Source: Spirochaetota bacterium (GTDB lineage: Bacteria; Spirochaetota; UBA6919; CBDBPB01). From it: 64,000 nucleotides of DNA. The position numbers and the translations under genes were made by a program. The notes below the pieces were generated by a model. The model worked only from the letters and a program-made list of their open reading frames with translations, had not been told where the DNA came from and ran no database searches. Positions 1 to 64,000 of the stretch are shown piece by piece (within the stretch, counting starts at the first letter, position 1; every line of letters starts with the position of its first letter). The DNA lies in contig CBDBPB010000007.1 in the NCBI GenBank assembly GCA_965208615.1, positions 192,001-256,000 of the forward strand, given 5' to 3'.

Positions 1-500
1 TCATCAATTAGCTCGCCTGATATCAAAGACCTATCCCCATGATAGATATAGCGAACAGTAGATAGCTTTTCTCCATTTGGACTAAATAAGTTTAAGTGTA
101 CAATAATATAATTTTTATCATCATAAAGAGATCTATCCACCTCATAAATTATACCCTGAATGAATAAAGAAAAAGGTATTTCTTTAGAGACATTTATAAT
201 TTCATTAGGAGTTAGATTTTTATTAAAATTAATATTATTATTTTTATAATATTGTTTTATTTTATTGTTCTCAATAACATTATAGCTCTTTTTAAGAAGG
301 TGATATTCTAACTGTTCTTTGAAGTTAAACCTTATATAAGGAGTATTTGTTCGCACATTAAAATATCCTATAGCTATCTTTGCATTTTTTGCTATGCTAT
401 AACCCTGCTTAATATAAACATCAGTTTTTGTTAGCTCAGTACACCCCATAACAAATAGGGAAAAACTAATAACTATTAAATACAGCTTAAAACCCTTCAT
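1..500 (-). CDS. Putative lipoprotein, runs off the left edge (absent from ORF track)
   Basis: Manual translation from ATG at 500: MKGFKLYLIVISFSLFVMG-CTELTKTDVYIK..., open to base 1; basic N-terminus, hydrophobic core, lipobox-like VMG|C; start overlaps the 3' end of the CHAT gene. Confidence 0.75.
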   Translation of the reverse strand, partial: MKGFKLYLIVISFSLFVMGCTELTKTDVYIKQGYSIAKNAKIAIGYFNVRTNTPYIRFNFKEQLEYHLLKKSYNVIENNKIKQYYKNNNINFNKNLTPNEIINVSKEIPFSLFIQGIIYEVDRSLYDDKNYIIVHLNLFSPNGEKLSTVRYIYHGDRSLISGELID

Positions 501-2775
501 ACAATATAAAACCTCCATAGAAAAATAAAGACTTATACTTTTCTTTTGTAGTATTATAGGCATAGTTAAAAGCTTTTTTCTTATTAGCAACTTCTATATA
601 CTTTTTAAAAAATGCAACCATAAAATCTTTACTGGATTGATCTTCTATATCCCATATGGTAGCTAAAATAGAAGTTACACCTGCATAAAAAAAACCTCTT
701 ACTAAACCGACTAACTCTTCCCCTTTATACCTGGTTGATAGACCAGAAGTGCATCCGCTTAGAGATAGAAAGTTAACCTTACTTAGGTTTAACTTATATA
801 TTTCTTTTAAGAAAATTTCATTACTATCATCTAAATAACCAGCCTTATTATGATTATTGTTGTCAACATGACTACACTCAAGATAAGAATAAAGAGGTTT
901 ATTTAAATTAAATCTAATATGTCCACTATAATGAATAATTGAATGAAAGGCAAATTCTTTTAAAATAATTTCTTTTTTAGCATTTCCCCCGATTAATGCA
1001 GAAGAATTATGGAATAAGTTTTTAATGGTATTAGCTTCTTCTAGAGAGCCTTTAAGGTTATTTCTTGGATCTCCTATTATCATGGGATTATCATCTATTA
1101 ATGATTTTGCCTTAAGTGTGCTAATAGATTGAAGGTTAGGCATATAAGAAATTAAAAGCTCTTTTTTGACAGAAAGAAATAAACTATGAACCGGAAAAGA
1201 ATGCAATATATTATAAGGGATTATAATTAATTCTTTAATACTGTCCAAATAGCTTAGTATGGGGTATACCAATATGTTAAGGGCTTTATTCTCATAAAAT
1301 GAGTTGATAAAGTCATCGTTTTTCTTTACGGCATTAAGATAGCCGGTTATAATAGCTTCGAGTTCTTCTGCCTCATAGTCTATATATATGCAGTCAAATA
1401 TTTTATTTCCGATTAAAAATATATAAATCTTATCATCATAATAAAAATACTCTAAAACCAATCCATTATTTGGTATGTGATTTTGAATCTCTATCAAAGA
1501 GTTAAACTTAAACTCAACAAAAGCTTTATAGCCACCTTTTATTGATACAATTTTCTCATCGCAGTAGTACAACATTTTTTCTATGGTGTTAATTTCGTCA
1601 AGGTTATCCAAATAGTCTTTTTTGGAATATAGTTTTTTAAGTTTTTTAACTATTTTATGCCTTTCTTTTAGCAATGAAGAGGATATACCTAAATTTTCAT
1701 GTCTTCCTGATAATATATTTTCCATAAAAAGCTTTGATCTAAAACTTTCAAACAGCTCAAATCCCTTTTTAATATTAGAGGTAATATTAGGGTCATCCAA
1801 TAAAGCGGATATAGCTTTTAAATATATTTCTTCTTTATCTTTGCTACTCAAGAATGAATGCATATTGCTTTCAAGTTTGACTCCCCATTTACTAAGATTT
1901 AACAGGGAGATAGCATGAAGATAGTTATCCTTAGCAGTTTTTTTATCATTTATAGTTTCTAAATAGTTAGCCAATAAAGCGTAGTATTCATAAGTATAAT
2001 AATTTAATTTATCAAAAATCTGATTACTATAGTCCAAATATGCCTTACCCTCTTGGAACATAGATAATTTAAAATAGCTTTCGCAAAATAGTATATAAAC
2101 ATTTCCCAAAAACTTTTTGGCATCTTTCGTATTCTGGCTGATAAAACAGTTTGCAGCTTTTTTAAGATAGTAAAATCCCTTATCGTATTTACCATGCTGC
2201 AATAATAAACCAGCCAATACTTTATTAGCCTGTCCCTCTTCTATCCTAAGGTTATAAGACCTACTAAGGTTAATAGCATTTTTAGCATAGGCAATAGCCT
2301 TATCAAGGTTGTTAGCAAAACCATAATTGATAGCTAATCCAAAGTCATTTTTGATTTTAGACTTTATTATATTTTTATTATTCGATTTGGAAATTATATT
2401 ATCATATATCCCATTAGCTTTTATATTATGTTCAAGAGTAGTTTTACCGAGATTATATAAGGCAATTGCTAAGCCATTATATGCCTTAGCTTGTTTAAAA
2501 TGCAAGTCTAAGTCATAAAACCTTTTAAGAGCATCATCAATCAGGTTTATGGTATATTTTGCTAAGTATTCCATAAACTCAAATTGTGATTCACCATAAG
2601 CAGCCCAAATTCCATTATAGCTTGCTTTTAGTAAAAGAGCTGAAATATTATTATTGTGTGAAAGGTTATATACCTTTTCTAGTAGTGGAAAGGCCTGTAA
2701 AGGGTGTTTATTATCCAAATACTTTTTAGCCTTTTCAATTAGTTCATCGAGGTTTAGCTTTTGACTATTTTGCAT
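487..2775 (-). CDS. TPR-CHAT domain protein (caspase/HetF-like cysteine protease)
   Basis: N-terminal helical TPR-like repeats; CHAT hallmarks LIIIPYNILHSFP, IIHYSGH (catalytic His), LSGCTSG (catalytic Cys), GLVRGFFYAGVTSILATIWDIED, FFYGGFILY. Confidence 0.93.
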   Translation of the reverse strand: MQNSQKLNLDELIEKAKKYLDNKHPLQAFPLLEKVYNLSHNNNISALLLKASYNGIWAAYGESQFEFMEYLAKYTINLIDDALKRFYDLDLHFKQAKAYNGLAIALYNLGKTTLEHNIKANGIYDNIISKSNNKNIIKSKIKNDFGLAINYGFANNLDKAIAYAKNAINLSRSYNLRIEEGQANKVLAGLLLQHGKYDKGFYYLKKAANCFISQNTKDAKKFLGNVYILFCESYFKLSMFQEGKAYLDYSNQIFDKLNYYTYEYYALLANYLETINDKKTAKDNYLHAISLLNLSKWGVKLESNMHSFLSSKDKEEIYLKAISALLDDPNITSNIKKGFELFESFRSKLFMENILSGRHENLGISSSLLKERHKIVKKLKKLYSKKDYLDNLDEINTIEKMLYYCDEKIVSIKGGYKAFVEFKFNSLIEIQNHIPNNGLVLEYFYYDDKIYIFLIGNKIFDCIYIDYEAEELEAIITGYLNAVKKNDDFINSFYENKALNILVYPILSYLDSIKELIIIPYNILHSFPVHSLFLSVKKELLISYMPNLQSISTLKAKSLIDDNPMIIGDPRNNLKGSLEEANTIKNLFHNSSALIGGNAKKEIILKEFAFHSIIHYSGHIRFNLNKPLYSYLECSHVDNNNHNKAGYLDDSNEIFLKEIYKLNLSKVNFLSLSGCTSGLSTRYKGEELVGLVRGFFYAGVTSILATIWDIEDQSSKDFMVAFFKKYIEVANKKKAFNYAYNTTKEKYKSLFFYGGFILYEGF

Positions 2776-2805
2776 ATTGTTTTAATGCACTTCTATTTAT
2801 TATAA

Positions 2806-4068
2806 CTATTTATTATAACTATAATAGTTAGCAAGCATCTTATTATTTAATTTATTAAATTGGCTATCACTAAGGCTCTTAGAATTGCTATTTAGAATAT
2901 CTTTTATTTTTAATAAAGTTTTATCGGATAACTCATTACCGTTTATAAGATTATTAAGCTCGTTTATTGATAGATTATATTTTTCTTGCACTTTTTCAAT
3001 GGATAATCCAAGGGATTTTACTTTGGATAAAAAGTCATTAGGTTTATTAATATTTTTTTTATCATTAAACATTAAGTGGATAGAAATTATAAGACTATCT
3101 AGTTTTTTATCCCCTGTGGTTGAGGATCTTCTAAGGTTAAGGTTTGTGGATATATTATCTATATCGTTTATAAACTGAATTACGTCATCTTTGTTGGGAC
3201 TCATATTACCTCCTTGTCTAAATAAAAGGTTTTTGTTTTTTAAGAGGCTAAAGACTTCGAATATCCCTTGTTGTATAGAGGATTTAACCTCTTCTATTGG
3301 TTCATCTATTTTTTTAGCAATAGATTGGGGGTCTTCTTTAGCAAAAAAGAACTGTTCCAAGATTTTTCTTATTTTATGTTCTTTTATTTGGTTTAGGGTA
3401 TCATGTTTTATTTTAAAAGATTCCTCTTTTATAAATGAATTAAGGTCATCGAAGTCGAAGGGTATATCGTGGAGCTTGATTATAGCCTTTAGTTCTAGTA
3501 TACCCCTATAAAGCCATGTAGAATAAACAGAAGCTTTACAACCAATGATCTCTGCAATTTCTCTGTTGGAGAGGTTAATAGGAATACACAGTTTAAATAT
3601 TATGGCATTTCTATGATTTTCATTTTTAATTGAATATAGTACTTTTCTAAAAAAGTCTTTAATTTCATCTTTTATCAATGATATATTATTATCCACTGGC
3701 GCTTTTAATATGGATGTAATATTACTGGCATTTGGGAGGTTTTCATCTAAGGAAAACTTAATTAGGGATTTATTTAATTTTTTATTTTTATAAAAGCTAA
3801 AAAACCTTAGTAATATTATATGTTTAATATAGTTTATAAATCTTTTTGGAGAACTTGTATCATACTTTTCTATGGAGTTTTTAAACTCAAAAACGAAGTA
3901 GTTTTGCAATAAATCTTCTGCATCTTCAACATTCATTTTTTTAGCTAATAAAAAGTTAAGTAGATGCCTATTACATTTGGTAAAAATAATTTCAAAGGCC
4001 TCATTAGAGTTTGTTTTTCTATATATGTCAATTAGTTTTTCTATTTCAAGCTCTTGAAGGTTAACCAT
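2806..4068 (-). CDS. ECF-type sigma-70 family factor with a second region-4-like HTH and a C-terminal XRE-like HTH
   Basis: Region 2-like AFEIIF..DAEDLLQNYF..FINYIKHI; region 4-like LSNREIAEIIGCKASVYSTWLYRGILELK; second EDPQSIAKKIDEPIEEVKSSIQQG; C-terminal LGLSIEKVQEKYNLSINELNNLING; AAAGGAGG upstream. Confidence 0.75.
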   Translation of the reverse strand: MVNLQELEIEKLIDIYRKTNSNEAFEIIFTKCNRHLLNFLLAKKMNVEDAEDLLQNYFVFEFKNSIEKYDTSSPKRFINYIKHIILLRFFSFYKNKKLNKSLIKFSLDENLPNASNITSILKAPVDNNISLIKDEIKDFFRKVLYSIKNENHRNAIIFKLCIPINLSNREIAEIIGCKASVYSTWLYRGILELKAIIKLHDIPFDFDDLNSFIKEESFKIKHDTLNQIKEHKIRKILEQFFFAKEDPQSIAKKIDEPIEEVKSSIQQGIFEVFSLLKNKNLLFRQGGNMSPNKDDVIQFINDIDNISTNLNLRRSSTTGDKKLDSLIISIHLMFNDKKNINKPNDFLSKVKSLGLSIEKVQEKYNLSINELNNLINGNELSDKTLLKIKDILNSNSKSLSDSQFNKLNNKMLANYYSYNK

Positions 4069-4309
4069 AGATAATATAAGCCTCCTTTAATATTTTTATA
4101 CAGTTAAGGTATTAATTTTCTTTCGCAAAAAGGCAAAAATAAAGTTTTTTTTTATATTAGTTATATTTGACGCTAATTTAAAATAATAAAAGCGGATTTA
4201 TTTTTTAGTTAGTATTTTAAAAAATAGTAAGTTTAGATTTTGAGTTCTAACTTAAAATTTGATTAATTTTAAGTTTCTATATATACTTGTTTAACATATA
4301 TTAATTTGG

Positions 4310-4615
4310 ATGATGATTATGAAATTAAAAGGTAAAACAGATATAATAATATTTACATATATAGTTTGTGTATTTGTAGTTAGTTTTTTAGGTATTATAA
4401 ATAACTTTGTAATAATAGCTAAATCGATATTTTTTAGTTTGAGCGATAGTTTTTTAATATTAAGCAGTATAATAACACTTCCATTTTTTATTTTTGGTTT
4501 TCTTAGCATATTTTGGATATATAAAAGGACGAAAAAGGGTTGGCATTTTAGTTTTTTTTACAGTTCATTTAGCATAATTATAAGTATTTTTTTTAGCTTT
4601 CTTTTTGTCAGTTAG
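4310..4615 (+). CDS. Small multi-TM membrane ORF, probably the frameshifted N-terminus of the PBP1A gene
   Basis: Three hydrophobic segments; removing one T from the T8 run at 4587-4594 joins it in frame to 4605..7859. Confidence 0.5.
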   Translation: MMIMKLKGKTDIIIFTYIVCVFVVSFLGIINNFVIIAKSIFFSLSDSFLILSSIITLPFFIFGFLSIFWIYKRTKKGWHFSFFYSSFSIIISIFFSFLFVS

Positions 4616-7600
4616 TATAACTTATTATAATACGGATAGTAAGGCTGTAAATAAGCTTAATAGCAACTTAGCAAAAGATAGACATAATGAACTCGTTGAG
4701 CCAGGAATTAAAATAAAATATAGTTCTAATAATAGTGTTAAAAAGCTATCGTTTAAGATAATTTTTATAACAATAGTTATAACCACCATATTCACTAGTC
4801 TAATGGGTTTTTGGATATGGTATTTAAAAAAATCAGCTATTAGAGATTTGTTTGGCATAAGTCAAAGTGAATCTGAGTCTGGTGAAAGGTTAGTTATTTT
4901 GAGGCTTGAGTTGGCCAGTGTTATAATTATTTTATTGGGAGCTATTTATTTTGGTAGAGAATTAGGTTTTGCCATAAACGACCTTAGAACTGGTCATGAC
5001 ATAAAAAAGCTTGATGACTATAGTGCATACGAGTTACCAACTAAGGTTTTTGATATAAATGGAGAAAAAATAACAGAGTTCTTTTTGGCTAAGCGACAAA
5101 TTATACCTTATAATCATCTTCCGGATAGCCTAATAGGTGCGTTAATTGCTATGGAGGATAATAGATTTTATATTCATAGGGGAGTTGATAGTTGTGGAAT
5201 ATTAAGAGCTATGTTTAATAATGTTATAGCCGGAAGAATTGTAGAAGGGGGTAGTACTATATCCCAGCAGTTGGCAAAGCTTCTTTTTACAAAAAGAGAA
5301 AGAACTCTTGGACGTAAGGCTTTAGAAATATGGTTAACTGTTCAAATAGAGAAGAGGTATAGCAAACAAGAGATTTTAGAAAAGTATTTTAATCATATTT
5401 ACTTTGATCATGGTGTATATGGGGTAGAAGCGGCATCCAAATACTTTTTTGGAAAGTCTGTAAGGGATATAAATATTGCTGAATCTGCTATGTTGGTCTC
5501 TATACCACCAAGACCTAGGAAATACTCACCTTTTAGGAATCCTAAACAGGCAAATAAAAAGCAATATATTGTATTATCCAGCATGTTAAAGCATGGTATG
5601 TTGCCTAAAGAGGATATTGACAGTATACATAAGGATTTTTGGATAAAAATGAGTAATAGGCTTATTGAAAAGAATTATAGTTCTGCATGGCTTGATAGGG
5701 ATGATAAGGCTCCATATTTTTCGGAGTATGTAAGACAAAAAGTTAAAAGCTATCTCGAAAAGGAATATGGTGATAATAATTATATTAATACAGGTGGACT
5801 TAAAATCTATACTACCCTTGATATAAGTTTACAGAAAAAGGCTTTAGAGTTTTTAAGAGTACAATTGGCTAAGCAGGATAAGATATTTAAAGCTGGAACA
5901 AAAAACATTTATCGTAGGCTTAAAAAGGAATATACTAATATTTTTAATTTTATTGGCCTAAGCTTTTTGGATAATGGTTATAAGTTTCGTTATAAGCAAA
6001 ATTATCAAAAGGTGTTTGAGCAGGTTAATAAGGAGGTATCAACTTTAGGTTTTATAAATGGCGTATTTGGTCTTGATAGGATAAATCATATTTTGAATAG
6101 GTATAAAAAGAGTTTAGAAGAGGAAAATCTAAATCTAAAAACAGAGGGAGCTTTAGTTGCTATGGAGCCAAATACTGGTTATGTGATGGCTATGGTTGGC
6201 GGGAGAAGGTTTAGCACTAATAATCAGCTAAACAGAGCTTTATCAAAAAGACAACCCGGATCGGCTTTTAAAGCATTTGTTTATGGTGCGGCTTTTAAGA
6301 GTAAATTATTTTATCCTGCTAAGGTTATGTTTGATGATGTATATAACTATGATGATGAATGGATAATCCATAATGCCGAGGATAAGTATTCTGGGCCTAC
6401 TACTTTGAGAGAGGCTATTAAGTTTTCTAAAAATACTATTGCGGTTAAGGTGATAGCTAAATTGGGGGTAAAAAGGGTAATTGATTTTGCTTCTAGTCTT
6501 TTGGGGATTAAAAAAAATAGGTTGCCTAGTGATCCATCTATTGCTTTGGGTACAGGGGAGATCTCTCCACTAGAAATGACTAGGGGGATTAGTGTATATG
6601 CTAATGGAGGCAAGGCTGTAGAACCTATAACTATATTAAAGATTGTTGATCGTTATGGACATACTATAAAGGACTATAGAGCGGAAATTATTCAGAAGCG
6701 ACTGACTGAAAAAGAAAAAGGTAAATCTAATCAGATAATATCTCCCGAGTTAGCCTATTTGATGACTAACACCTTACAGGAGGTTATTGACGGAGGTAGT
6801 GGTTATGCAGTTAGGTCTAATGGATTTCAGCTTCCTGCCGCGGGTAAGACTGGTACCACACAAAGTAATAAAGATGCATGGTTTGCAGGATATACTCCTA
6901 ATTTGGCTGCTGTTGTATGGGTTGGCTTTGATAAGGGTGTATCCTTGGGTCATAATCAGTATGGGGGTACGGTAGCGGCTCCGGTGTGGAGTAAGTTTAT
7001 GAAATTTGCTCATAATATACCGCGGTATAAATATAAAAAACAACATTTTAACAAAGCAAAAAATATTGAATATCATAGAGTATGCAAAGTTACAGGCCTC
7101 CGAGTTAGCGATGAGTGTATAGAAGCAGGACATGAGTCTGTTCAGGATATATTTCTTCCAGGATCGTATCCCAAGGAAAAGTGTGAGGGACATAAAATAA
7201 ATGAAAATGACTCCCAGAATATTGATGATATATTAGACATGGCAAATAACGGTATTATCCAACAGGATGGGGAACCTGAAGATACGAGTGATAATAATAC
7301 CAAAGATGAGATACCTCAACAAAGTGAGGATAATACTCCTACACAGAATACCAATCCTAAAGATAGTCCTACACAGAATACCAATCCTAAAGGTAACCCT
7401 ACACAGAATACCAATCCTAAAGATAGTCCTACACAGAATACTAATCCTAAAGGTAACCCTACACAGAATACCAATCCTAAAGATAGTCCTACACAGAATA
7501 CTAATCCTAAAGCTAACCCTACACAGAATACCAATCCTAAAGGTAACCCTACACAGAATACCAATCCTAAAGGTAACCCTACACAGAATACCAATCCTAA

Positions 7601-7859
7601 AGATAGTCCTACACAGAATACTAATCCTAAAGATAGTCCTACACAGAATACCAATCCTAAAGATAGTCCTACACAGAATACCAATCCTAAAGGTAACCCT
7701 ACACAGAATACCAATCCTAAAGATAGTCCTACACAGAATACTAATCCTAAAGCTAACCCTACACAGAATACCAATCCTAAAGATAGTCCTACACAGAATA
7801 CTAATCCTAAAGATAGTCCTACACAGAATACTAATCCTAAAGATAGTCCTACACAGTAG
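4605..7859 (+). CDS. mrcA: Class A penicillin-binding protein 1A (transglycosylase + transpeptidase) with C-terminal repeat tail
   Basis: GT motifs EDNRFYIHRG, GGSTISQQLAK, RKALE; TP motifs QPGSAFK (SxxK), SKN, GKTGT. Confidence 0.92.
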   Translation: MSVSITYYNTDSKAVNKLNSNLAKDRHNELVEPGIKIKYSSNNSVKKLSFKIIFITIVITTIFTSLMGFWIWYLKKSAIRDLFGISQSESESGERLVILRLELASVIIILLGAIYFGRELGFAINDLRTGHDIKKLDDYSAYELPTKVFDINGEKITEFFLAKRQIIPYNHLPDSLIGALIAMEDNRFYIHRGVDSCGILRAMFNNVIAGRIVEGGSTISQQLAKLLFTKRERTLGRKALEIWLTVQIEKRYSKQEILEKYFNHIYFDHGVYGVEAASKYFFGKSVRDINIAESAMLVSIPPRPRKYSPFRNPKQANKKQYIVLSSMLKHGMLPKEDIDSIHKDFWIKMSNRLIEKNYSSAWLDRDDKAPYFSEYVRQKVKSYLEKEYGDNNYINTGGLKIYTTLDISLQKKALEFLRVQLAKQDKIFKAGTKNIYRRLKKEYTNIFNFIGLSFLDNGYKFRYKQNYQKVFEQVNKEVSTLGFINGVFGLDRINHILNRYKKSLEEENLNLKTEGALVAMEPNTGYVMAMVGGRRFSTNNQLNRALSKRQPGSAFKAFVYGAAFKSKLFYPAKVMFDDVYNYDDEWIIHNAEDKYSGPTTLREAIKFSKNTIAVKVIAKLGVKRVIDFASSLLGIKKNRLPSDPSIALGTGEISPLEMTRGISVYANGGKAVEPITILKIVDRYGHTIKDYRAEIIQKRLTEKEKGKSNQIISPELAYLMTNTLQEVIDGGSGYAVRSNGFQLPAAGKTGTTQSNKDAWFAGYTPNLAAVVWVGFDKGVSLGHNQYGGTVAAPVWSKFMKFAHNIPRYKYKKQHFNKAKNIEYHRVCKVTGLRVSDECIEAGHESVQDIFLPGSYPKEKCEGHKINENDSQNIDDILDMANNGIIQQDGEPEDTSDNNTKDEIPQQSEDNTPTQNTNPKDSPTQNTNPKGNPTQNTNPKDSPTQNTNPKGNPTQNTNPKDSPTQNTNPKANPTQNTNPKGNPTQNTNPKGNPTQNTNPKDSPTQNTNPKDSPTQNTNPKDSPTQNTNPKGNPTQNTNPKDSPTQNTNPKANPTQNTNPKDSPTQNTNPKDSPTQNTNPKDSPTQ
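7338..7856 (+). repeat. 17 full copies plus a partial copy of a 30-bp coding tandem repeat, PTQNTNPK(DS/GN/AN)
   Basis: Unit cctacacagaatac(c/t)aatcctaaag(atagt/gtaac/ctaac), contiguous up to the PBP1A stop codon. Confidence 0.98.
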
Positions 7860-8034
7860 AGTGCCTATTTGATATTTTAGTATAATTAGTATTTATATTA
7901 TTTTTTTAGATTGCAACTGGATGTTTATGGTGTTAAATTTTATATAGATTTTAACCAATTGTTGTATATTTTAATCCTGATTAGGATCTATTATAATTCA
8001 ATGTTTAAATAATCCAAGGAAAGATTTGTGTTCT

Positions 8035-9582
8035 ATGAGTAGTATAAAGGATATTTCAAAAGTTTTAATTGTAAATGATTCCACCAGCGAGCAAGCTTTA
8101 ATTAGTGATATGCTAATTATTTTTCATACTAAAATTGTAGAAAATGAATTTCATTTATTTAATGTACTTAGCTCTTGGGAACCTAATATTATTATTATGA
8201 ATAATGTTCTAATTGACTCAGACGGATATACACTTGCTGAGAAGATTCGTTCTAATTCTAATTTTGATTATATTCCAATTATTCTAACAGCATCTCAGGA
8301 TCATCCAGTGGATATTCAAAGGGCTTATGAAGTAGGCTGTAATTCTTATTTGAACAAGCCTTTTTCTAAAGAGAAGCTTTTGGATACTTTTTCATCTTTC
8401 GGCTCTAAGCATAGGAGTATTTCTACCAATCTTCTTATAGTAGAGGATTCAAGGGCAATTCGTACTATTATATCGGCTCCATTTATGAAGAATCAATATG
8501 TTGTTGAAGAGGCAGAAAATGGTGAGCATGCTCTTGAGATCCTAAAAACCTTTACTCCTGATGTGATGACTGTTGATATTGATATGCCAAAAATGGATGG
8601 CTTAACCTTGTGTGATAGGGTTAGGAAGATCGAACGTTTAAAAGATGTACCTGTAGTTGTTATTTCTGGAACTATTGACCATGAAATCAGGAGTAAGGGA
8701 TATGAAGTGGGAGCTATTGAGTTTTTCCAAAAGCCTTTTAGCTCCGAGGATATATTTTATTATATTGATCAACTTGTAGAGAGTCTTAGGAGTGATAATG
8801 ATGTAAAGATTTTGGTAGTAGAGGATTCTCCTATGGAACAGCATATTATAAAGTTTGCTCTTATGAGGGGGGGGTATAGACCCTATGTTATACCTAGTGG
8901 TGAGGAGGCTATAGAGCTTGCTAATAATGTTGAATTTGATCTCATATTAATGGATATATTGTTAGAGGGACAAGATGGATTATCTACATGCCGTATGTTA
9001 AAAGAAAATCCTAAGACTAGGGATATAGCTATTATAATGGTTACAGGGATAACTGATTCTATATTACAGAGTTTTGATGTTGGTGCAAACGATTATATCG
9101 GAAAGCCTTTTAGTACTGAGGAACTTGTTAGCAGGGTAAAGATTAATTTGGATAAGGCTTTATCGGTTGAGAAACAAAAAAGTTATCAGCTTTCTGTTGA
9201 AAAAAACTTTGAGTATAATGTTAAAAAACAGGATATGATTATAAAATATCTCATAAATTATATTAATGATTTAGTTATAATCATAGACTCTAGTGCCGCA
9301 CTTATTTATTGTAATAATGCTCTTATAGAGCTAACCGGAAGTACAGAAAAACAGCTTAAGGAAGAAAACTGGATAAAAATATTATTCCAGGAGCTGGTTG
9401 AACTCAACTACTTTACAGAGTGGCTAAAAGAAGCTAGTGAGGGCAGTGGTATTAGAGAACGGCAACTTGATATTAGTATTAATAATTTTAAAAAAACCTC
9501 TGTCAGCTGGAGTATCTTTTTACTAAAGGATATAAACGAGGATATAGAGGCTTATTTTATTGTAGGCAAACTTCCTTCATAG
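8035..9582 (+). CDS. Multi-receiver protein (3 REC + C-terminal PAS-like), no recognisable output domain
   Basis: Three CheY-like domains each ending in KPF; REC2 TVDIDMP and REC3 LMDILL keep the Asp, REC1 has IIMNN; PAS-like LVIIIDSSAALIYCNNAL; ATG at 8035 preferred over TTG at 8026. Confidence 0.85.
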   Translation: MSSIKDISKVLIVNDSTSEQALISDMLIIFHTKIVENEFHLFNVLSSWEPNIIIMNNVLIDSDGYTLAEKIRSNSNFDYIPIILTASQDHPVDIQRAYEVGCNSYLNKPFSKEKLLDTFSSFGSKHRSISTNLLIVEDSRAIRTIISAPFMKNQYVVEEAENGEHALEILKTFTPDVMTVDIDMPKMDGLTLCDRVRKIERLKDVPVVVISGTIDHEIRSKGYEVGAIEFFQKPFSSEDIFYYIDQLVESLRSDNDVKILVVEDSPMEQHIIKFALMRGGYRPYVIPSGEEAIELANNVEFDLILMDILLEGQDGLSTCRMLKENPKTRDIAIIMVTGITDSILQSFDVGANDYIGKPFSTEELVSRVKINLDKALSVEKQKSYQLSVEKNFEYNVKKQDMIIKYLINYINDLVIIIDSSAALIYCNNALIELTGSTEKQLKEENWIKILFQELVELNYFTEWLKEASEGSGIRERQLDISINNFKKTSVSWSIFLLKDINEDIEAYFIVGKLPS

Positions 9583-9705
9583 ACTAATTTTTACGCTAAT
9601 CAATATTGATAATTTATAATAATAAAATTGACAAATTTTATCATTTTGGATTAATTTAATATTTTTTTAAAACGAAATATCTTAAATAAACCGGATAACT
9701 ATATT

Positions 9706-11535
9706 ATGATAGCAAGAATAAATAATCTTACTAAGTCCTATGCCAATAAGGAAGTGTTTTATAACATATCCTTTTCTATTATGAAAAATAAAAAGATAGG
9801 TCTTTTGGGCAATAATGGTGTTGGGAAAACTAGTCTCATGAACTGTATTTCTGGTATGGATAAGGAGTTTAATGGTAGTATAGAATTTAAATCTGGTTCT
9901 AGTATAGCTTATCTACATCAGAGTTTATATTTAAATCCCGATAGAACATTGGCTGAGGAGTGTTTACTACATTTTGATCCTGTTATAGACCTTAGGAATA
10001 AGGTTAAGGATATCGAACTTAATATTCATAAGGATTCCTCATTGCATAAAACTTATGGCGATATGCTACACCTTATTGAGGCAGAAGATGGATATAATAT
10101 CGAAAATAAAGTAGAGAAAGTTCTTAGTGGGTTAGGCTTTAGCAAAGATCAAATGAATCAAAAAATATCTACTATGAGTGGCGGTGAACAACGAAGAGGT
10201 CTTTTAGGAAAAATACTATTATCCGAAGCCAATCTCCTACTGCTCGATGAACCCACTAATCACCTTGATATATTCGCTATTAAATGGCTAGAAAGCTTTT
10301 TAAAGGGATATAAAGGGGCTATATTGATGGTATCCCATGACGTTAACCTTCTGGACGGACTTGTAGATGAGATTATAGAAATCGAAAATAATGGTATATG
10401 CTCTTATGGAGGGAATTATCAGTTTTACTTAAAAGAAAAAATAAAAAACTCGGAAAGCCTTAAAAAAGCCTATGACTTACAACAAAAACAAATTAAAAAA
10501 GAAAACGACTTCATTAGAATTAATATTGCAGGACAAAAAACTAAACAAGCTCAAAGTAGACGTAAAAAACTCGATAAGATAGATAGAATTACCTATATAA
10601 ATAAACAAAAAGAATGGTCATTCCATTTTTCTAATGATGTAATGCACCATAGAAACATTTTAGAGCTTAATAATCTGTCAAAAAACTATGGAAATAAAAC
10701 TATATTTAATAACTTATCCCTTAAAGTTGAAAAAGGGGATAGAATTGGACTAATAGGACAAAACGGTTGTGGGAAAACCTCTCTTATAAATACTATCTTG
10801 GATGGTAATAATAAAGCCGTAAAACTCAATACTAATATCAGAATTGCTTATTTTTCTCAGGGTGGACTAAACCTGAATATGGATTTATCGGTTTTGGATA
10901 ATATACAAAATAGTAAAATAACTGAAACAGAGGCTAGGAGCTATTTAGGCTTATTCCAGTTTAGCGGGGATAACGTTTTTAAGCCTGTGAACGTGTTAAG
11001 CGGAGGTGAGAAAACTAGATTAGCTATTCTAAAAATAATATTGATGCCTTGTGATCTTCTAATCCTTGATGAGCCTACTAATCACCTTGATATAGTAACA
11101 AGGGGTATATTATCACGGGCTCTGAAAGACTATAAAGGGACTATTTTAGCTGTATCACATGATCGAGGTTTTATTGACCACTTTGCAAATAGAATAGTTT
11201 TAATCGCCTCTCAAAAAGCCTATTCCTTTTATGGTAGGTATTCTGAAAACGAAAAAGAAATACTTAAACTAATTAGAGAACCATTAAATAATAATAAGGC
11301 ATATCCTAAAGAAGAGACTAAGACTAAAAAGAAAAATATTAACATATACAAAATTGATAGAATCGAGAAAATAATCGATGAACTAGAGCAAAAAAAAAAT
11401 AAACTTACCTCTTTATTAACTGACCCATCAATATACTCTAACTATCTTAAGTTAACAGAAATACAAAAAGAACTTGATGAAATAAATACCCTGTTAAAGA
11501 ATAGATATTCGGAATGGGAAAAACTCCATAACTAA
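9706..11535 (+). CDS. ABC-F family ATP-binding protein (Uup/YheS-like)
   Basis: Two ABC domains (GNNGVGKT, GQNGCGKT; MSGGE/LSGGE; LDEPTNHLD twice), no TM segments, C-terminal coiled coil ending YSEWEKL. Confidence 0.92.
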   Translation: MIARINNLTKSYANKEVFYNISFSIMKNKKIGLLGNNGVGKTSLMNCISGMDKEFNGSIEFKSGSSIAYLHQSLYLNPDRTLAEECLLHFDPVIDLRNKVKDIELNIHKDSSLHKTYGDMLHLIEAEDGYNIENKVEKVLSGLGFSKDQMNQKISTMSGGEQRRGLLGKILLSEANLLLLDEPTNHLDIFAIKWLESFLKGYKGAILMVSHDVNLLDGLVDEIIEIENNGICSYGGNYQFYLKEKIKNSESLKKAYDLQQKQIKKENDFIRINIAGQKTKQAQSRRKKLDKIDRITYINKQKEWSFHFSNDVMHHRNILELNNLSKNYGNKTIFNNLSLKVEKGDRIGLIGQNGCGKTSLINTILDGNNKAVKLNTNIRIAYFSQGGLNLNMDLSVLDNIQNSKITETEARSYLGLFQFSGDNVFKPVNVLSGGEKTRLAILKIILMPCDLLILDEPTNHLDIVTRGILSRALKDYKGTILAVSHDRGFIDHFANRIVLIASQKAYSFYGRYSENEKEILKLIREPLNNNKAYPKEETKTKKKNINIYKIDRIEKIIDELEQKKNKLTSLLTDPSIYSNYLKLTEIQKELDEINTLLKNRYSEWEKLHN

Positions 11536-11549
11536 TAAAATATAGGTGG

Positions 11550-13142
11550 ATGATGTATAGCATAGAAATTAGTAAAAATGGCTATCCAACGTTAAAGTTC
11601 AATGAAAGTTATATACATAGTAGGTATAACCCCGTGTTAGAGGGACTCCGCCTTACTAAAACCCTTGATATTGATAATAAAAACTGTATTATTGTATTCG
11701 GAATGGGTCTAGGTTATCATATTATGCCTTTGCTGGAACTAGGTATTAGGATTCTTGTTATTGAGAAAAATCCTGATATTATTAACTGCTTAAGGCAGGT
11801 TGGCTATACTAATAGATTTAGCAGTATTCATTTATATACAGGGGATGTTTTGGGTATAGAGCTGTGGCTGTCTGATAGGGTTAGTGAGGGGGATAGTGTT
11901 ATATTTTTCGATCATAATCCGTCTAGCAAACTGGATACCCATTACTATAATACTGCTAAGAATATCGCTTATGGTATTATTAAGTCTAACATACACAGCT
12001 ATATTACTAGCTTGGGCTTTTCTAAAAGGTGGCATGAGAACGTTATTAAAAATGTTATACACCTAAATAGATTTTTAAAGGTTAATAAAAACGTTGATAT
12101 GCCTGTTTTTATTATTGGAAGCGGACCAACACTTGATCAGAATATAGACAAGCTGGCAAAAATAAAAAATAAAGGGATATTAATATGTTTGGCTCCATCT
12201 TATAGACGTTTACTGGCTTCGAATATAATACCAGACTTTGTTATATCAACCGATGGGGGTATAGCTAATCGAATGCACATTTCTGGCCATAGCTTTAATA
12301 ATAAATCCATTTTGATTACCAGCCTCTCTGTAAGCACTAATATAATTAATACCTGGAAAGGGAATATCCTCATTATTAATAACGGACTCACCATTGAGGA
12401 CTACCTATTAGACGATTTTATTAAAATACCTATGCAGGGTACTGTTGCATCTGCCGCCTTTTTGTTTGCTAAAAAGTTGTTTAGGGGATCTGTTTTTTTA
12501 TTTGGTATAGATTTTGCCTTTACTAATGGATTATATCATCATAAAGGTGCAGGGCTAGAGAGTAAGATACTTTTTACTACTAACAAACTAAGCCCTTTTG
12601 AAAATAAATATTATAAACTTATAACCGGATTTAATATTAGCACTGTTAAAAATTACAGCGGCAAGGATATATTAACTAGTTTACCTATGGAGTCTTATCT
12701 TAGATGGTTTAGCAGGGAAGTGCTTAATGGTGATAGGGATGTCTATGTTGTTGGTAATAACGGAGCTAAGATTGATGGTGTTAAAAATATTACTACTGAA
12801 GAGCTTTGTCTTAGGTATGATGATGTTGATAAGGACAAAATGTTAAAGCCTATGGTTAACTCTTTATCAATAAATGAGATCAATAGGATTAAGGAAAGGG
12901 TATTTAAACTTTATCAAGGCTATATGCAGATTAAAAAAGAAATCCGTAATAATTATGAGGCCATTTATTCTCTTCTGGAAAAGGATAGTGAAAAAGCTAT
13001 TGGACAAATATTCTCTTTTCAAAATATGAGACTAATCAAAAAGCTTAAAAGAAATAACCTTTCTACTGAGGATTATAACGATTTTTCCTATTCCATAAAT
13101 AGAACCTTAAACATATTAAAGAGGTCAATATCTGGCTGTTAG
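11550..13142 (+). CDS. Motility-associated factor (Maf / DUF115, MptE-like) protein
   Basis: YIHSRYNP, FGMGLGYH, IIGSGPTL, PDFVISTDGG, GTVA, LFGIDFAF. Confidence 0.8.
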   Translation: MMYSIEISKNGYPTLKFNESYIHSRYNPVLEGLRLTKTLDIDNKNCIIVFGMGLGYHIMPLLELGIRILVIEKNPDIINCLRQVGYTNRFSSIHLYTGDVLGIELWLSDRVSEGDSVIFFDHNPSSKLDTHYYNTAKNIAYGIIKSNIHSYITSLGFSKRWHENVIKNVIHLNRFLKVNKNVDMPVFIIGSGPTLDQNIDKLAKIKNKGILICLAPSYRRLLASNIIPDFVISTDGGIANRMHISGHSFNNKSILITSLSVSTNIINTWKGNILIINNGLTIEDYLLDDFIKIPMQGTVASAAFLFAKKLFRGSVFLFGIDFAFTNGLYHHKGAGLESKILFTTNKLSPFENKYYKLITGFNISTVKNYSGKDILTSLPMESYLRWFSREVLNGDRDVYVVGNNGAKIDGVKNITTEELCLRYDDVDKDKMLKPMVNSLSINEINRIKERVFKLYQGYMQIKKEIRNNYEAIYSLLEKDSEKAIGQIFSFQNMRLIKKLKRNNLSTEDYNDFSYSINRTLNILKRSISGC

Positions 13143-13165
13143 AGCTATTAGTTAGAGTAGTTTTT

Positions 13166-13954
13166 TTATATTCCAAAGAGGTTAATAATAAAGGCGTTTA
13201 GTATATAGTCGGATAATATCATTGCAACGCTGGATAGTACAACTCCTTTAGTAGTTGATTTTCCTACACCTTCTGCACCGCCAAAAGTTCTAAATCCTTG
13301 TGTACAGCTTATTATAGCCATTAGTCCGCCAAAGAAAGAGGACTTTATAACTCCTCCAATAATATCCCCAAGGCTGACATAAAGACGAATCTGAGTCATG
13401 TAGGTATTAACGTTCTGATCAAACATACTAATGGCAATAATACCTCCGCCTATTATGCCAACAATATCAGCTATTATAGTTAATACAGGGAACATAGTAA
13501 TTGCGGCAAGAAATCTTGGTACAGCTAAATACTGAACAGGATTAACAGACAAAGTAACAAGAGCATCAATTTGCTCAGAAACCTTCATAGTACCAATCTC
13601 AGCGGCTATAGCTGATCCTATTCTACCAGTAACCATAAGAGAAGTAAATCCAGGTCCAAGTTCACGTACAAATGCAACCCCTACAATTGCACCCAAATAT
13701 TGAGCCGTGCCTTGTAATCTAGCCTCAAGAGTAAAGCCAGTTTGTAGTGCAAGGACCATCCCAATGGATAATGCGGTAATAAGTGCCACAGGTATAGAGC
13801 TGAAGCCTATTTTAACCATTTGTTCTAGTAGGTTTTTAACTGAAAAAGGCCTTTTAAAGCAGAAGATAATAGTTTGGTATGCTAGCTTACTCATTTCTCC
13901 AAGATGGATAAGGCTATTAGTAACTTTGTTTTCTATATGATCTAATATTTTCAT
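13166..13954 (-). CDS. mlaE: MlaE family ABC transporter permease
   Basis: VRELGP, GRIGSAIAAEIGTMKVSEQIDAL, GGAEGVGKSTT. Confidence 0.93.
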   Translation of the reverse strand: MKILDHIENKVTNSLIHLGEMSKLAYQTIIFCFKRPFSVKNLLEQMVKIGFSSIPVALITALSIGMVLALQTGFTLEARLQGTAQYLGAIVGVAFVRELGPGFTSLMVTGRIGSAIAAEIGTMKVSEQIDALVTLSVNPVQYLAVPRFLAAITMFPVLTIIADIVGIIGGGIIAISMFDQNVNTYMTQIRLYVSLGDIIGGVIKSSFFGGLMAIISCTQGFRTFGGAEGVGKSTTKGVVLSSVAMILSDYILNAFIINLFGI

Positions 13955-13972
13955 GTATAGTTTTGGTTAAAA

Positions 13973-15325
13973 TTATCCACTTTTTGCAAGATTATCAAAC
14001 CTAGTTATGTTAGAATTAAAAGCTAGTTGCACTGTTCCAATAGGGCCGTTACGCTGTTTAGCAATAATTACTTCTGCACTACCTTTGTTATCTTCGTTAT
14101 CTGGGAAGTAATATTCATCTCTATAAATGAATGAAACAACATCGGCATCCTGTTCAATGGCTCCAGAATCTCTTAGATCAGAAAGCTTTGGCCTATGATC
14201 TCCACCTCTAGCCTCTACACCCCTGGATAACTGAGAAATAGCAATAACAGGGATCTCAAGTTCTCTTGCCATTGCCTTTAGTGAACGAGAAATAGATGCA
14301 ATTTCATTTTGTCTATTTTCAGACCTTTGAGTATTAGGAGAAGACATTAATTGTAAGTAATCAATAATAATAAGACTAATTTCTTCTCTTACCATAAGTC
14401 GTCGAGTTTTTGCTCTAATATCTAAAGTGGATAAAGAAGGAGAGTCATCCAAAAATATCTTTGCCTTAGAAAGCTCAGAAACTGCACTCGTAATTTTAGG
14501 AAAATCATTAGGTTTAATCTTGCCACTACGTAAAGCATTGGAACTTATTCTCGAATAAGAACTTATAAGCCTTTGACATAGTTGATGTTTATCCATTTCT
14601 AAAGAAAAAAAGATGATGCCCTGTTTATATCTCATGGCAATATTCTCTGTTATATTCAAACAGAAAGTGGTTTTACCCATAGATGGTCTTGCGGCAATAA
14701 TAATAAGATCAGACTTTTGGAATCCGCTAGTCATATTATCGAGTTCGGTAAATCCAGACGCTAAACCTGAATAACTACCCTTAAGATAATATCTTTGTTC
14801 TAATAGCTCTAATGTCTCATTAATAACTTGTTTTATGGGAATAATATCTTGTCTTATACGCTGTTTAGCAATCTCAAATATCTTTGACTCAGCCCTATCT
14901 ACTATTTCTGATGCCTCATCAGTACCATGGTATGCGTTGCTAACAATGTCGGTACAGGCAGTTATTAAGGTTCTAATTAGCCCTTTATCCTTTATGATTT
15001 TGATGTAATATTCAATGTTAGCAGATGTAGGTATGAATTCAACTAATTCATTTAAATATGCGGGTCCACCAGCTTTATTATAACTATGATTGTCTTTAAG
15101 GATATTATTAACAGTAACAAGGTCAATAGGTTCTTCTTTTTCGAAAAGATCTATCATAGCCTTGACAATATACTTATGAACCTCTTTGTAAAAAGAATCT
15201 ATATTTATTAGTTCAATAACTTTAGAAATAGCATTTTTATCTATGAGCATTGAGGCAATAATAGCTTTTTCTGCTTCAATACTTTGAGGAGGTGTTTTTT
15301 CTAATAAACTAGAGGTTTTATGCAT
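13973..15325 (-). CDS. dnaB: Replicative DNA helicase
   Basis: PPQSIEAE, AARPSMGKT, IIDYLQL, SQLSR, DLRDSGAIEQDAD, KQRNGP. Confidence 0.98.
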   Translation of the reverse strand: MHKTSSLLEKTPPQSIEAEKAIIASMLIDKNAISKVIELINIDSFYKEVHKYIVKAMIDLFEKEEPIDLVTVNNILKDNHSYNKAGGPAYLNELVEFIPTSANIEYYIKIIKDKGLIRTLITACTDIVSNAYHGTDEASEIVDRAESKIFEIAKQRIRQDIIPIKQVINETLELLEQRYYLKGSYSGLASGFTELDNMTSGFQKSDLIIIAARPSMGKTTFCLNITENIAMRYKQGIIFFSLEMDKHQLCQRLISSYSRISSNALRSGKIKPNDFPKITSAVSELSKAKIFLDDSPSLSTLDIRAKTRRLMVREEISLIIIDYLQLMSSPNTQRSENRQNEIASISRSLKAMARELEIPVIAISQLSRGVEARGGDHRPKLSDLRDSGAIEQDADVVSFIYRDEYYFPDNEDNKGSAEVIIAKQRNGPIGTVQLAFNSNITRFDNLAKSG

Positions 15326-15877
15326 TTACTGTGTCTCTGTTTTATTTTCCTCAGTCTTGCCTTCAGTTTTGTTCTTAGTTTTGTCTTCAGTTTTGTTCTT
15401 AGTTTTGTCTTCAGTTTTGTCTTTTTCTTCGTTAATAACCTTAAGCTTGATAATAGCATATAGGTTTCCGTAAAACTTAATTTTAATGTCATAGTCTCCA
15501 ATTAGCTTAATGGGCTTTGTTAGTAATATTTGCCTTTTATCAAGATTATAGTTTTTTTCATTTTTGAGAATATTATATATATCCAGCTGAGTTATAGATC
15601 CGAAGAGTTTACCAGTATCTGATGCATTGGCTTTAAGTGTAAGTTCTAGGTTATTCACTTGTTCTACTAAAGACTTTGATGCATCGATTTTTTTAGATTT
15701 TCTATCATCAATTTCTTCTTTTTCTTTTTCAAGCTTGTTAAGATTAGCTTTAGTTTTTGCTACAGCAAAACCAAAAGGTAATAAATAATTTCTTGCATAA
15801 CCGGCAGTTACTTTTTTAATATCCCCTTCTTCTCCGAGTCCATCTATATCTTTTTTTAGAATTATATCTGTTGTCAT
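15326..15877 (-). CDS. rplI: 50S ribosomal protein L9 with repetitive C-terminal extension
   Basis: LGEEGDIKKVTAGYARNYLLP, GKLFGSIT; lies between rpsR and dnaB. Confidence 0.97.
   Translation of the reverse strand: MTTDIILKKDIDGLGEEGDIKKVTAGYARNYLLPFGFAVAKTKANLNKLEKEKEEIDDRKSKKIDASKSLVEQVNNLELTLKANASDTGKLFGSITQLDIYNILKNEKNYNLDKRQILLTKPIKLIGDYDIKIKFYGNLYAIIKLKVINEEKDKTEDKTKNKTEDKTKNKTEGKTEENKTETQ
15361..15420 (-). repeat. About 2.5 copies of a 24-bp coding repeat in the rplI tail (DKTKNKTE)
   Basis: cttcagttttgttcttagttttgt twice plus a partial copy. Confidence 0.9.
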
Positions 15878-15921
15878 TATATTACCCCATAAAATAGTTA
15901 AATAACGTTAAGCTAGTATAC

Positions 15922-16236
15922 CTAATAAGATTGAGTAAAAGGTAAAAGTGCAACGGTTCTTGCTTTTTTAATTTCACGAGTAATAAGTCGTTGATGCTTA
16001 GCACAAGTACCATTTAGCCTTCTTGGTATAATTTTTCCTTTTTCTGTTACGAACTTCCTAAGTAGGCCGATATTTTTATAGTCTATGTTTATACTGTCTG
16101 AGCCACTATACATTTGACATATTCTACATACTTTTTTTCTATAATAAAAAACCCGTTTTTTTTGGTATGACTGCTGATAAGGCCTAGGTTGTTTCGAAGT
16201 TTTACTATCATTAGTATTGCTAGAATTAGTTTCCAT
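15922..16236 (-). CDS. rpsR: 30S ribosomal protein S18
   Basis: [38 protein letters not shown]. Confidence 0.97.
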
Positions 16237-16328
16237 AGATTTTCCTCATTTGTAATATTAAGTTATGTTATACATAAATATAATACAGATATTTATAGTA
16301 AACCCTTATAATTAAAAATAATTAATAG

Positions 16329-16757
16329 TTAAAAAGGAATGTCATCATCCTCGGGGAAAGGAGCATTAAAATCACCAGAATCTGTTTGTTCCGTAGATCT
16401 CTGAGTGTTATTAGGGCTTTGATTAGCTGAACCCCCTATGAACTGTATTTTATCAGCAATAATCTCTATCTTATAACGCTTTTGTCCATTTTGATCTTCC
16501 CATCGATTTTGCCTTAGATAGCCGCCAACAGCAACCTGCCTACCCTTTTGAAGATATTTATGACAGTTTTCTGCAGTAGGGCCAAAAGATACTATATCAA
16601 AAAATGAGACTTCATTATCTGATGACTCATCTCTTTTAGCTTTTCCATTAACAGCTATACTAAATGGACAAACTGCAAGACCAGATTTAGTATATCTTAT
16701 TTCTGGATCTTTAGTTAACCTACCAATTAATAAAACATTATTTATGTCCCAAGCCAT
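16329..16757 (-). CDS. ssb: Single-stranded DNA-binding protein
   Basis: NNVLLIGRLTKDPEIRYT, C-terminal DDDIPF. Confidence 0.98.
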   Translation of the reverse strand: MAWDINNVLLIGRLTKDPEIRYTKSGLAVCPFSIAVNGKAKRDESSDNEVSFFDIVSFGPTAENCHKYLQKGRQVAVGGYLRQNRWEDQNGQKRYKIEIIADKIQFIGGSANQSPNNTQRSTEQTDSGDFNAPFPEDDDIPF

Positions 16758-16806
16758 AATAAACTCCCTTAATAAAGCTATAGTATTACTTTTATTAGTT
16801 AAGCTT

Positions 16807-17169
16807 TTATTTGGTTTTATCAGTTTCTATATTAGTATGTTTTTCAGAAGGATCATTTTTTATTTCTTTCTTTTTCTTTTTTTTAGATAGTTTTTTATCT
16901 TTAATTATTGTTGTCATATACTTTAATACTTTTTCGTTTAGTTTGACATCGTTATTAATATCTTTGAGAGTAGAAGGATCAAGTTCTACTTCAGCCAAGT
17001 AATAGAATGCATTTTCTCGTTTTTTAATTTTATAGGCAAGTTTTTTTATTCCCATTTCTTCTTCTTTTAGGAAGTTGCATCCATATTTCTTTAGTAGTTC
17101 TTTTACATCTTCTTTTGTTTTTTGTTCTTCAAAGACGTCTAAAATAAACATTATTTCATATTTTCTCAA
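16807..17169 (-). CDS. rpsF: 30S ribosomal protein S6
   Basis: MRKYEIMFIL, GIKKLAYKIKK; first gene of the rpsF-ssb-rpsR operon; TTG start. Confidence 0.96.
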   Translation of the reverse strand: MRKYEIMFILDVFEEQKTKEDVKELLKKYGCNFLKEEEMGIKKLAYKIKKRENAFYYLAEVELDPSTLKDINNDVKLNEKVLKYMTTIIKDKKLSKKKKKKEIKNDPSEKHTNIETDKTK

Positions 17170-17175
17170 TACAAG

Positions 17176-17221
17176 GCTCCTTTTGGACTTCTGTTCCTTA
17201 ACTAGATTAAGGACAAGGTAA
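17176..17221 (-). promoter_or_regulatory. S6:S18 ribosomal protein leader (autoregulatory RNA)
   Basis: Minus strand CCTTG-TCCTTAA-tctag-TTAAGGA-acagaagt-CC-AAAAGGAG: inner hairpin, outer stem pairing with the RBS, and unpaired CC just 5' of the SD, immediately upstream of rpsF. Confidence 0.7.
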
Positions 17222-17232
17222 GATAAATCTTA

Positions 17233-17260
17233 AATATAATAAAATTCATATATTTGTCAA
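17233..17260 (-). promoter_or_regulatory. Sigma70-type promoter for the rpsF operon
   Basis: TTGACA-16 nt-TATATT directly upstream of the S6:S18 leader. Confidence 0.55.
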
Positions 17261-17820
17261 GAAAATTAAATATTAGCTAAAGAATTAGTTATCATCAAGA
17301 TAGCTTTTAGTTATAGCGATAATCATATTATGATATTTTCTTTTTTGATAATAAAGCTTCATTTTTTTAAAATAAATTAATTTTATAAGGCTTTTATTTA
17401 ATATATAAAAATTATAATAAAAATCATAATATATTGACTCAATGGTGTTAGCATATTAAAATGATAAAGAGCTGACTCTTTCAGTTGAAAGGCTATAACA
17501 AATTATTGTAACTTAAATATAATTTTATGGCGATATAGCTAAAAGTTGCATGACTAATTTACCGATAATAAGTAACAAGTTGAGCTATCTAGTTATATAC
17601 TAAATAGATAAGTTATGAGTTTGCTTTTATAATAACTAAGAGAGGAATTAATCATAAGCAAAATTATAACAATTGCTACTATACAACTCGCTGAAATACA
17701 GCTTTACTGTTCTAGTATATAAGGCATGGCTTCTAATTTTATATTAGTAATTATTTAAAAGGTCTATTTTGTTAATACTAATGACGTTAGTAAGTTCAAG
17801 TTTTTATATTAAAGCGGGGA

Positions 17821-19143
17821 ATGTTAATGAAAACAGTTTTAGTTGCTGATGACAATGAAAAACTACAGCAGACATTAACAAAATTCTTAAAATTAAATAA
17901 TTTTTGTCCTATTAATGCTTTATCTATTGGTAAGGCTATATCTCTATTTAAACAAAAACGTTTTTCTATAATACTATTAGATCAGAATATGCCTGATGGA
18001 AGAGGCATGAATGCAATTAAAAAATTCCAGGCAATTGATAAAGATATCCCTATTGTAATGATTACAGGATATGGAGATGTTACCACCGCAGTAGAGGCTA
18101 TGAAACTTGGAGCAAAAGACTTTATACCAAAGCCTATAAACTATAAAAGACTACTTGCAGTTTTGAATATATTAACTCATAATAGTGATTTTGAGGATAG
18201 TCAAAAAACAGATAATGAAGAGAAATTACTTTGTACTAGTAAGGCTTTTATAGATATAATAAACCAAGTTAACATTATTTCAAAGAGTGACTTTTCTATT
18301 ATTCTTGAAGGAGAAACTGGTACAGGAAAATCATACCTAGCTAACTATATACATAGCCGTAGTAATAGGTCTAAAAATCCTTTTGTTAAAGTTGATGTTG
18401 GTAGAATACCTGATTCACTGGTAGAAGCTGAGCTATTTGGATATGTTAAAGGTGCTTTTACTGGTGCTGATAAGGATAGAAAGGGATATTTTGAACTAGC
18501 TGATAAGGGGACTATCTTCTTAGACGAAATTGAGAATATGTCCCTTTATGTTCAGAGCAAGCTTTTATCCTTTGCGGAAGATGGAAAAGTTTATCCATTA
18601 GGCCAGTCTAATTCAATGGGACTTGATTTGCGTATTATTACGGCTACTAACCAGGATATTAAAACAAAGATGGTTGAAAGAGAATTTAGAAAAGATTTAT
18701 TTTATAGGATAGGTGAATTTGTTATTACTGTACCGCCTTTGAGGGAGCGTATAGAAGATATAGTTAGTTTGTTTAGGTATTTTCTTAAAAGTTCGGCAAA
18801 AAAGCTAAATAAGACTATAGAGGGCTTTTCTGAGGACTCTATGAGGCTATTAACTGGTTATAGTTGGCCGGGTAATATTAGAGAATTAAAAATGGTGGCT
18901 AATAGGGCTGTATTACTATGTAATAACAAGATTATTAGACCTAATAATATTGTATTAAGCAACTTAACTACAAAGAAGAAAGAAAGTGCATCTTTTTCTT
19001 TAAAAAAAGCTCTTGCCGAAATAGAAAAGGATATGGTAGAAAAAGCATTATTAGAGACAAAAGGGAATAAGTCAAAAGCCGCTTCTATATTAGAAATAGA
19101 TTATAAAACTCTTTTATCTAAGATTGCAAAGCATCACATTTAG
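17821..19143 (+). CDS. Sigma54-dependent response regulator (NtrC family: REC-AAA+-Fis HTH)
   Basis: LDQNMP, GETGTGKS, GAFTGA, FLDEI, WPGNIREL, TKGNKSKAASILEI. Confidence 0.95.
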   Translation: MLMKTVLVADDNEKLQQTLTKFLKLNNFCPINALSIGKAISLFKQKRFSIILLDQNMPDGRGMNAIKKFQAIDKDIPIVMITGYGDVTTAVEAMKLGAKDFIPKPINYKRLLAVLNILTHNSDFEDSQKTDNEEKLLCTSKAFIDIINQVNIISKSDFSIILEGETGTGKSYLANYIHSRSNRSKNPFVKVDVGRIPDSLVEAELFGYVKGAFTGADKDRKGYFELADKGTIFLDEIENMSLYVQSKLLSFAEDGKVYPLGQSNSMGLDLRIITATNQDIKTKMVEREFRKDLFYRIGEFVITVPPLRERIEDIVSLFRYFLKSSAKKLNKTIEGFSEDSMRLLTGYSWPGNIRELKMVANRAVLLCNNKIIRPNNIVLSNLTTKKKESASFSLKKALAEIEKDMVEKALLETKGNKSKAASILEIDYKTLLSKIAKHHI

Positions 19144-19275
19144 TCTACTTTTTAGCTTTGTAAGCTTATAGCTGAAAAACAACTCTAAAAATATATATAA
19201 ATTTAACTTTTAATATTATTTTGTAATTTTTTTAGGTTATCGCTGTATTATATAGTGTTAATTATTTTAGATAGT

Positions 19276-19315
19276 TTATGGAAGAATTCATAATGTTTAT
19301 GGAGTTTTTCCATAA
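19276..19315. promoter_or_regulatory. Tandem palindromes, candidate enhancer (UAS) for a sigma54 activator
   Basis: TTATGgaagaattCATAA (19276-19293) and TTATGGAgttttTCCATAA (19297-19315), 60-100 bp upstream of a -24/-12-like element. Confidence 0.5.
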
Positions 19316-19375
19316 TTTAAAAAATATAATAAATTTTAACTTCTTGTTAAATAGTCAATAATATTAATAACAAAG

Positions 19376-19392
19376 TTGGCATAGTTATTGGA
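19376..19392 (+). promoter_or_regulatory. Sigma54 (-24/-12)-like promoter
   Basis: TTGGCATAGTTATTGGA versus consensus YTGGCACGRNNNTTGCW; correct spacing but GG instead of GC at -12. Confidence 0.5.
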
Positions 19393-19466
19393 TATTATTA
19401 AAACAAGTATAACTATTATCTTTGTTTAGTATAGTTATAAGATTAAAAATAAAGAAGAGTAACTAA

Positions 19467-19709
19467 ATGACTAACAATATTACTAGTAATATAACTTATA
19501 AGAATAAACTATTATACTGTCCAAACTGTATGGAGAATACATATCACGAACCTCAACAGCCTGATAACGAAATTGATAATAAGTTGTTATGCTGGTCAAA
19601 GTTAGAGGTTCAATATAGTTGTAAGCAGTGTTATCAAAGTCAGAGTCGTAATGTCTATATATTTTTTCACATAGATAGTAATAATCCTTTTAAAGTAGGC
19701 TTGGGATAA
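19467..19709 (+). CDS. Small putative zinc-ribbon protein
   Basis: 80 aa with YCPNC..TYH and YSCKQC pairs; purine-rich upstream sequence. Confidence 0.6.
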   Translation: MTNNITSNITYKNKLLYCPNCMENTYHEPQQPDNEIDNKLLCWSKLEVQYSCKQCYQSQSRNVYIFFHIDSNNPFKVGLG

Positions 19710-19830
19710 GGTTATTAGTAATTGCCCTTCTATGGATAATAATTTTCTAACGTTGAATTCTAAGAGTCCTACACTACCTTATCGTAGTTATTTAATTAAT
19801 CTTAAAACTCTCTAACAAAGAAGGCTTAAG

Positions 19831-22019
19831 TTGAAAATTAATCGTCTTAAGGACAAGATTTTCGAAAGAGAACAGCTATATAAGGCCTTATTTGATTTTA
19901 TACCCGAAGCCGTTTTAGTAATACATAACTATAGTATTATAGATTGTAATCCTAAAGCATTAGAGCTATTCAACTGCGACTATGATCAAATTATTGAAAA
20001 GCCCATATCATTTATATCCCCTAATTATCAGTCGGACAATAGGGATTCTGCAGAAGAGCTAAATAGATATATTAAAACGGCAATCAATAATAAGACAACT
20101 TCTTGTGAGTGGGAGCATTGTAAATATGATGGTACAATATTTAAGGCAGAAATATCCCTTAAGAGCCTTGATATATCAAATAATAAGTATATATTGTGGA
20201 TTGTTTAAAGATATATCTTATGTAAAAAGTATTGAACAATCATTACAAATGCGGATAATATTTGAAAACGCTATAATGGCTATATCTAACTACTTTATTA
20301 ATCGTGATATATCAAAAAGTAGACTTTGTAGTTACTGAGGGACTCCACGCCATAGGAAACTTTATTAATGTAGATATTAGCTATTTGGGAACATTTTCAG
20401 AAGATAGAAAAAAAATATTTTGTTATCATTATTGGTCATCGAGTTATCCCTTTAATAAACCAGGCCATATCTTTTGTGATGAAATTAATTGGTGGATAAA
20501 AAAACTTTATTCCTTTGAGCCGGTTATTATTAATCAGATGTCTGACCTGCCTATAGAGCTTAGCAAAGACTTGGATATTTTTAATCCTATAAAGGCTAAA
20601 TCGCTATTAATGATTCCTATGGTATATAATGATAGTCTGTTAGGCTTTATGAGTCTTGTATCCATAAATAAACCAAGAATATGGACTGATGATATTATAA
20701 CCTCAATAAAGATTATTACTGGTATTTTTACTTGTGTTTTGGCACATAAAAAGGCAAAAAAAGCTCTAATAGAGAGTAAAGACAGATATAAAACCCTTGT
20801 TGATAATATTAATGAATATATTTATAGCTTTGAATACTATGATGATAGGTTTATTAGGGCTTATCACACTAGAAAGTGTTTTGACATTACTGGTTATTTA
20901 GTGGATGAGTATATTAAAAATTCCAATTTAATTTTTGATATAGTTTATCCAGATGATAAAAATAAAATTATTTTGTTTTTTCATGAAATAAAGAAAACAT
21001 TTAAATCATCTACCATAGAGTATCGTATCCTTCATAAGGACGGCTCTATTAGGTGGATATCAAATACGTGTACTACCAGAATTAAGGAGGCCAAATTAAT
21101 TGGTATAGATGGGTTTATAGTTGATATTACAAAACGTAAACATTTTGAAACGTCGTTAAAAAGGTCTAAACAGGTTTTAAATGATACTCTTAGTCATTTG
21201 ACTAAGGCTCAGAATAGGTTGATCCAGTCTGAGAAAATGGCATCTTTGGGAAAACTCTCTACTGGAATTGCTCATGAGATAAATAATCCCGTTAATTTTA
21301 TTTATACAGCACTACCCCCGTTTAAGGAAACACTAAATCATGTTTTTTCACTTTTTGATATATGTAAGGGGTTTAAATATAATAGACAGCAAAGTATTAA
21401 CGATATAATTAATCAGCTTAAGTTATACGAAGAAAAGAGTGACTTTAATAGTACTAAAAATGATATTAATTGTTTTTTTGATATTATTTCTGAGGGTGCT
21501 AACAGAGTTATAAAGATTGTTCAGTCTATGCAACAGTTTTCTTCTGGTAATAAGGTTATGGATAGAGCTAATATTAATGAGGCTATTGATTCGATTCTTA
21601 ACTTATTGTCTAATAAGATTAAAACAAGAATTAGTATTATTAAGGATTATACAGATAACTCTATTATTGAATGCAATTTAACTCAGATATCCCAAGTGCT
21701 TATGAATATTATATCTAATTCAGTACACGCCATTGACAATAAAGGAGAGATTAAAATTAAAACAAATAGAAAAAAGTGTTCTTTTTGTATTAACATCTCG
21801 GATACAGGTTATGGTATTAATAAGAAGATTTTAAATAAAATATTTGATCCATTTTTTACTACTAAAGAAGTGGGTAAGGGTGTTGGATTAGGGCTTTTTA
21901 TTAGTTACGAACTTATTAAAAAACACCAGGGGTCTATAAACGCTGTTAGTGAGACTGGAAAAGGTACAACCTTTCAAATCCAACTGCCTATTAAGCAAAA
22001 TGATACGGTGAAACCATGA
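19831..22019 (+). CDS. PAS-GAF-PAS sensor histidine kinase, split by two frameshifts
   Basis: ORFs 19831..20208 (PAS), 20105..20338 and 20304..22019 (GAF, PAS EYRILHKDGSIRW, QSEKMASLGKLSTGIAHEINNP, DPFFTTKEVGKGVGLGL) read as one protein. Confidence 0.8.
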
Positions 22020-23193
22020 AACAAAAACCTAAAATACTTTATATTGACGATGAAGAAATGAATCTTAAGACTTTTGAGATGACTTTTAAAAATGAGTATA
22101 ATATTATAACATCTTTTTCTGGAGAGAATGCATTAGAGAAACTTAAAAATATTGGTGAAGTTCCTGTTATTGTTACGGATCAGCGTATGGTTGGTATGTC
22201 CGGAATTGATTTATTAGAGGTTATTCGTTGTATGTATCCAAATACTATTAGGATACTCCTGACCGCCTACACCGAAAAGAATGACTTTTTTGAGGCAATT
22301 AATACAGGAAAGGTATATAGCTATATTATTAAGCCGTGGAAAAAAGAAGAGGTAAAAAAGGTTTTGGATGATAGCATTGAAAAATATTCTCTTGTTAAAG
22401 AGAATGCAAAACTTTTTGCAGAGCTTACTATTAAGAATAGGGAACTTGAACTTCAGAATGAAAAGTTAAATAAGGTATTGGATGATCTTACAAAAACGCA
22501 AAAACAGCTTCTTAATCAAGAAAAAAAGGCTGTTGTAGGATCATTAGCCGCTGGACTTGTTCATGAAATAAGAAATCAACTTAGTCCCCTATCTTTTTTG
22601 GAGCTTGTAGAAGGTGATCTATCGCCAAAAGTAAAGGAGTATATAAAGTACATTTTTGACGGCAGAAGTCGTATATTAAATATTATAGATGAGGTAAAAA
22701 GTTTAGCTAAGGATGAGTCTGTACAATACCAATTTAGCAGATACGAACTTAACGATATTATTAATGAGTCTATACTACTATCTAAAATGGATTCTGAAAA
22801 TAAGCGTAAAAATATTATTTTTGAGCCTGATTTTAATGGTTATGTTTTGGTTAATAAGAATAAGATTATACAGGTGCTTATAAACCTTATTAATAATGCT
22901 ATTCATGCAATAGAGAATACAGAAAATGGACGGGTTTTAATTAAAACAATAAAAGTTAATGATCATGTTGTTATAAAAATTATTGATAATGGTCTTGGTA
23001 TAAATAGAACTTTGCTAAATAAGATCTGGAAACCTTTTTTTTACTACTAAAGGAGAAAAAGGTACTGGGCTATGTTTAGGTATAACTAAAACGGATTATA
23101 GAAGGACATCATGGAGAAATATTTTGTAATAGTAAGTTAGGAAAGGCGAGCTTCATTTAATTTTACTCTTTTAATAGATAATAATAATATAGT
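22016..23193 (+). CDS. REC-histidine kinase hybrid, frameshifted in the HATPase tail
   Basis: N-terminal REC (VTDQRM), GLVHEIRNQL H-box, N and G1 boxes; after KPFF the motif TTKGEKGTGL continues in another frame past the T-run near 23035-23042; end approximate. Confidence 0.8.
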
Positions 23194-23311
23194 TAATTCT
23201 ATTATAGAATAGACTAAAATAAGAAAAATATTTTATTTATACATTAAATTTTAACTATCTTATATAAAAGACTATTCTTACTCAAAAAAAGCATTTTAAT
23301 TTAACAAATTA

Positions 23312-25014
23312 ATGAATAAATATTACAGTTTTTTATTAATAATAGGTCTTTTTATTCTGATGACTACTCATTTGGCCTATGATATAACATTTAATACAGT
23401 TAATCTAACTGTGTATATTAGTTTTTTCTTATTAGGTATAGTATTATTAAGTAGCCTTAGTTATTTATTGAAAAAGGTATTGGGCAATATAAATAAAAAA
23501 CCAGGACTGTGGAGATTTAGAAAAAACTATTGGAACGCTGAATAATAAGTTTACTGAGCTTAAGGATCAACTTAGGCTTGAGCTTTCTAACAGAAAGCTA
23601 AATGACACAGCTCTTAAAGAGATAAATATCCTTTATAATAACTTATTAAGCATTATGGACGAGGGGAGTTATAGCCTTTGATAAAGACTATATAATTACT
23701 TATGTAAATAATAAGTTATGTGATCTTATTGGATATAGAAAAAATGAGATTATTAATAGAACTCCTAATTTTTTTATAGATGGCCCTGATAGGCTTAGTT
23801 TTAGTCAGAGGAAAAGCAGTTCTTACGAGCTTATTTTAAGGCATAAAGATAATAGTCCAGTTTTTGTAAAAATATCCCCAAAAACAGTATTTGATAATAA
23901 CAATAATTTTATTTCTAATTTTGTAGTTCTTAGCAACATAACAAAACAAAAAAAGGTAGAAAGTTCTATTATAGAGAGTCAACAGTTTATTTTGGCATTC
24001 TTAAAGGCTATTCCAGGAACCTTTATTATTATTGATCCTTTGGGAAAGATAATCTCTATTAATGATGTAGGCGTAAAAAGGTTTAATAAACCTTTTAGTG
24101 AGATTATTGGTAAAAATGTTTTTGATCAATTTCCTTTATTTTTACCTAAAAAGCATTATCATCAGGTTATAAAAAATAAGACTTCTGTTTATTTTATTAA
24201 TAGTTACTGTGAAACCTATTTTTATAATACCATATATCCTATTTTGCTTGATGGTTATATAAAAGAGATTGCTATATTTGCTCAGGATATAACAGAGAAA
24301 AAGAGAATTGATGATAAAAAGATTAAAAGCCAAAAAGCTGACTCTTTAACTCTATTTGGAAAAGGGATTACTCATGATTTTAAAAACGTTTTTTTCTATT
24401 ATAAGTGGCGAGCTATCGCTGTTGAAGATATATTCAAAAGATGATGAGTTATTAACGGAATGGGCTTAATAATTTAGAGCTTGGACTTAAACAGTCTGAA
24501 AGCCTTCTTGAACAATTAGAAGGTTTTATTATGGATAATAAAATGTCTAAAGTTGTTGTAAATATCCCTAAAACTTTTAAAGGATTGTCTAAGATTTTAT
24601 TTAGAAAAGAGCAATATCTATGTAAAATTTAGTGTTAATATGGGCTTGTGGCCTGTATCTATAGACATGCATCAAATTAGACAAGTTATTAATAACATTA
24701 TTATAAACGCAAAAGAGGCTATGGATAATAAAGGAAATTTTGAAGTATATGTTTTTAATAAAATTGAGCGTTATAATCTTTATAGAGAAAGTAAAAGCTG
24801 GGTTGTCATAACATTTAAGGATTATGGAAAGGGGTTAGAAAAGAAAGACTTAGAAAGGATATTTGAGCCTTATTTTACAAAAAAACCCTCTGGCACTGGG
24901 CTAGGTTTAGCTATTAGCAGTTCTATAATTGATAATCATAATGGGAGGATTGAAGTTAGTTCAAATCTAAACTATGGAACTAGCTTTTCTGTTTATTTAC
25001 CTGCATATAATTAA
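23312..25014 (+). CDS. Membrane-anchored PAS-PAS histidine kinase, multiply frameshifted
   Basis: Two TM segments (23312..23545), PAS fragments, GITHDFKN H-box (23992..24444), HATPase FEPYFTKKPSGTGLGL (24640..25014). Confidence 0.7.
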
Positions 25015-25067
25015 ATATCATTAGGTTAATAGATTTTATATTACTTATTATTAAATTAGGAGACTTT

Positions 25068-25512
25068 ATGAATATAGGTATTGGTTCTGATCACGCAGGA
25101 TTTTTATTAAAATCTAGCATTATTAACTATTTTAAAAAAAAAGCTATTAGTTATACGGATTTTGGTACCGATTCTGTAGAGAGTGTAGATTATCCAGATT
25201 TTATCTTTTTGGTTGCAAAGGCGGTTTCTGAAAACAAGGTTGATAGTGGAGTTGTAATTTGTGGTTCAGGTATTGGTGCATCTATTGTAGCCAATAAGAT
25301 TAAGGGTATTCGTGCGGCTAGGTGCGAGAATGAGTATGTTGCTAGGTTTTCAAGAAGGCATAATGATGCTAATGTTTTAGCCTTAGGAGAAAGGGTTATG
25401 GGTTCTGAACTGGCTATTGCTATTATAGATGTTTGGATTAATACTGGGTTTGATGGTGGACGGCATCAAAAGAAGGTTAAATAAGATTGCTGAGTTAGAA
25501 AAGCGATTTTTA
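25068..25512 (+). CDS. rpiB: Ribose-5-phosphate isomerase B, last codons frameshifted
   Basis: GSDHAG, VDYPD, CGSGIG, RRHNDANVL, FDGGRH; typical tail LNKIAELE continues in another frame after about 25470. Confidence 0.93.
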
Positions 25513-25545
25513 AGTGATTTTGTATAATCATAATTTTAAATAATA

Positions 25546-26421
25546 GTGGTATTTAATTTGATTAACTCAAACAGTGAACTATATGGTATTATTGGACATC
25601 CGGTGAGTCATTCTCTATCGCCAATTATGCATAATGAGGCCTTTAAATATTTAGGTCTTAATAAAATATATCTCGCTTTTAATGTTACTGATGTTGAAAA
25701 GGCTATATTGGGTGTTAAAGGGCTTAATATTGGGGGACTTAGTATTACTATACCTCATAAGTCTGATGTTATGCCCTATCTTGACTGGATCGATGATATA
25801 GCTGAAAAGATTGGCTCAGTTAATACTATTGTTAATGAGGGGGGTATATTAAAGGGATATAATACTGATGGTTATGGTGCATATATGTCTATAACAAATC
25901 ATAGTATAGACCTTAATAACAAATCCGCTTTGATTATAGGGTAATGGTGGAACTGCAAAATCTATTGCCTATACGATAATTGATCGAGTTAATTTAGAAT
26001 GCCTTTATATATTGGGGCGAAGCAAAAAGAAACTTGATATTTTTATTAATAGGTTAAATAGGCAATTTTCCAGATCAAAAGATTATACCTATTATTGAAC
26101 AGGACTTATCATTATTGGTTGAGTCTACAGAAAAGAGTTCAATAATTATTAATACAACTCCTATTGGCATGGCTCCTTTTGAGGATAGAACCCCAATAGA
26201 TTTTAACCTTATAAAGTCTTAGGCATACTGTATTTGACGTTGTTTATAAGCCTTTTAGGACTAAGCTGTTAAAAGAGTCAGTTAAAAGGAATGCCCGTAT
26301 AATCGACGGACTAGACATGTTGGTTAATCAGGGTATTATTCAGTTTGAGCTGTGGACAAATAAAAAAGCACCCGTTGAGATTATGTATAAGACTGTTTAT
26401 GACTGTGTTAATGCTAAATAG
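25546..26421 (+). CDS. aroE: Shikimate dehydrogenase, broken by several frameshifts
   Basis: GHPVSHSLSPIMHN, ITIPHK, GSVNT, GYNTDG; downstream frames give GNGGTAKS, INTTPIGM, FDVVYKP, DGLDMLVNQG..QFELWT. Confidence 0.9.
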
Positions 26422-26433
26422 TTAATAATGTTT

Positions 26434-26509
26434 TAGCGGCGCAGGGATTTGAAACCCCGGACACCGTGGATTATGATTCCACTGCTCTAACCAGCTGAGC
26501 TACGCCGCC
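26434..26509 (-). tRNA. tRNA with CAT anticodon, probably elongator tRNA-Met
   Basis: GGCGGCGTAGCTCAGCTGGTTAGAGCA-GTGGA-AT-CAT-AA-TCCAC-...GGGGTTTCAAATCCCT-GCGCCGCT-A cloverleaf; one extra T in the T-loop; Ile2 not fully excluded. Confidence 0.9.
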
Positions 26510-26588
26510 ATAAACATATATAATTTAGAGGTAAAAACAAGTTTTATTAGTATTATGTAGATCTGCATTGTTAATGGTTAGCTTATTT

Positions 26589-26662
26589 TAGCGGGGGCAG
26601 GACTCGAACCTACGATCTTCGGGTTATGAGCCCGATGAGATAACCAACTTCTCCACCCCGCG
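26589..26662 (-). tRNA. Initiator tRNA-fMet (CAT)
   Basis: CGCGGGG acceptor with unpaired C1, GGG/CCC anticodon stem around CT-CAT-AA, GGTTCGAGTCC T-arm. Confidence 0.95.
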
Positions 26663-27227
26663 ATGTTGTTTTATTAAAATAATATTTTTATTATTTAAGT
26701 CAAGTAAATTTATAATTCTTAGCTAATTATATAGTTAGATGTCTATTATGCGTTAATAGTGATTAATCGTTATATAGTCATGGGTTATGCTTTGGAATAG
26801 AATATCTTTTTATTTGCTGTTTTCATTATATGTAATATTAAAACACTTATTTATTAAGTTTAGTTGGAGCAACATAAGGATATAGTGTGGGATTATGTTA
26901 GACAATAATGATTTTTAAGGACATTGGTTTATCTATATTCTGTTATGGTGGGCTATTAGATTGTTATAGTATGTATTAACTTGTTTTTTGTATATAGTTA
27001 TAATTTAGGCATAAAATGATAATTTGTATACCTTTGTTTTGCAAGATAATAAATATTAAAAAAAACTAAACCTTATAGAAGGTTACTAATATATATAACT
27101 ACATACATAACAAGTTGTTATGATGGTAATAGCTCGGTATATTGATTTGTTATAACGTTATATTTTTATTTTAATAAAACATAAAAATATTTTTTAAGAG
27201 ATAGTTTTACTTTTTTTTTAAGATAGT

Positions 27228-27256
27228 TTGACAAATTTATTAGTTGATGTTATCTT
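27228..27256 (+). promoter_or_regulatory. Strong sigma70-type promoter of the secreted-protein operon
   Basis: TTGACA-17 nt-TATCTT with extended -10 TG; AAGGAG RBS before ATG 27342. Confidence 0.75.
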
Positions 27257-27341
27257 AAAGTACAACTTATAGTATTAGGACTGCTCTATCCTAATCATAT
27301 AGGTTTAATATAAAATCATATTTAATAAGGAGAAATGCGTT

Positions 27342-30300
27342 ATGAACATGAAAAAAAGAATGATTTTTCTTTTTACGACGCTGATAGCACTCTTCTTTGT
27401 TACTATACTTGTATTCTCCCAAATAGAGGGTTCTGGAACTGTTGTTAGTCCGACAGAAGATCAAACTTATTTTAAGAAATCAAGGACTACTACTGGAAAA
27501 GGTCAGGCAGGACGAAGAGGTCCTTGGAGACAAGCTTCTTGGGAAAGACGAATACAACATTTTATCCAAGCTTTAAGAAAGGGTGATAGAAAAGCATTTC
27601 TTTATGTGGAATATTCTCTTTTAGCTGGATATGACAGTAACCTTGTAATGGGTTACCCTTCCAAAAACAGAAAAAGAAGTGGAGTAATATTAAGCTTACA
27701 AAAAGAAGCAGTTAATAAAAAAACGTCTATTATTAAGATTATTACTAAAAACGATCCTAAAATTAGAAAAAAGGTTATCCACGCAACACTTAGCGGACTC
27801 TTTAATAAAGATCCAAGGGTTAGGTTAACTGCCGTAAACTTTTTAAGAAGGCTAATACCAGATCCAATTATGATTAAAGATGTCAAAAGAGCCTTGTTAA
27901 TGGAAACTGTAACTACTGAAAAGGCTAAATGGAGACCTAAAGATATAGATATTCCAAGTATAGAGAATCCAAGACTTGGCTGGGGAGCAGTAACTTATAA
28001 AAATGGTGAACTAATTCCTCTAAATAGTAAATATTATGACGGTTATGGAGAGGGGGTTAGAGGTATACTTAATGGTAATGCTAAGGGTAGATACCTGTCA
28101 GAAGGCCTATATGGAAAAGGTGAAAGAAATGACTATCCAACTGATATTATTGTAAACTATCTCGGAGATGAGGCTAAGTGGAGAGTATGGACTAAAGCTT
28201 CACTGCTTAGATATGGAGCAGATGAAAAAATAAGTGGTTTTGAAAAAATGTATGGTCTTTCTGAAACTGAGAAAATGCCAAAGTCTATATATCTTTATAT
28301 GGAGCCAAGAGCTAAAACTGAAGCACTTTATACTGCTTATCATAGTGTATGGGAAGAAATGAAAAAGCTGGAACTCTTTATTAGTAGGGCTGTTTGGTTT
28401 AATAGAATTAAAAATGGTGACCTCAATGCTATGAAATATATTAGTAAAGATACTTTTAGGGTTTTAGCTGATCAAATTGATGGAGAGAGTTTAAAATTTG
28501 TACCTATGGCATTGGCTAAAACATCTTTTAGGAAAGGTGGAGCAGATTTAATACTTAAGAATAATAGGCATATCTTTACTGAGAGTGAATATCGACAAGT
28601 TGTTGTAGGATTACTGCATAATCGTGTTACTAGTACGAGAGAGGAGTGTGCAAGGTGGTTAAAAGGACTTTTTGAGTCAAGTTTGACTAGTCATGTTGTA
28701 AAAAAAGAAATTAAAAAGGCTTTAAAAGAGGCTAGAAGAAGAGTGTTAATTGGTGATACCATTCGTGGTAGGCATTTACACGCAGAAGTTGTAGCTCCTT
28801 CTGGTCTTGACGAAATAAGCAAATGGTGGGGCGAGCTTGATGAAGTTGATACTAGTAAATGGCCTGATGATCAGAAAAGAGAAATGTTGGAGCTTTATAG
28901 AAATCAAGTTGAATATCCAGAAGAGTCTGAGATATACTTTCATAATAAACGAAAACCAGGTCAAGAACAAGAAGTAAAAAAAAGAAGATGAAATTACTAA
29001 AAAAAAAGATGTAAAAAGCGAGACTGCTGAAAAAAAAGATGTAAAAAGCGAGACTGCTGAAAAAAAAGATGTAAAAAGCGAGACTGCTGAAAAAAAAGAT
29101 GTAAAAAGCGAGACTACTGAAAAAAAAGATGTAAAAAGCGAGACTACTGAAAAAAAAGATGTAAAAAGCGAGACTGCTGAAAAAAAAGATGTAAAAAGTA
29201 AGACTACTACTATTGAACAATCTGATGATACAACTACTATTATGGATGATGTTCATCCTCTAATTAGTTCAACTGGTAATAGGAAAGCTAATTCTAGTGA
29301 GATAGAAAAATATCTTCAAAAAGATAGTTTTATTTTAAAAATGGAAACTGGAATAGATATTAATGAGCGGCCTGATTTAAAAAAAGCCGCTTCTGAGGCA
29401 GTTTTAAAAGTAGATATTGGTACACCTGATAGTGGTTCAGATTTATCCACAAAGAAGTCTGATCCTTCTAAAACAGCTGAAGAAGTTGAAGAAGACTTTA
29501 CTAGTAAAGATGCTGGTGATGAAATGCGTCCTGGCCAATCACCAGGTATTATCCCAGAAGGAAAAAAAACTAAAACTGGTGAGATCTATAAGCAGACCAG
29601 GATGATAGAAACTTTATTTTCTCTTCTTCTTGGTGATGGTAAAGACCTTCTTGAGGCATCTTATATTGATGTACAGGATGCAGTTATTTTGTGGATACAG
29701 CTAATCTTGGATGAGAAGATTCGTTTTAAGTGGTCGGCTAAATCGCAAGCTAGTTTTCCAGTTGCTTTAAAGAAAGCTGAGTCTGCTAAAGGTTCTCCAT
29801 TGACCTCTGAAGAAAAGTTATATCTTAAAGGCTTAGTGTTATATGAAGCAAAAAAATGGGCTCGTGGTAAAGTTTTGAATGATCCTAAGTTAAGTACTGT
29901 TGGTGGGTATGAGTTTATGGAGTGGTTTATTTTAGGTTCTACTGTTGCCTATGCTAGTGGGAAAAGAAAGAGTCTTCCAACTGAATATAAAACAAAGGCA
30001 TTGAGAGTTGAGCTTTGGCGTGAAAAGAATGCTGCATCTAATCTAAAAAAGCTTTGGGCTCTTACTTTGGCTGTTAGGGGAAAGTATTCAGTTAATAAGA
30101 TTAGTACTCCTCCTAGTGGTGTGATTAGCAAGTCTAAAGAAGGTTATTATAAAGAACTTCCTAGTGATGCAAAGAAACCTCTTCCACCTGCAGGAGAGTC
30201 TAACACTAAAGATTTGGTTGATAGAAAAGTAATTACTTCAGGACATGGAAAAGGTGGTTATCTTAGGTTTCATGATATTCAGGTAGGGCTGGATCAGGCT

Positions 30301-31290
30301 CAGGAAAGCGACAGCATTAAAATTGCAAATCGTTTTTATAGTTATTCTGATAAGTGGTCAAGGCATAGAAAGAGAATGATAAGAGGTCTTCTTACGGGTA
30401 TTGGTGGCAGTTATTATTTAAAAGAACATAGGCAGGATATTGACCCTGTTTTTAGAGGGGATAAAGATCCACGTAAAAGGCTAATTTTTATTCATATGCT
30501 AAGAAGGCTAATTCCTGATAAGTCTATGTATGCTACTATATTAAGGCTTATTAGAGAAGTGGAAACAGTTGATCAAAGGCCTTATTATTATAAGGATATT
30601 GTTGCAAAGACTCAAATTAAGATTGTTTTTCATGAGCTTTTAAAGCTACAGCGTCTTATAATGAGAAGAAAGTTAGTAGAAAAGATTAGAAGGGCTGAAA
30701 ATAAGAAGTTATTGGCTGAGATACCAAAAGGGGCTTTTTTATCTCTTGTTGTAAGAGTTGATGCTGAATGGGATCCTTTTAGAATACCTCTTAGAAGTCC
30801 TCTTCCTAGGTTAGATAAAAGTGGTATTTTGGCTGGTGGATATAAAGGAATGTTTTTTAATGCAAGTGATATTGATATGATTGCTGCGGGATTAAATCAT
30901 AAAAACTTTTTAGTTCAGCGAGAGGTTGCCAGGTGGATAGTTACTTTTTATAATCAGAATAGGGGTACACATATTCCTTCACCTGATAATAGTGGTTCTG
31001 GTGTAATGTATACTACGCAGTTCCTTAAATATATTGCTGAGGCTGAAGCTAAAGATATTATTTATTACGAACGAAACTATGTTAAGTGGCGGTATACAAA
31101 GGGATATACGGGTGAGCATAATGTTTCTAAGGCAACTGAATATGTAGATGATAAAAATAAGCCAATTGCCAGAGATGCTAAAATAGGTACTCCTGTTGGG
31201 AGAATCCCTGTTAGAATTGGTAGCTGGGCAGATAGAGACTTATTTAGAAAGCTTGATAGAGATCGTATTCGATTTACCGAAAATAAATAG
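27342..31290 (+). CDS. Large secreted protein (about 1315 aa if rejoined) with two copies of a HEAT-like domain and a repeat linker; split by one extra A
   Basis: Signal peptide ending VFS|Q; ORFs 27342..28991 and 29242..31290 join by removing one A from the A8 run at 28976-28983 (second frame is open from 28984 through the repeats); both halves share DPR.RL....LRRLIPD..M.......ETV. Confidence 0.7.
29001..29210 (+). repeat. 7 copies of a 30-bp coding repeat, EKKDVKSET(A/T)
   Basis: aaaaaaagatgtaaaaagcgagact(g/a)ctga tandem, last copy degenerate. Confidence 0.97.
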
Positions 31291-31324
31291 TTATTTATCA
31301 CTTTAATTATAAAGTTAGAAATAT

Positions 31325-31469
31325 GGTGAAGTTTATCTTCACCTTCTACCCTATGCTAATAATGGAGTATTAAAATCGATTAAAACCTTTGTTAGAGTAG
31401 TTTTATACAAGAATTAAGGTATATATTAGTTGTTGGCATAAGGTAGAGGAAATCAAGTCGGTGACTTGA
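31325..31469 (+). ncRNA. Candidate structured intergenic RNA element
   Basis: Hairpin GGTGAAG/CTTCACC, a ~20-bp long-range stem 31343-31363/31429-31449 with G-U pairs on the + strand, inner stem TAAAAC/GTTTTA, hairpin TCAAGTC/GACTTGA. Confidence 0.5.
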
Positions 31470-31535
31470 CTCTATGTTGAAGTTAGGAAAGCTAATTTCA
31501 ATTGTTAAGATTTATAAGAATGGAGGACTCAAAAA

Positions 31536-32966
31536 ATGAAGAAGGTTATTTTTTTGACTTTACTTGTATTGGTTTTTGCCGTACAAAGTTTTGCTCAGTC
31601 CTTAGAGGATGACTATGATAGAAGAGAGGGTGCTGTTGATCCTTTTGAAAGCGAAGATAAAGGTACTCAGGACAAGAAAATTGAACAGATTATTGCAAGG
31701 ATTAATAGGGGTGATCAAACTGTATTAAGACTGGTTACTTTTGATACTTTTCAACTTGTTCATAATCGTTTACTTGCAAAGGCTAAGGCTGTTGGTGGTA
31801 GTGCTAAGTATTACCATATTGCTGGTAGTAGAAGGGCTCTTTCTGCTTATATTGGAGGTTTTGATAATCAAGACCCTAAGGTTCGTCTAAAATGTATTGG
31901 TTATCTTGGTGACTGGGTAGATGAAGTAGGAAAGGATTTGGGGTTAATTGAAAAAGAAATTGATAAACGTTTGAGTAGTAATATTGAAACAAGAAAAGAA
32001 GTACGATACGGTTATCGGGTTCTTAAGATGAAGATTGTTAGGAGAAAGGTTATTACTTCTTTAAAGAAGGGTAATGAGAATGTTTTAGTAAAAATTACTC
32101 CTGAAGAGTTTTTACCTTTAGTATTTTATGAGCCAAGGATTAAGACTATTTATCTTGGAAACTCTAAGAGTGTTAGAATTAGAAGTATTGTATTGGATTC
32201 TGGGGTTAAGCCTGATGATGGTCAATTAGTTGCTCCTAATCCTGGTAGGAGTGAGGGCTTAGATATTGAAAGAATTTGTTATAAGTCTGTAACTTTATCT
32301 AAGATTGGTGATCTTGGTGAAGTTGCTCAGTGGATACAAGATGCTGGTGGGAATCCTCAGGATGTTGTTAATACTACTAGTACTGTAAAGACTAACCAGG
32401 GGATAGACTGGAACTGTGTTAGGGCTATATATAGTGGTGTAGATAACAAGAGTTTGTTTGTTAGAGAGCATTCTATTAGAATATTCTTAAACTATATAAA
32501 AGGCTTCACTGGCGATCCTAATTATAATGGTGCTGGAACTCGAAAGCTTAATAAGGAGCTTGAGAAAATGGCTACTGGACCTCGTTATGTGAGGATAGCA
32601 CAAGTTGCGTGGGATAATGTTAAATGGGCTGAGTTTTATTATTCTGACTTTGTGAATAATAACTTAGGAGACTTTATTCGAAACAAACATTATATGGAGT
32701 ATGGTAAGAAATACAACATAAGCAAGCGATATTTTACTGATAGCGTTAAGAATGGCTATCCTGAGTGGGGTACTGAGGTTAGTGGTAACTACAGAAACGA
32801 TGTTAAAGAGCTAAATCGTATTTTAGGTTTATCGTGGTATTTAGACGCTGAATATGTTAGAATACAGCAACAACAGCAACAAGTTGAAGCTGTTGGAAAA
32901 AGTCGTGTTGAGACTCTATTTGATCATCCTAATAGAGAGGACAGTATTGAAGGTGAATTAAGATAA
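31536..32966 (+). CDS. Secreted protein, paralogous HEAT-like domain to the upstream large protein
   Basis: GGAGG RBS; signal peptide ending SFA|Q; RINRGD..GFDNQDPKVRLKCI..ET..LKKGNENVL..GVDNKSLFVRE aligns by eye with both halves of 27342..31290. Confidence 0.75.
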   Translation: MKKVIFLTLLVLVFAVQSFAQSLEDDYDRREGAVDPFESEDKGTQDKKIEQIIARINRGDQTVLRLVTFDTFQLVHNRLLAKAKAVGGSAKYYHIAGSRRALSAYIGGFDNQDPKVRLKCIGYLGDWVDEVGKDLGLIEKEIDKRLSSNIETRKEVRYGYRVLKMKIVRRKVITSLKKGNENVLVKITPEEFLPLVFYEPRIKTIYLGNSKSVRIRSIVLDSGVKPDDGQLVAPNPGRSEGLDIERICYKSVTLSKIGDLGEVAQWIQDAGGNPQDVVNTTSTVKTNQGIDWNCVRAIYSGVDNKSLFVREHSIRIFLNYIKGFTGDPNYNGAGTRKLNKELEKMATGPRYVRIAQVAWDNVKWAEFYYSDFVNNNLGDFIRNKHYMEYGKKYNISKRYFTDSVKNGYPEWGTEVSGNYRNDVKELNRILGLSWYLDAEYVRIQQQQQQVEAVGKSRVETLFDHPNREDSIEGELR

Positions 32967-32991
32967 ATATTATAAATATTTATTAATTGAG

Positions 32992-33022
32992 AAAGAGGGT
33001 CTTAATATGACCCTCTTTTTTT
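32992..33022 (+). terminator. Rho-independent terminator
   Basis: AAAGAGGGTC-ttaatat-GACCCTCTTT followed by a T-run, just after the 32966 stop. Confidence 0.9.
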
Positions 33023-33144
33023 ATATGGTTATGATGTTTTATAGTTAACTAAAGCTATTAAGAGTATTACACCCTGTTATTTATTAACTTAGATGATTAT
33101 CAGTATAAAATAATTGACTTTTAAGAATAGTTTTGTTAATTTTC

Positions 33145-33210
33145 AGTATAATTTTTCACTTATAAAATTAGATAATAAGTATAATTTTTCACTTATAAAA
33201 TTAGATAATA
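33145..33210. repeat. Perfect 33-bp tandem duplication in a 5' region
   Basis: agtataatttttcacttataaaattagataata twice. Confidence 0.95.
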
Positions 33211-33223
33211 ATATGTATACGAA

Positions 33224-34231
33224 ATGAGTAATCCCTTGAATAAAGATATTCCAATTGGATTAGAAGAGCTTTTTGAGCTTATTAAAGAGCCTATTAATAC
33301 TATTGAAAAGCGTTTTAAAAAGCTGATTTATAGCGATAATCCTATTATACAAGAAATGATTGATTATGTATTTGCTCAAGCTGGTAAAAGGTTAAGGCCT
33401 GCTTTAGTTTTTATTAGTTCTATGATATGGAAATCGGATTATTATAATAAAATAATTGATATAGCATTGAGTATAGAGTTAATACATATTGCTACTCTTG
33501 TTCACGATGATGTTATTGATAGGTCTGACTTAAGAAGAGGTATAGAGACATATAATAAAAAATGGGGTAGTAGTACTGCTTCGGTATTATTTGGCGATTT
33601 TCTTTTTAGCAGAGCGTTTATGATTTTAACTAGTCTGGGCAATTTTAAAATTATAGAAAATCTTACTAGGACTACGTCAGAGATCTGTGAAGGCGAGATT
33701 ATGCAGAGCCTTTTGAAAGAGAGTTATGATATAACCGTAGAAAGGTATTTAAATATTATTCGTTATAAGACTGCCTCACTTATTGCAGAGAGCTGTAGGA
33801 TTGGTGTTATTTATAGCAATTTTGGTAAAGATATGGAAAATATACTTTATCAATTTGGTTTAAACTTAGGGATGGCATTTCAGATTTATGATGATTATCT
33901 CGATTTTAATGCCAAGCAAGAGGTTTTGGGAAAACCTATTTTGAATGACCTTGATAATGGATATATAACTCTACCAATTATTCATCTTTTGAATAGAACT
34001 GATAACGGACAACGGGGTCAAATTATTAATAAGCTTAATAATTATTTGCTTGCTAAGGAGTATCATAAGGTTAGGGATTTATTAAATGAGAGTAATAGTT
34101 TAAAATATACTCTTGATACTGCTAATAATCATGTTAGTAAGGCCGTTAGTTATTTGGATAAGGTAAAAGATTATGAATTAAAAATGTATTTGACTGAAGT
34201 TGCTGGTTATATTACGGCTAGGGCGTATTGA
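33224..34231 (+). CDS. Long-chain polyprenyl diphosphate synthase (IspB/HepT family)
   Basis: GKRLRP, ELIHIATLVHDDVID, KTASL, AFQIYDDYLD. Confidence 0.93.
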   Translation: MSNPLNKDIPIGLEELFELIKEPINTIEKRFKKLIYSDNPIIQEMIDYVFAQAGKRLRPALVFISSMIWKSDYYNKIIDIALSIELIHIATLVHDDVIDRSDLRRGIETYNKKWGSSTASVLFGDFLFSRAFMILTSLGNFKIIENLTRTTSEICEGEIMQSLLKESYDITVERYLNIIRYKTASLIAESCRIGVIYSNFGKDMENILYQFGLNLGMAFQIYDDYLDFNAKQEVLGKPILNDLDNGYITLPIIHLLNRTDNGQRGQIINKLNNYLLAKEYHKVRDLLNESNSLKYTLDTANNHVSKAVSYLDKVKDYELKMYLTEVAGYITARAY

Positions 34232-34240
34232 GGCTCTAAC

Positions 34241-35974
34241 TTGGCTCATATATGGAACTTTCCACAAAAATCACCCAAAAGTTATCATAAACTGTTAGAC
34301 AAGCTAAATATTGGATATACCATAGGACAAATACTATGGAATAGAGGATATTCAAGCGAAAAGAAAATAATACAATTTTTAAGCCACGACATTCTACTAA
34401 AGACCCACCAAATAAAGTATATTAAGGATATGGATAAAGCACTTAATAGAGTGTCCAAAGGGCTAAGGGATAATGAGAAGATAGTTATATATGGTGATTA
34501 TGATGTTGATGGCATTACGTCTAGTGCACTTTTATATATTTTTTTTCTTGCCTATTCATATATCAAAGAAGTAAATATTGATGTTATTGCTATATTTCCA
34601 GATAGACTTACTGATGGATACGGTTTAAAAGTAGGCGGTATAAAAAAGGCTATTGATCTTAATGCTGAACTTATTATTACTGTGGATAACGGAATAAGTT
34701 CTTATGAGGCCGTAGAATATGCTAATAAAAGTAATGTTGATGTTATTATAATTGATCATCATAGGGTTCCTGATAATATACCTCCTGCTTGTGCTATAGT
34801 TAATCCTAGGCAAAAGGATTGTTTTTATCCTTATAAGGGTTTATCTGCAGTAGGGCTTGTTTATAAGCTGATAGAGGGGCTTTGTAAGGAGTTGTTTACC
34901 GAAGAATACGGAGAACGTTTTTTAAAAAGGTATATTGATTATGTTGCAATAGGAACTTATCAAGATATTGCTCCACTCGTTGGAGAGAATCGTTTTTTTG
35001 TTAAAAGGGGAATGGATTTAATTGAGGAGATTAAGAGTTCAAATAATACTAATTTAAGGGGTATTATTGAGTTACTTAAGGTTACTGGGAAGTTTAACGA
35101 TAAGATAAACACAAATATTCTTGGATTTTGTATTGGTCCTATGATTAATGCGGCTGGTAGAATTGGGGATCCTAGTATTGCATTTAAACTTTTGACTACA
35201 AGGGATCATAATGAGGCTAAGCTTTTGGCTGAGGAGTTAAATAAAATTAACATAAAGCGAAAAGAGCTGACTAAGAGGGCGCGTAAAGAGGCCGCTGATA
35301 TTATTAAGCGTGATGATTTAGAAAAAGAAAAAGTTATATTATTGGAGTCTAATACCTGGCATCAGGGGATTATAGGGCTTATAGCGCAGTATATATCCAG
35401 CAGTTATAAAAGGTCTTGTATTATAATGACTAATAATGATAAAGATTATTATACTGGTTCTGCAAGGAGCTATGGCAATTTTAATATGGGAGAGTTTATA
35501 AATAGTCTTAGGGAATATTTTAAATATCATGGTGGGCATAAAAAGGCGGCTGGCTTTTCTATAGATGAGGATAAGCTTTATTCTTTTAAAAAGGCTTTTT
35601 ATAAAAGTCTTGAGGGAGTTGTTATTGAGGATATAGAAATTAATATAGATGCAGTTGTCAATTTAGAAGGTCTTTTGGGCATTGATAAAGACTTAATACC
35701 GCTTGAGCCCTTTGGTGAGGCTAATCCTATTCCAGTAGTTGCAGTTTTGGAAACTAATATAAAAAGTATTAAAAAGTCTAAACGGGGTTTGGATAGTCTT
35801 ATAACGGTTTATCAGAATGAATATTCAATAGATCTTGTTGCATTTAATGAGACCAAATATATAGATGAATTTAAGGTTGATCAAAAAGTAGATATTGCTA
35901 TAAAGGTTTTTCCGAAGAATGACTATAGTGATTTAAAGTTAGAGATAATGGATATAAAAAACGCTATTCATTAG
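34241..35974 (+). CDS. recJ: Single-stranded DNA exonuclease RecJ
   Basis: YGDYDVDGITS, ITVDNG, IDHH, GPMINAAGR, GGHKKAAG, LEPFGEANP. Confidence 0.95.
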   Translation: MAHIWNFPQKSPKSYHKLLDKLNIGYTIGQILWNRGYSSEKKIIQFLSHDILLKTHQIKYIKDMDKALNRVSKGLRDNEKIVIYGDYDVDGITSSALLYIFFLAYSYIKEVNIDVIAIFPDRLTDGYGLKVGGIKKAIDLNAELIITVDNGISSYEAVEYANKSNVDVIIIDHHRVPDNIPPACAIVNPRQKDCFYPYKGLSAVGLVYKLIEGLCKELFTEEYGERFLKRYIDYVAIGTYQDIAPLVGENRFFVKRGMDLIEEIKSSNNTNLRGIIELLKVTGKFNDKINTNILGFCIGPMINAAGRIGDPSIAFKLLTTRDHNEAKLLAEELNKINIKRKELTKRARKEAADIIKRDDLEKEKVILLESNTWHQGIIGLIAQYISSSYKRSCIIMTNNDKDYYTGSARSYGNFNMGEFINSLREYFKYHGGHKKAAGFSIDEDKLYSFKKAFYKSLEGVVIEDIEINIDAVVNLEGLLGIDKDLIPLEPFGEANPIPVVAVLETNIKSIKKSKRGLDSLITVYQNEYSIDLVAFNETKYIDEFKVDQKVDIAIKVFPKNDYSDLKLEIMDIKNAIH

Positions 35975-36393
35975 CTATAAATATTTTAATCATACCAACG
36001 TTAATAATAAAAACATACCTAGTTAAAAAATAACCCTTATTTAAGAATACCATTGTATAATAATGAGATAGCCCAATAGGTTGGCTTAATTTTATACTAA
36101 GGCTAATAGAATAAAGATGTTTATTCATTTTGTTATAATATCTATACCTATAAAGAGTTTAAGATAAGTTTTTTATTAAATTTGAATTTTGGATATGTTA
36201 GGGTGTTTTAACAAATATGAAAGCTGTTTTTTTATGTGCTAATTAGATATTGAGTTGCATATTAAAATTTGTTATTGAGCTTTATATATTTGGATAGTTC
36301 ATTAGGCCATTTTAATAAGTGGTACTAAGTTTTATGAATAAGCTTACTAAAGTATAATAGGTTTTTTTAGGGTAAGATATTCTATATTAAAAT

Positions 36394-36888
36394 ATGGGTA
36401 GTACAATGACAGAAGCAGAGAGTGTAAAACAACATAATGAGGTTCAAATAGTAACCTTTCTTGTAGATACTGAAGAATATGGACTTGAAATCTTAAAAGT
36501 ACAAGAAGTTGTTAGATTGCCTTATATAACAAGATTACCAAGATCACCCCTTTTTATAAAGGGGGTTATTAATCTTAGAGGTAATATAATACCAATCGTT
36601 GACTTGAGAGAAAAGTTTGGTCTTAAAATAAGAAAATATGAAGGCTCTACAAGAGTGATAATTGTTGAGATCGGCGAAAAGAAAGTAGGTATGATTGTGG
36701 ATATTGTAGCACAGGTTATTAATGTTTTAAAAGATAGTATAGCACCGCCTCCGCCTATGGTAAGCGGAATTGCTAGTGAGTATTTATCCGGAGTTGTTAG
36801 ACTAGAAAAAAGACTAATTATGCTATTAAGAATCGAGGAAGTTATCTTTTCTGACCAGATAATTAACATGGATAAAAAAGGACTATAG
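36394..36888 (+). CDS. cheW: Chemotaxis coupling protein CheW
   Basis: EYGLEILKVQEV, GVINLRGNIIPIVDL. Confidence 0.96.
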   Translation: MGSTMTEAESVKQHNEVQIVTFLVDTEEYGLEILKVQEVVRLPYITRLPRSPLFIKGVINLRGNIIPIVDLREKFGLKIRKYEGSTRVIIVEIGEKKVGMIVDIVAQVINVLKDSIAPPPPMVSGIASEYLSGVVRLEKRLIMLLRIEEVIFSDQIINMDKKGL

Positions 36889-36906
36889 ATTAACTTTAGG
36901 GATATA

Positions 36907-37710
36907 ATGTATAAGATGACCCACTTCAAACGTTTTTCAGATAAAGAGTTTAAAGAGTTTTGCAAATATATTTACGATAATGTTGGCATTAACCTAACAG
37001 ATAAAAAATATAGTCTTGTTCATAATAGGCTTAGGTCTAGGTTGGTAAAGTATAACTTTAATAGTTATGGAGACTATTTTAACTTTGTAAAAGAAGATAA
37101 AGAAAATGATGAGCTTACTAATTTAATAAATGCTATAACTACTAATGTAACCACGTTTTTTCGCGACAGAAATCAATTTAATACTTTTTCACAATTAGTA
37201 TTACCATATTTTGAGCAAAAGCATACTAATATAAACATTTGGAGTGCCGGGTGTTCAACCGGAGAAGAGCCATATAGTATTGCTATAGAAATATTAAAAC
37301 ATACAACTAACATAAAATTTAAAATTCATGCCACTGATATAAGTACAAAAGTATTAGATAGTGCTTCTGCTGGAATATATTCTAAAGAACAAATAAAAAC
37401 TGTTGAAGAACATTATCTAAGAAGATTCTTTATAAAACGGAATGATAAATTTGAAGTTTTACCAAAGGTAAAAGAAAATGTACAATTTTATAAACTTAAT
37501 TTAGTCGAGGATAAATTTCCTCCTAGAATGGATATTGTTTTTTGTAGGAACGTTGTTATTTACTTTGATAAAGACACCAGGGATAAGCTATATAAAAAGT
37601 TTTATGACAGCCTAAATCAAGATGGATTCTTTTTTGTTGGACATTCTGAGTCATTATTTACGAATAAGCTTTTTAAATTCTTCAGACCTTCAGTATACAA
37701 AAAGGCTTAG
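36907..37710 (+). CDS. cheR: Chemotaxis methyltransferase CheR
   Basis: TTNVTTFFRD, WSAGCSTGEEPYS, FCRNVVIYF, GHSE. Confidence 0.97.
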   Translation: MYKMTHFKRFSDKEFKEFCKYIYDNVGINLTDKKYSLVHNRLRSRLVKYNFNSYGDYFNFVKEDKENDELTNLINAITTNVTTFFRDRNQFNTFSQLVLPYFEQKHTNINIWSAGCSTGEEPYSIAIEILKHTTNIKFKIHATDISTKVLDSASAGIYSKEQIKTVEEHYLRRFFIKRNDKFEVLPKVKENVQFYKLNLVEDKFPPRMDIVFCRNVVIYFDKDTRDKLYKKFYDSLNQDGFFFVGHSESLFTNKLFKFFRPSVYKKA

Positions 37711-37732
37711 TTATGTATGGGGATAATTATTA

Positions 37733-38803
37733 ATGGATAAGAAAGTTAAAGTAATGATTGCTGATGATTCTCCTTTAGCAAGAAAGATATTTAAGGATAT
37801 AATTAACTCAGAACCGGCATTTGAAGTAATTGCTACTGCTAATAATGGAAAAATTGCCTTATCTAGAGCTAAGGTATTAAAACCTAATATCTTAATTTTA
37901 GATATTGCTATGCCAGAAGTGGACGGATTTGAAGTTCTTAAGGAAATTGTAAAAAATAAATATGACATAAAAGTATTAATGATAAGCGGCTTAGCCGGTG
38001 AAGGAGCATCATTAGTCTTAAAAGCTCTTGATATGGGAGCCCTAGACTTTATTTCAAAACCATCTGGCAAGAGTATTAATCTTATAGAGCTTTCTGAGGT
38101 ATTAAAAGAAAAGATTTATGCCATTGCTGAGGCTGATGTTAAAAAAATTAAAAGGGGCTATAAGGTACTTAAGCCCATTAAAAAACATATTCACAAGGTT
38201 GCTAAAACTTCTAGTATACCAAAGCAGATTATTGTTTTTGGAACATCTACCGGCGGACCTAATGCCCTAAAGGATGTTTTTCAGGATAACAATTTACCAG
38301 AGGATTGTGCTTATCTTATTGTTCAGCACATGCCAAAGGAGTTTACAGGCTTATTTGCTGAGAGATTGAATCAGGTTTCTAAAATACTCATGAGTGAGGC
38401 TAAAAATAAAGAGCCTATTTTAGCTGGTAGAGGCTATATAGCCTCTGGAGACTCACATTTAGAAGTCGAATTTGTAAATGGAGTTCCTTATACAAAACTT
38501 TTTAAGTCAGAAAAAGTATCTGGTCATATGCCTTCTATAGATGTGCTTTTTGATTCTGTCGCTAGGAATTGTGCTAATAATTCCATAGCTATTATAATGA
38601 CTGGAATGGGTAGTGACGGAGCTAGTGGAATAGAAGCTATTCATAAAAATGGTGGAAAAACTATTGCTCAAGATAAAAAATCTTCAGTAGTTTTTGGAAT
38701 GAATAAAGAGGCTATTAAAAAAGGTGCTATTGATAATGTAGTACCATTAGAAAAAATACCAAATATGATTAGCTATTTTGTTAATCAAAAAGTGAGACCA
38801 TGA
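37733..38803 (+). CDS. cheB: Chemotaxis methylesterase CheB (REC + methylesterase)
   Basis: LDIAMP, GTSTGGP, QHMP, TGMGSDG. Confidence 0.97.
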   Translation: MDKKVKVMIADDSPLARKIFKDIINSEPAFEVIATANNGKIALSRAKVLKPNILILDIAMPEVDGFEVLKEIVKNKYDIKVLMISGLAGEGASLVLKALDMGALDFISKPSGKSINLIELSEVLKEKIYAIAEADVKKIKRGYKVLKPIKKHIHKVAKTSSIPKQIIVFGTSTGGPNALKDVFQDNNLPEDCAYLIVQHMPKEFTGLFAERLNQVSKILMSEAKNKEPILAGRGYIASGDSHLEVEFVNGVPYTKLFKSEKVSGHMPSIDVLFDSVARNCANNSIAIIMTGMGSDGASGIEAIHKNGGKTIAQDKKSSVVFGMNKEAIKKGAIDNVVPLEKIPNMISYFVNQKVRP

Positions 38804-41727
38804 GCGGATACGATTATAAAGAAATATTTGTTGAAGAAGCAAGAGAACAAATTGATGTATTAAACGATAGATTGCTTATTTTTGAGAAAGATCCTAATAA
38901 TATGCAGGTTATAAATGATATATTTAGGGTTGCTCATACATTAAAAAGTTCATTTGCATTTGTTGGCTTACAGGAGCTTAGTAGCTTTTGTCATAAGATA
39001 GAAACTTTATTGCAAAGGATTAAAGATAAGACAATTGTTTTATCTGATGATCTTATGGATATTATTTTTGCAAGTTTAGATAAAATTAAAGATAGCATTG
39101 AGTTATTTATAGATAAAGACGAAATAACAAAAGAATTTGCTAATTTGCCTGATAAAATCGATAAGTATATTCTTGGAGAAGTTACTCCTGCAAAAAAAGA
39201 CAGCTCTACTGAACAAGATAGTGACTTATTGGTGGAAGTACAAGACTCTAATATAATGCTAAATGAGGAAGAGTTAGAAAAGCTAAATGCCGCAGAAGAA
39301 AGAGAGAATAAATATTATTTAGTATACATAACTTTTGAAAGCAATATAAAAATGAAATGGGTAAGGGCAGAGTTGGTCTATGCCAATATGACAAGACTCG
39401 GTAATGTAATTATATCCTTTCCTCCTCACAGCCATTTTAGTGCGGATATGCCTGACAGAATAGGTGCAATTTTAGCTTGTCATGAAGATGTAAAAATAGA
39501 AAATATTAGGTCTAAGCTGGATGTCGATTTAGTTGCAGAAATAAATATTAACGAGTTAACATATGAAGAGGTTTTAAATTTTAAACAAGAACCTCATAGT
39601 ACTACCCCAGAGATTAAGACTATAGAGCCTGAGAAAGCTTATAAAACTGAAAAGCTTGATGAAGTCAAAAAAGTTGATAAAACCATACTCAAAGAAAAAG
39701 AAGAAGAAATAAAAGAAAAAATAGAAAAAATAAAAGAAAAAATAGAACCTGAAAATGAAAAAATAGAACCTGAAAATGAAAAAATAGACCTAGTTAAAGA
39801 TATCGACGGCAAGTCTGTTTTAACTAAGTCTGATACAGTTAGAGTTCCGATAAAGAGGTTAGATGAATTACTTAATTTGGTTGGAGAGCTCGCCATTACT
39901 AATTCTGGATTTATAGAGGTTTATGGACGGTTTAAGCAATTACTTGGTAATAAAGAGGTTATAAGCGAGTTTGAAGAGAAAATTGACTCTCTATCTAATA
40001 TAGCTAAAAATCTACAGGAAAGTATTATGCAGTCTAGGATGGTTCCTATTGGTACTGTTTTCTCACGATTTACACGGCTGGTTAGGGATTTATCAAAGAA
40101 TCTGGATAAAAAAGTAGTTTTTAGCTTTAAAGGTGAAGAAACTGAACTTGATAAAAAAATTATCGATGTAATTGGAGAGCCTTTAATACACTTAATTAGG
40201 AATGCACTTGATCATGGGCTTGAGTCTGTTGATGATAGAAAGACACTAGGAAAAAATGAAAGCGGAAAAATACTACTGGATGCCTATCAAAGGGGTAATC
40301 ATATTTTTGTAGAGGTATCTGATGATGGAAAAGGCCTAGACCGTAATAAAATCTTATCAAAGGCCATTGAGACAAATGCTATTACGGAAGAGGATGCTGA
40401 TGATATGCCTGAAAATGAAATTTATAATTTAATTTTCTTACATGGATTTAGTACAAAAAAGAATGTTACTTCTATTTCTGGTAGAGGCGTCGGAATGGAT
40501 GTCGTTTCTGATACTGTTGCTAAGCTAAATGGCTCTGTATCAGTTAAATCAGTCCATGGTGAAGGAAGTACATTTACTTTATCATTTCCCCTTACTCTTG
40601 CAATTGTGCCTGCTATTTTGGTTGAGTGCGGTGTAGAGACTTATGCTATACCTCTTTCTAATGTGGTTGAGACTATTAAGGTTACTCATGGTGATATAAA
40701 AAGTGTTGATTTTAATGATGTTATTCAGCTTAGAGAAAGTGTTATACCTTTACTACACCTCGATGAGGTCTTTGATATTAAGATAACTGGTAACGGTAAT
40801 GGACGTATTCCTATTGTGGTTAGTGATTTTAATGATAAAAACATTGGTATAGTTGTAGACAAGCTCTTGGGCAAAAGAGAGATTGTTATTAAGGCTCTTA
40901 GTCAGAATTATCAAGAGGTTAGGGGAATATCAGGGGCTACTATATTAGGAAATGGCAAGATTGCTTTAATATTGGATGTCCCAACATTGATTGAGCGAAG
41001 TAGAGGTATAAGTTATAGGAGAAGGCTTTCTAAGAAAAAACATAAAAAGAGAAATCTTCATACTACAACGGTTAGTGATATGCTTAAGGATTCTAATGAC
41101 ATAGGAGGTCTTCAGGAAATATTAGACAGCTTTGAGTTGGATATTGTTTCCTATGGGCTTGTTAATGAGATAATCAAGGTGGCTTTGGCTACTTCTTCAA
41201 ATAATCTAAATCGTTTCCTTAATAAGGATGTTTTATTGGCTGTTCCAGGAATTAATGTTAATACTTATGATATGGTAATAGGTGATCCAAAATTTACTGG
41301 TGCTGATAATATGTATTTTGCGTCCTGTATGCTGGAAGGAGATCTAGAGGGAAATGTAGTTATATCTTTGAATGACGAGTCTATGATAAAGCTCTTTAAG
41401 GATTTGGTTGGTGATGATGCTATGCTTTCTCCTGTGGGACAGTCTTGTATTATGGAGATTTGTAATTTACTAACTGCAGGTATTACAAATACCATAAGTA
41501 GGTCTTTAAAGATTAAAGCATTCCCTATGCCTCCTGTATTTTACTATGAGTCATACAGCACTTATTTTCATGACTTGATTGAGGAGCATTCAAAAGAAAA
41601 TAATTACATCTGGACAATAGATACCGATATAATTATTGACTCTATGATTATAGAGGGTAGAGTATTTTTCATACCTTATGACAGCTCATTTAGGGCTATA
41701 GGAAAGGCCGTTAGTGCTCTTAAATAA
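38800..41727 (+). CDS. cheA: Chemotaxis kinase CheA fused to a C-terminal CheC-like domain
   Basis: HPt FRVAHTLKS, LIHLIRNALDHG, SGRGVGMDVV, P5 GATILGNGKIALILD; extra ~200 aa with LEGDLEG and MEICNLL..PMPP. Confidence 0.93.
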   Translation: MSGYDYKEIFVEEAREQIDVLNDRLLIFEKDPNNMQVINDIFRVAHTLKSSFAFVGLQELSSFCHKIETLLQRIKDKTIVLSDDLMDIIFASLDKIKDSIELFIDKDEITKEFANLPDKIDKYILGEVTPAKKDSSTEQDSDLLVEVQDSNIMLNEEELEKLNAAEERENKYYLVYITFESNIKMKWVRAELVYANMTRLGNVIISFPPHSHFSADMPDRIGAILACHEDVKIENIRSKLDVDLVAEININELTYEEVLNFKQEPHSTTPEIKTIEPEKAYKTEKLDEVKKVDKTILKEKEEEIKEKIEKIKEKIEPENEKIEPENEKIDLVKDIDGKSVLTKSDTVRVPIKRLDELLNLVGELAITNSGFIEVYGRFKQLLGNKEVISEFEEKIDSLSNIAKNLQESIMQSRMVPIGTVFSRFTRLVRDLSKNLDKKVVFSFKGEETELDKKIIDVIGEPLIHLIRNALDHGLESVDDRKTLGKNESGKILLDAYQRGNHIFVEVSDDGKGLDRNKILSKAIETNAITEEDADDMPENEIYNLIFLHGFSTKKNVTSISGRGVGMDVVSDTVAKLNGSVSVKSVHGEGSTFTLSFPLTLAIVPAILVECGVETYAIPLSNVVETIKVTHGDIKSVDFNDVIQLRESVIPLLHLDEVFDIKITGNGNGRIPIVVSDFNDKNIGIVVDKLLGKREIVIKALSQNYQEVRGISGATILGNGKIALILDVPTLIERSRGISYRRRLSKKKHKKRNLHTTTVSDMLKDSNDIGGLQEILDSFELDIVSYGLVNEIIKVALATSSNNLNRFLNKDVLLAVPGINVNTYDMVIGDPKFTGADNMYFASCMLEGDLEGNVVISLNDESMIKLFKDLVGDDAMLSPVGQSCIMEICNLLTAGITNTISRSLKIKAFPMPPVFYYESYSTYFHDLIEEHSKENNYIWTIDTDIIIDSMIIEGRVFFIPYDSSFRAIGKAVSALK

Positions 41728-41742
41728 TTTACTTAGTTATTA

Positions 41743-42560
41743 TTAGTCAGAGTAGTGATTAGCAAAGGTTTTTGATTTTCCCCAATATCTTAAGTGCCAA
41801 GGCTCCCAGTCATATCCTTTTGTATTATTTTTAGGGTAGGATATATATATACCATATTTTTTAGCATTAAGTTTAATCCAGTTATGTGTTTTGGTGTTAT
41901 ATAGTTTTTTTGTTAGTCTATATCCCACTTCTGGTGAGGATATATCAGCAGTTGTACCCAGTTGATGTTCTGAGTGGCCTGGTTTTGCACTAGAGCTTTG
42001 CTTTGGATTTCTTTTAACTGCCCTTTTATATAGCCACTCTTGTAAACGTGATGATCTATAGCAGGATACAAGCTTAATTATAATACCTTTTTTACGGGCA
42101 TCATCAATCATAGCTTTAAAGGCATTATATGCTTTTTTACGTAGAAAGGCATTTTTTTTATAGACCATATATCTATTCGGAATGCGGATAAGGTCATTAG
42201 GTTTATATTTTAAGGGAATTGGATTATACTTGTTTATGTGAGCACTACCAATTACTATATTTCTATTTTGATAAATATAGTTATTAGATGGGATATTGCT
42301 AATATATTGAAGGGGTATATAGCGGACTTTCTTTTTATGGATTATTTTAGCAAAGTCGTATGATTTTTTAGTTTTAATAATTTTTATTACCCGTACTACT
42401 GTATTACGATATAAATAGCCATTATGCTTACTTTTGATAGATGGTATATTATAAAGTTTAACTTTATCAACGCATATTATTTTAAGTTTTTCATTAGCAT
42501 TAGCTATCTGGCTTAGCATTAGGATTGGGATAAGGTATAGGGTTAGTTTTTTTAAGATCA
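41743..42560 (-). CDS. VanY/M15B D-Ala-D-Ala carboxypeptidase with SH3-like N-terminus
   Basis: SCYRS, SAKPGHSEHQLGTTADI, WEPWHLRYWG; probable TTG start near 42560 gives a signal peptide (ORF track starts at 42615). Confidence 0.88.
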
Positions 42561-42562
42561 AA

Positions 42563-43705
42563 TCATTCTCCTTTTTCAGAAAAAACTTGTACTCCAAAAA
42601 ACTTAAGAGGACCAAATTTATTATATAATACGACTCCTGTTCCTAAATATTTAAGTTTTTTGTTTAGTATATTTCGTCTATGTATGGGGGAGTTCATCCA
42701 CCCATTTAGTGCGGACTTAGCAAATGAGATATATGTATGAGGGGGGATGTTTTTAAATGACCGTACTCTTGTACCGGCTATATATTGTTTACCAAATATC
42801 TGAGTGATATTCTCAGCCGATGAGCTATAATAAGATTTATGTCCAGATAGTCTAATTCTATCCCCTGGAGTTTTTCGACCTTTAACTGGACTATAATGGC
42901 TAAAGAATTTAAGTTTTTTCATATCGTCAGCATGCATCTGTGCGGCTTTTTTTAGATATAGTGAATACATAAAGGGTTTTCTCTTATTTTTAATTCTTCT
43001 AAGGTTAGTTTCGTAGAATATACTAGCTTGCATAAGCTTATAATTAATATTATCGAAGTTTATTTTTTTATTAGGAGGTTTATATTTATAGAACTTTTTA
43101 TAGCTATACTTTTCATACATACTGTCATTCCACACTGTATTAGTGGAATATTTATTTTTAGTTTTATAGGTTAGTTTTTTAACTAGGCTTGTAAAAGGAG
43201 TTTTTTCCCATTTATAGTATCCACTAATTTTGCCTATAATATTAAGTTCCTTATCAATTATGAAAGTTGTGGGTATACCGTTCATGTTAAAAGCTTTGCT
43301 ATATTTATTAGTTACTTTTTTATTATTATCGAGGAGTATGTTAAAATTAAGGTTATTAGATTTTGCAAACTTACTAACTATATTTTTGTTTTCTCCTACG
43401 TTGACTGATAATATTACAAAGTTTTCCTTTTCCATGGACTGATTTAGTTTTTTAATACTGGGCATACTTATTTTACATACAACGCACCAAGTTGCCCAAA
43501 AGTTAAGGAATATTACTTTATTTTTATAATCTGATAGGGATATTGTTTTATCGTTTATATCTTTAAGTTTAAAGTTTATAGCTTTTTTATTAATTATGTC
43601 TATTTTGATAGGCTTATTGGCCCTAACATCGTTTTTATATATTGATAAATAGACGGTTAAAGCAAAAAAGCAAAAGATTATTATATATTTAATTAGTTTT
43701 TTCAT
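42563..43705 (-). CDS. TlpA/ResA thioredoxin domain fused to a CAP (SCP) domain
   Basis: N-terminal TM, LNFWATWCVVC, GIPTTFIID; then AAQMHADDM..FFSH, AENI, WMNSPIHRRNIL; ATG at 43705 preferred. Confidence 0.85.
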   Translation of the reverse strand: MKKLIKYIIIFCFFALTVYLSIYKNDVRANKPIKIDIINKKAINFKLKDINDKTISLSDYKNKVIFLNFWATWCVVCKISMPSIKKLNQSMEKENFVILSVNVGENKNIVSKFAKSNNLNFNILLDNNKKVTNKYSKAFNMNGIPTTFIIDKELNIIGKISGYYKWEKTPFTSLVKKLTYKTKNKYSTNTVWNDSMYEKYSYKKFYKYKPPNKKINFDNINYKLMQASIFYETNLRRIKNKRKPFMYSLYLKKAAQMHADDMKKLKFFSHYSPVKGRKTPGDRIRLSGHKSYYSSSAENITQIFGKQYIAGTRVRSFKNIPPHTYISFAKSALNGWMNSPIHRRNILNKKLKYLGTGVVLYNKFGPLKFFGVQVFSEKGE

Positions 43706-44113
43706 TATGTTAAACTCCACAAGGTTAATATACTATTTTAGGTTTAAATAATCTATATAGACTTATTAACAGGCAAACCGATACTTATAAAAGATATTTG
43801 TTTTTTTTTATAGTTTAACCTAATTATTTTGTTATAGTTTAACAATTTAATATAATATAAACATAATGCTTTAAGATGTTAAAAAGAATTATTATTTAAA
43901 GTTGTTTTAAGGAAATGTTCTTAACTTATAGTTTAGTATAATTTTAGGCGGATTAGTTTATGGTTTTATATATTGATTATTGTTTAAATATAGTTATTCA
44001 TATATTGTTTATGTGGTTTAAAATAATTAGTTTTTATTTCCGATGATAATACACTAGTATTTTTATTTTATAGTGCATTTAATTATTGCTTTACTTAAGG
44101 ATAAGGGGGATAT

Positions 44114-44851
44114 ATGAAAAGGATTTTATTAATATGTTTTATTTTTGTGATAGCCACTTCGCTTTTTTCGTTGGACTACTACACCAACAGGGATAAAAAG
44201 GATAAGGCTAAGGTTAATATATATTCTCCCAAAAAAGAGAGTGCTAAAGATGGCTGGGAGTTTATTGGGGATAAGGATAATATAAATCCTTATAGAGCCT
44301 ATTGGAGGCTTAAGATTGATGCTAAGGAGCTTCCTTATAAATATATTGAAAAGGCTATTACTGATGATTTTACTATAAAAAATGCTGAGGTTAAGTTTAG
44401 TCTTAAGGATGAGGGGGATTATAATTTTGCTAGTGTTATATCTAAGGTTAGTGTTAGGGTTTTTCCAAGGCCTACTGGCGATTATTACGAATATAGTATT
44501 AGTGGTAGGCTTGTTGTAGAGGGTAAGGATTATGGTATAGTTAGTGGCAAGGCTAAGGGAAAGCGTATTAACAACAGGCTAAACTTTAGTATATTTAGTG
44601 AAGTTAAGAATAATGATATTAGGCTTGGCAGTTTTAGTGGCTCACTTACCCTTGGATTGGATAATGGCGATTTTAAGGATGGACTATTTACATTTTTTGC
44701 AAGGCTAAAGATAGATAAGCGTTGGACTTATGCTAGAATTAGAGGGCGGATAGCTGGTAATATTAATGATGCAAGGATTATTAAGTCTAGTATTATAGAC
44801 GTGGATGGAAGGCTTATTGGTGATATAGATGTTAAGTTTAAGCTTGACTAA
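44114..44851 (+). CDS. Hypothetical secreted beta-rich protein
   Basis: AAGGGGG RBS, signal peptide MKRILLICFIFVIATSLFS, alternating-strand pattern. Confidence 0.65.
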   Translation: MKRILLICFIFVIATSLFSLDYYTNRDKKDKAKVNIYSPKKESAKDGWEFIGDKDNINPYRAYWRLKIDAKELPYKYIEKAITDDFTIKNAEVKFSLKDEGDYNFASVISKVSVRVFPRPTGDYYEYSISGRLVVEGKDYGIVSGKAKGKRINNRLNFSIFSEVKNNDIRLGSFSGSLTLGLDNGDFKDGLFTFFARLKIDKRWTYARIRGRIAGNINDARIIKSSIIDVDGRLIGDIDVKFKLD

Positions 44852-44863
44852 CTTGAGTATTAT

Positions 44864-45619
44864 ATGTTAGTTAGAAAATTGACTATTGTAAGTAATATTT
44901 TGATTAAGGCTCGTTTTTATAAGTTAACATTGTTGTCTGATGCAGATTATTATCCAGGTCAGTTCATACATATAAGGGTTAGTGATAGTATTGATCCTTT
45001 TCTAAGGCGTCCTTTTAGTATATATAGGCTTAATAATGATCACATAGAGGTTTTGTATGAGGTTGTTGGAAAAGGAACTTTAGCATTATCCAAGAGAAAG
45101 GACGGCGAGCTATTGGATGTAGTTGGGCCTTTGGGTAATAGTTTTACTTATGATATAGGTAATTATTATCCCTTATTAGTTGGTGGGGGAATAGGGGTTG
45201 CACCTTTATTCTTTTTAGCAGAGACTTTAGTTAACAAGGGTCATAATCCTAAGGTGATACTTGGTTATCGGAGTTATGATGAAATTATAGCCCTGGATGA
45301 TTTTATTAGTATAGGTTTAGATCCAGTGGTGGTTACTGATGACGGGTCTTACGGCTGTAAGGGCTTTGTAAGCGATTTTATAGAGGATTATCTAAATAAT
45401 AGCACTATGATATTTACTTGTGGACCTTTGCCTATGTTGAGTGTGGTATCTAAGATTGCTTATGATAGTGCCATTGCTTGTGAGCTATCCCTGCATAGCT
45501 TTATGGGATGTGGTTTTGGGGTTTGTTTGGGATGTGTTATAGAGTCGCCTGATGGCTATAAGCGTATATGTAAGGATGGCCCTATATTCACTTCCGATCA
45601 GGTAGTTATTGGGGTATAG
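44864..45619 (+). CDS. pyrK: Dihydroorotate dehydrogenase electron transfer subunit
   Basis: PGQF, LRRPFS, GPLGN, GGGIGVAP, CGP, MGCGFGVCLGC, CKDGPIF. Confidence 0.9.
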   Translation: MLVRKLTIVSNILIKARFYKLTLLSDADYYPGQFIHIRVSDSIDPFLRRPFSIYRLNNDHIEVLYEVVGKGTLALSKRKDGELLDVVGPLGNSFTYDIGNYYPLLVGGGIGVAPLFFLAETLVNKGHNPKVILGYRSYDEIIALDDFISIGLDPVVVTDDGSYGCKGFVSDFIEDYLNNSTMIFTCGPLPMLSVVSKIAYDSAIACELSLHSFMGCGFGVCLGCVIESPDGYKRICKDGPIFTSDQVVIGV

Positions 45620-46711
45620 ATGCGTCCTACCTTGTTAGAAGTTAATATTACTGCTCTTAAAAAGAACTTAAATCTTGTTAGGACAATCACTAATAACAAA
45701 GAGATAATAGCTGTAATCAAGGCTAATGCTTATGGACTGGGTAGTGTGGCTGTAGCTAAGGCGTTATTAGAGAGTGGGCTGTCCACATTTGCGGTAGCTA
45801 TTTTGGATGAGGCTGTCATATTACGAGAGGGTGGGATAAGTAATAATATAATTCAGCTTTGTCCTTTTAGCGAATGTGAGATACCTGATATTATTAACTA
45901 CTCGGTTACCAGTACCATAGTGGATTATAAAAGGGCTAAGGCATTAAATGACTATGCACATAGCCGTAATATAGTGTTAGCTGTTCATATAAAGGTTGAC
46001 TCTGGTATGGGTCGTCTTGGTGTTAGGGCTGATGGGGCTTTTGAGCTTATTAAAAGGGTATATAATTTAACTAATCTTAGGGTTGAAGGTATATTCACTC
46101 ACTTTTCTAGTGCGGATATACCCGATATAGATTATACTAACTATCAGATTAAGGTTTTTTCTAATCTGGTTAATCGTTGTAGGGATATAGATTTTAGGGT
46201 TATTTATCATTTAGCTAATTCTGGTGCTATTATATTTTTCTCAAATAGTTATTTTGATGCGGTTAGACCCGGACTTATGCTTTATGGATGTTATCCTTCT
46301 TTAAAAAGCGAGTCTAGCATTAGTTTAAATAAGGTTCTAACTCTTAAAACTAAGATAGTATCGGTAAAGGAGCTTTTGGCTGGAGAGAGTGTTAGTTACG
46401 GACGTACTTTTAGGGCAAAGTCTAAAATGACTTATGGTGTTTTACCTATTGGCTATGCTGATGGATACTCTACTTTGCTGTCTAACAAGGGCAGGGCTAT
46501 GGTTAACGGTGTTTATGTACCTGTGATAGGCAGGGTTTGTATGGATTATACTATGGTTGATCTTAGAAAAGTTAATGCTAAAGAGGGGGATGAGGCTATT
46601 TTAATTGGCGATGGTATAACCGAAGAGGAGATTGCACATAAAACCGGGCTAATACCTTATGAGGTTATAACTGGCATTACTGAGCGTGTTCCGAGGGTAT
46701 ACAGGTCATAA
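45620..46711 (+). CDS. alr: Alanine racemase
   Basis: AVIKANAYGLG, KVDSGMGRLG, RPGLMLYG, GRVCMD. Confidence 0.97.
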   Translation: MRPTLLEVNITALKKNLNLVRTITNNKEIIAVIKANAYGLGSVAVAKALLESGLSTFAVAILDEAVILREGGISNNIIQLCPFSECEIPDIINYSVTSTIVDYKRAKALNDYAHSRNIVLAVHIKVDSGMGRLGVRADGAFELIKRVYNLTNLRVEGIFTHFSSADIPDIDYTNYQIKVFSNLVNRCRDIDFRVIYHLANSGAIIFFSNSYFDAVRPGLMLYGCYPSLKSESSISLNKVLTLKTKIVSVKELLAGESVSYGRTFRAKSKMTYGVLPIGYADGYSTLLSNKGRAMVNGVYVPVIGRVCMDYTMVDLRKVNAKEGDEAILIGDGITEEEIAHKTGLIPYEVITGITERVPRVYRS

Positions 46712-46813
46712 TTCTTATAGTATTTTTCTTTATTATAAAAAGAGTTTTCATATTGTTATAAAATCGTTATCTTTTGGTAGATATTTTGTTATAATGTTGA
46801 CGAGGAGCTTATA

Positions 46814-48484
46814 ATGAGGAGTGATTCTATAAAGGCTGGTTTTGAGAGGGCACCTCACCGTAGTTTACTAAAGGCATGCGGTCTAAAGGACGAGGACTTT
46901 AAAAAGCCTTTCATAGCTATTGCCAACTCTTATATAGATATAATACCCGGCCATGTTCACTTACAGGAGTTTGGACGTATAGTTAAGGATGCGGTTAGGG
47001 AGGCTGGAGCAGTACCTTTTGAGTTCAACACAATTGGTGTGGATGATGGTATAGCAATGGGACATTCTGGCATGCACTATTCCCTTCCCAGCAGGGAGCT
47101 TATTGCTGATTGTGTGGAAACCGTTATTCAGGCACATTGTTTTGACGGACTTATATGCATACCCAATTGTGATAAGATAGTACCTGGTATGTTGATGGCC
47201 GCTATGAGGGTAAATATACCTAGTATATTTGTTAGTGGTGGGCCTATGAGGGCGGGTAGGACTAAGGATGGCAGTGTAGTCGATTTAGCCAGTGTATTTG
47301 AGGCTGTTGGTCAATATAGCTCTGGTAAGATAAATGAACAGAGGCTTAAGGATTTGGAGGATAATGCTTGTCCTGGATGTGGTAGTTGTTCTGGGATGTT
47401 TACTGCTAATTCTATGAATTGTTTGTGTGAGGCTCTTGGTATGGCTTTACCGGGTAATGGTACATATTTGGCTGACTCTGATAAAAGGCGTTTACTTTTA
47501 AAAAAGGCCGCTAATACCATTGTGGAACTTGTAAAGAAGGACATAAAGCCAAAAGACATTGTAACCAAAGATTCTATTGATAACGCTTTTATACTTGATA
47601 TGGCAATGGGAGGCTCTACTAATACGGTATTGCATACTATAGCCATTGCAAAAGAGGCTGGTATAGACTATCCTATTTCAAGGCTTAATGAATTATCGTC
47701 TAGGGTACCTCATATATGTAAGGTCTCACCGGCGTCTGACATACACATTGAGGATGTGGATAGAGCTGGAGGTATTTCAGCTATACTGAATGAGATTAAT
47801 AGGGTTGGTGCTTTAAGGGATAGTACACTGACAGTTAGTTTAAAGACTCTTGCTGAGAATATTGAGGGTGCTAAAATACTTGATAACTCTGTGATACGTA
47901 CTATTGATGATCCATATAGTGAGAAGGGGGGGTTACAGGTATTATTTGGCAATTTAGCCAGTGAGGGTGCTATAATAAAGTCTGGAGCCGTTAATTCTAA
48001 TATGCGTATTCATAGTGGCCCTGCTATTGTGTTTGAGTCTCAGGAAGAGGCTGTTAGGGGTATTTTGGATGGAAAGGTAAAAGCTGGAAATGTTGTTGTA
48101 ATAAGGTATGAGGGGCCTAAAGGCGGTCCTGGTATGGTAGAGATGCTTGCTCCTACTGCTAATATTATGGGTATGGGTCTTGGTGACTCGGTTACACTAA
48201 TAACTGATGGACGCTTTTCAGGTGCAACTAGAGGAGCTTGTGTTGGTCATATATCCCCAGAGGCTGCTGAGGGGGGTAATATTGCATTAGTTAAAAATGG
48301 TGATGTTATTGCTATTGATCTTAGTAAAAACCTTATTGAGATAAAGATATCGGATGATGAGCTTAATTTAAGAAGGGCAAATTGGCAGCCTAAAAAACGT
48401 GATAATTTATCTAGTTATCTTAAGAGGTACGCCAGTATGGTTACCAGTGGGAGTAAAGGTGCTATATTGGAGATACCGAGTTAG
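46814..48484 (+). CDS. ilvD: Dihydroxy-acid dehydratase
   Basis: [40 protein letters not shown]. Confidence 0.98.
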
Positions 48485-48520
48485 AGTTTGTTATATTAAA
48501 TAACTTTAAGGAGTTTGTTT

Positions 48521-48955
48521 ATGCAAGAAGTTAGTAATGGTGATACTGTTCAGGTACACTACACAGGCAAGTTGGATGATGGTAAGGTATTTGATTCATC
48601 GGCTGATAGAGACCCACTGGAGTTTAAGGTTGGGGATCATCAGGTTATAAAGGGTTTTGAAGAGGGCGTTATTGGCATGAAGGCTGGGGATAAAAAAGAG
48701 ATTACTATTCCTCCTGATAAGGGCTATGGTAATAGAACTGATGATAATATACACGAGATCAGCTCTCAGAACATATCATCACCTAAGGATTCTGAATTTA
48801 AGGTTGGTATGCCTATAAGCCTAAAAAACGAAAAAGGTGAGGAGTTTTATGGTATAGTCCAAGAGGTTAAGGATAAGGCTATAGTTATTGATTTTAATCA
48901 CTTTTTAGCTGGTAAGAATTTAACTTTTGATGTTGAGTTAATGGCTATAAAATAG
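48521..48955 (+). CDS. FKBP-type peptidyl-prolyl isomerase (SlyD/SlpA-like)
   Basis: VHYTGKLDDGKVFDSS, IDFNHFLAGKNLTFDVE; AAGGAG upstream of ATG 48521. Confidence 0.93.
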   Translation: MQEVSNGDTVQVHYTGKLDDGKVFDSSADRDPLEFKVGDHQVIKGFEEGVIGMKAGDKKEITIPPDKGYGNRTDDNIHEISSQNISSPKDSEFKVGMPISLKNEKGEEFYGIVQEVKDKAIVIDFNHFLAGKNLTFDVELMAIK

Positions 48956-48985
48956 GTTTATTTTGGATTATTTATTTTAGGGCTG

Positions 48986-50014
48986 TCATTGAGTTTGCTT
49001 ATATTTAATTTCTTTTAGAGCGTTTATTAGAAGGCTTATGGAGAGTTCATCCTTAACAGCTAACCTTATCCACTTTGAGTTTAGGGGGTAAAAGTTATCA
49101 CAAACCCTTATAAGTATTTTATATGGGGTTAATAGCTTTTGGAGTTTGTATCCGTCTATATTTTTCAATTTGACTAGGATAAAGTTAGCACAGGAGTTAA
49201 AGATTTTATCAAAGAGGTCTATTTTTATTAATTTTTGTTTTAGGATATGTTTATTTAATTTAGTTAGTTTTTTTGTTTGGTTTAAAAAGTCTTTATTTTT
49301 GATAGCTTGGTTTAGGTAGTGCATATCTAGTGAGGATAACTTCCACGGTGGTTCTGTTTTTCGTATTTCTTTTATGTTATTTTTGCTTGATATAACACAT
49401 CCTATTCTTAGCCCAGCACAGGCAAATATCTTACTAAAAGATTTTAATATAAACATATTATCATTTACTAAGGGTAGAGCGGACTCATAATCGGTAAAGT
49501 CTAAGAAGGACTCATCCAGTAATATATTGGCATTTTTTGTTTTCCATTCTGATAAAAATGTTTTTATATTGTATAGTTGTCCATCTGGTGTGGATGGGTT
49601 AACAAAGACCACAAGAGAGTTTTTAGTTATATTTTTGTTTATGTTATCCAGGCGATTAATTTTGTTTATTTTGCAGTTTAGGTTATTGGCTATTTTCATA
49701 TATTCCGTATAGATGGGTAGATATAGGCTAACGTTTTTGGGGTTTATGTATTTAAATATAGAATATATACCAGAGCTTGCCCCGTTATAGAACTCTATAT
49801 CGCAATGACTGGGCAGATTAAAGAACTTGGATACATTAATTTTTAGTTCTTTATAGTTTGGCTCTGCATAGGCTGATAGGTTAAGGTTTTTCATATTCAT
49901 ATTGACGTTTGGGCTTATAAAGTTAACGTTGGACGAAAAGTCTATAATATCTTTTATGGGTGAGTTTATCTTATTGGCAAATGAGTATATATTTCCACCG
50001 TGATCGTAGTTCAA
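48986..50014 (-). CDS. cobD: Threonine-phosphate decarboxylase (CobD/HisC-like PLP enzyme)
   Basis: HGGN, DFSSNVN, NPSTPDG, DESFLDF, KSFSKIFACAGLRIG; cobalamin cluster context. Confidence 0.8.
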   Translation of the reverse strand: MNYDHGGNIYSFANKINSPIKDIIDFSSNVNFISPNVNMNMKNLNLSAYAEPNYKELKINVSKFFNLPSHCDIEFYNGASSGIYSIFKYINPKNVSLYLPIYTEYMKIANNLNCKINKINRLDNINKNITKNSLVVFVNPSTPDGQLYNIKTFLSEWKTKNANILLDESFLDFTDYESALPLVNDNMFILKSFSKIFACAGLRIGCVISSKNNIKEIRKTEPPWKLSSLDMHYLNQAIKNKDFLNQTKKLTKLNKHILKQKLIKIDLFDKIFNSCANFILVKLKNIDGYKLQKLLTPYKILIRVCDNFYPLNSKWIRLAVKDELSISLLINALKEIKYKQTQ

Positions 50015-50053
50015 GACAATATCCTTAACATAAAATAATATTTAGGGGATTCT

Positions 50054-51115
50054 ATGATAGATAATATCAAAATAATACAAGGTAGCCAAGACTTCTTAAG
50101 AAAAATAAAGAATACGAGTTTTCAGTTTTTTTTAATAAGTGCCTATACAAAGACGGCTGAGATAGATAATATAACATCAGCAGGACTAGCAGGACTAGTA
50201 GAGTATACCCCGCCTTTGGATATGGAGGTATTGTATTATGGTAGGCCATTGTCCATGCCTGATATACCTAAGATGCCGTCTGGACCGCCATCTCCTGTGA
50301 TAATAACCTCTGCCATTAAGCAGTTAGTGGACTTTCCAATAAGCTATATAGATGTTGGACTTAAAATTAGACCTAAATGTCCTATAACTGTTATTCAGTC
50401 AAAGGTTGCTAAGTCTATTTTGGAGGGTTCTGATATTGACGCACAGGAGCTGTTCAACGATGGATTACGCTATGCTAGTGAGGTAAAGGATTATGCCCAT
50501 ACATTTATACTCTCAGAGTGCGTTCCATCGGGCACTACCACTGCCTATGCTGTGAGTAAGGCTTTGGGCTATTCATGTGATGACTCTTTTTCGTCGAGCA
50601 ATAGTGATGAAAAGACCAAATCCTTAAAAAGGGATGTTGTTAATAAGGCTATATCTTTGTTTGGTAAAGATGTTAAGACTGTTTTTGATGCCATAAGGTA
50701 TTTGGGTGATCCTATGCAGGCATTTTTATCTGGTATGGCTGTTGGACTTAATCAGCTTGGTAAGATGGTTATATTAGGCGGTGGGACTCAGATGCTAACC
50801 ATATACTCAATTTTAAAGAAGCTGGATAAGCCTATAGACTTTACTAATATTGCCTTAATGACAACCAAATGGGTGGCTGAGGATAAATATAGTGATATGA
50901 AGGGTTTATTAAGCCGTATAGATAAAGATTTAAACGCTTTTTATGCAGATTTTGACTTTAAGGAGTCCAAGTTTAAAAACCTTAATCTATATGATAACGG
51001 ATATGTAAAAGAGGGTGTGGGAGCTGGTTCTATAATATGTTATGCTTATTTAAAGGGTATATCTAAAAAGGCAATACTAAACCAAATAGAAAAGCTTTAT
51101 AAGCAGGTAAAATAA
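50054..51115 (+). CDS. cobT: Nicotinate-mononucleotide phosphoribosyltransferase CobT, archaeal/cyanobacterial (TIGR00303-like) type
   Basis: ITSAG..YTPPLD, PSPVIIT, ECVPSGTTTA, LGDP, GGGTQM, GYVKEGVGAG. Confidence 0.82.
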   Translation: MIDNIKIIQGSQDFLRKIKNTSFQFFLISAYTKTAEIDNITSAGLAGLVEYTPPLDMEVLYYGRPLSMPDIPKMPSGPPSPVIITSAIKQLVDFPISYIDVGLKIRPKCPITVIQSKVAKSILEGSDIDAQELFNDGLRYASEVKDYAHTFILSECVPSGTTTAYAVSKALGYSCDDSFSSSNSDEKTKSLKRDVVNKAISLFGKDVKTVFDAIRYLGDPMQAFLSGMAVGLNQLGKMVILGGGTQMLTIYSILKKLDKPIDFTNIALMTTKWVAEDKYSDMKGLLSRIDKDLNAFYADFDFKESKFKNLNLYDNGYVKEGVGAGSIICYAYLKGISKKAILNQIEKLYKQVK

Positions 51116-51987
51116 TTTAGACTGCTTATTGAGTGGAACTTCTTTATATATTCTTCGATATCGTTTTGTGATAGGTTAGTTTGTTTTTTAACTTTTTTCA
51201 TATATATGCGTTGAGAGCCGTAGTATAGGCAGGCAAAACGCATCCACTCTAATAGTACGTCTAGGGATATAACCATTGACGATTTACTATTATAGGTATT
51301 AATAAGCTTATCCAAAAGATTTTTATTTAGGCTACCATCCAAAAAGCACCAGTTTATGCCTATTACTGCTATATCAAAGTATAGGTCTCCATGACAAAAG
51401 TCACTAAAGTCAAATACCCTTAAGCCGTTTTTGTTAAATCTTACGTTATCCATAAATAAATCACCGTGTATAAGTACATTAGCTTTGGCTATTAGGTTTA
51501 AGCTGTCAATATGTTTTAGCATAGAGTTATAGCCTGACTCACGCAAATAATACTCAATACGCTTAGTGGTATAGATATTGTCTATTTTTTTGTTATAGTT
51601 TATGGAGTGGAGTTTAACTAAGAATAGTGCAATTTGTTTAATATTATTTTTATTAGGTTTATCTATTGTTCTACCCTCCATATAAGAGAATAGAACAGAG
51701 GGTTTATTATCCAAATGGATAAGCTCTTTACCGTTATACCCTATAACATGGGGGACATTAAGTTTTTTTAGTTTTAATAGTTTTAGTAGGTCTATCTCGT
51801 TGTTGACCTTTTTACTAGAGCTATATTCATATATTTTTAATATATAGTTTTTATTATCAGTTTTTATTAGATATGTGTTATTAGATATGCCGTTTTTGGT
51901 GGGGTATATATAGTTAGCGTTTAGGTTATAATATTCTTTTATTTTAAGTTTAATATAGTCGGTTTTGAGTTTAGTTATAATCCCCAA
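51097..51987 (-). CDS. APH/type II homoserine kinase-like phosphotransferase
   Basis: GISNNTYLI..YILKIYE, IHGDLFMDNV, VFDF, DIAV; last gene of the cbiM-cbiK-cbiL operon. Confidence 0.8.
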   Translation of the reverse strand: MGIITKLKTDYIKLKIKEYYNLNANYIYPTKNGISNNTYLIKTDNKNYILKIYEYSSSKKVNNEIDLLKLLKLKKLNVPHVIGYNGKELIHLDNKPSVLFSYMEGRTIDKPNKNNIKQIALFLVKLHSINYNKKIDNIYTTKRIEYYLRESGYNSMLKHIDSLNLIAKANVLIHGDLFMDNVRFNKNGLRVFDFSDFCHGDLYFDIAVIGINWCFLDGSLNKNLLDKLINTYNSKSSMVISLDVLLEWMRFACLYYGSQRIYMKKVKKQTNLSQNDIEEYIKKFHSISSLNYFTCL

Positions 51988-51997
51988 GGTTTTATCC

Positions 51998-52705
51998 TTA
52001 GTCTATGATTTTCTTTTTTGAGAAGTCTATTATGAATGACATATACTTATTCCAGTTTTGGGGTAGGTCTTTTGATATGTTTTCATTTTTAAAGCCGAGG
52101 TTCTCTATGTATGATAAATCACCAACTGGGGTGTAATTAGATAGTGCATCACCGACTTTAGGTTTCATAATGACTTTTGTAATATGGTTTGGATTATTAT
52201 TCCATGGCCTAATCTCTAATGAGGACATCCCTTGGCATAAAGACTTCTTCATTTTGGCTGAGGCATAAGAAAATGACGTTATACCAGGGATAACTAATGT
52301 ATTACTATATAGTTCTGGATCAACATCTTTTAGGTATTCTAATAAATAATATACTCTGCTAAATATTGCAGAATCACCTAAGGTTACGTAGGCGAGGCAC
52401 TCATAACGTAAAAAGCCTGTTAATAGTTCATTAAGTTGAGCCTTCCACAGGGATTTATCATATTTCATGGGGGATGGTATACCCTTTAGGATAGGGAAGT
52501 CAGTCTTTTTTATTAATATATCATTATTATCAAAAAACATAGTTTTTATGGACATTATAATCTTATATGCCCTTGAGTCTTTTATGTTATCTCTAACGGG
52601 TATGTATATGGCCTCTGAGGCTAATAAATATTTAATTGCCTTCCAAGTTAATAGTTCAGGATCACCAGGTCCTAAGGATATTATATATAGTTTTTTTTTT
52701 GTCAT
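51998..52705 (-). CDS. cbiL: Precorrin-2/cobalt-factor II C20 methyltransferase
   Basis: SLGPGDPELLT, YVTLGDSAIFS, IPGITSF. Confidence 0.82.
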   Translation of the reverse strand: MTKKKLYIISLGPGDPELLTWKAIKYLLASEAIYIPVRDNIKDSRAYKIIMSIKTMFFDNNDILIKKTDFPILKGIPSPMKYDKSLWKAQLNELLTGFLRYECLAYVTLGDSAIFSRVYYLLEYLKDVDPELYSNTLVIPGITSFSYASAKMKKSLCQGMSSLEIRPWNNNPNHITKVIMKPKVGDALSNYTPVGDLSYIENLGFKNENISKDLPQNWNKYMSFIIDFSKKKIID

Positions 52706-52707
52706 GT

Positions 52708-53541
52708 TTATAGTGTTCCCATTTTTATTTTAAGTTCATCTATAAGGTTTTTTATGGTTTCTTTGACGATATCCAAGTCTAACAGGTTAAAGGGACAGTT
52801 ATCCACTTCGGCTATTAATACGTTAAAGTTTTTGGATAGGCTGTTTTCAATCTTTTTGACGTCTTTGATAAAGTGATTACCGCTTGTGAGTAATAACGGC
52901 ACTATTTTTATGGATAGCTTTTTCTTATGTACTGACTCAGCTCTTTTTACGGAGTCTATAATGGAGTCTTTTAACAAGCTAAAGTTATATATCTTTTCTA
53001 GTGAGCTAAAGAGGTTAAGTGGATTAAGTGTTGTTAAAAAGTCTTTTGCGTAGAAAACTGATTGGATACCAGATTGCTCAAAATATGGTGCACCGTGGAC
53101 TAAATATAATATTACGTCATTATAGTTTTTCCGTACATATTGGTTAATATGGTATAATATACGGCTTGTCTCATCTCCTCTTGATAAGATTGCTGGACTA
53201 AAGCGTATATCGGCTGGTGAGAATATATTAAAACCCTTAACGGTATTTTTTATTAACTCGTGTTCGTCAGTGGGGAATAGGTTTATGGAGGATGCTATTA
53301 TACGTTTATATCCTTGAAGTTCTACATCAGAGAGGGTTTGGCTTAGGTTTTTATATATAATACCTTTAGTTTTCAGGTTATTTAACACCGACCTCGACGA
53401 AAATGCCAAATGTACTGGTATATTAGTATTATTATTTTCTATATATTCTTTTAGGCTTTCGTATTTAGCCTTTTGAGGTATTGATCCAAAGGCAGATAAT
53501 ATAATTGCCGTATCTTTTTTATAATGTCTCCATCTTTTCAT
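52708..53541 (-). CDS. cbiK: Sirohydrochlorin cobaltochelatase (CbiK family)
   Basis: AIILSAFGS, AFSSR, LVHG, VPLLLTSGNHFIKD; ATG at 53541 preferred over 53601. Confidence 0.75.
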   Translation of the reverse strand: MKRWRHYKKDTAIILSAFGSIPQKAKYESLKEYIENNNTNIPVHLAFSSRSVLNNLKTKGIIYKNLSQTLSDVELQGYKRIIASSINLFPTDEHELIKNTVKGFNIFSPADIRFSPAILSRGDETSRILYHINQYVRKNYNDVILYLVHGAPYFEQSGIQSVFYAKDFLTTLNPLNLFSSLEKIYNFSLLKDSIIDSVKRAESVHKKKLSIKIVPLLLTSGNHFIKDVKKIENSLSKNFNVLIAEVDNCPFNLLDLDIVKETIKNLIDELKIKMGTL

Positions 53542-53616
53542 ATTGTCTATTCTTATTTTGTGAGTATAGGTTTGTACCCACCAATAGATAGGTACAAACA
53601 AAAACTATAATATATT

Positions 53617-54300
53617 TTATATAGAATCTGGACTATAGAGTCTTTTTTCAACGAATAGGCTGTCTTTTAAAGGGTTTAAGGTTTTTGCAAGGGCTAAAAC
53701 TCCTAAGTCTAAAAGTGGTTCTATTAGTATAACAGCTAGATATACGCTTCCAAAGGATAATACCTGAGCAGTATTGGCTATAGTAAAGCCTTGACCATAG
53801 AATGCCCAAAACATTACCCAAGCAACTATACCACCTTGATAAGCTATAGATAGTTTTAATACCTGTGAATATTTAAGATCTTTATAGGCTATGTTTTTGG
53901 GGATAACTTTTTTGGCTAATAGGTTCATTACAAAGAGCGGCATTAATAGCGTTGTTATATTGACAAAATACATTGCTAGATCAGTTTGTGAGAACAGGAC
54001 TCCCTGACATAACAGTCCAATAGCTAAGCCCAGTGAGGCGGCTGATACACCAAATAATAAGAATAACGTTGAGCCGAATATAAAGTGTACCTCTGACACG
54101 CCAACAGGAAAGTGTGGGAATACTTGAAAGAAAATAAATACTAATATACTAGTTAATATGGTTTTTAGCCCTAAGGATAAATAACCAGTCTTTTTAATTT
54201 CATTAACGGTTAGTTTTGCGGTAATAGCCAAAGACGTTATTGCTGTACCATAGCTTAATGCTAATTTAGCTCCTTGAACAACTCCTGGTTCAATGTGCAT
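53617..54300 (-). CDS. cbiM: CbiM-family cobalt uptake membrane protein
   Basis: N-terminal MHIEPG metal-binding start, PHFPVGVSEVH, multiple TMs; own AAAGGAG RBS. Confidence 0.85.
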   Translation of the reverse strand: MHIEPGVVQGAKLALSYGTAITSLAITAKLTVNEIKKTGYLSLGLKTILTSILVFIFFQVFPHFPVGVSEVHFIFGSTLFLLFGVSAASLGLAIGLLCQGVLFSQTDLAMYFVNITTLLMPLFVMNLLAKKVIPKNIAYKDLKYSQVLKLSIAYQGGIVAWVMFWAFYGQGFTIANTAQVLSFGSVYLAVILIEPLLDLGVLALAKTLNPLKDSLFVEKRLYSPDSI

Positions 54301-54333
54301 AATAAACTCCTTTATAAAAGTTTTATTAAAGTA

Positions 54334-54390
54334 TTAAGGAAGTCTGACAAAGCTTTTGTATAGGTTATTAATTTGATAAGGTTTTGTCAT
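54334..54390 (-). CDS. 18-aa leader ORF MTKPYQINNLYKSFVRLP
   Basis: AAGGAGGT (54397-54404) 6 nt upstream of ATG 54390; TAA at 54334-54336; lies between the riboswitch and cbiM. Confidence 0.65.
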   Translation of the reverse strand: MTKPYQINNLYKSFVRLP

Positions 54391-54396
54391 AATAGT

Positions 54397-54510
54397 ACCT
54401 CCTTTTACGGGAAAGAGATCTCTACTTAAGTATAATATACTGTGTTCCTGACTCTAACAGTTACCCGATAGTGGAGGATTCTCACCTCACTTCCACAATG
54501 TATTATATTA
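54397..54510 (-). ncRNA. Cobalamin riboswitch, compact class-II-like with kissing loop over the RBS
   Basis: Minus strand GTGGAAGTGAGGTGAGAATCCTCCACTATCGGGTAACTGTTAGAGTCAGGAACAC closed by TATAATACATTGTG/CACAGTATATTATA; loop CGGG complementary to CCCG in the downstream hairpin CTCTTT-CCCGTA-AAAGGAG; upstream of cbiM. Confidence 0.88.
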
Positions 54511-54613
54511 AACAGGTTAGAATAGCAAATATATTATAAAAATATATAAAAGACAATATTTATTAAGTTTTTTTATTAATATTACTTTTAGCGAATATGT
54601 TAAATAGGCAATT

Positions 54614-55930
54614 ATGATAAAAGGTTTTATTATATCCGCAATATCGTCCAAACAGGGAAAGACACTAATAACCATGTCTTTGATGAATAAGCTAAATGCT
54701 CAATTTAAGGTATCCCCGTTTAAAAGTGGACCTGATCATATAGATACCCAATTTCATAAAAAGCTTTTGGATAAGCCATCGGTCAATCTTGATTTATTTA
54801 TGATGACTAAAACCCAGACTAAGTGGATATTTAACAACTACGCAAAAGAACTATCCATAATAGAAGGGGCTATGGGCTATTACGACGGCATAGATAAAAA
54901 AACATCCACTTATGATATTGCTAATACCATAAATCTACCCACTGTATTAGTTATATCGGCTGAGGGGTCTTATTCAACGTTATCCGCTGTGATATTGGGT
55001 ATGCTAAGCTATAAAACGGATAATACAATAAAAGGTATTATATTTAATCATGTATCCTCAGAAAGCCATTATCAACTAATAGTTAAGCAGGTTAATAAGG
55101 ATCACCCTAATATTGAGTGTCTTGGATGGGTTAAAAAGGATATAATTAATCTTAAATCGAGGCACCTTGGTTTGGACTTATCCCAATTAAACAGGCTTAA
55201 GCTTTGTGAGATGTCAGATGAGGTTTGTAAGAATATTAATATTCAAAAGCTAATTAGACTTATAAATGATAATAAGCTTACTAGAACTAATATTGACTAT
55301 CCCTTTGATAATACAAGCCTAAAAGAAAAACAGCTAACCATAATAAGTGATAGTGGTTTTTCCTTTTTGTACCACGATAATATGGAATATTTAAAAGGCA
55401 TATTTAAAAATGTTAATATAATATCCGCTCTTGATGATAATATTATACCAAAGGATAGCGATGTTGTATACATCCCTGGTGGATACGTTGAAACAGAGGA
55501 TGTATATCATAAGTTAGCTAAGGCCAATAAGTTTAAAAATAGTCTAATTGATATTTCTAGTGATAAAAAGAAAAGAGTATATGCAGAGTGCGCTGGACTA
55601 ATATATTTGGGTAATAGGTTAACGTTGTTATCCGAGGTTAGTGTTAGTATGTCTGGTATTATGCCTATGAGCTTTAGGATGAGGGTTAATAGACAGCGTC
55701 TTGGATATTATTATGCAAAAGACTTAAAGTTTAATAATATATATAAGGGACATGCTTTTCACTATAGTGAGCCTATTAGTGAGGCTAACCCAATATGGGG
55801 CTTGTCAAAGAGTATAGACTCAAAAGCTATAATGGGAGCATGGATAAGTCAAAATGTATGTGGAACGTATTTACATACTATGTTTAGGGCTAACCCTAAG
55901 ATTATAGACTTGTATTTTAATACGAATTAA
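54614..55930 (+). CDS. cbiA: Cobyrinate a,c-diamide synthase
   Basis: SKQGKT, FKSGPDHID, IEGAMGYYDG, SRHLGL, PGGY, YAECAGLIYL. Confidence 0.92.
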   Translation: MIKGFIISAISSKQGKTLITMSLMNKLNAQFKVSPFKSGPDHIDTQFHKKLLDKPSVNLDLFMMTKTQTKWIFNNYAKELSIIEGAMGYYDGIDKKTSTYDIANTINLPTVLVISAEGSYSTLSAVILGMLSYKTDNTIKGIIFNHVSSESHYQLIVKQVNKDHPNIECLGWVKKDIINLKSRHLGLDLSQLNRLKLCEMSDEVCKNINIQKLIRLINDNKLTRTNIDYPFDNTSLKEKQLTIISDSGFSFLYHDNMEYLKGIFKNVNIISALDDNIIPKDSDVVYIPGGYVETEDVYHKLAKANKFKNSLIDISSDKKKRVYAECAGLIYLGNRLTLLSEVSVSMSGIMPMSFRMRVNRQRLGYYYAKDLKFNNIYKGHAFHYSEPISEANPIWGLSKSIDSKAIMGAWISQNVCGTYLHTMFRANPKIIDLYFNTN

Positions 55931-55945
55931 TTATTTGGTGGACAA

Positions 55946-56632
55946 ATGAAGATAAAAAACTTTTATATTAAAAAGCCGTTAATCATTAATGCCGGTGATA
56001 TTGAAAAGCTATCCCTTAAGGCGGTTGAAGATAAGTGTATTAGTTTTAAACGGTTTAATGGTTTTGACAAAATGCAAAAAGAAGTTGTTAAACGGCTAAT
56101 ACATAGTACAACTTGCTTTGATAGGGTTATTAACAATATATACTTTACTGATAATGCTATAACCAGTATTATAGGGCATATTAAGGACTCAGCCAGTATA
56201 ATTGTTGATACTAATATGATTAAATCTGGTCTTAGTAGTTATTATACGGATAAATATAATAATGAGGTTATATGTCATGTATCCGATGATGACATAAAGG
56301 CTGAGGCAGGCCAAAAGGGTCTAACTAGGAGCTATTTAGCTGTACAGAAAGCTCTTAAGGATAATTATAATAAAAAGGTGATATTAGCTTGCGGTAATGC
56401 ACCGACTTTTTTATACTCAGCTGTTGAGGCTTTACTAAAAAACGATTGGGATTTATCCAAAGTAATTATATTGGCTTTCCCGGTGGGCTTTGTTAATGTG
56501 GTAGAGAGCAAAGAGTATACTAAAGACTTTTTAAGTTATTTTAATATGGATGGTATTATATTAGAGGGTAGTTTTGGCTCATCCCCGTTGGTGATTGCCT
56601 GTTTGCATGCCGTATATAGACAGATAGCTTAA
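55946..56632 (+). CDS. cbiC: Precorrin-8X methylmutase
   Basis: IEKLS, RLIHST, DTNM, GNAPTFL, PVGFVNVVESK. Confidence 0.9.
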   Translation: MKIKNFYIKKPLIINAGDIEKLSLKAVEDKCISFKRFNGFDKMQKEVVKRLIHSTTCFDRVINNIYFTDNAITSIIGHIKDSASIIVDTNMIKSGLSSYYTDKYNNEVICHVSDDDIKAEAGQKGLTRSYLAVQKALKDNYNKKVILACGNAPTFLYSAVEALLKNDWDLSKVIILAFPVGFVNVVESKEYTKDFLSYFNMDGIILEGSFGSSPLVIACLHAVYRQIA

Positions 56633-57592
56633 CTATATTAGGTTAAAGAGCTTTTTTATTTTATTATTTTTTATTAGGTCATTTAGCTTTTCAACCATGA
56701 TAAGATAGTCATCCATGTTTTTTATTTTGACATATACATTTATACTTTCGTCTTCTAGGTGTTTATCTATTTTAATTTTAAATCTTGGAGGCAGGGATAA
56801 ATCTTTTATATGTTCTTTAATTTTGTTTATTTCTTTGGTATACAGCGGATAACGCATAATAGACAGCTTATCAAAAAAGGCTTTCTGACGGATATTAACA
56901 CTTTGTGAGTCAAATATAATACTGGATAAGCTATCTAGAACATCATAAGGTATTTTGTTATCCCGTTTGGATAGGTATTTTATATTATCCATCATGAGCC
57001 TAACCTTGCTGTTGGACAAGTTAAGCTCGTTTATAATTGTGTAGATGTAGTCCTGTTCTTTGATAGAGAAACAACTAAACTCATAAGCCAGACTAAGGGG
57101 GATATTATAATTTAGCAAATAAGTTTTTATATTAGCCGATAAGTTATTTAGGCTTAGGAACAGCTTTAGCAACTTGATACTGGGGTTTTCCTTTATGAGA
57201 GGGAGGTATACATTTACTATTTCTTCCTGGCTGAGCTTAAATGTATTAGTAAGTTTATTTAGGATATTATATTTTTCAATAACGTTAAGCCTTGCATAAA
57301 GTTGACCGTATAAGACAGCGTATACAAAGCAGTCCAGCATAGAGCTACCGTCTAATATGAAGGAGTCTGCGTATAGGACTTTATTATTTTTGAGAGCTTG
57401 TATTTGTTCACTACCCCAAACCAGCCTATAGCTATTTAATTTTATTCTCTCCAGCAAAATGGGAGTATAAAGTTTATGATGGTTAAACTCCAAAACACTA
57501 TTCTTATTGGAAAACGAATATAGGTATAGATCATTTTTTATGTTGATATTCTTGATTAGGATTTTATCAAATATTTTATTAATCATAAGCAC
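56633..57592 (-). CDS. Hypothetical protein with a degenerate ParB-like N-terminal domain
   Basis: TPILL..YRLVWG resembles the ParB N-domain, followed by LNVIEK and a helical region; Arg patch absent. Confidence 0.5.
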   Translation of the reverse strand: MLMINKIFDKILIKNINIKNDLYLYSFSNKNSVLEFNHHKLYTPILLERIKLNSYRLVWGSEQIQALKNNKVLYADSFILDGSSMLDCFVYAVLYGQLYARLNVIEKYNILNKLTNTFKLSQEEIVNVYLPLIKENPSIKLLKLFLSLNNLSANIKTYLLNYNIPLSLAYEFSCFSIKEQDYIYTIINELNLSNSKVRLMMDNIKYLSKRDNKIPYDVLDSLSSIIFDSQSVNIRQKAFFDKLSIMRYPLYTKEINKIKEHIKDLSLPPRFKIKIDKHLEDESINVYVKIKNMDDYLIMVEKLNDLIKNNKIKKLFNLI

Positions 57593-57649
57593 TCCGACGA
57601 TAACTAATATTTTGATAGAATAACAATAATTTTGATATTTTAAACTATT

Positions 57650-58300
57650 TTGTTATTTTTTTATAATTCCACACCATATCATGGGGATATAATGCATAAC
57701 TTACTGCTTTTTAATAAGATAGCCCTTATATTGTATAGTAGTTATAGGGCTATTATAGTTGTTATACTTTTGGTTATTAGCCAGTGTAGTCTTTATAATC
57801 TTGCTACTGAGGAAGATGGATTTAACGAAAATGATAGGCCTAATATAAATGAGGGTATAGCTGTTTTCATTTTTAGGAGTGCTAATAAGGCACCTTTACC
57901 TAGTGAGGTATTCTTTCGACTAAGAAAGCAAAATGACAAAAATTATCATTTTGTTTTATCAGCTTTTATACCTAGAAAAGAGGTCAGTCGTTATATCTTT
58001 TTAAGAAAGGGTATTTATTCCTTTGCTAAAATGGTATACAAGTTTAACGGCCATACAGAGGACTTTTATTTTCCTAGTAATACATTTCATATTAGCTCAT
58101 CCCACATAAACTATATTGGGGATATTATTTTTGAATACAATAGAGGTAAAGTTAGTGTAAGGCTAAGGGATAACATGAATAAGAGTATGTATGACTTTTA
58201 TAAAAGGTATAAACAAATAACTTTGATGTATCCCAAGCGGAAGAGTCTTCTTATGCTGTTTAGCCTTGATAAGCAGTTAAAGAATCTTTATAAAAGATAG
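57650..58300 (+). CDS. Hypothetical exported protein, possible lipoprotein
   Basis: Hydrophobic stretch ending VISQ-C; INYIGDI motif; start uncertain. Confidence 0.55.
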   Translation: MLFFYNSTPYHGDIMHNLLLFNKIALILYSSYRAIIVVILLVISQCSLYNLATEEDGFNENDRPNINEGIAVFIFRSANKAPLPSEVFFRLRKQNDKNYHFVLSAFIPRKEVSRYIFLRKGIYSFAKMVYKFNGHTEDFYFPSNTFHISSSHINYIGDIIFEYNRGKVSVRLRDNMNKSMYDFYKRYKQITLMYPKRKSLLMLFSLDKQLKNLYKR

Positions 58301-58306
58301 ATTTTA

Positions 58307-59161
58307 TTAATATGGTTTTATACTTTCGGCCAAAAAGAAGTTATAATTAAGATGATCTAGTTTATTTTTAGCCTTTTTTGCAAGAGTCATTGACTCAAAA
58401 AGTCCAAATACAGATGATCCGCTACCAGACATTAGACTAGCCTTTGCACCATTTTTAGTTAACATAGTTTTAATTTCTTTTATAGTCGGATTAAGTTTAA
58501 TTTGGCTTTCTTCGAACTTGTTATACATAGAGTTAGCGATTTTATCCATGTCTTTTTGCTTAAGAGCGTCTATAATATCGTTTATTTTGTTTTTAGGGCT
58601 GGATAAGTCTATATTATCATAAGCCGTTTTGGTGGACGTATTAATTTTTGGATATACAACTAAAAAAAACAAAGGACAATTCAAATTATCGAGGTATGTT
58701 AGCTTATCACCAATGCCCTGTCCTCTTGCAGTAGCACCTTTTATAAAGAATGGCACATCCGCACCGATTTTACTTGCCATTTTAGTTAGCTGATCATTAG
58801 TTATCCCTAAGCTAAAAAAGTTATTTATTCCGATAAGGGTAGTAGCCGCATTAGAGCTTCCACCAGCGAGTCCCGCACCCATTGGGATTACTTTTTTAAG
58901 GGTTATTTTAAGTCCGCTATTAAGAGGGTGGATATAGGGTCTTAATAGGTTAATAGCTTTCCAGATAACGTTAGTATTGGATTCGAGTTCTTTAATATTG
59001 CTAACAATAGTAAAGTCGGAGCTTTTTTCAAATGTTATACTATCACAAAGGCTTATAGCCTGAAAAATGGTATCTATATTATGATAGCCATCATCCCTAA
59101 GGCTTATTATGTCTAAGTATAGGTTTATCTTGCAATAAGACTTTAATATCACTAATACCAA
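58307..59161 (-). CDS. ispE: 4-diphosphocytidyl-2-C-methyl-D-erythritol kinase
   Basis: KINLYL..DGYH, IPMGAGLAGGSSNAA, GADVPFF, MSGSGSSVF. Confidence 0.97.
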   Translation of the reverse strand: MVLVILKSYCKINLYLDIISLRDDGYHNIDTIFQAISLCDSITFEKSSDFTIVSNIKELESNTNVIWKAINLLRPYIHPLNSGLKITLKKVIPMGAGLAGGSSNAATTLIGINNFFSLGITNDQLTKMASKIGADVPFFIKGATARGQGIGDKLTYLDNLNCPLFFLVVYPKINTSTKTAYDNIDLSSPKNKINDIIDALKQKDMDKIANSMYNKFEESQIKLNPTIKEIKTMLTKNGAKASLMSGSGSSVFGLFESMTLAKKAKNKLDHLNYNFFLAESIKPY

Positions 59162-59892
59162 ACCTTATTTAAATATAAACCGCAGGATGGAGCAGTAAAG
59201 TAGTTATGTAGTCTACTTTTAAGGTTTAGTATTCTAATGACCTCAGTGATAGGGCGGTTTTTTAAATTAACGTCTATTATTATGCCTATTATCATCCTAA
59301 CCATTTTTCGTAAAAATGCGTTAGCTTGTATTAATATGGTTATTTCTTTATTATTTTGCTCTACTTTTGTATTATGGATAGTTCTAATTTTGTTTTTGGA
59401 TTCATCATTAACCGAAGAAAAACTGGTAAAATCATGTTCACCTTCTAAGAGTTTTAGTGCCAAGCTTATTTTATCAGCATACAGCTTTTTTTTTTGTAAG
59501 TAAACGTAGTTTTTTATAAAAGGCGGACAAACAATATCGTTATAAATTATGTATTTGTATTCTCTTTTTAGGGCAGAAAATCTTGAGTGAAAATCTAAGG
59601 ATGTCTCTTCGCATTTGAATATTCTAATATCTTTTGGTAAAAAGGAATTAAGGGCATAAAAAAGATTTGTACATTGTATTTTTGAGGTTGTTTTAAAGTT
59701 AGCCACCTGACCTATGGCATGTACTCCACTATCGGTTCTTCCAGAGCAGATTAGGTTTATTTTTTCATTTGTGATGGCGGATAACCTTAACTCTATCTCA
59801 TCTTGTATGGTTATTGCATTTTTTTGTCTTTGCCATCCTGAATATTTGGTTCCGTCATACTGTATGAGGAGTTTTATATTACGCATTATCAA
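59152..59892 (-). CDS. truA: tRNA pseudouridine(38-40) synthase
   Basis: YDGTKYSGWQRQ, GRTDSGVHA, HDFTSF, FLRKMVR. Confidence 0.97.
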   Translation of the reverse strand: MIMRNIKLLIQYDGTKYSGWQRQKNAITIQDEIELRLSAITNEKINLICSGRTDSGVHAIGQVANFKTTSKIQCTNLFYALNSFLPKDIRIFKCEETSLDFHSRFSALKREYKYIIYNDIVCPPFIKNYVYLQKKKLYADKISLALKLLEGEHDFTSFSSVNDESKNKIRTIHNTKVEQNNKEITILIQANAFLRKMVRMIIGIIIDVNLKNRPITEVIRILNLKSRLHNYFTAPSCGLYLNKVWY

Positions 59893-60748
59893 TATTTAGT
59901 TCTTTTAGTTTATCATTAATCTCTCTAAACAGCTTTCTTGAGAGTTCTAATATTGCAGAGGGTTTTTCTTTACTGGCTTTGCCTGAACCAAACAGTCTAC
60001 TAACTATTCTTTTTGACTTAATAAACTCTTCCGCCTGTTTTTCTTGTTCTTTATAGAATATAATTTTAAAGTTTAATAAGCTCGCTAAATATAGCATACC
60101 ATCATATCCAAAATTATTATCGGTATCCGGGCCGTAGGTTTTTATATTATCAAGAAGCTCTTTTCCAGTTTGTGAAAAGTCAACAGCTTGATTGTATAGA
60201 TAGGCCGCTTTACTATAGAACATTTTTTTAATATAGTTATATTTATCATCACCGGTTTTGATGAATAGATCATTTGCTATCCATGCCACTCTCAACGAGG
60301 ATAGCCCGCACTTAAAAGAAGGAGCATGCTTTTTACTAAAAAAGGAATAGCAACTAGAAGATAGTATATAACTTAATAAACCATGTTTTAATGTTCTACT
60401 GTCATTAAAGTCTATATTGGGGAATAGGTTATAGACTAAATTTTCTCTATTATTTCGGTCATTAAAGATATTGCTCTTGATATCTTTAATTGGAATATCA
60501 AAGTCTTCTGGAAAAGCAGAATAATAACACTCAGGACAAACAATTACTGGGTATATTAGTGGATATATTATTCCATATTTTTTATTTTTTTGATAACTTC
60601 TTCTAAGTTCATTATCTAGGTTTCCTGCAATTAGCCTTCCTCTTCCGGTAAATAGTTCTTCTTTATTAAATTGACATTTGCATATTGGACATTCAGTTGC
60701 CTTTTTTTGTCTAAAAGTAATTTTAATATTTTTATCTTCTAATTCCAT
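59879..60748 (-). CDS. DUF2225 family protein
   Basis: CPIC..CPECYYSAF, LFTGRGRLIAG, YGPDTDNNFGYDG; spirochaete-type position next to truA. Confidence 0.85.
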   Translation of the reverse strand: MELEDKNIKITFRQKKATECPICKCQFNKEELFTGRGRLIAGNLDNELRRSYQKNKKYGIIYPLIYPVIVCPECYYSAFPEDFDIPIKDIKSNIFNDRNNRENLVYNLFPNIDFNDSRTLKHGLLSYILSSSCYSFFSKKHAPSFKCGLSSLRVAWIANDLFIKTGDDKYNYIKKMFYSKAAYLYNQAVDFSQTGKELLDNIKTYGPDTDNNFGYDGMLYLASLLNFKIIFYKEQEKQAEEFIKSKRIVSRLFGSGKASKEKPSAILELSRKLFREINDKLKELNIDNA

Positions 60749-60855
60749 AATACACTTCTGTGATATAAATATTTATTATTTTATGTTTTCAAGTGAGTTA
60801 ACACTTGTTATTGCATTACTACTAAGGTTTTGATTAATTATACATCAATTTATTA

Positions 60856-61803
60856 TTAACGAGTTCTTGATCGTCTAAGGGTAATTTTAATTATTTTTGG
60901 TTTAAAGTCAATAATCTCTAGCTTATCTATATCCTGTGGTACTACCTTAAGCTTATAAGTACCCGGTTTATATATTTTTCCCATATCAATATATGCAATA
61001 ATTTGTTTTTTATCAACTTTATTAATATATTTTCCCTGACCCTTATATATAATATAATCAAGCCTAATATTTTTTTTAGTTGTTTCTAATGGCACAAAAC
61101 TACTATTTATAAGTATAACTTTAACATTGTTAATCCGTAACTCTTTTTTATCACCGCCTATTATTACGTTAACCATAATATAATCTGCATTTTTTATTTT
61201 AACATTTTTGGGTAATGGCTTAAATCTTATTTTTCCTTTAAAGTCTTGATGAACCTCTTTTTTTAATAATAGTATAGTATCGACTTTTTTGATTTTGCTA
61301 ATATCCTTTTCAGGACCTCTAATAATAACCTCAGTGGGAGAGTATTTTATTTTAGTGATCTCAAACATTTTTTTAGTGGTAATATTATGTATTAGTTTAA
61401 CAGGTACAGTTTTTTCGATAATTGGCTGAAAATAAATAGTAACCTGTTTTTCATTTGGTATAACGTTAACATCGGTATGTATTTTTTTAATTTCTATGTC
61501 GTATGAATATGTTCCTGGTTTAGCCTCACTAAGGTCAACGTAACAATCAATATCTTGGCTACTTATGGTATTAACAACATCTCTTTTACCTTTTACCTCA
61601 ACTTCTATAATTTTATTGTTAAAGTTAAAATCGCTATAAATATTTTGTGGCTTATTCCTAAAGTCTACTTCTAGTGTAATATGTCTACTTTTTTTATTTA
61701 GGTCATCTACATAAAGCCATAGTCCGATGGCAATAGCGAGTGAGAATAATCTTAAAAACCATTTAGAATATTGACTATTTTTAAACATCTTAGCTTTTCT
61801 CAC
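60856..61803 (-). CDS. cdaR: CdaR/YbbR-like diadenylate cyclase regulator
   Basis: N-terminal TM SLAIAIGLWLYV, repeated YVDLS..PG / PTEVIIRGP modules, downstream of cdaA. Confidence 0.85.
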   Translation of the reverse strand: MRKAKMFKNSQYSKWFLRLFSLAIAIGLWLYVDDLNKKSRHITLEVDFRNKPQNIYSDFNFNNKIIEVEVKGKRDVVNTISSQDIDCYVDLSEAKPGTYSYDIEIKKIHTDVNVIPNEKQVTIYFQPIIEKTVPVKLIHNITTKKMFEITKIKYSPTEVIIRGPEKDISKIKKVDTILLLKKEVHQDFKGKIRFKPLPKNVKIKNADYIMVNVIIGGDKKELRINNVKVILINSSFVPLETTKKNIRLDYIIYKGQGKYINKVDKKQIIAYIDMGKIYKPGTYKLKVVPQDIDKLEIIDFKPKIIKITLRRSRTR

Positions 61804-62686
61804 CTTCTTTTTTAGAAGGTTTATTATTTATTTTACTTATTCTATTTTTTATTCTATTTTTTATTCTATGGAAAAACTTATTTTTTTTATTTTTTAATTC
61901 GTCATCCACTATTTGAGTGGAAAGAAAGTTTTTTAGACTAACTTTAAACTTTTGCGGTTTAAGACCATAATATAACATAGCCTCATGAGCAATGGATACA
62001 TTTCCATTTTCTTCGGATACCACTACAATAACTGAATCAGTCTCTTCAGATAGTCCTATAGCGGCTTTATGTCTTGTACCAAATAGTTTTTGTAAATCTG
62101 TTCTCTCAGTAAGGGGTAAGAGGCATCCAGCCGCAGTAATTCTATCAGTTGAGACAATTACCGCTCCATCGTGTATGGGAGAGGATGGGTTAAAAATAGC
62201 TTCAAGGACTTCAGTGGATAAAATTGAATCAATTTCTATACCTTTTTCTACAATTCCCTGTAGTCCAGTTTTTTTAGTAAATACAATAAGTGCCCCTATA
62301 CGTTTTTCTGAAAACTTATACACTAAAGGAGGTATTATTTGTAATATTTGAGAAATCTCTGGTTCACTACGTCTAAAAATATTACCAACTGCAGTATTCT
62401 CACCAAGTTTCATAATAATTCGTCTAAGTTCGTTTTGAAAAATGATAATTAAGGCAATAGCGGCTACTTCTAGTCCTCTTTCAAAGAGCCATACAAAAGT
62501 ATTAAGCTCTAAAAACTTGCCTATCAAATAGGCCAATAATATAATACCTAATCCCTTTAGAGTTTGTATACTCCTGGTTCTGGCAATGACCTTATAAAGG
62601 GTATATAATATGTATGCAACTATAAAAATATCTACTATAGTTGTAAAATATTGTTTTATATAAAAAAATATAGAGTCTAAATCCAT
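61790..62686 (-). CDS. cdaA: Diadenylate cyclase CdaA
   Basis: Three TMs, FQNELRR, PIHDGAV, GTRHKAAIG, VVSEE. Confidence 0.96.
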   Translation of the reverse strand: MDLDSIFFYIKQYFTTIVDIFIVAYILYTLYKVIARTRSIQTLKGLGIILLAYLIGKFLELNTFVWLFERGLEVAAIALIIIFQNELRRIIMKLGENTAVGNIFRRSEPEISQILQIIPPLVYKFSEKRIGALIVFTKKTGLQGIVEKGIEIDSILSTEVLEAIFNPSSPIHDGAVIVSTDRITAAGCLLPLTERTDLQKLFGTRHKAAIGLSEETDSVIVVVSEENGNVSIAHEAMLYYGLKPQKFKVSLKNFLSTQIVDDELKNKKNKFFHRIKNRIKNRISKINNKPSKKEGEKS

Positions 62687-62717
62687 TTTATAGTTTATCG
62701 TAATCTAATGGTAAAAA

Positions 62718-63611
62718 TTATTTTTCTTTTTTTTCTGTTTTAATAGAATAAGATTTACCATTAGTTTTTAGGTTGATTGTTCCATGAATATCAGTTCTAT
62801 AAACTATAGACTTTAGCGTTTTATATCTACCCAAAACCAAAGGAGAAGGATTATTAATTTTATTTGCCTCACAACTAATAAACACCACTTTTGGACTAAC
62901 CAATTTCAAAAAATCCATAGTGTTTGAGGTATCACTACCCTGATGTGGAGCTTTTATAAATGTTGAACTAAGCTTATCTTTTAACAAAGTGAGTAAATAT
63001 TCTGTTTCTTTTTCTATATCTCCGGTAAAAAGAAAACTAATATCTTTATATATCATTTTAACTACAATAGAGTTTGCATTTGCACTACTATAAGCATTCC
63101 TTATAATTTTATGAGGACTTAATACTTCAAAACTAACATTATCAAAATTAAATATCATCCCTCTTCTAGCGACCCTATACTTAATTTGTTTTTCTTCAAT
63201 CATCTTAAGGGTATTATAATATACTTTAGAGGGATAGGCATATCCAGGGTCAATTATTTTTTTTATTTTTAGCTTTTTTAAAATAGGTATTAAACCGCCA
63301 ATATGGTCGCTATGTGGGTGAGTGATGATATAAAGGTCAATATTTTTAATTTTATGTTTGTTTAAAAAGTAGTGTATGCCTTGTTTTTTTTTAAAAGAAA
63401 AGTAATTATATTTTGATATAGGGCCAGAGTCAATTAATATATTATACTTTTTAAAGATATTTATAAAAATTGCATCACCATTACCCACGTCAACAATATA
63501 TACATTTACTTTTGAGCTATCTACTGGATAGAGCAGATTATTAGAATAGAAAAGTAAAATAACTAATAAAACAAAGGTAAGTTTGTTAGGATAATATAGT
63601 TTATTTAACAT
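62718..63611 (-). CDS. ComEC/Rec2-type metallo-beta-lactamase fold protein
   Basis: DVGNGDA, THPHSDHIGG, LFTGDIE, YRTDIHG; no ComEC membrane domain. Confidence 0.88.
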   Translation of the reverse strand: MLNKLYYPNKLTFVLLVILLFYSNNLLYPVDSSKVNVYIVDVGNGDAIFINIFKKYNILIDSGPISKYNYFSFKKKQGIHYFLNKHKIKNIDLYIITHPHSDHIGGLIPILKKLKIKKIIDPGYAYPSKVYYNTLKMIEEKQIKYRVARRGMIFNFDNVSFEVLSPHKIIRNAYSSANANSIVVKMIYKDISFLFTGDIEKETEYLLTLLKDKLSSTFIKAPHQGSDTSNTMDFLKLVSPKVVFISCEANKINNPSPLVLGRYKTLKSIVYRTDIHGTINLKTNGKSYSIKTEKKEK

Positions 63612-63614
63612 GGC

Positions 63615-64000
63615 TTAGTATAGGGGTATATCTAGGGTGAATAGTACTTTCATTTTGTTCCAATCGAGTTCTGAGAATGATATAGCTAAGTCAAACTTAA
63701 GTTTAACTATTTTAAGAGTAAGCCCTACACCAACATCGCCTCCACCATAGCCTAAATTTATATATAGTTCATTGGGATATTCTTTTGGAGGTTTTAAAAT
63801 ACTTGCCAGATTCTGGTTATCCTTAATTTTTTTTATAGAGTAGTCCATCTTACCCTTTCCTTGCCAGACTCTAAAATATCCTCCTATTCTAAAGATAGCG
63901 CTAGTACTATTGCTGAGATTTTTATCTACTTGAAGGCTAACCTTCCAAGAATCGGATATACTAGTAGATACACCAACTTTTAAAATTCTATCATAATGTA
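63615..64000 (-). CDS. C-terminal part of a putative outer-membrane beta-barrel protein, starts beyond the right edge
   Basis: Frame is open from the window edge (HYDRILKVGVSTSISDSWKVSLQVDK...) into the listed 77-aa ORF; amphipathic strands and terminal aromatic residue. Confidence 0.55.
   Translation of the reverse strand, partial: HYDRILKVGVSTSISDSWKVSLQVDKNLSNSTSAIFRIGGYFRVWQGKGKMDYSIKKIKDNQNLASILKPPKEYPNELYINLGYGGGDVGVGLTLKIVKLKFDLAISFSELDWNKMKVLFTLDIPLY

Follow-up and report, generated by a model that had tools for sequence, protein, structure and literature searches.

The window analysed here is a stretch of 64,000 nucleotides from a Spirochaetota bacterium, and at its left end lie three genes, all on the minus strand, that are read in the order sigma factor, TPR-CHAT protease and lipoprotein (Table 1). 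The three open reading frames were confirmed, and the tight packing described in a first-pass annotation was recovered: a gap of 30 bp separates the first two genes, and the end of the CHAT gene shares 14 bp (487-500) with the start of the lipoprotein gene. At 2793-2822, a perfect 13-bp tandem duplication spans the sigma stop codon. On the other side of the sigma gene, the AT-rich region before a divergent class A PBP gene presumably holds the sigma promoter; a promoter scan of the locus returned 41 sites against 37.1 +/- 6.1 in shuffled sequence, not above chance, and identified no site in this region. We infer that sigma and CHAT are co-transcribed, with CHAT 30 bp downstream. Beyond the left edge of the window, where the first-pass annotation had proposed looking for further operon members, the lipoprotein frame ends after 39 bases. 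Among the neighbours of the locus, covered over about 6 kb on its left and 5.5 kb on its right, there is no cas gene and no separate anti-sigma gene, as had been supposed from the window, and no CRISPR array or mobile-element gene was found among them either, so the pair indeed stands outside a CRISPR context.

Table 1. Features of the sigma factor, TPR-CHAT and lipoprotein locus, in window coordinates
Feature	Position	Strand	Basis and remarks
AT-rich region	4069..4604	.	GC about 0.23; between sigma gene and divergent class A PBP gene
Sigma factor gene	2806..4068	-	ORF; 420 aa; ECF-type core (residues 1-201) and conserved extension of ~220 aa
Sigma-2 domain, residues 4-98	3775..4059	-	VIA-align: 2q1z SigE, 4..98, Z 8.2; 2o7g SigC region 2, 5..94, Z 7.7
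First sigma-4 domain, residues 122-204	3457..3705	-	VIA-align: 3hug SigL sigma-4, 122..204, Z 8.2
Second sigma-4-like HTH, residues 218-280	3229..3417	-	Opening part of extension; VIA-align and NF009172
Conserved linker, residues 281-325	3094..3228	-	Predicted unstructured; pLDDT, family consensus
XRE/Cro-type HTH, residues 338-396	2881..3057	-	PF01381 and VIA-align
Terminal helix of sigma, after XRE-type HTH	2809-2880	-	
Sigma-CHAT spacer	2776..2805	-	30 bp
TPR-CHAT protease gene	487..2775	-	ORF; 762 aa
Catalytic His619 codon (HYSGH)	919..921	-	Invariant in 10/10 orthologues; codon checked
Catalytic Cys675 codon (LSGC)	751..753	-	Invariant in 10/10 orthologues; codon checked
Lipoprotein gene	1..500	-	179 aa with ATG at 500; runs past left edge of window

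The first gene had been read as an atypical ECF-like sigma factor, and it belongs to the sigma-70 family by several measures. TIGR02937 matches with 48.0 bits (cut-off 42.9) in an alignment that stops at residue 194, and the profile of the sigma family aligns over residues 8-201 with full-length SigW (E 6.6e-4). Structural alignment with VIA-align recovers both domains of the core, including the region 2 fold on which the earlier reading depended, and matches the first sigma-4 domain to BldN as well (6dxo, residues 136..197, Z 7.3, rmsd 1.2). A long extension follows the core. It opens with a second sigma-4-like domain, for which the structural matches are SigR region 4 (5fgm, Z 10.6, rmsd 1.8 over 62 residues) and sigmaE region 4 on -35 DNA (2h27, Z 9.1), and NF009172 matches at residues 215-278. 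The linker behind it carries the consensus motifs LLFRxGGxM and TRxSxTTGDxxLD, with R284 and D324 invariant in the family and a pLDDT under 50 for residues 278-289 and 307-315; we regard it as a candidate site of cleavage or binding. An XRE-type HTH then follows (PF01381, HTH_3, on residues 351-393, 27.1 bits, cut-off 23), whose structural matches are HipB (Z 6.9), DdrO (Z 6.9) and ImmR (Z 6.7). The family is tiny, comprising 8 clusters (8-10 protein clusters among billions searched), and the extension is seen only inside it: a search of 1.84 billion representatives returned 10 matches, one of them judged spurious. Within the family the extension is conserved over its whole length, both unstructured motifs included.

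The second gene encodes a CHAT protease (PF12770, E 6.6e-32) with a TPR superhelix at about residues 1-430 and the CHAT domain at residues 438-762. Its AF2 model has a pLDDT of 78.8, and the top Foldseek matches of that model are Csx29, separase and DdvA. No membrane-spanning stretch is present (the maximum 19-aa hydropathy mean is 1.56), and domain-profile searches gave no match to an anti-sigma domain; because it lacks both, we take the protein to be cytoplasmic and to stand alone. The earlier description of a cytoplasmic TPR-CHAT with intact His and Cys is thus borne out, in a separase/Craspase architecture. Outside the class this protein, like the sigma, is rare: close CHAT clusters number 8 among the 11 listed.

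The third gene was also recovered as a lipoprotein. With the ATG at 500 its product begins MKGFKLYLIVISFSLFVMGC, in which the signal peptide and lipobox were judged by eye only; NF033169 scores 49.8 bits, below its cut-off of 70, and a lead to LpoB/GNA1162/CsgG-like proteins has a score of 0.96. The CHAT-lipoprotein pair is kept in two relatives (G001 and G002), and the 14-bp overlap is found in 3/3 genomes of the window's order.

Several known systems resemble parts of this locus. Like Craspase (Cas7-11, Csx29, Csx30, RpoE), it links a His-Cys TPR-CHAT protease genetically to an ECF-type sigma, and the CHAT model finds its best structural counterparts in Csx29 chains (Foldseek E 1e-12 to 1e-10, TM 0.36-0.50), although phmmer and profile searches against the PDB found no sequence similarity to Csx29. 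Unlike Craspase, the locus is without Cas7-11, a CRISPR array, a Csx30-like gene and Csx31, and its sigma bears an extension of its own. [quoted passage not shown]

Outside type III-E, an ECF sigma paired with a TPR-CHAT has already been published as DdvS/DdvA of Myxococcus xanthus. DdvA is described as a dimer with an N-terminal zinc-binding anti-sigma domain, a transmembrane helix and a periplasmic TPR-CHAT, and the authors propose that CHAT proteolysis sets off the release of the sigma (PMC11506125). It is among the top structural matches of the window CHAT (8rw5 and 8rot, E 7e-11 to 9e-11), whereas the window protein has neither a hydrophobic span nor an anti-sigma domain match. Since DdvA/DdvS is on record, the suggestion that the locus might be an undescribed module stands for the stand-alone cytoplasmic form without an anti-sigma and falls for the link between ECF sigma and TPR-CHAT as such. 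Another CHAT-family protease acting on one specific regulatory protein is HetF of Anabaena, which acts on PatU3 (PMC9457339); likened here by description, it differs in being divisome-linked and cyanobacterial and in having a substrate that is not a sigma.

For the sigma itself, the nearest parallels are ECF41, ECF42, ECF238 and others, which likewise join an ECF core to a conserved extension of more than 50 aa and lack an anti-sigma gene nearby. Fused C-terminal extensions are given as second in frequency among the modes of ECF regulation, with 19 groups, and the types named include SnoaL-like, TPR, Cys-rich, DUF1835 and transmembrane; none of these combines a sigma-4-like domain with an XRE-HTH or is described as the substrate of a partner protease, and the main text of that classification contains the word CHAT 0 times (PMC7826278). 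We counted the lack of an adjoining anti-sigma gene, together with how common such extensions are, in favour of the model proposed below.

To see how the two genes travel, five species genomes of the class were compared: that of the window (G000), two others of its order (G001, G002), a fourth (G003) and one of another family (G004). Both families do co-occur, as the earlier proposal had expected, with sigma and CHAT orthologues in 5/5 genomes and identities that track taxonomy; adjacency, however, is seen in only 2/5, namely G000 and G004. In the other three, sigma and CHAT are on separate contigs and have unrelated neighbours. The CHAT-lipoprotein pair of G001 begins its own transcription unit with its own upstream region, while the CHAT orthologue is preceded by a PAS-PAS-GGDEF gene in G002 and by a REC-HD-GYP gene in G003. 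Throughout the class, in every species, the two genes appear to have been inherited vertically, which speaks against a Craspase-like anti-phage or abortive-infection module, in which infection would switch on the CHAT to reprogramme transcription or kill the cell. The fold does lie nearest Csx29 (E 1e-12) and DdvA (E 7e-11), both from sigma circuits linked to defence (PMC9825189, PMC11506125, as far as these describe them), but this distribution is unlike that of patchy defence islands, PADLOC models match 0/3 proteins, and the lack of a sequence-level relation to Csx29 and of cas, CRISPR or mobile-element neighbours points the same way. The defence role that had been floated is therefore very improbable.

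The adjacency in G004 has to be pieced together from two contigs. At the start of contig C350 an open frame of 82 aa precedes the CHAT orthologue, with 48 bp between them, in the order and orientation of the window. Its whole length can be aligned with the C-terminal end of P0024, a member of the sigma family (E 5e-6); in the window sigma the match covers residues 358-414 (E 0.048), and the sigma family profile alone misses the frame (E 2.3). The N-terminal part of a sigma is found where contig C558 ends, and its frame is compatible with being joined directly to that of C350. We conclude that the G004 sigma gene is cut by an assembly break, an assignment made from a fragment that is short, of weak similarity and placed at the edge of a contig. 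The G004 proteins are about 33-37% identical to those of the window, and besides sigma and CHAT the two loci have no flanking gene in common. In a further lineage, the only contig recorded for sigma cluster P0007 and the only one recorded for CHAT cluster P0016 are both 11,333 bases long and are probably one and the same. Where a sigma cluster lies on a long contig (75.9, 36.4 and 580.6 kb), no CHAT cluster is on a contig of equal size, and a search for short CHAT fragments able to fit on the short sigma-bearing contigs found none.

It is conceivable that the two genes work separately and are adjacent by accident, or as a remnant of synteny, in a compact genome, given that G000 (2.46 Mb) is smaller than its relatives (3.5-4.9 Mb). 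The genes are unlinked in three genomes with different neighbours in each, shared descent alone predicts co-occurrence in five related genomes, the promoter scan stays at chance level and a terminator scan was uninformative. Against this stands the recurrence of order, orientation and short spacer in G004, at such low identity and with all other flanks changed, as well as the probable shared contig of the further lineage and the absence of any match to the CHAT orthologue profile at 27 unrelated ECF loci (0/27; 326 kb). Neighbour retention was also gauged in a control. In 400 kb of G004, 9/31 neighbouring ORF pairs with orthologues in G000 are still neighbours there (9/18 of the co-directional pairs with a gap of at most 100 bp), and in 9/9 of those retained the two members share a complex or pathway or belong to the classic rimM-trmD-rplS operon: TrkH/TrkA, RimM/TrmD/L19, GuaB/GuaA, SufB/SufC, SufS/NifU, OppD/OppF and ZnuABC. 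The absence of a functional link is accordingly unlikely, and sigma and protease likely form a functional pair. In the overall weighing, same-strand packing, joint rarity, the G004 recurrence, the retention control, the P0007/P0016 contig, conservation of the extension and the complex score described below were counted for the model of proteolytic gating proposed below. Counted against it were the three genomes lacking adjacency, the sigma clusters on long contigs, the shortness and weak similarity of the G004 fragment, the search that found no fitting short CHAT fragments, the low range in which the complex score falls, and the resistance of RpoE to Csx29 in type III-E (PMC9825189, as described there).

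Because the pairing is kept in so distant a relative, the protease may control the sigma. The complex prediction that the first-pass annotation had proposed, run on full CHAT with sigma residues 202-420, passed weakly: the median ipSAE is 0.39 (runs 0.22, 0.47 and 0.39) against 0.00 for the best of three controls, a score in the range where the tool itself says that a prediction is wrong more often than right unless the pairing was likely beforehand. In its calibration, only 18/157 solved complexes pass while scoring at most 0.60, and the mismatches that pass (2/215) both lie in that same score range. Contact agreement between the runs is at least 77%, and partner pLDDT at least 57. The models thus hint weakly that CHAT may bind the sigma extension.

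From these observations we tentatively put forward, as the favoured reading though as possible rather than probable, a lineage-specific pair in which a sigma with a built-in regulatory module is cut in its linker by the TPR-CHAT. The second sigma-4-like domain, the unstructured linker and the XRE-type HTH would together replace a separate anti-sigma; the protease would bind this extension, cut it within the conserved linker and release the sigma core from the sigma-4'/XRE module, and transcription would therefore be gated by proteolysis of the sigma itself. Cleavage, its site and the direction of regulation are all put conditionally here. On this model the sigma would count as a pro-sigma whose pro-part is C-terminal. 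In Bacillus subtilis, pro-sigmaE/SpoIIGA and pro-sigmaK/SpoIVFB have short N-terminal pro-sequences and membrane aspartic or metallo-proteases. The proposed model shares with them a sigma that is itself the protease substrate and stays inactive until its pro-part is removed, and differs in the CHAT protease and in the end of the protein at which the pro-part sits.

ECF sigmas are often encoded in one operon with genes that they control. It may be that CHAT and lipoprotein are merely co-transcribed with the sigma or are part of its output, that the protease has its substrates elsewhere, and that the sigma is controlled through its extension by another input, for example through an XRE domain that binds DNA or a ligand, through a Ser/Thr-rich motif that is phosphorylated, or through a different protease. 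CHAT and lipoprotein are the tighter unit, as their overlap in the order and their separate existence as a pair in G001 attest, and CHAT follows other signalling genes in G002 and G003; the failure of Csx29 to cut RpoE, as reported in PMC9825189, also fits. On the other hand, in the control just the pairs with a shared complex, pathway or classic operon kept their adjacency between G000 and G004, the complex prediction passes, if weakly, where its controls do not, and the upstream regions of sigma and CHAT show no common promoter motif, in a test with almost no power. We rate co-expression alone only a little below the proposed gating. Under the proposed gating by proteolysis, the LpoB-like lipoprotein, translationally coupled to CHAT, would be an order-specific accessory and perhaps a link to the cell envelope.

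The three minus-strand open reading frames that had been read as an operon lie where the first-pass annotation placed them, in a genome of 2.46 Mb with 31% GC in 9 contigs (G000, of which the window is G000:C7:192001-256000). The gene for the sigma factor is followed, after a spacer of 30 bp, by the gene for the predicted TPR-CHAT protease, whose stop overlaps by 14 bp the start of a lipoprotein gene that runs off the left edge. A check of the DNA left of the window, carried over 12 kb, completes this third gene, and farther left come genes for a methyltransferase, a CDF transporter, FolB and GroEL; to the right stands a divergent class A PBP, then a triple-receiver protein. The neighbours read on both sides contain no cas gene, no anti-sigma gene and no CRISPR array, which agrees with the earlier claim that both kinds of gene are missing here, and the tandem repeats within 1-12000 are not CRISPR-like. 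Promoter-like sites (41, where 37.1 +/- 6.1 are expected by chance in the promoter scan) and terminator-like sites (2, where 1.8 are expected) are at chance level, and no bipartite 5+4 motif is common to four sigma upstream regions (0 vs 0.11 in shuffles), a test that is nearly powerless.

Features of the locus and domains of the sigma protein (nucleotide positions in the window; residues where stated)
Feature	Position	Strand	Length or copies	Basis
Sigma gene	2806-4068	-	420 aa	
TPR-CHAT gene	487-2775	-	762 aa	
Lipoprotein gene	ATG at 500, end 39 bases beyond the window's left edge	-	179 aa	
13-bp perfect tandem duplication	2793-2822		2.3 copies	
Divergent class A PBP gene	4605-7859			
30-bp repeats of the PBP gene	7333-7856		17.5 copies	
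Triple-receiver gene	8026-9582		518 aa	
Sigma-2 domain	residues 4-98			model vs solved chains
First sigma-4	residues 122-204			model vs solved chains
Second sigma-4	residues 218-280			SigR region 4, Z 10.6, rmsd 1.8 over 62 residues
XRE-type HTH	residues about 338-396			HipB, DdrO, ImmR, SinR at Z 6.6-6.9 over about 340-396

Some smaller features of the locus may be recorded here. The 13-bp duplication takes in the last sigma codons, the stop and the beginning of the spacer, which would be 17 bp long minus one copy. The PBP has Transgly and Transpeptidase domains, and its C-terminal end consists of tandem repeats of a ten-residue, proline- and threonine-rich peptide (NPTQNTNPK, then D/G/A, then S/N). 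In the triple-receiver protein the three receiver domains are consecutive, and the C-terminal part is without a Pfam assignment.

The 420-aa protein is an ECF (group 4) member of the sigma-70 family. TIGR02937 matches its residues 23-194 over model positions 1-162 of 165, with 48.0 bits at a cut-off of 42.9, and Pfam Sigma70_r2 and r4_2 match as well, both under their cut-offs. With a family profile, residues 8-201 align with residues 4-185 of the 187 of SigW (E 6.6e-4) and residues 5-201 with E. coli RpoE, while VIA-align lays SigW over 6..200 (Z 8.0) and CnrH over 7..201 (Z 7.5). An AlphaFold2 model from 9 sequences (mean pLDDT 72.7, pTM 0.64), compared with 48,161 solved chains, contains the sigma-70 region 2 fold on which the first-pass annotation had made its reading depend. 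Beyond the core it contains a second sigma-4 and an XRE-type HTH domain, the latter also matched by Pfam HTH_3 (PF01381) over residues 351-393 (27.1 bits, cut-off 23). The two stretches between these domains have pLDDT below 50, yet they are conserved in sequence, with the motifs LLFRxGGxM and TRxSxTTGDxxLD. Matches to sigma-28, sigma-B and sigma-32 over about 280 residues (Foldseek, VIA-align) prompted a group-3 reading of residues 1-280 (sigma-2/3/4), which we rejected; an ECF core plus a second sigma-4 is preferred because both HTH domains match sigma-4 in sequence and in fold, and because full-length ECF sigmas stop at residue 201.

The extension of 220 aa, residues 202-420 encoded at 2809-3465, is kept in 9/9 aligned family members, the copy in protein P0008 being truncated. 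C-terminal extensions regulate 19 ECF groups (PMC7826278), and the sigma has the features by which extension-regulated ECF sigmas are recognised, a conserved extension of >50 aa and neighbours without an anti-sigma gene; its combination of a sigma-4-like domain and an XRE HTH falls outside the types described in that source (SnoaL-like, TPR, Cys-rich, transmembrane, DUF1835), whose main text does not contain the term CHAT. The family is small: a word-indexed search of 5.8 billion proteins returned 8 clusters at E up to 1e-5, one of them source-named Spirochaetota. The extension alone matched 10 proteins among 1.84 billion representatives, of which seven are full-length or near full-length family members, including the query's own protein, and two are fragments (P0022, P0025); P0026 is a repeat protein and was judged spurious. 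Three HTH domains and 8-10 clusters worldwide make the family unusual even without a link to the protease, and we found no printed description of it in open-access papers and bioRxiv. Neighbours of the extension in the ESM Atlas, at scores of 0.84-0.86 that make them a lead only, are stand-alone Sigma70_r4 + HTH_3 proteins of ~150-235 aa from Bacillota and phages. A fusion between an ECF sigma and a two-HTH protein of this kind may have been the origin of the family. A short paralogue in the related genome G001 (L026, G001:C9, 1315-2067) is a 251-aa frame with 36% identity over residues 5-198 and no extension, and there is no CHAT gene beside it.

By sequence, the product of the next gene is a member of the PF12770 CHAT peptidase family (E 6.6e-32, 111.5 bits) with a predicted His-Cys dyad. 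Ten orthologues align full-length with a mean column identity of 63%, and H615-Y-S-G-H619 and G674-C675 are invariant in 10/10. The protein has no N-terminal signal sequence and no hydrophobic span, the top 19-aa Kyte-Doolittle mean being 1.56 and located within the CHAT domain; no anti-sigma family was found in it at E up to 1 (Pfam, NCBIfam), and in its model (pLDDT 78.8, pTM 0.72) TPR-like helices begin at residue 2, and a caspase-like domain comes after the TPR superhelix. The best Foldseek match of this model is Csx29 of Craspase (E 1e-12 to 1e-10, TM 0.36-0.50), with 8eey_B at E 1.1e-12 and TM 0.43/0.44 and many Csx29 chains after it; separase and the anti-sigma DdvA (E 7e-11 to 9e-11) are matched too, and identity in the structural alignments to all three is 10-14%, with 11-14% for Csx29.

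In Craspase the protein cut by Csx29 is Csx30; the Kd of Csx30 for RpoE is about 0.2 uM, and RpoE itself resists cleavage (PMC9825189). The window's protease resembles Csx29 in its TPR-CHAT architecture, as the structure match indicates, whereas no relation in sequence was detected: phmmer against the PDB gave 0 matches at E up to 1, and a profile of the 10 orthologues found no Csx29 at E up to 10, returning separase alone at E about 2. The setting of Csx29, with Cas7-11/gRAMP, a CRISPR array and csx30/csx31, is likewise absent among the neighbours of the operon, and PADLOC models matched none of the sigma, the protease and the lipoprotein (0/3); for all the likeness to Csx29, we regard a role in defence as very improbable. 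The anti-sigma DdvA of M. xanthus spans the membrane and has a TPR-CHAT as its periplasmic part; according to its authors, no other characterised anti-sigma carries a domain of this kind (PMC11506125). It has a single transmembrane helix, unlike the window's protein, and at its N-terminus a zinc-binding anti-sigma domain. Elsewhere, the protease HetF degrades PatU3 (PMC9457339).

In the collection the class comprises exactly 5 species genomes, and co-occurrence, which the first-pass annotation had needed, is complete, with a CHAT orthologue in 5/5 and a sigma orthologue in 5/5. The other 36 genomes searched, outside the class, gave weak, partial matches only, and no CHAT match was found in the genomes covered of family f11 (G011, G025, G038). 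The neighbourhood survey bore out the proposed pairing in part: the two genes are adjacent in the window genome and in G004, which belongs to another family, and not in G001 and G002, of the window's order, or G003, where they sit on separate contigs among unrelated neighbours. In G001 a small divergent ORF lies upstream of the CHAT gene. The CHAT orthologue directly follows a PAS-PAS-GGDEF gene in G002 (L015, 6-1457) and, after a 9-bp gap, a REC-HD-GYP gene in G003 (L016, 9881-10906); these positions after c-di-GMP enzyme genes may point to a wider tie to signalling genes, or may be chance in genomes where such genes abound.

The case of G004 was pieced together from two contigs. Contig C350 opens with an 82-aa frame that ends 48 bp ahead of the CHAT start; by BLASTP it aligns end to end with residues 359-435 of the 437 of protein P0024 (E 5e-6) and, at E 0.048, with residues 358-414 of the window's sigma, and it was missed by the sigma-family profile alone (E 2.3). 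The end of contig C558 codes for the first 298 residues of a sigma orthologue (E 1e-34 to P0024). The two ends have 2 and 1 spare bases, so that the frames fit a direct join, and they share no sequence overlap. From these alignments we conclude that the order of sigma, then CHAT, recurs in G004 at 33-37% protein identity, with the other flanks unshared. The sigma cluster P0007 and the CHAT cluster P0016 may provide a third case, as the single contig recorded for either cluster has 11,333 bases and is probably the same one. No CHAT-cluster contig matches the sigma-cluster contigs of 75.9, 36.4 and 580.6 kb in length, and those lineages are therefore unlinked. Other scans added no pairs. Short N-terminal CHAT fragments that would fit the short sigma contigs were absent among 6,289 candidates, and 13 loci with sigma and CHAT paralogues (G001, G003, other genomes) held no further pair. 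An extension-only scan of metagenome contigs with 3 of 4 sequences found one contig of 11,641 bases, which has the size of G002:C71 and therefore gives no new context. A scan of genome contigs with the whole sigma alignment was discarded, since it picked the generic ECF region-2 motif and returned 27 unrelated ECF loci and no family member; the CHAT orthologue profile matched 0/27 of these background loci.

What retained adjacency means over this distance was gauged in a control sample that took the opening 20 kb from each of the 20 longest contigs of G004, in all 400 kb out of about 4.3 Mb, using ORFs of 100 aa or more from a crude purpose-made caller. Reciprocal best hits in G000, the reverse hit being judged inside the sample only, were obtained for 81/286 ORFs at a median identity of 36%. 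Among neighbour pairs with both orthologues, 9/31 are still neighbours in G000 (9/24 of the co-directional pairs and 9/18 of those with a gap of 100 bp or less), and in this small sample, skewed to conserved genes, all nine pairs belong together as members of a single complex, pathway or classic operon (TrkH/TrkA, RimM/TrmD/L19, GuaB/GuaA, SufB/SufC, SufS/NifU, OppD/OppF, ZnuA/C/B), so that surviving adjacency marked functional partners in every sampled case. An accident of synteny in a compact genome seems a rather improbable explanation of the pair. Because adjacency is retained across families, the genes co-occur in 5/5 species and no anti-sigma gene is present, we think that some functional link between the sigma and the TPR-CHAT protein probably exists. 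The full text of open-access papers and bioRxiv yielded no account of an extended sigma that has a stand-alone cytoplasmic TPR-CHAT as its partner.

Prediction of the complex, which had been proposed as a check, gave the pairing a pass of the grade "weak support". With the full protease and sigma residues 202-420, on shallow alignments, the median ipSAE was 0.39 (runs 0.22, 0.47, 0.39) and the best of three controls 0.00, with a contact agreement between runs of at least 77% and a partner pLDDT of at least 57. In the tool's calibration the mark was reached by 116/157 solved complexes and 2/215 mismatched pairs, but at scores of 0.60 or under only 18/157 solved complexes pass and both passing mismatches scored there, and the tool itself warns that most passes at such a level are wrong if the guess was not already a likely one. 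The most specific model for the link is that the protease binds and cuts the sigma extension, a possibility that we hold tentatively. It would explain why the protease occupies the place where ECF operons usually carry an anti-sigma, and why an unstructured linker is so conserved. Beside it stands the main rival, plain co-expression with a protease acting on other substrates, which we consider somewhat unlikely.

The fullest form of the cleavage model, which we think rather unlikely in its entirety, is a switch independent of CRISPR and free of an anti-sigma. In it the stand-alone cytoplasmic TPR-CHAT would cut the sigma itself in the conserved unstructured linker (LLFRxGG / TRxSxTTGD), the cut would part the sigma-2/sigma-4 core from the second sigma-4 and the XRE HTH, which would serve as a fused decoy or tether, and the coupled LpoB-like lipoprotein would supply an envelope signal. 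If true, no earlier case would exist of a C-terminal "pro-sigma" that a caspase-like enzyme processes.

Should the protease control the sigma as in the binding-and-cutting model, caspase-like control of sigma factors would reach beyond CRISPR type III-E and the membrane anti-sigma DdvA. Two cytoplasmic proteins would then suffice for a minimal circuit, with the sigma as its own substrate, and regulation through an extension of a duplicated sigma-4 and an XRE HTH would be new among ECF sigmas. Such a compact transcription switch, gated by a protease, might also serve as a tool.

In the sigma orthologue of G004 the reading frame is interrupted by a TAA at the very site of the conserved LLFRxGG (L020, G004:C558 1690-1730), immediately followed by AGGAG, with an ATG 16 nt beyond; in the downstream part (L005, G004:C350 2-250) the TTGD motif is lost. 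A stop and then AGGAG at precisely this place fit two separable modules. The TAA could mean that the gene is naturally divided between a sigma and a C-terminal protein of its own, or that the extension is in decay; in a genome of 650 contigs it could also be an assembly error.

The lipoprotein begins with MKGFKLYLIVISFSLFVMGC, in which a signal peptide and a lipobox were assigned by eye. It has no Pfam match, and NF033169 (lipo_LIC10494) reaches 49.8 bits, below its cut-off of 70. The pair of CHAT and lipoprotein genes is retained in G001 and G002 but not in G003 and G004. The 14-bp overlap is exact in G001, and it is present in G002 when translation is taken to begin at the second Met. ESM Atlas neighbours of the lipoprotein, at a score of 0.96, are named LpoB family, a lead only, with PF13036 on only 10-27% of members. 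LpoB is an activator of PBPs, and the LpoB-like neighbours coincide, possibly by chance, with the divergent class A PBP beside the operon.
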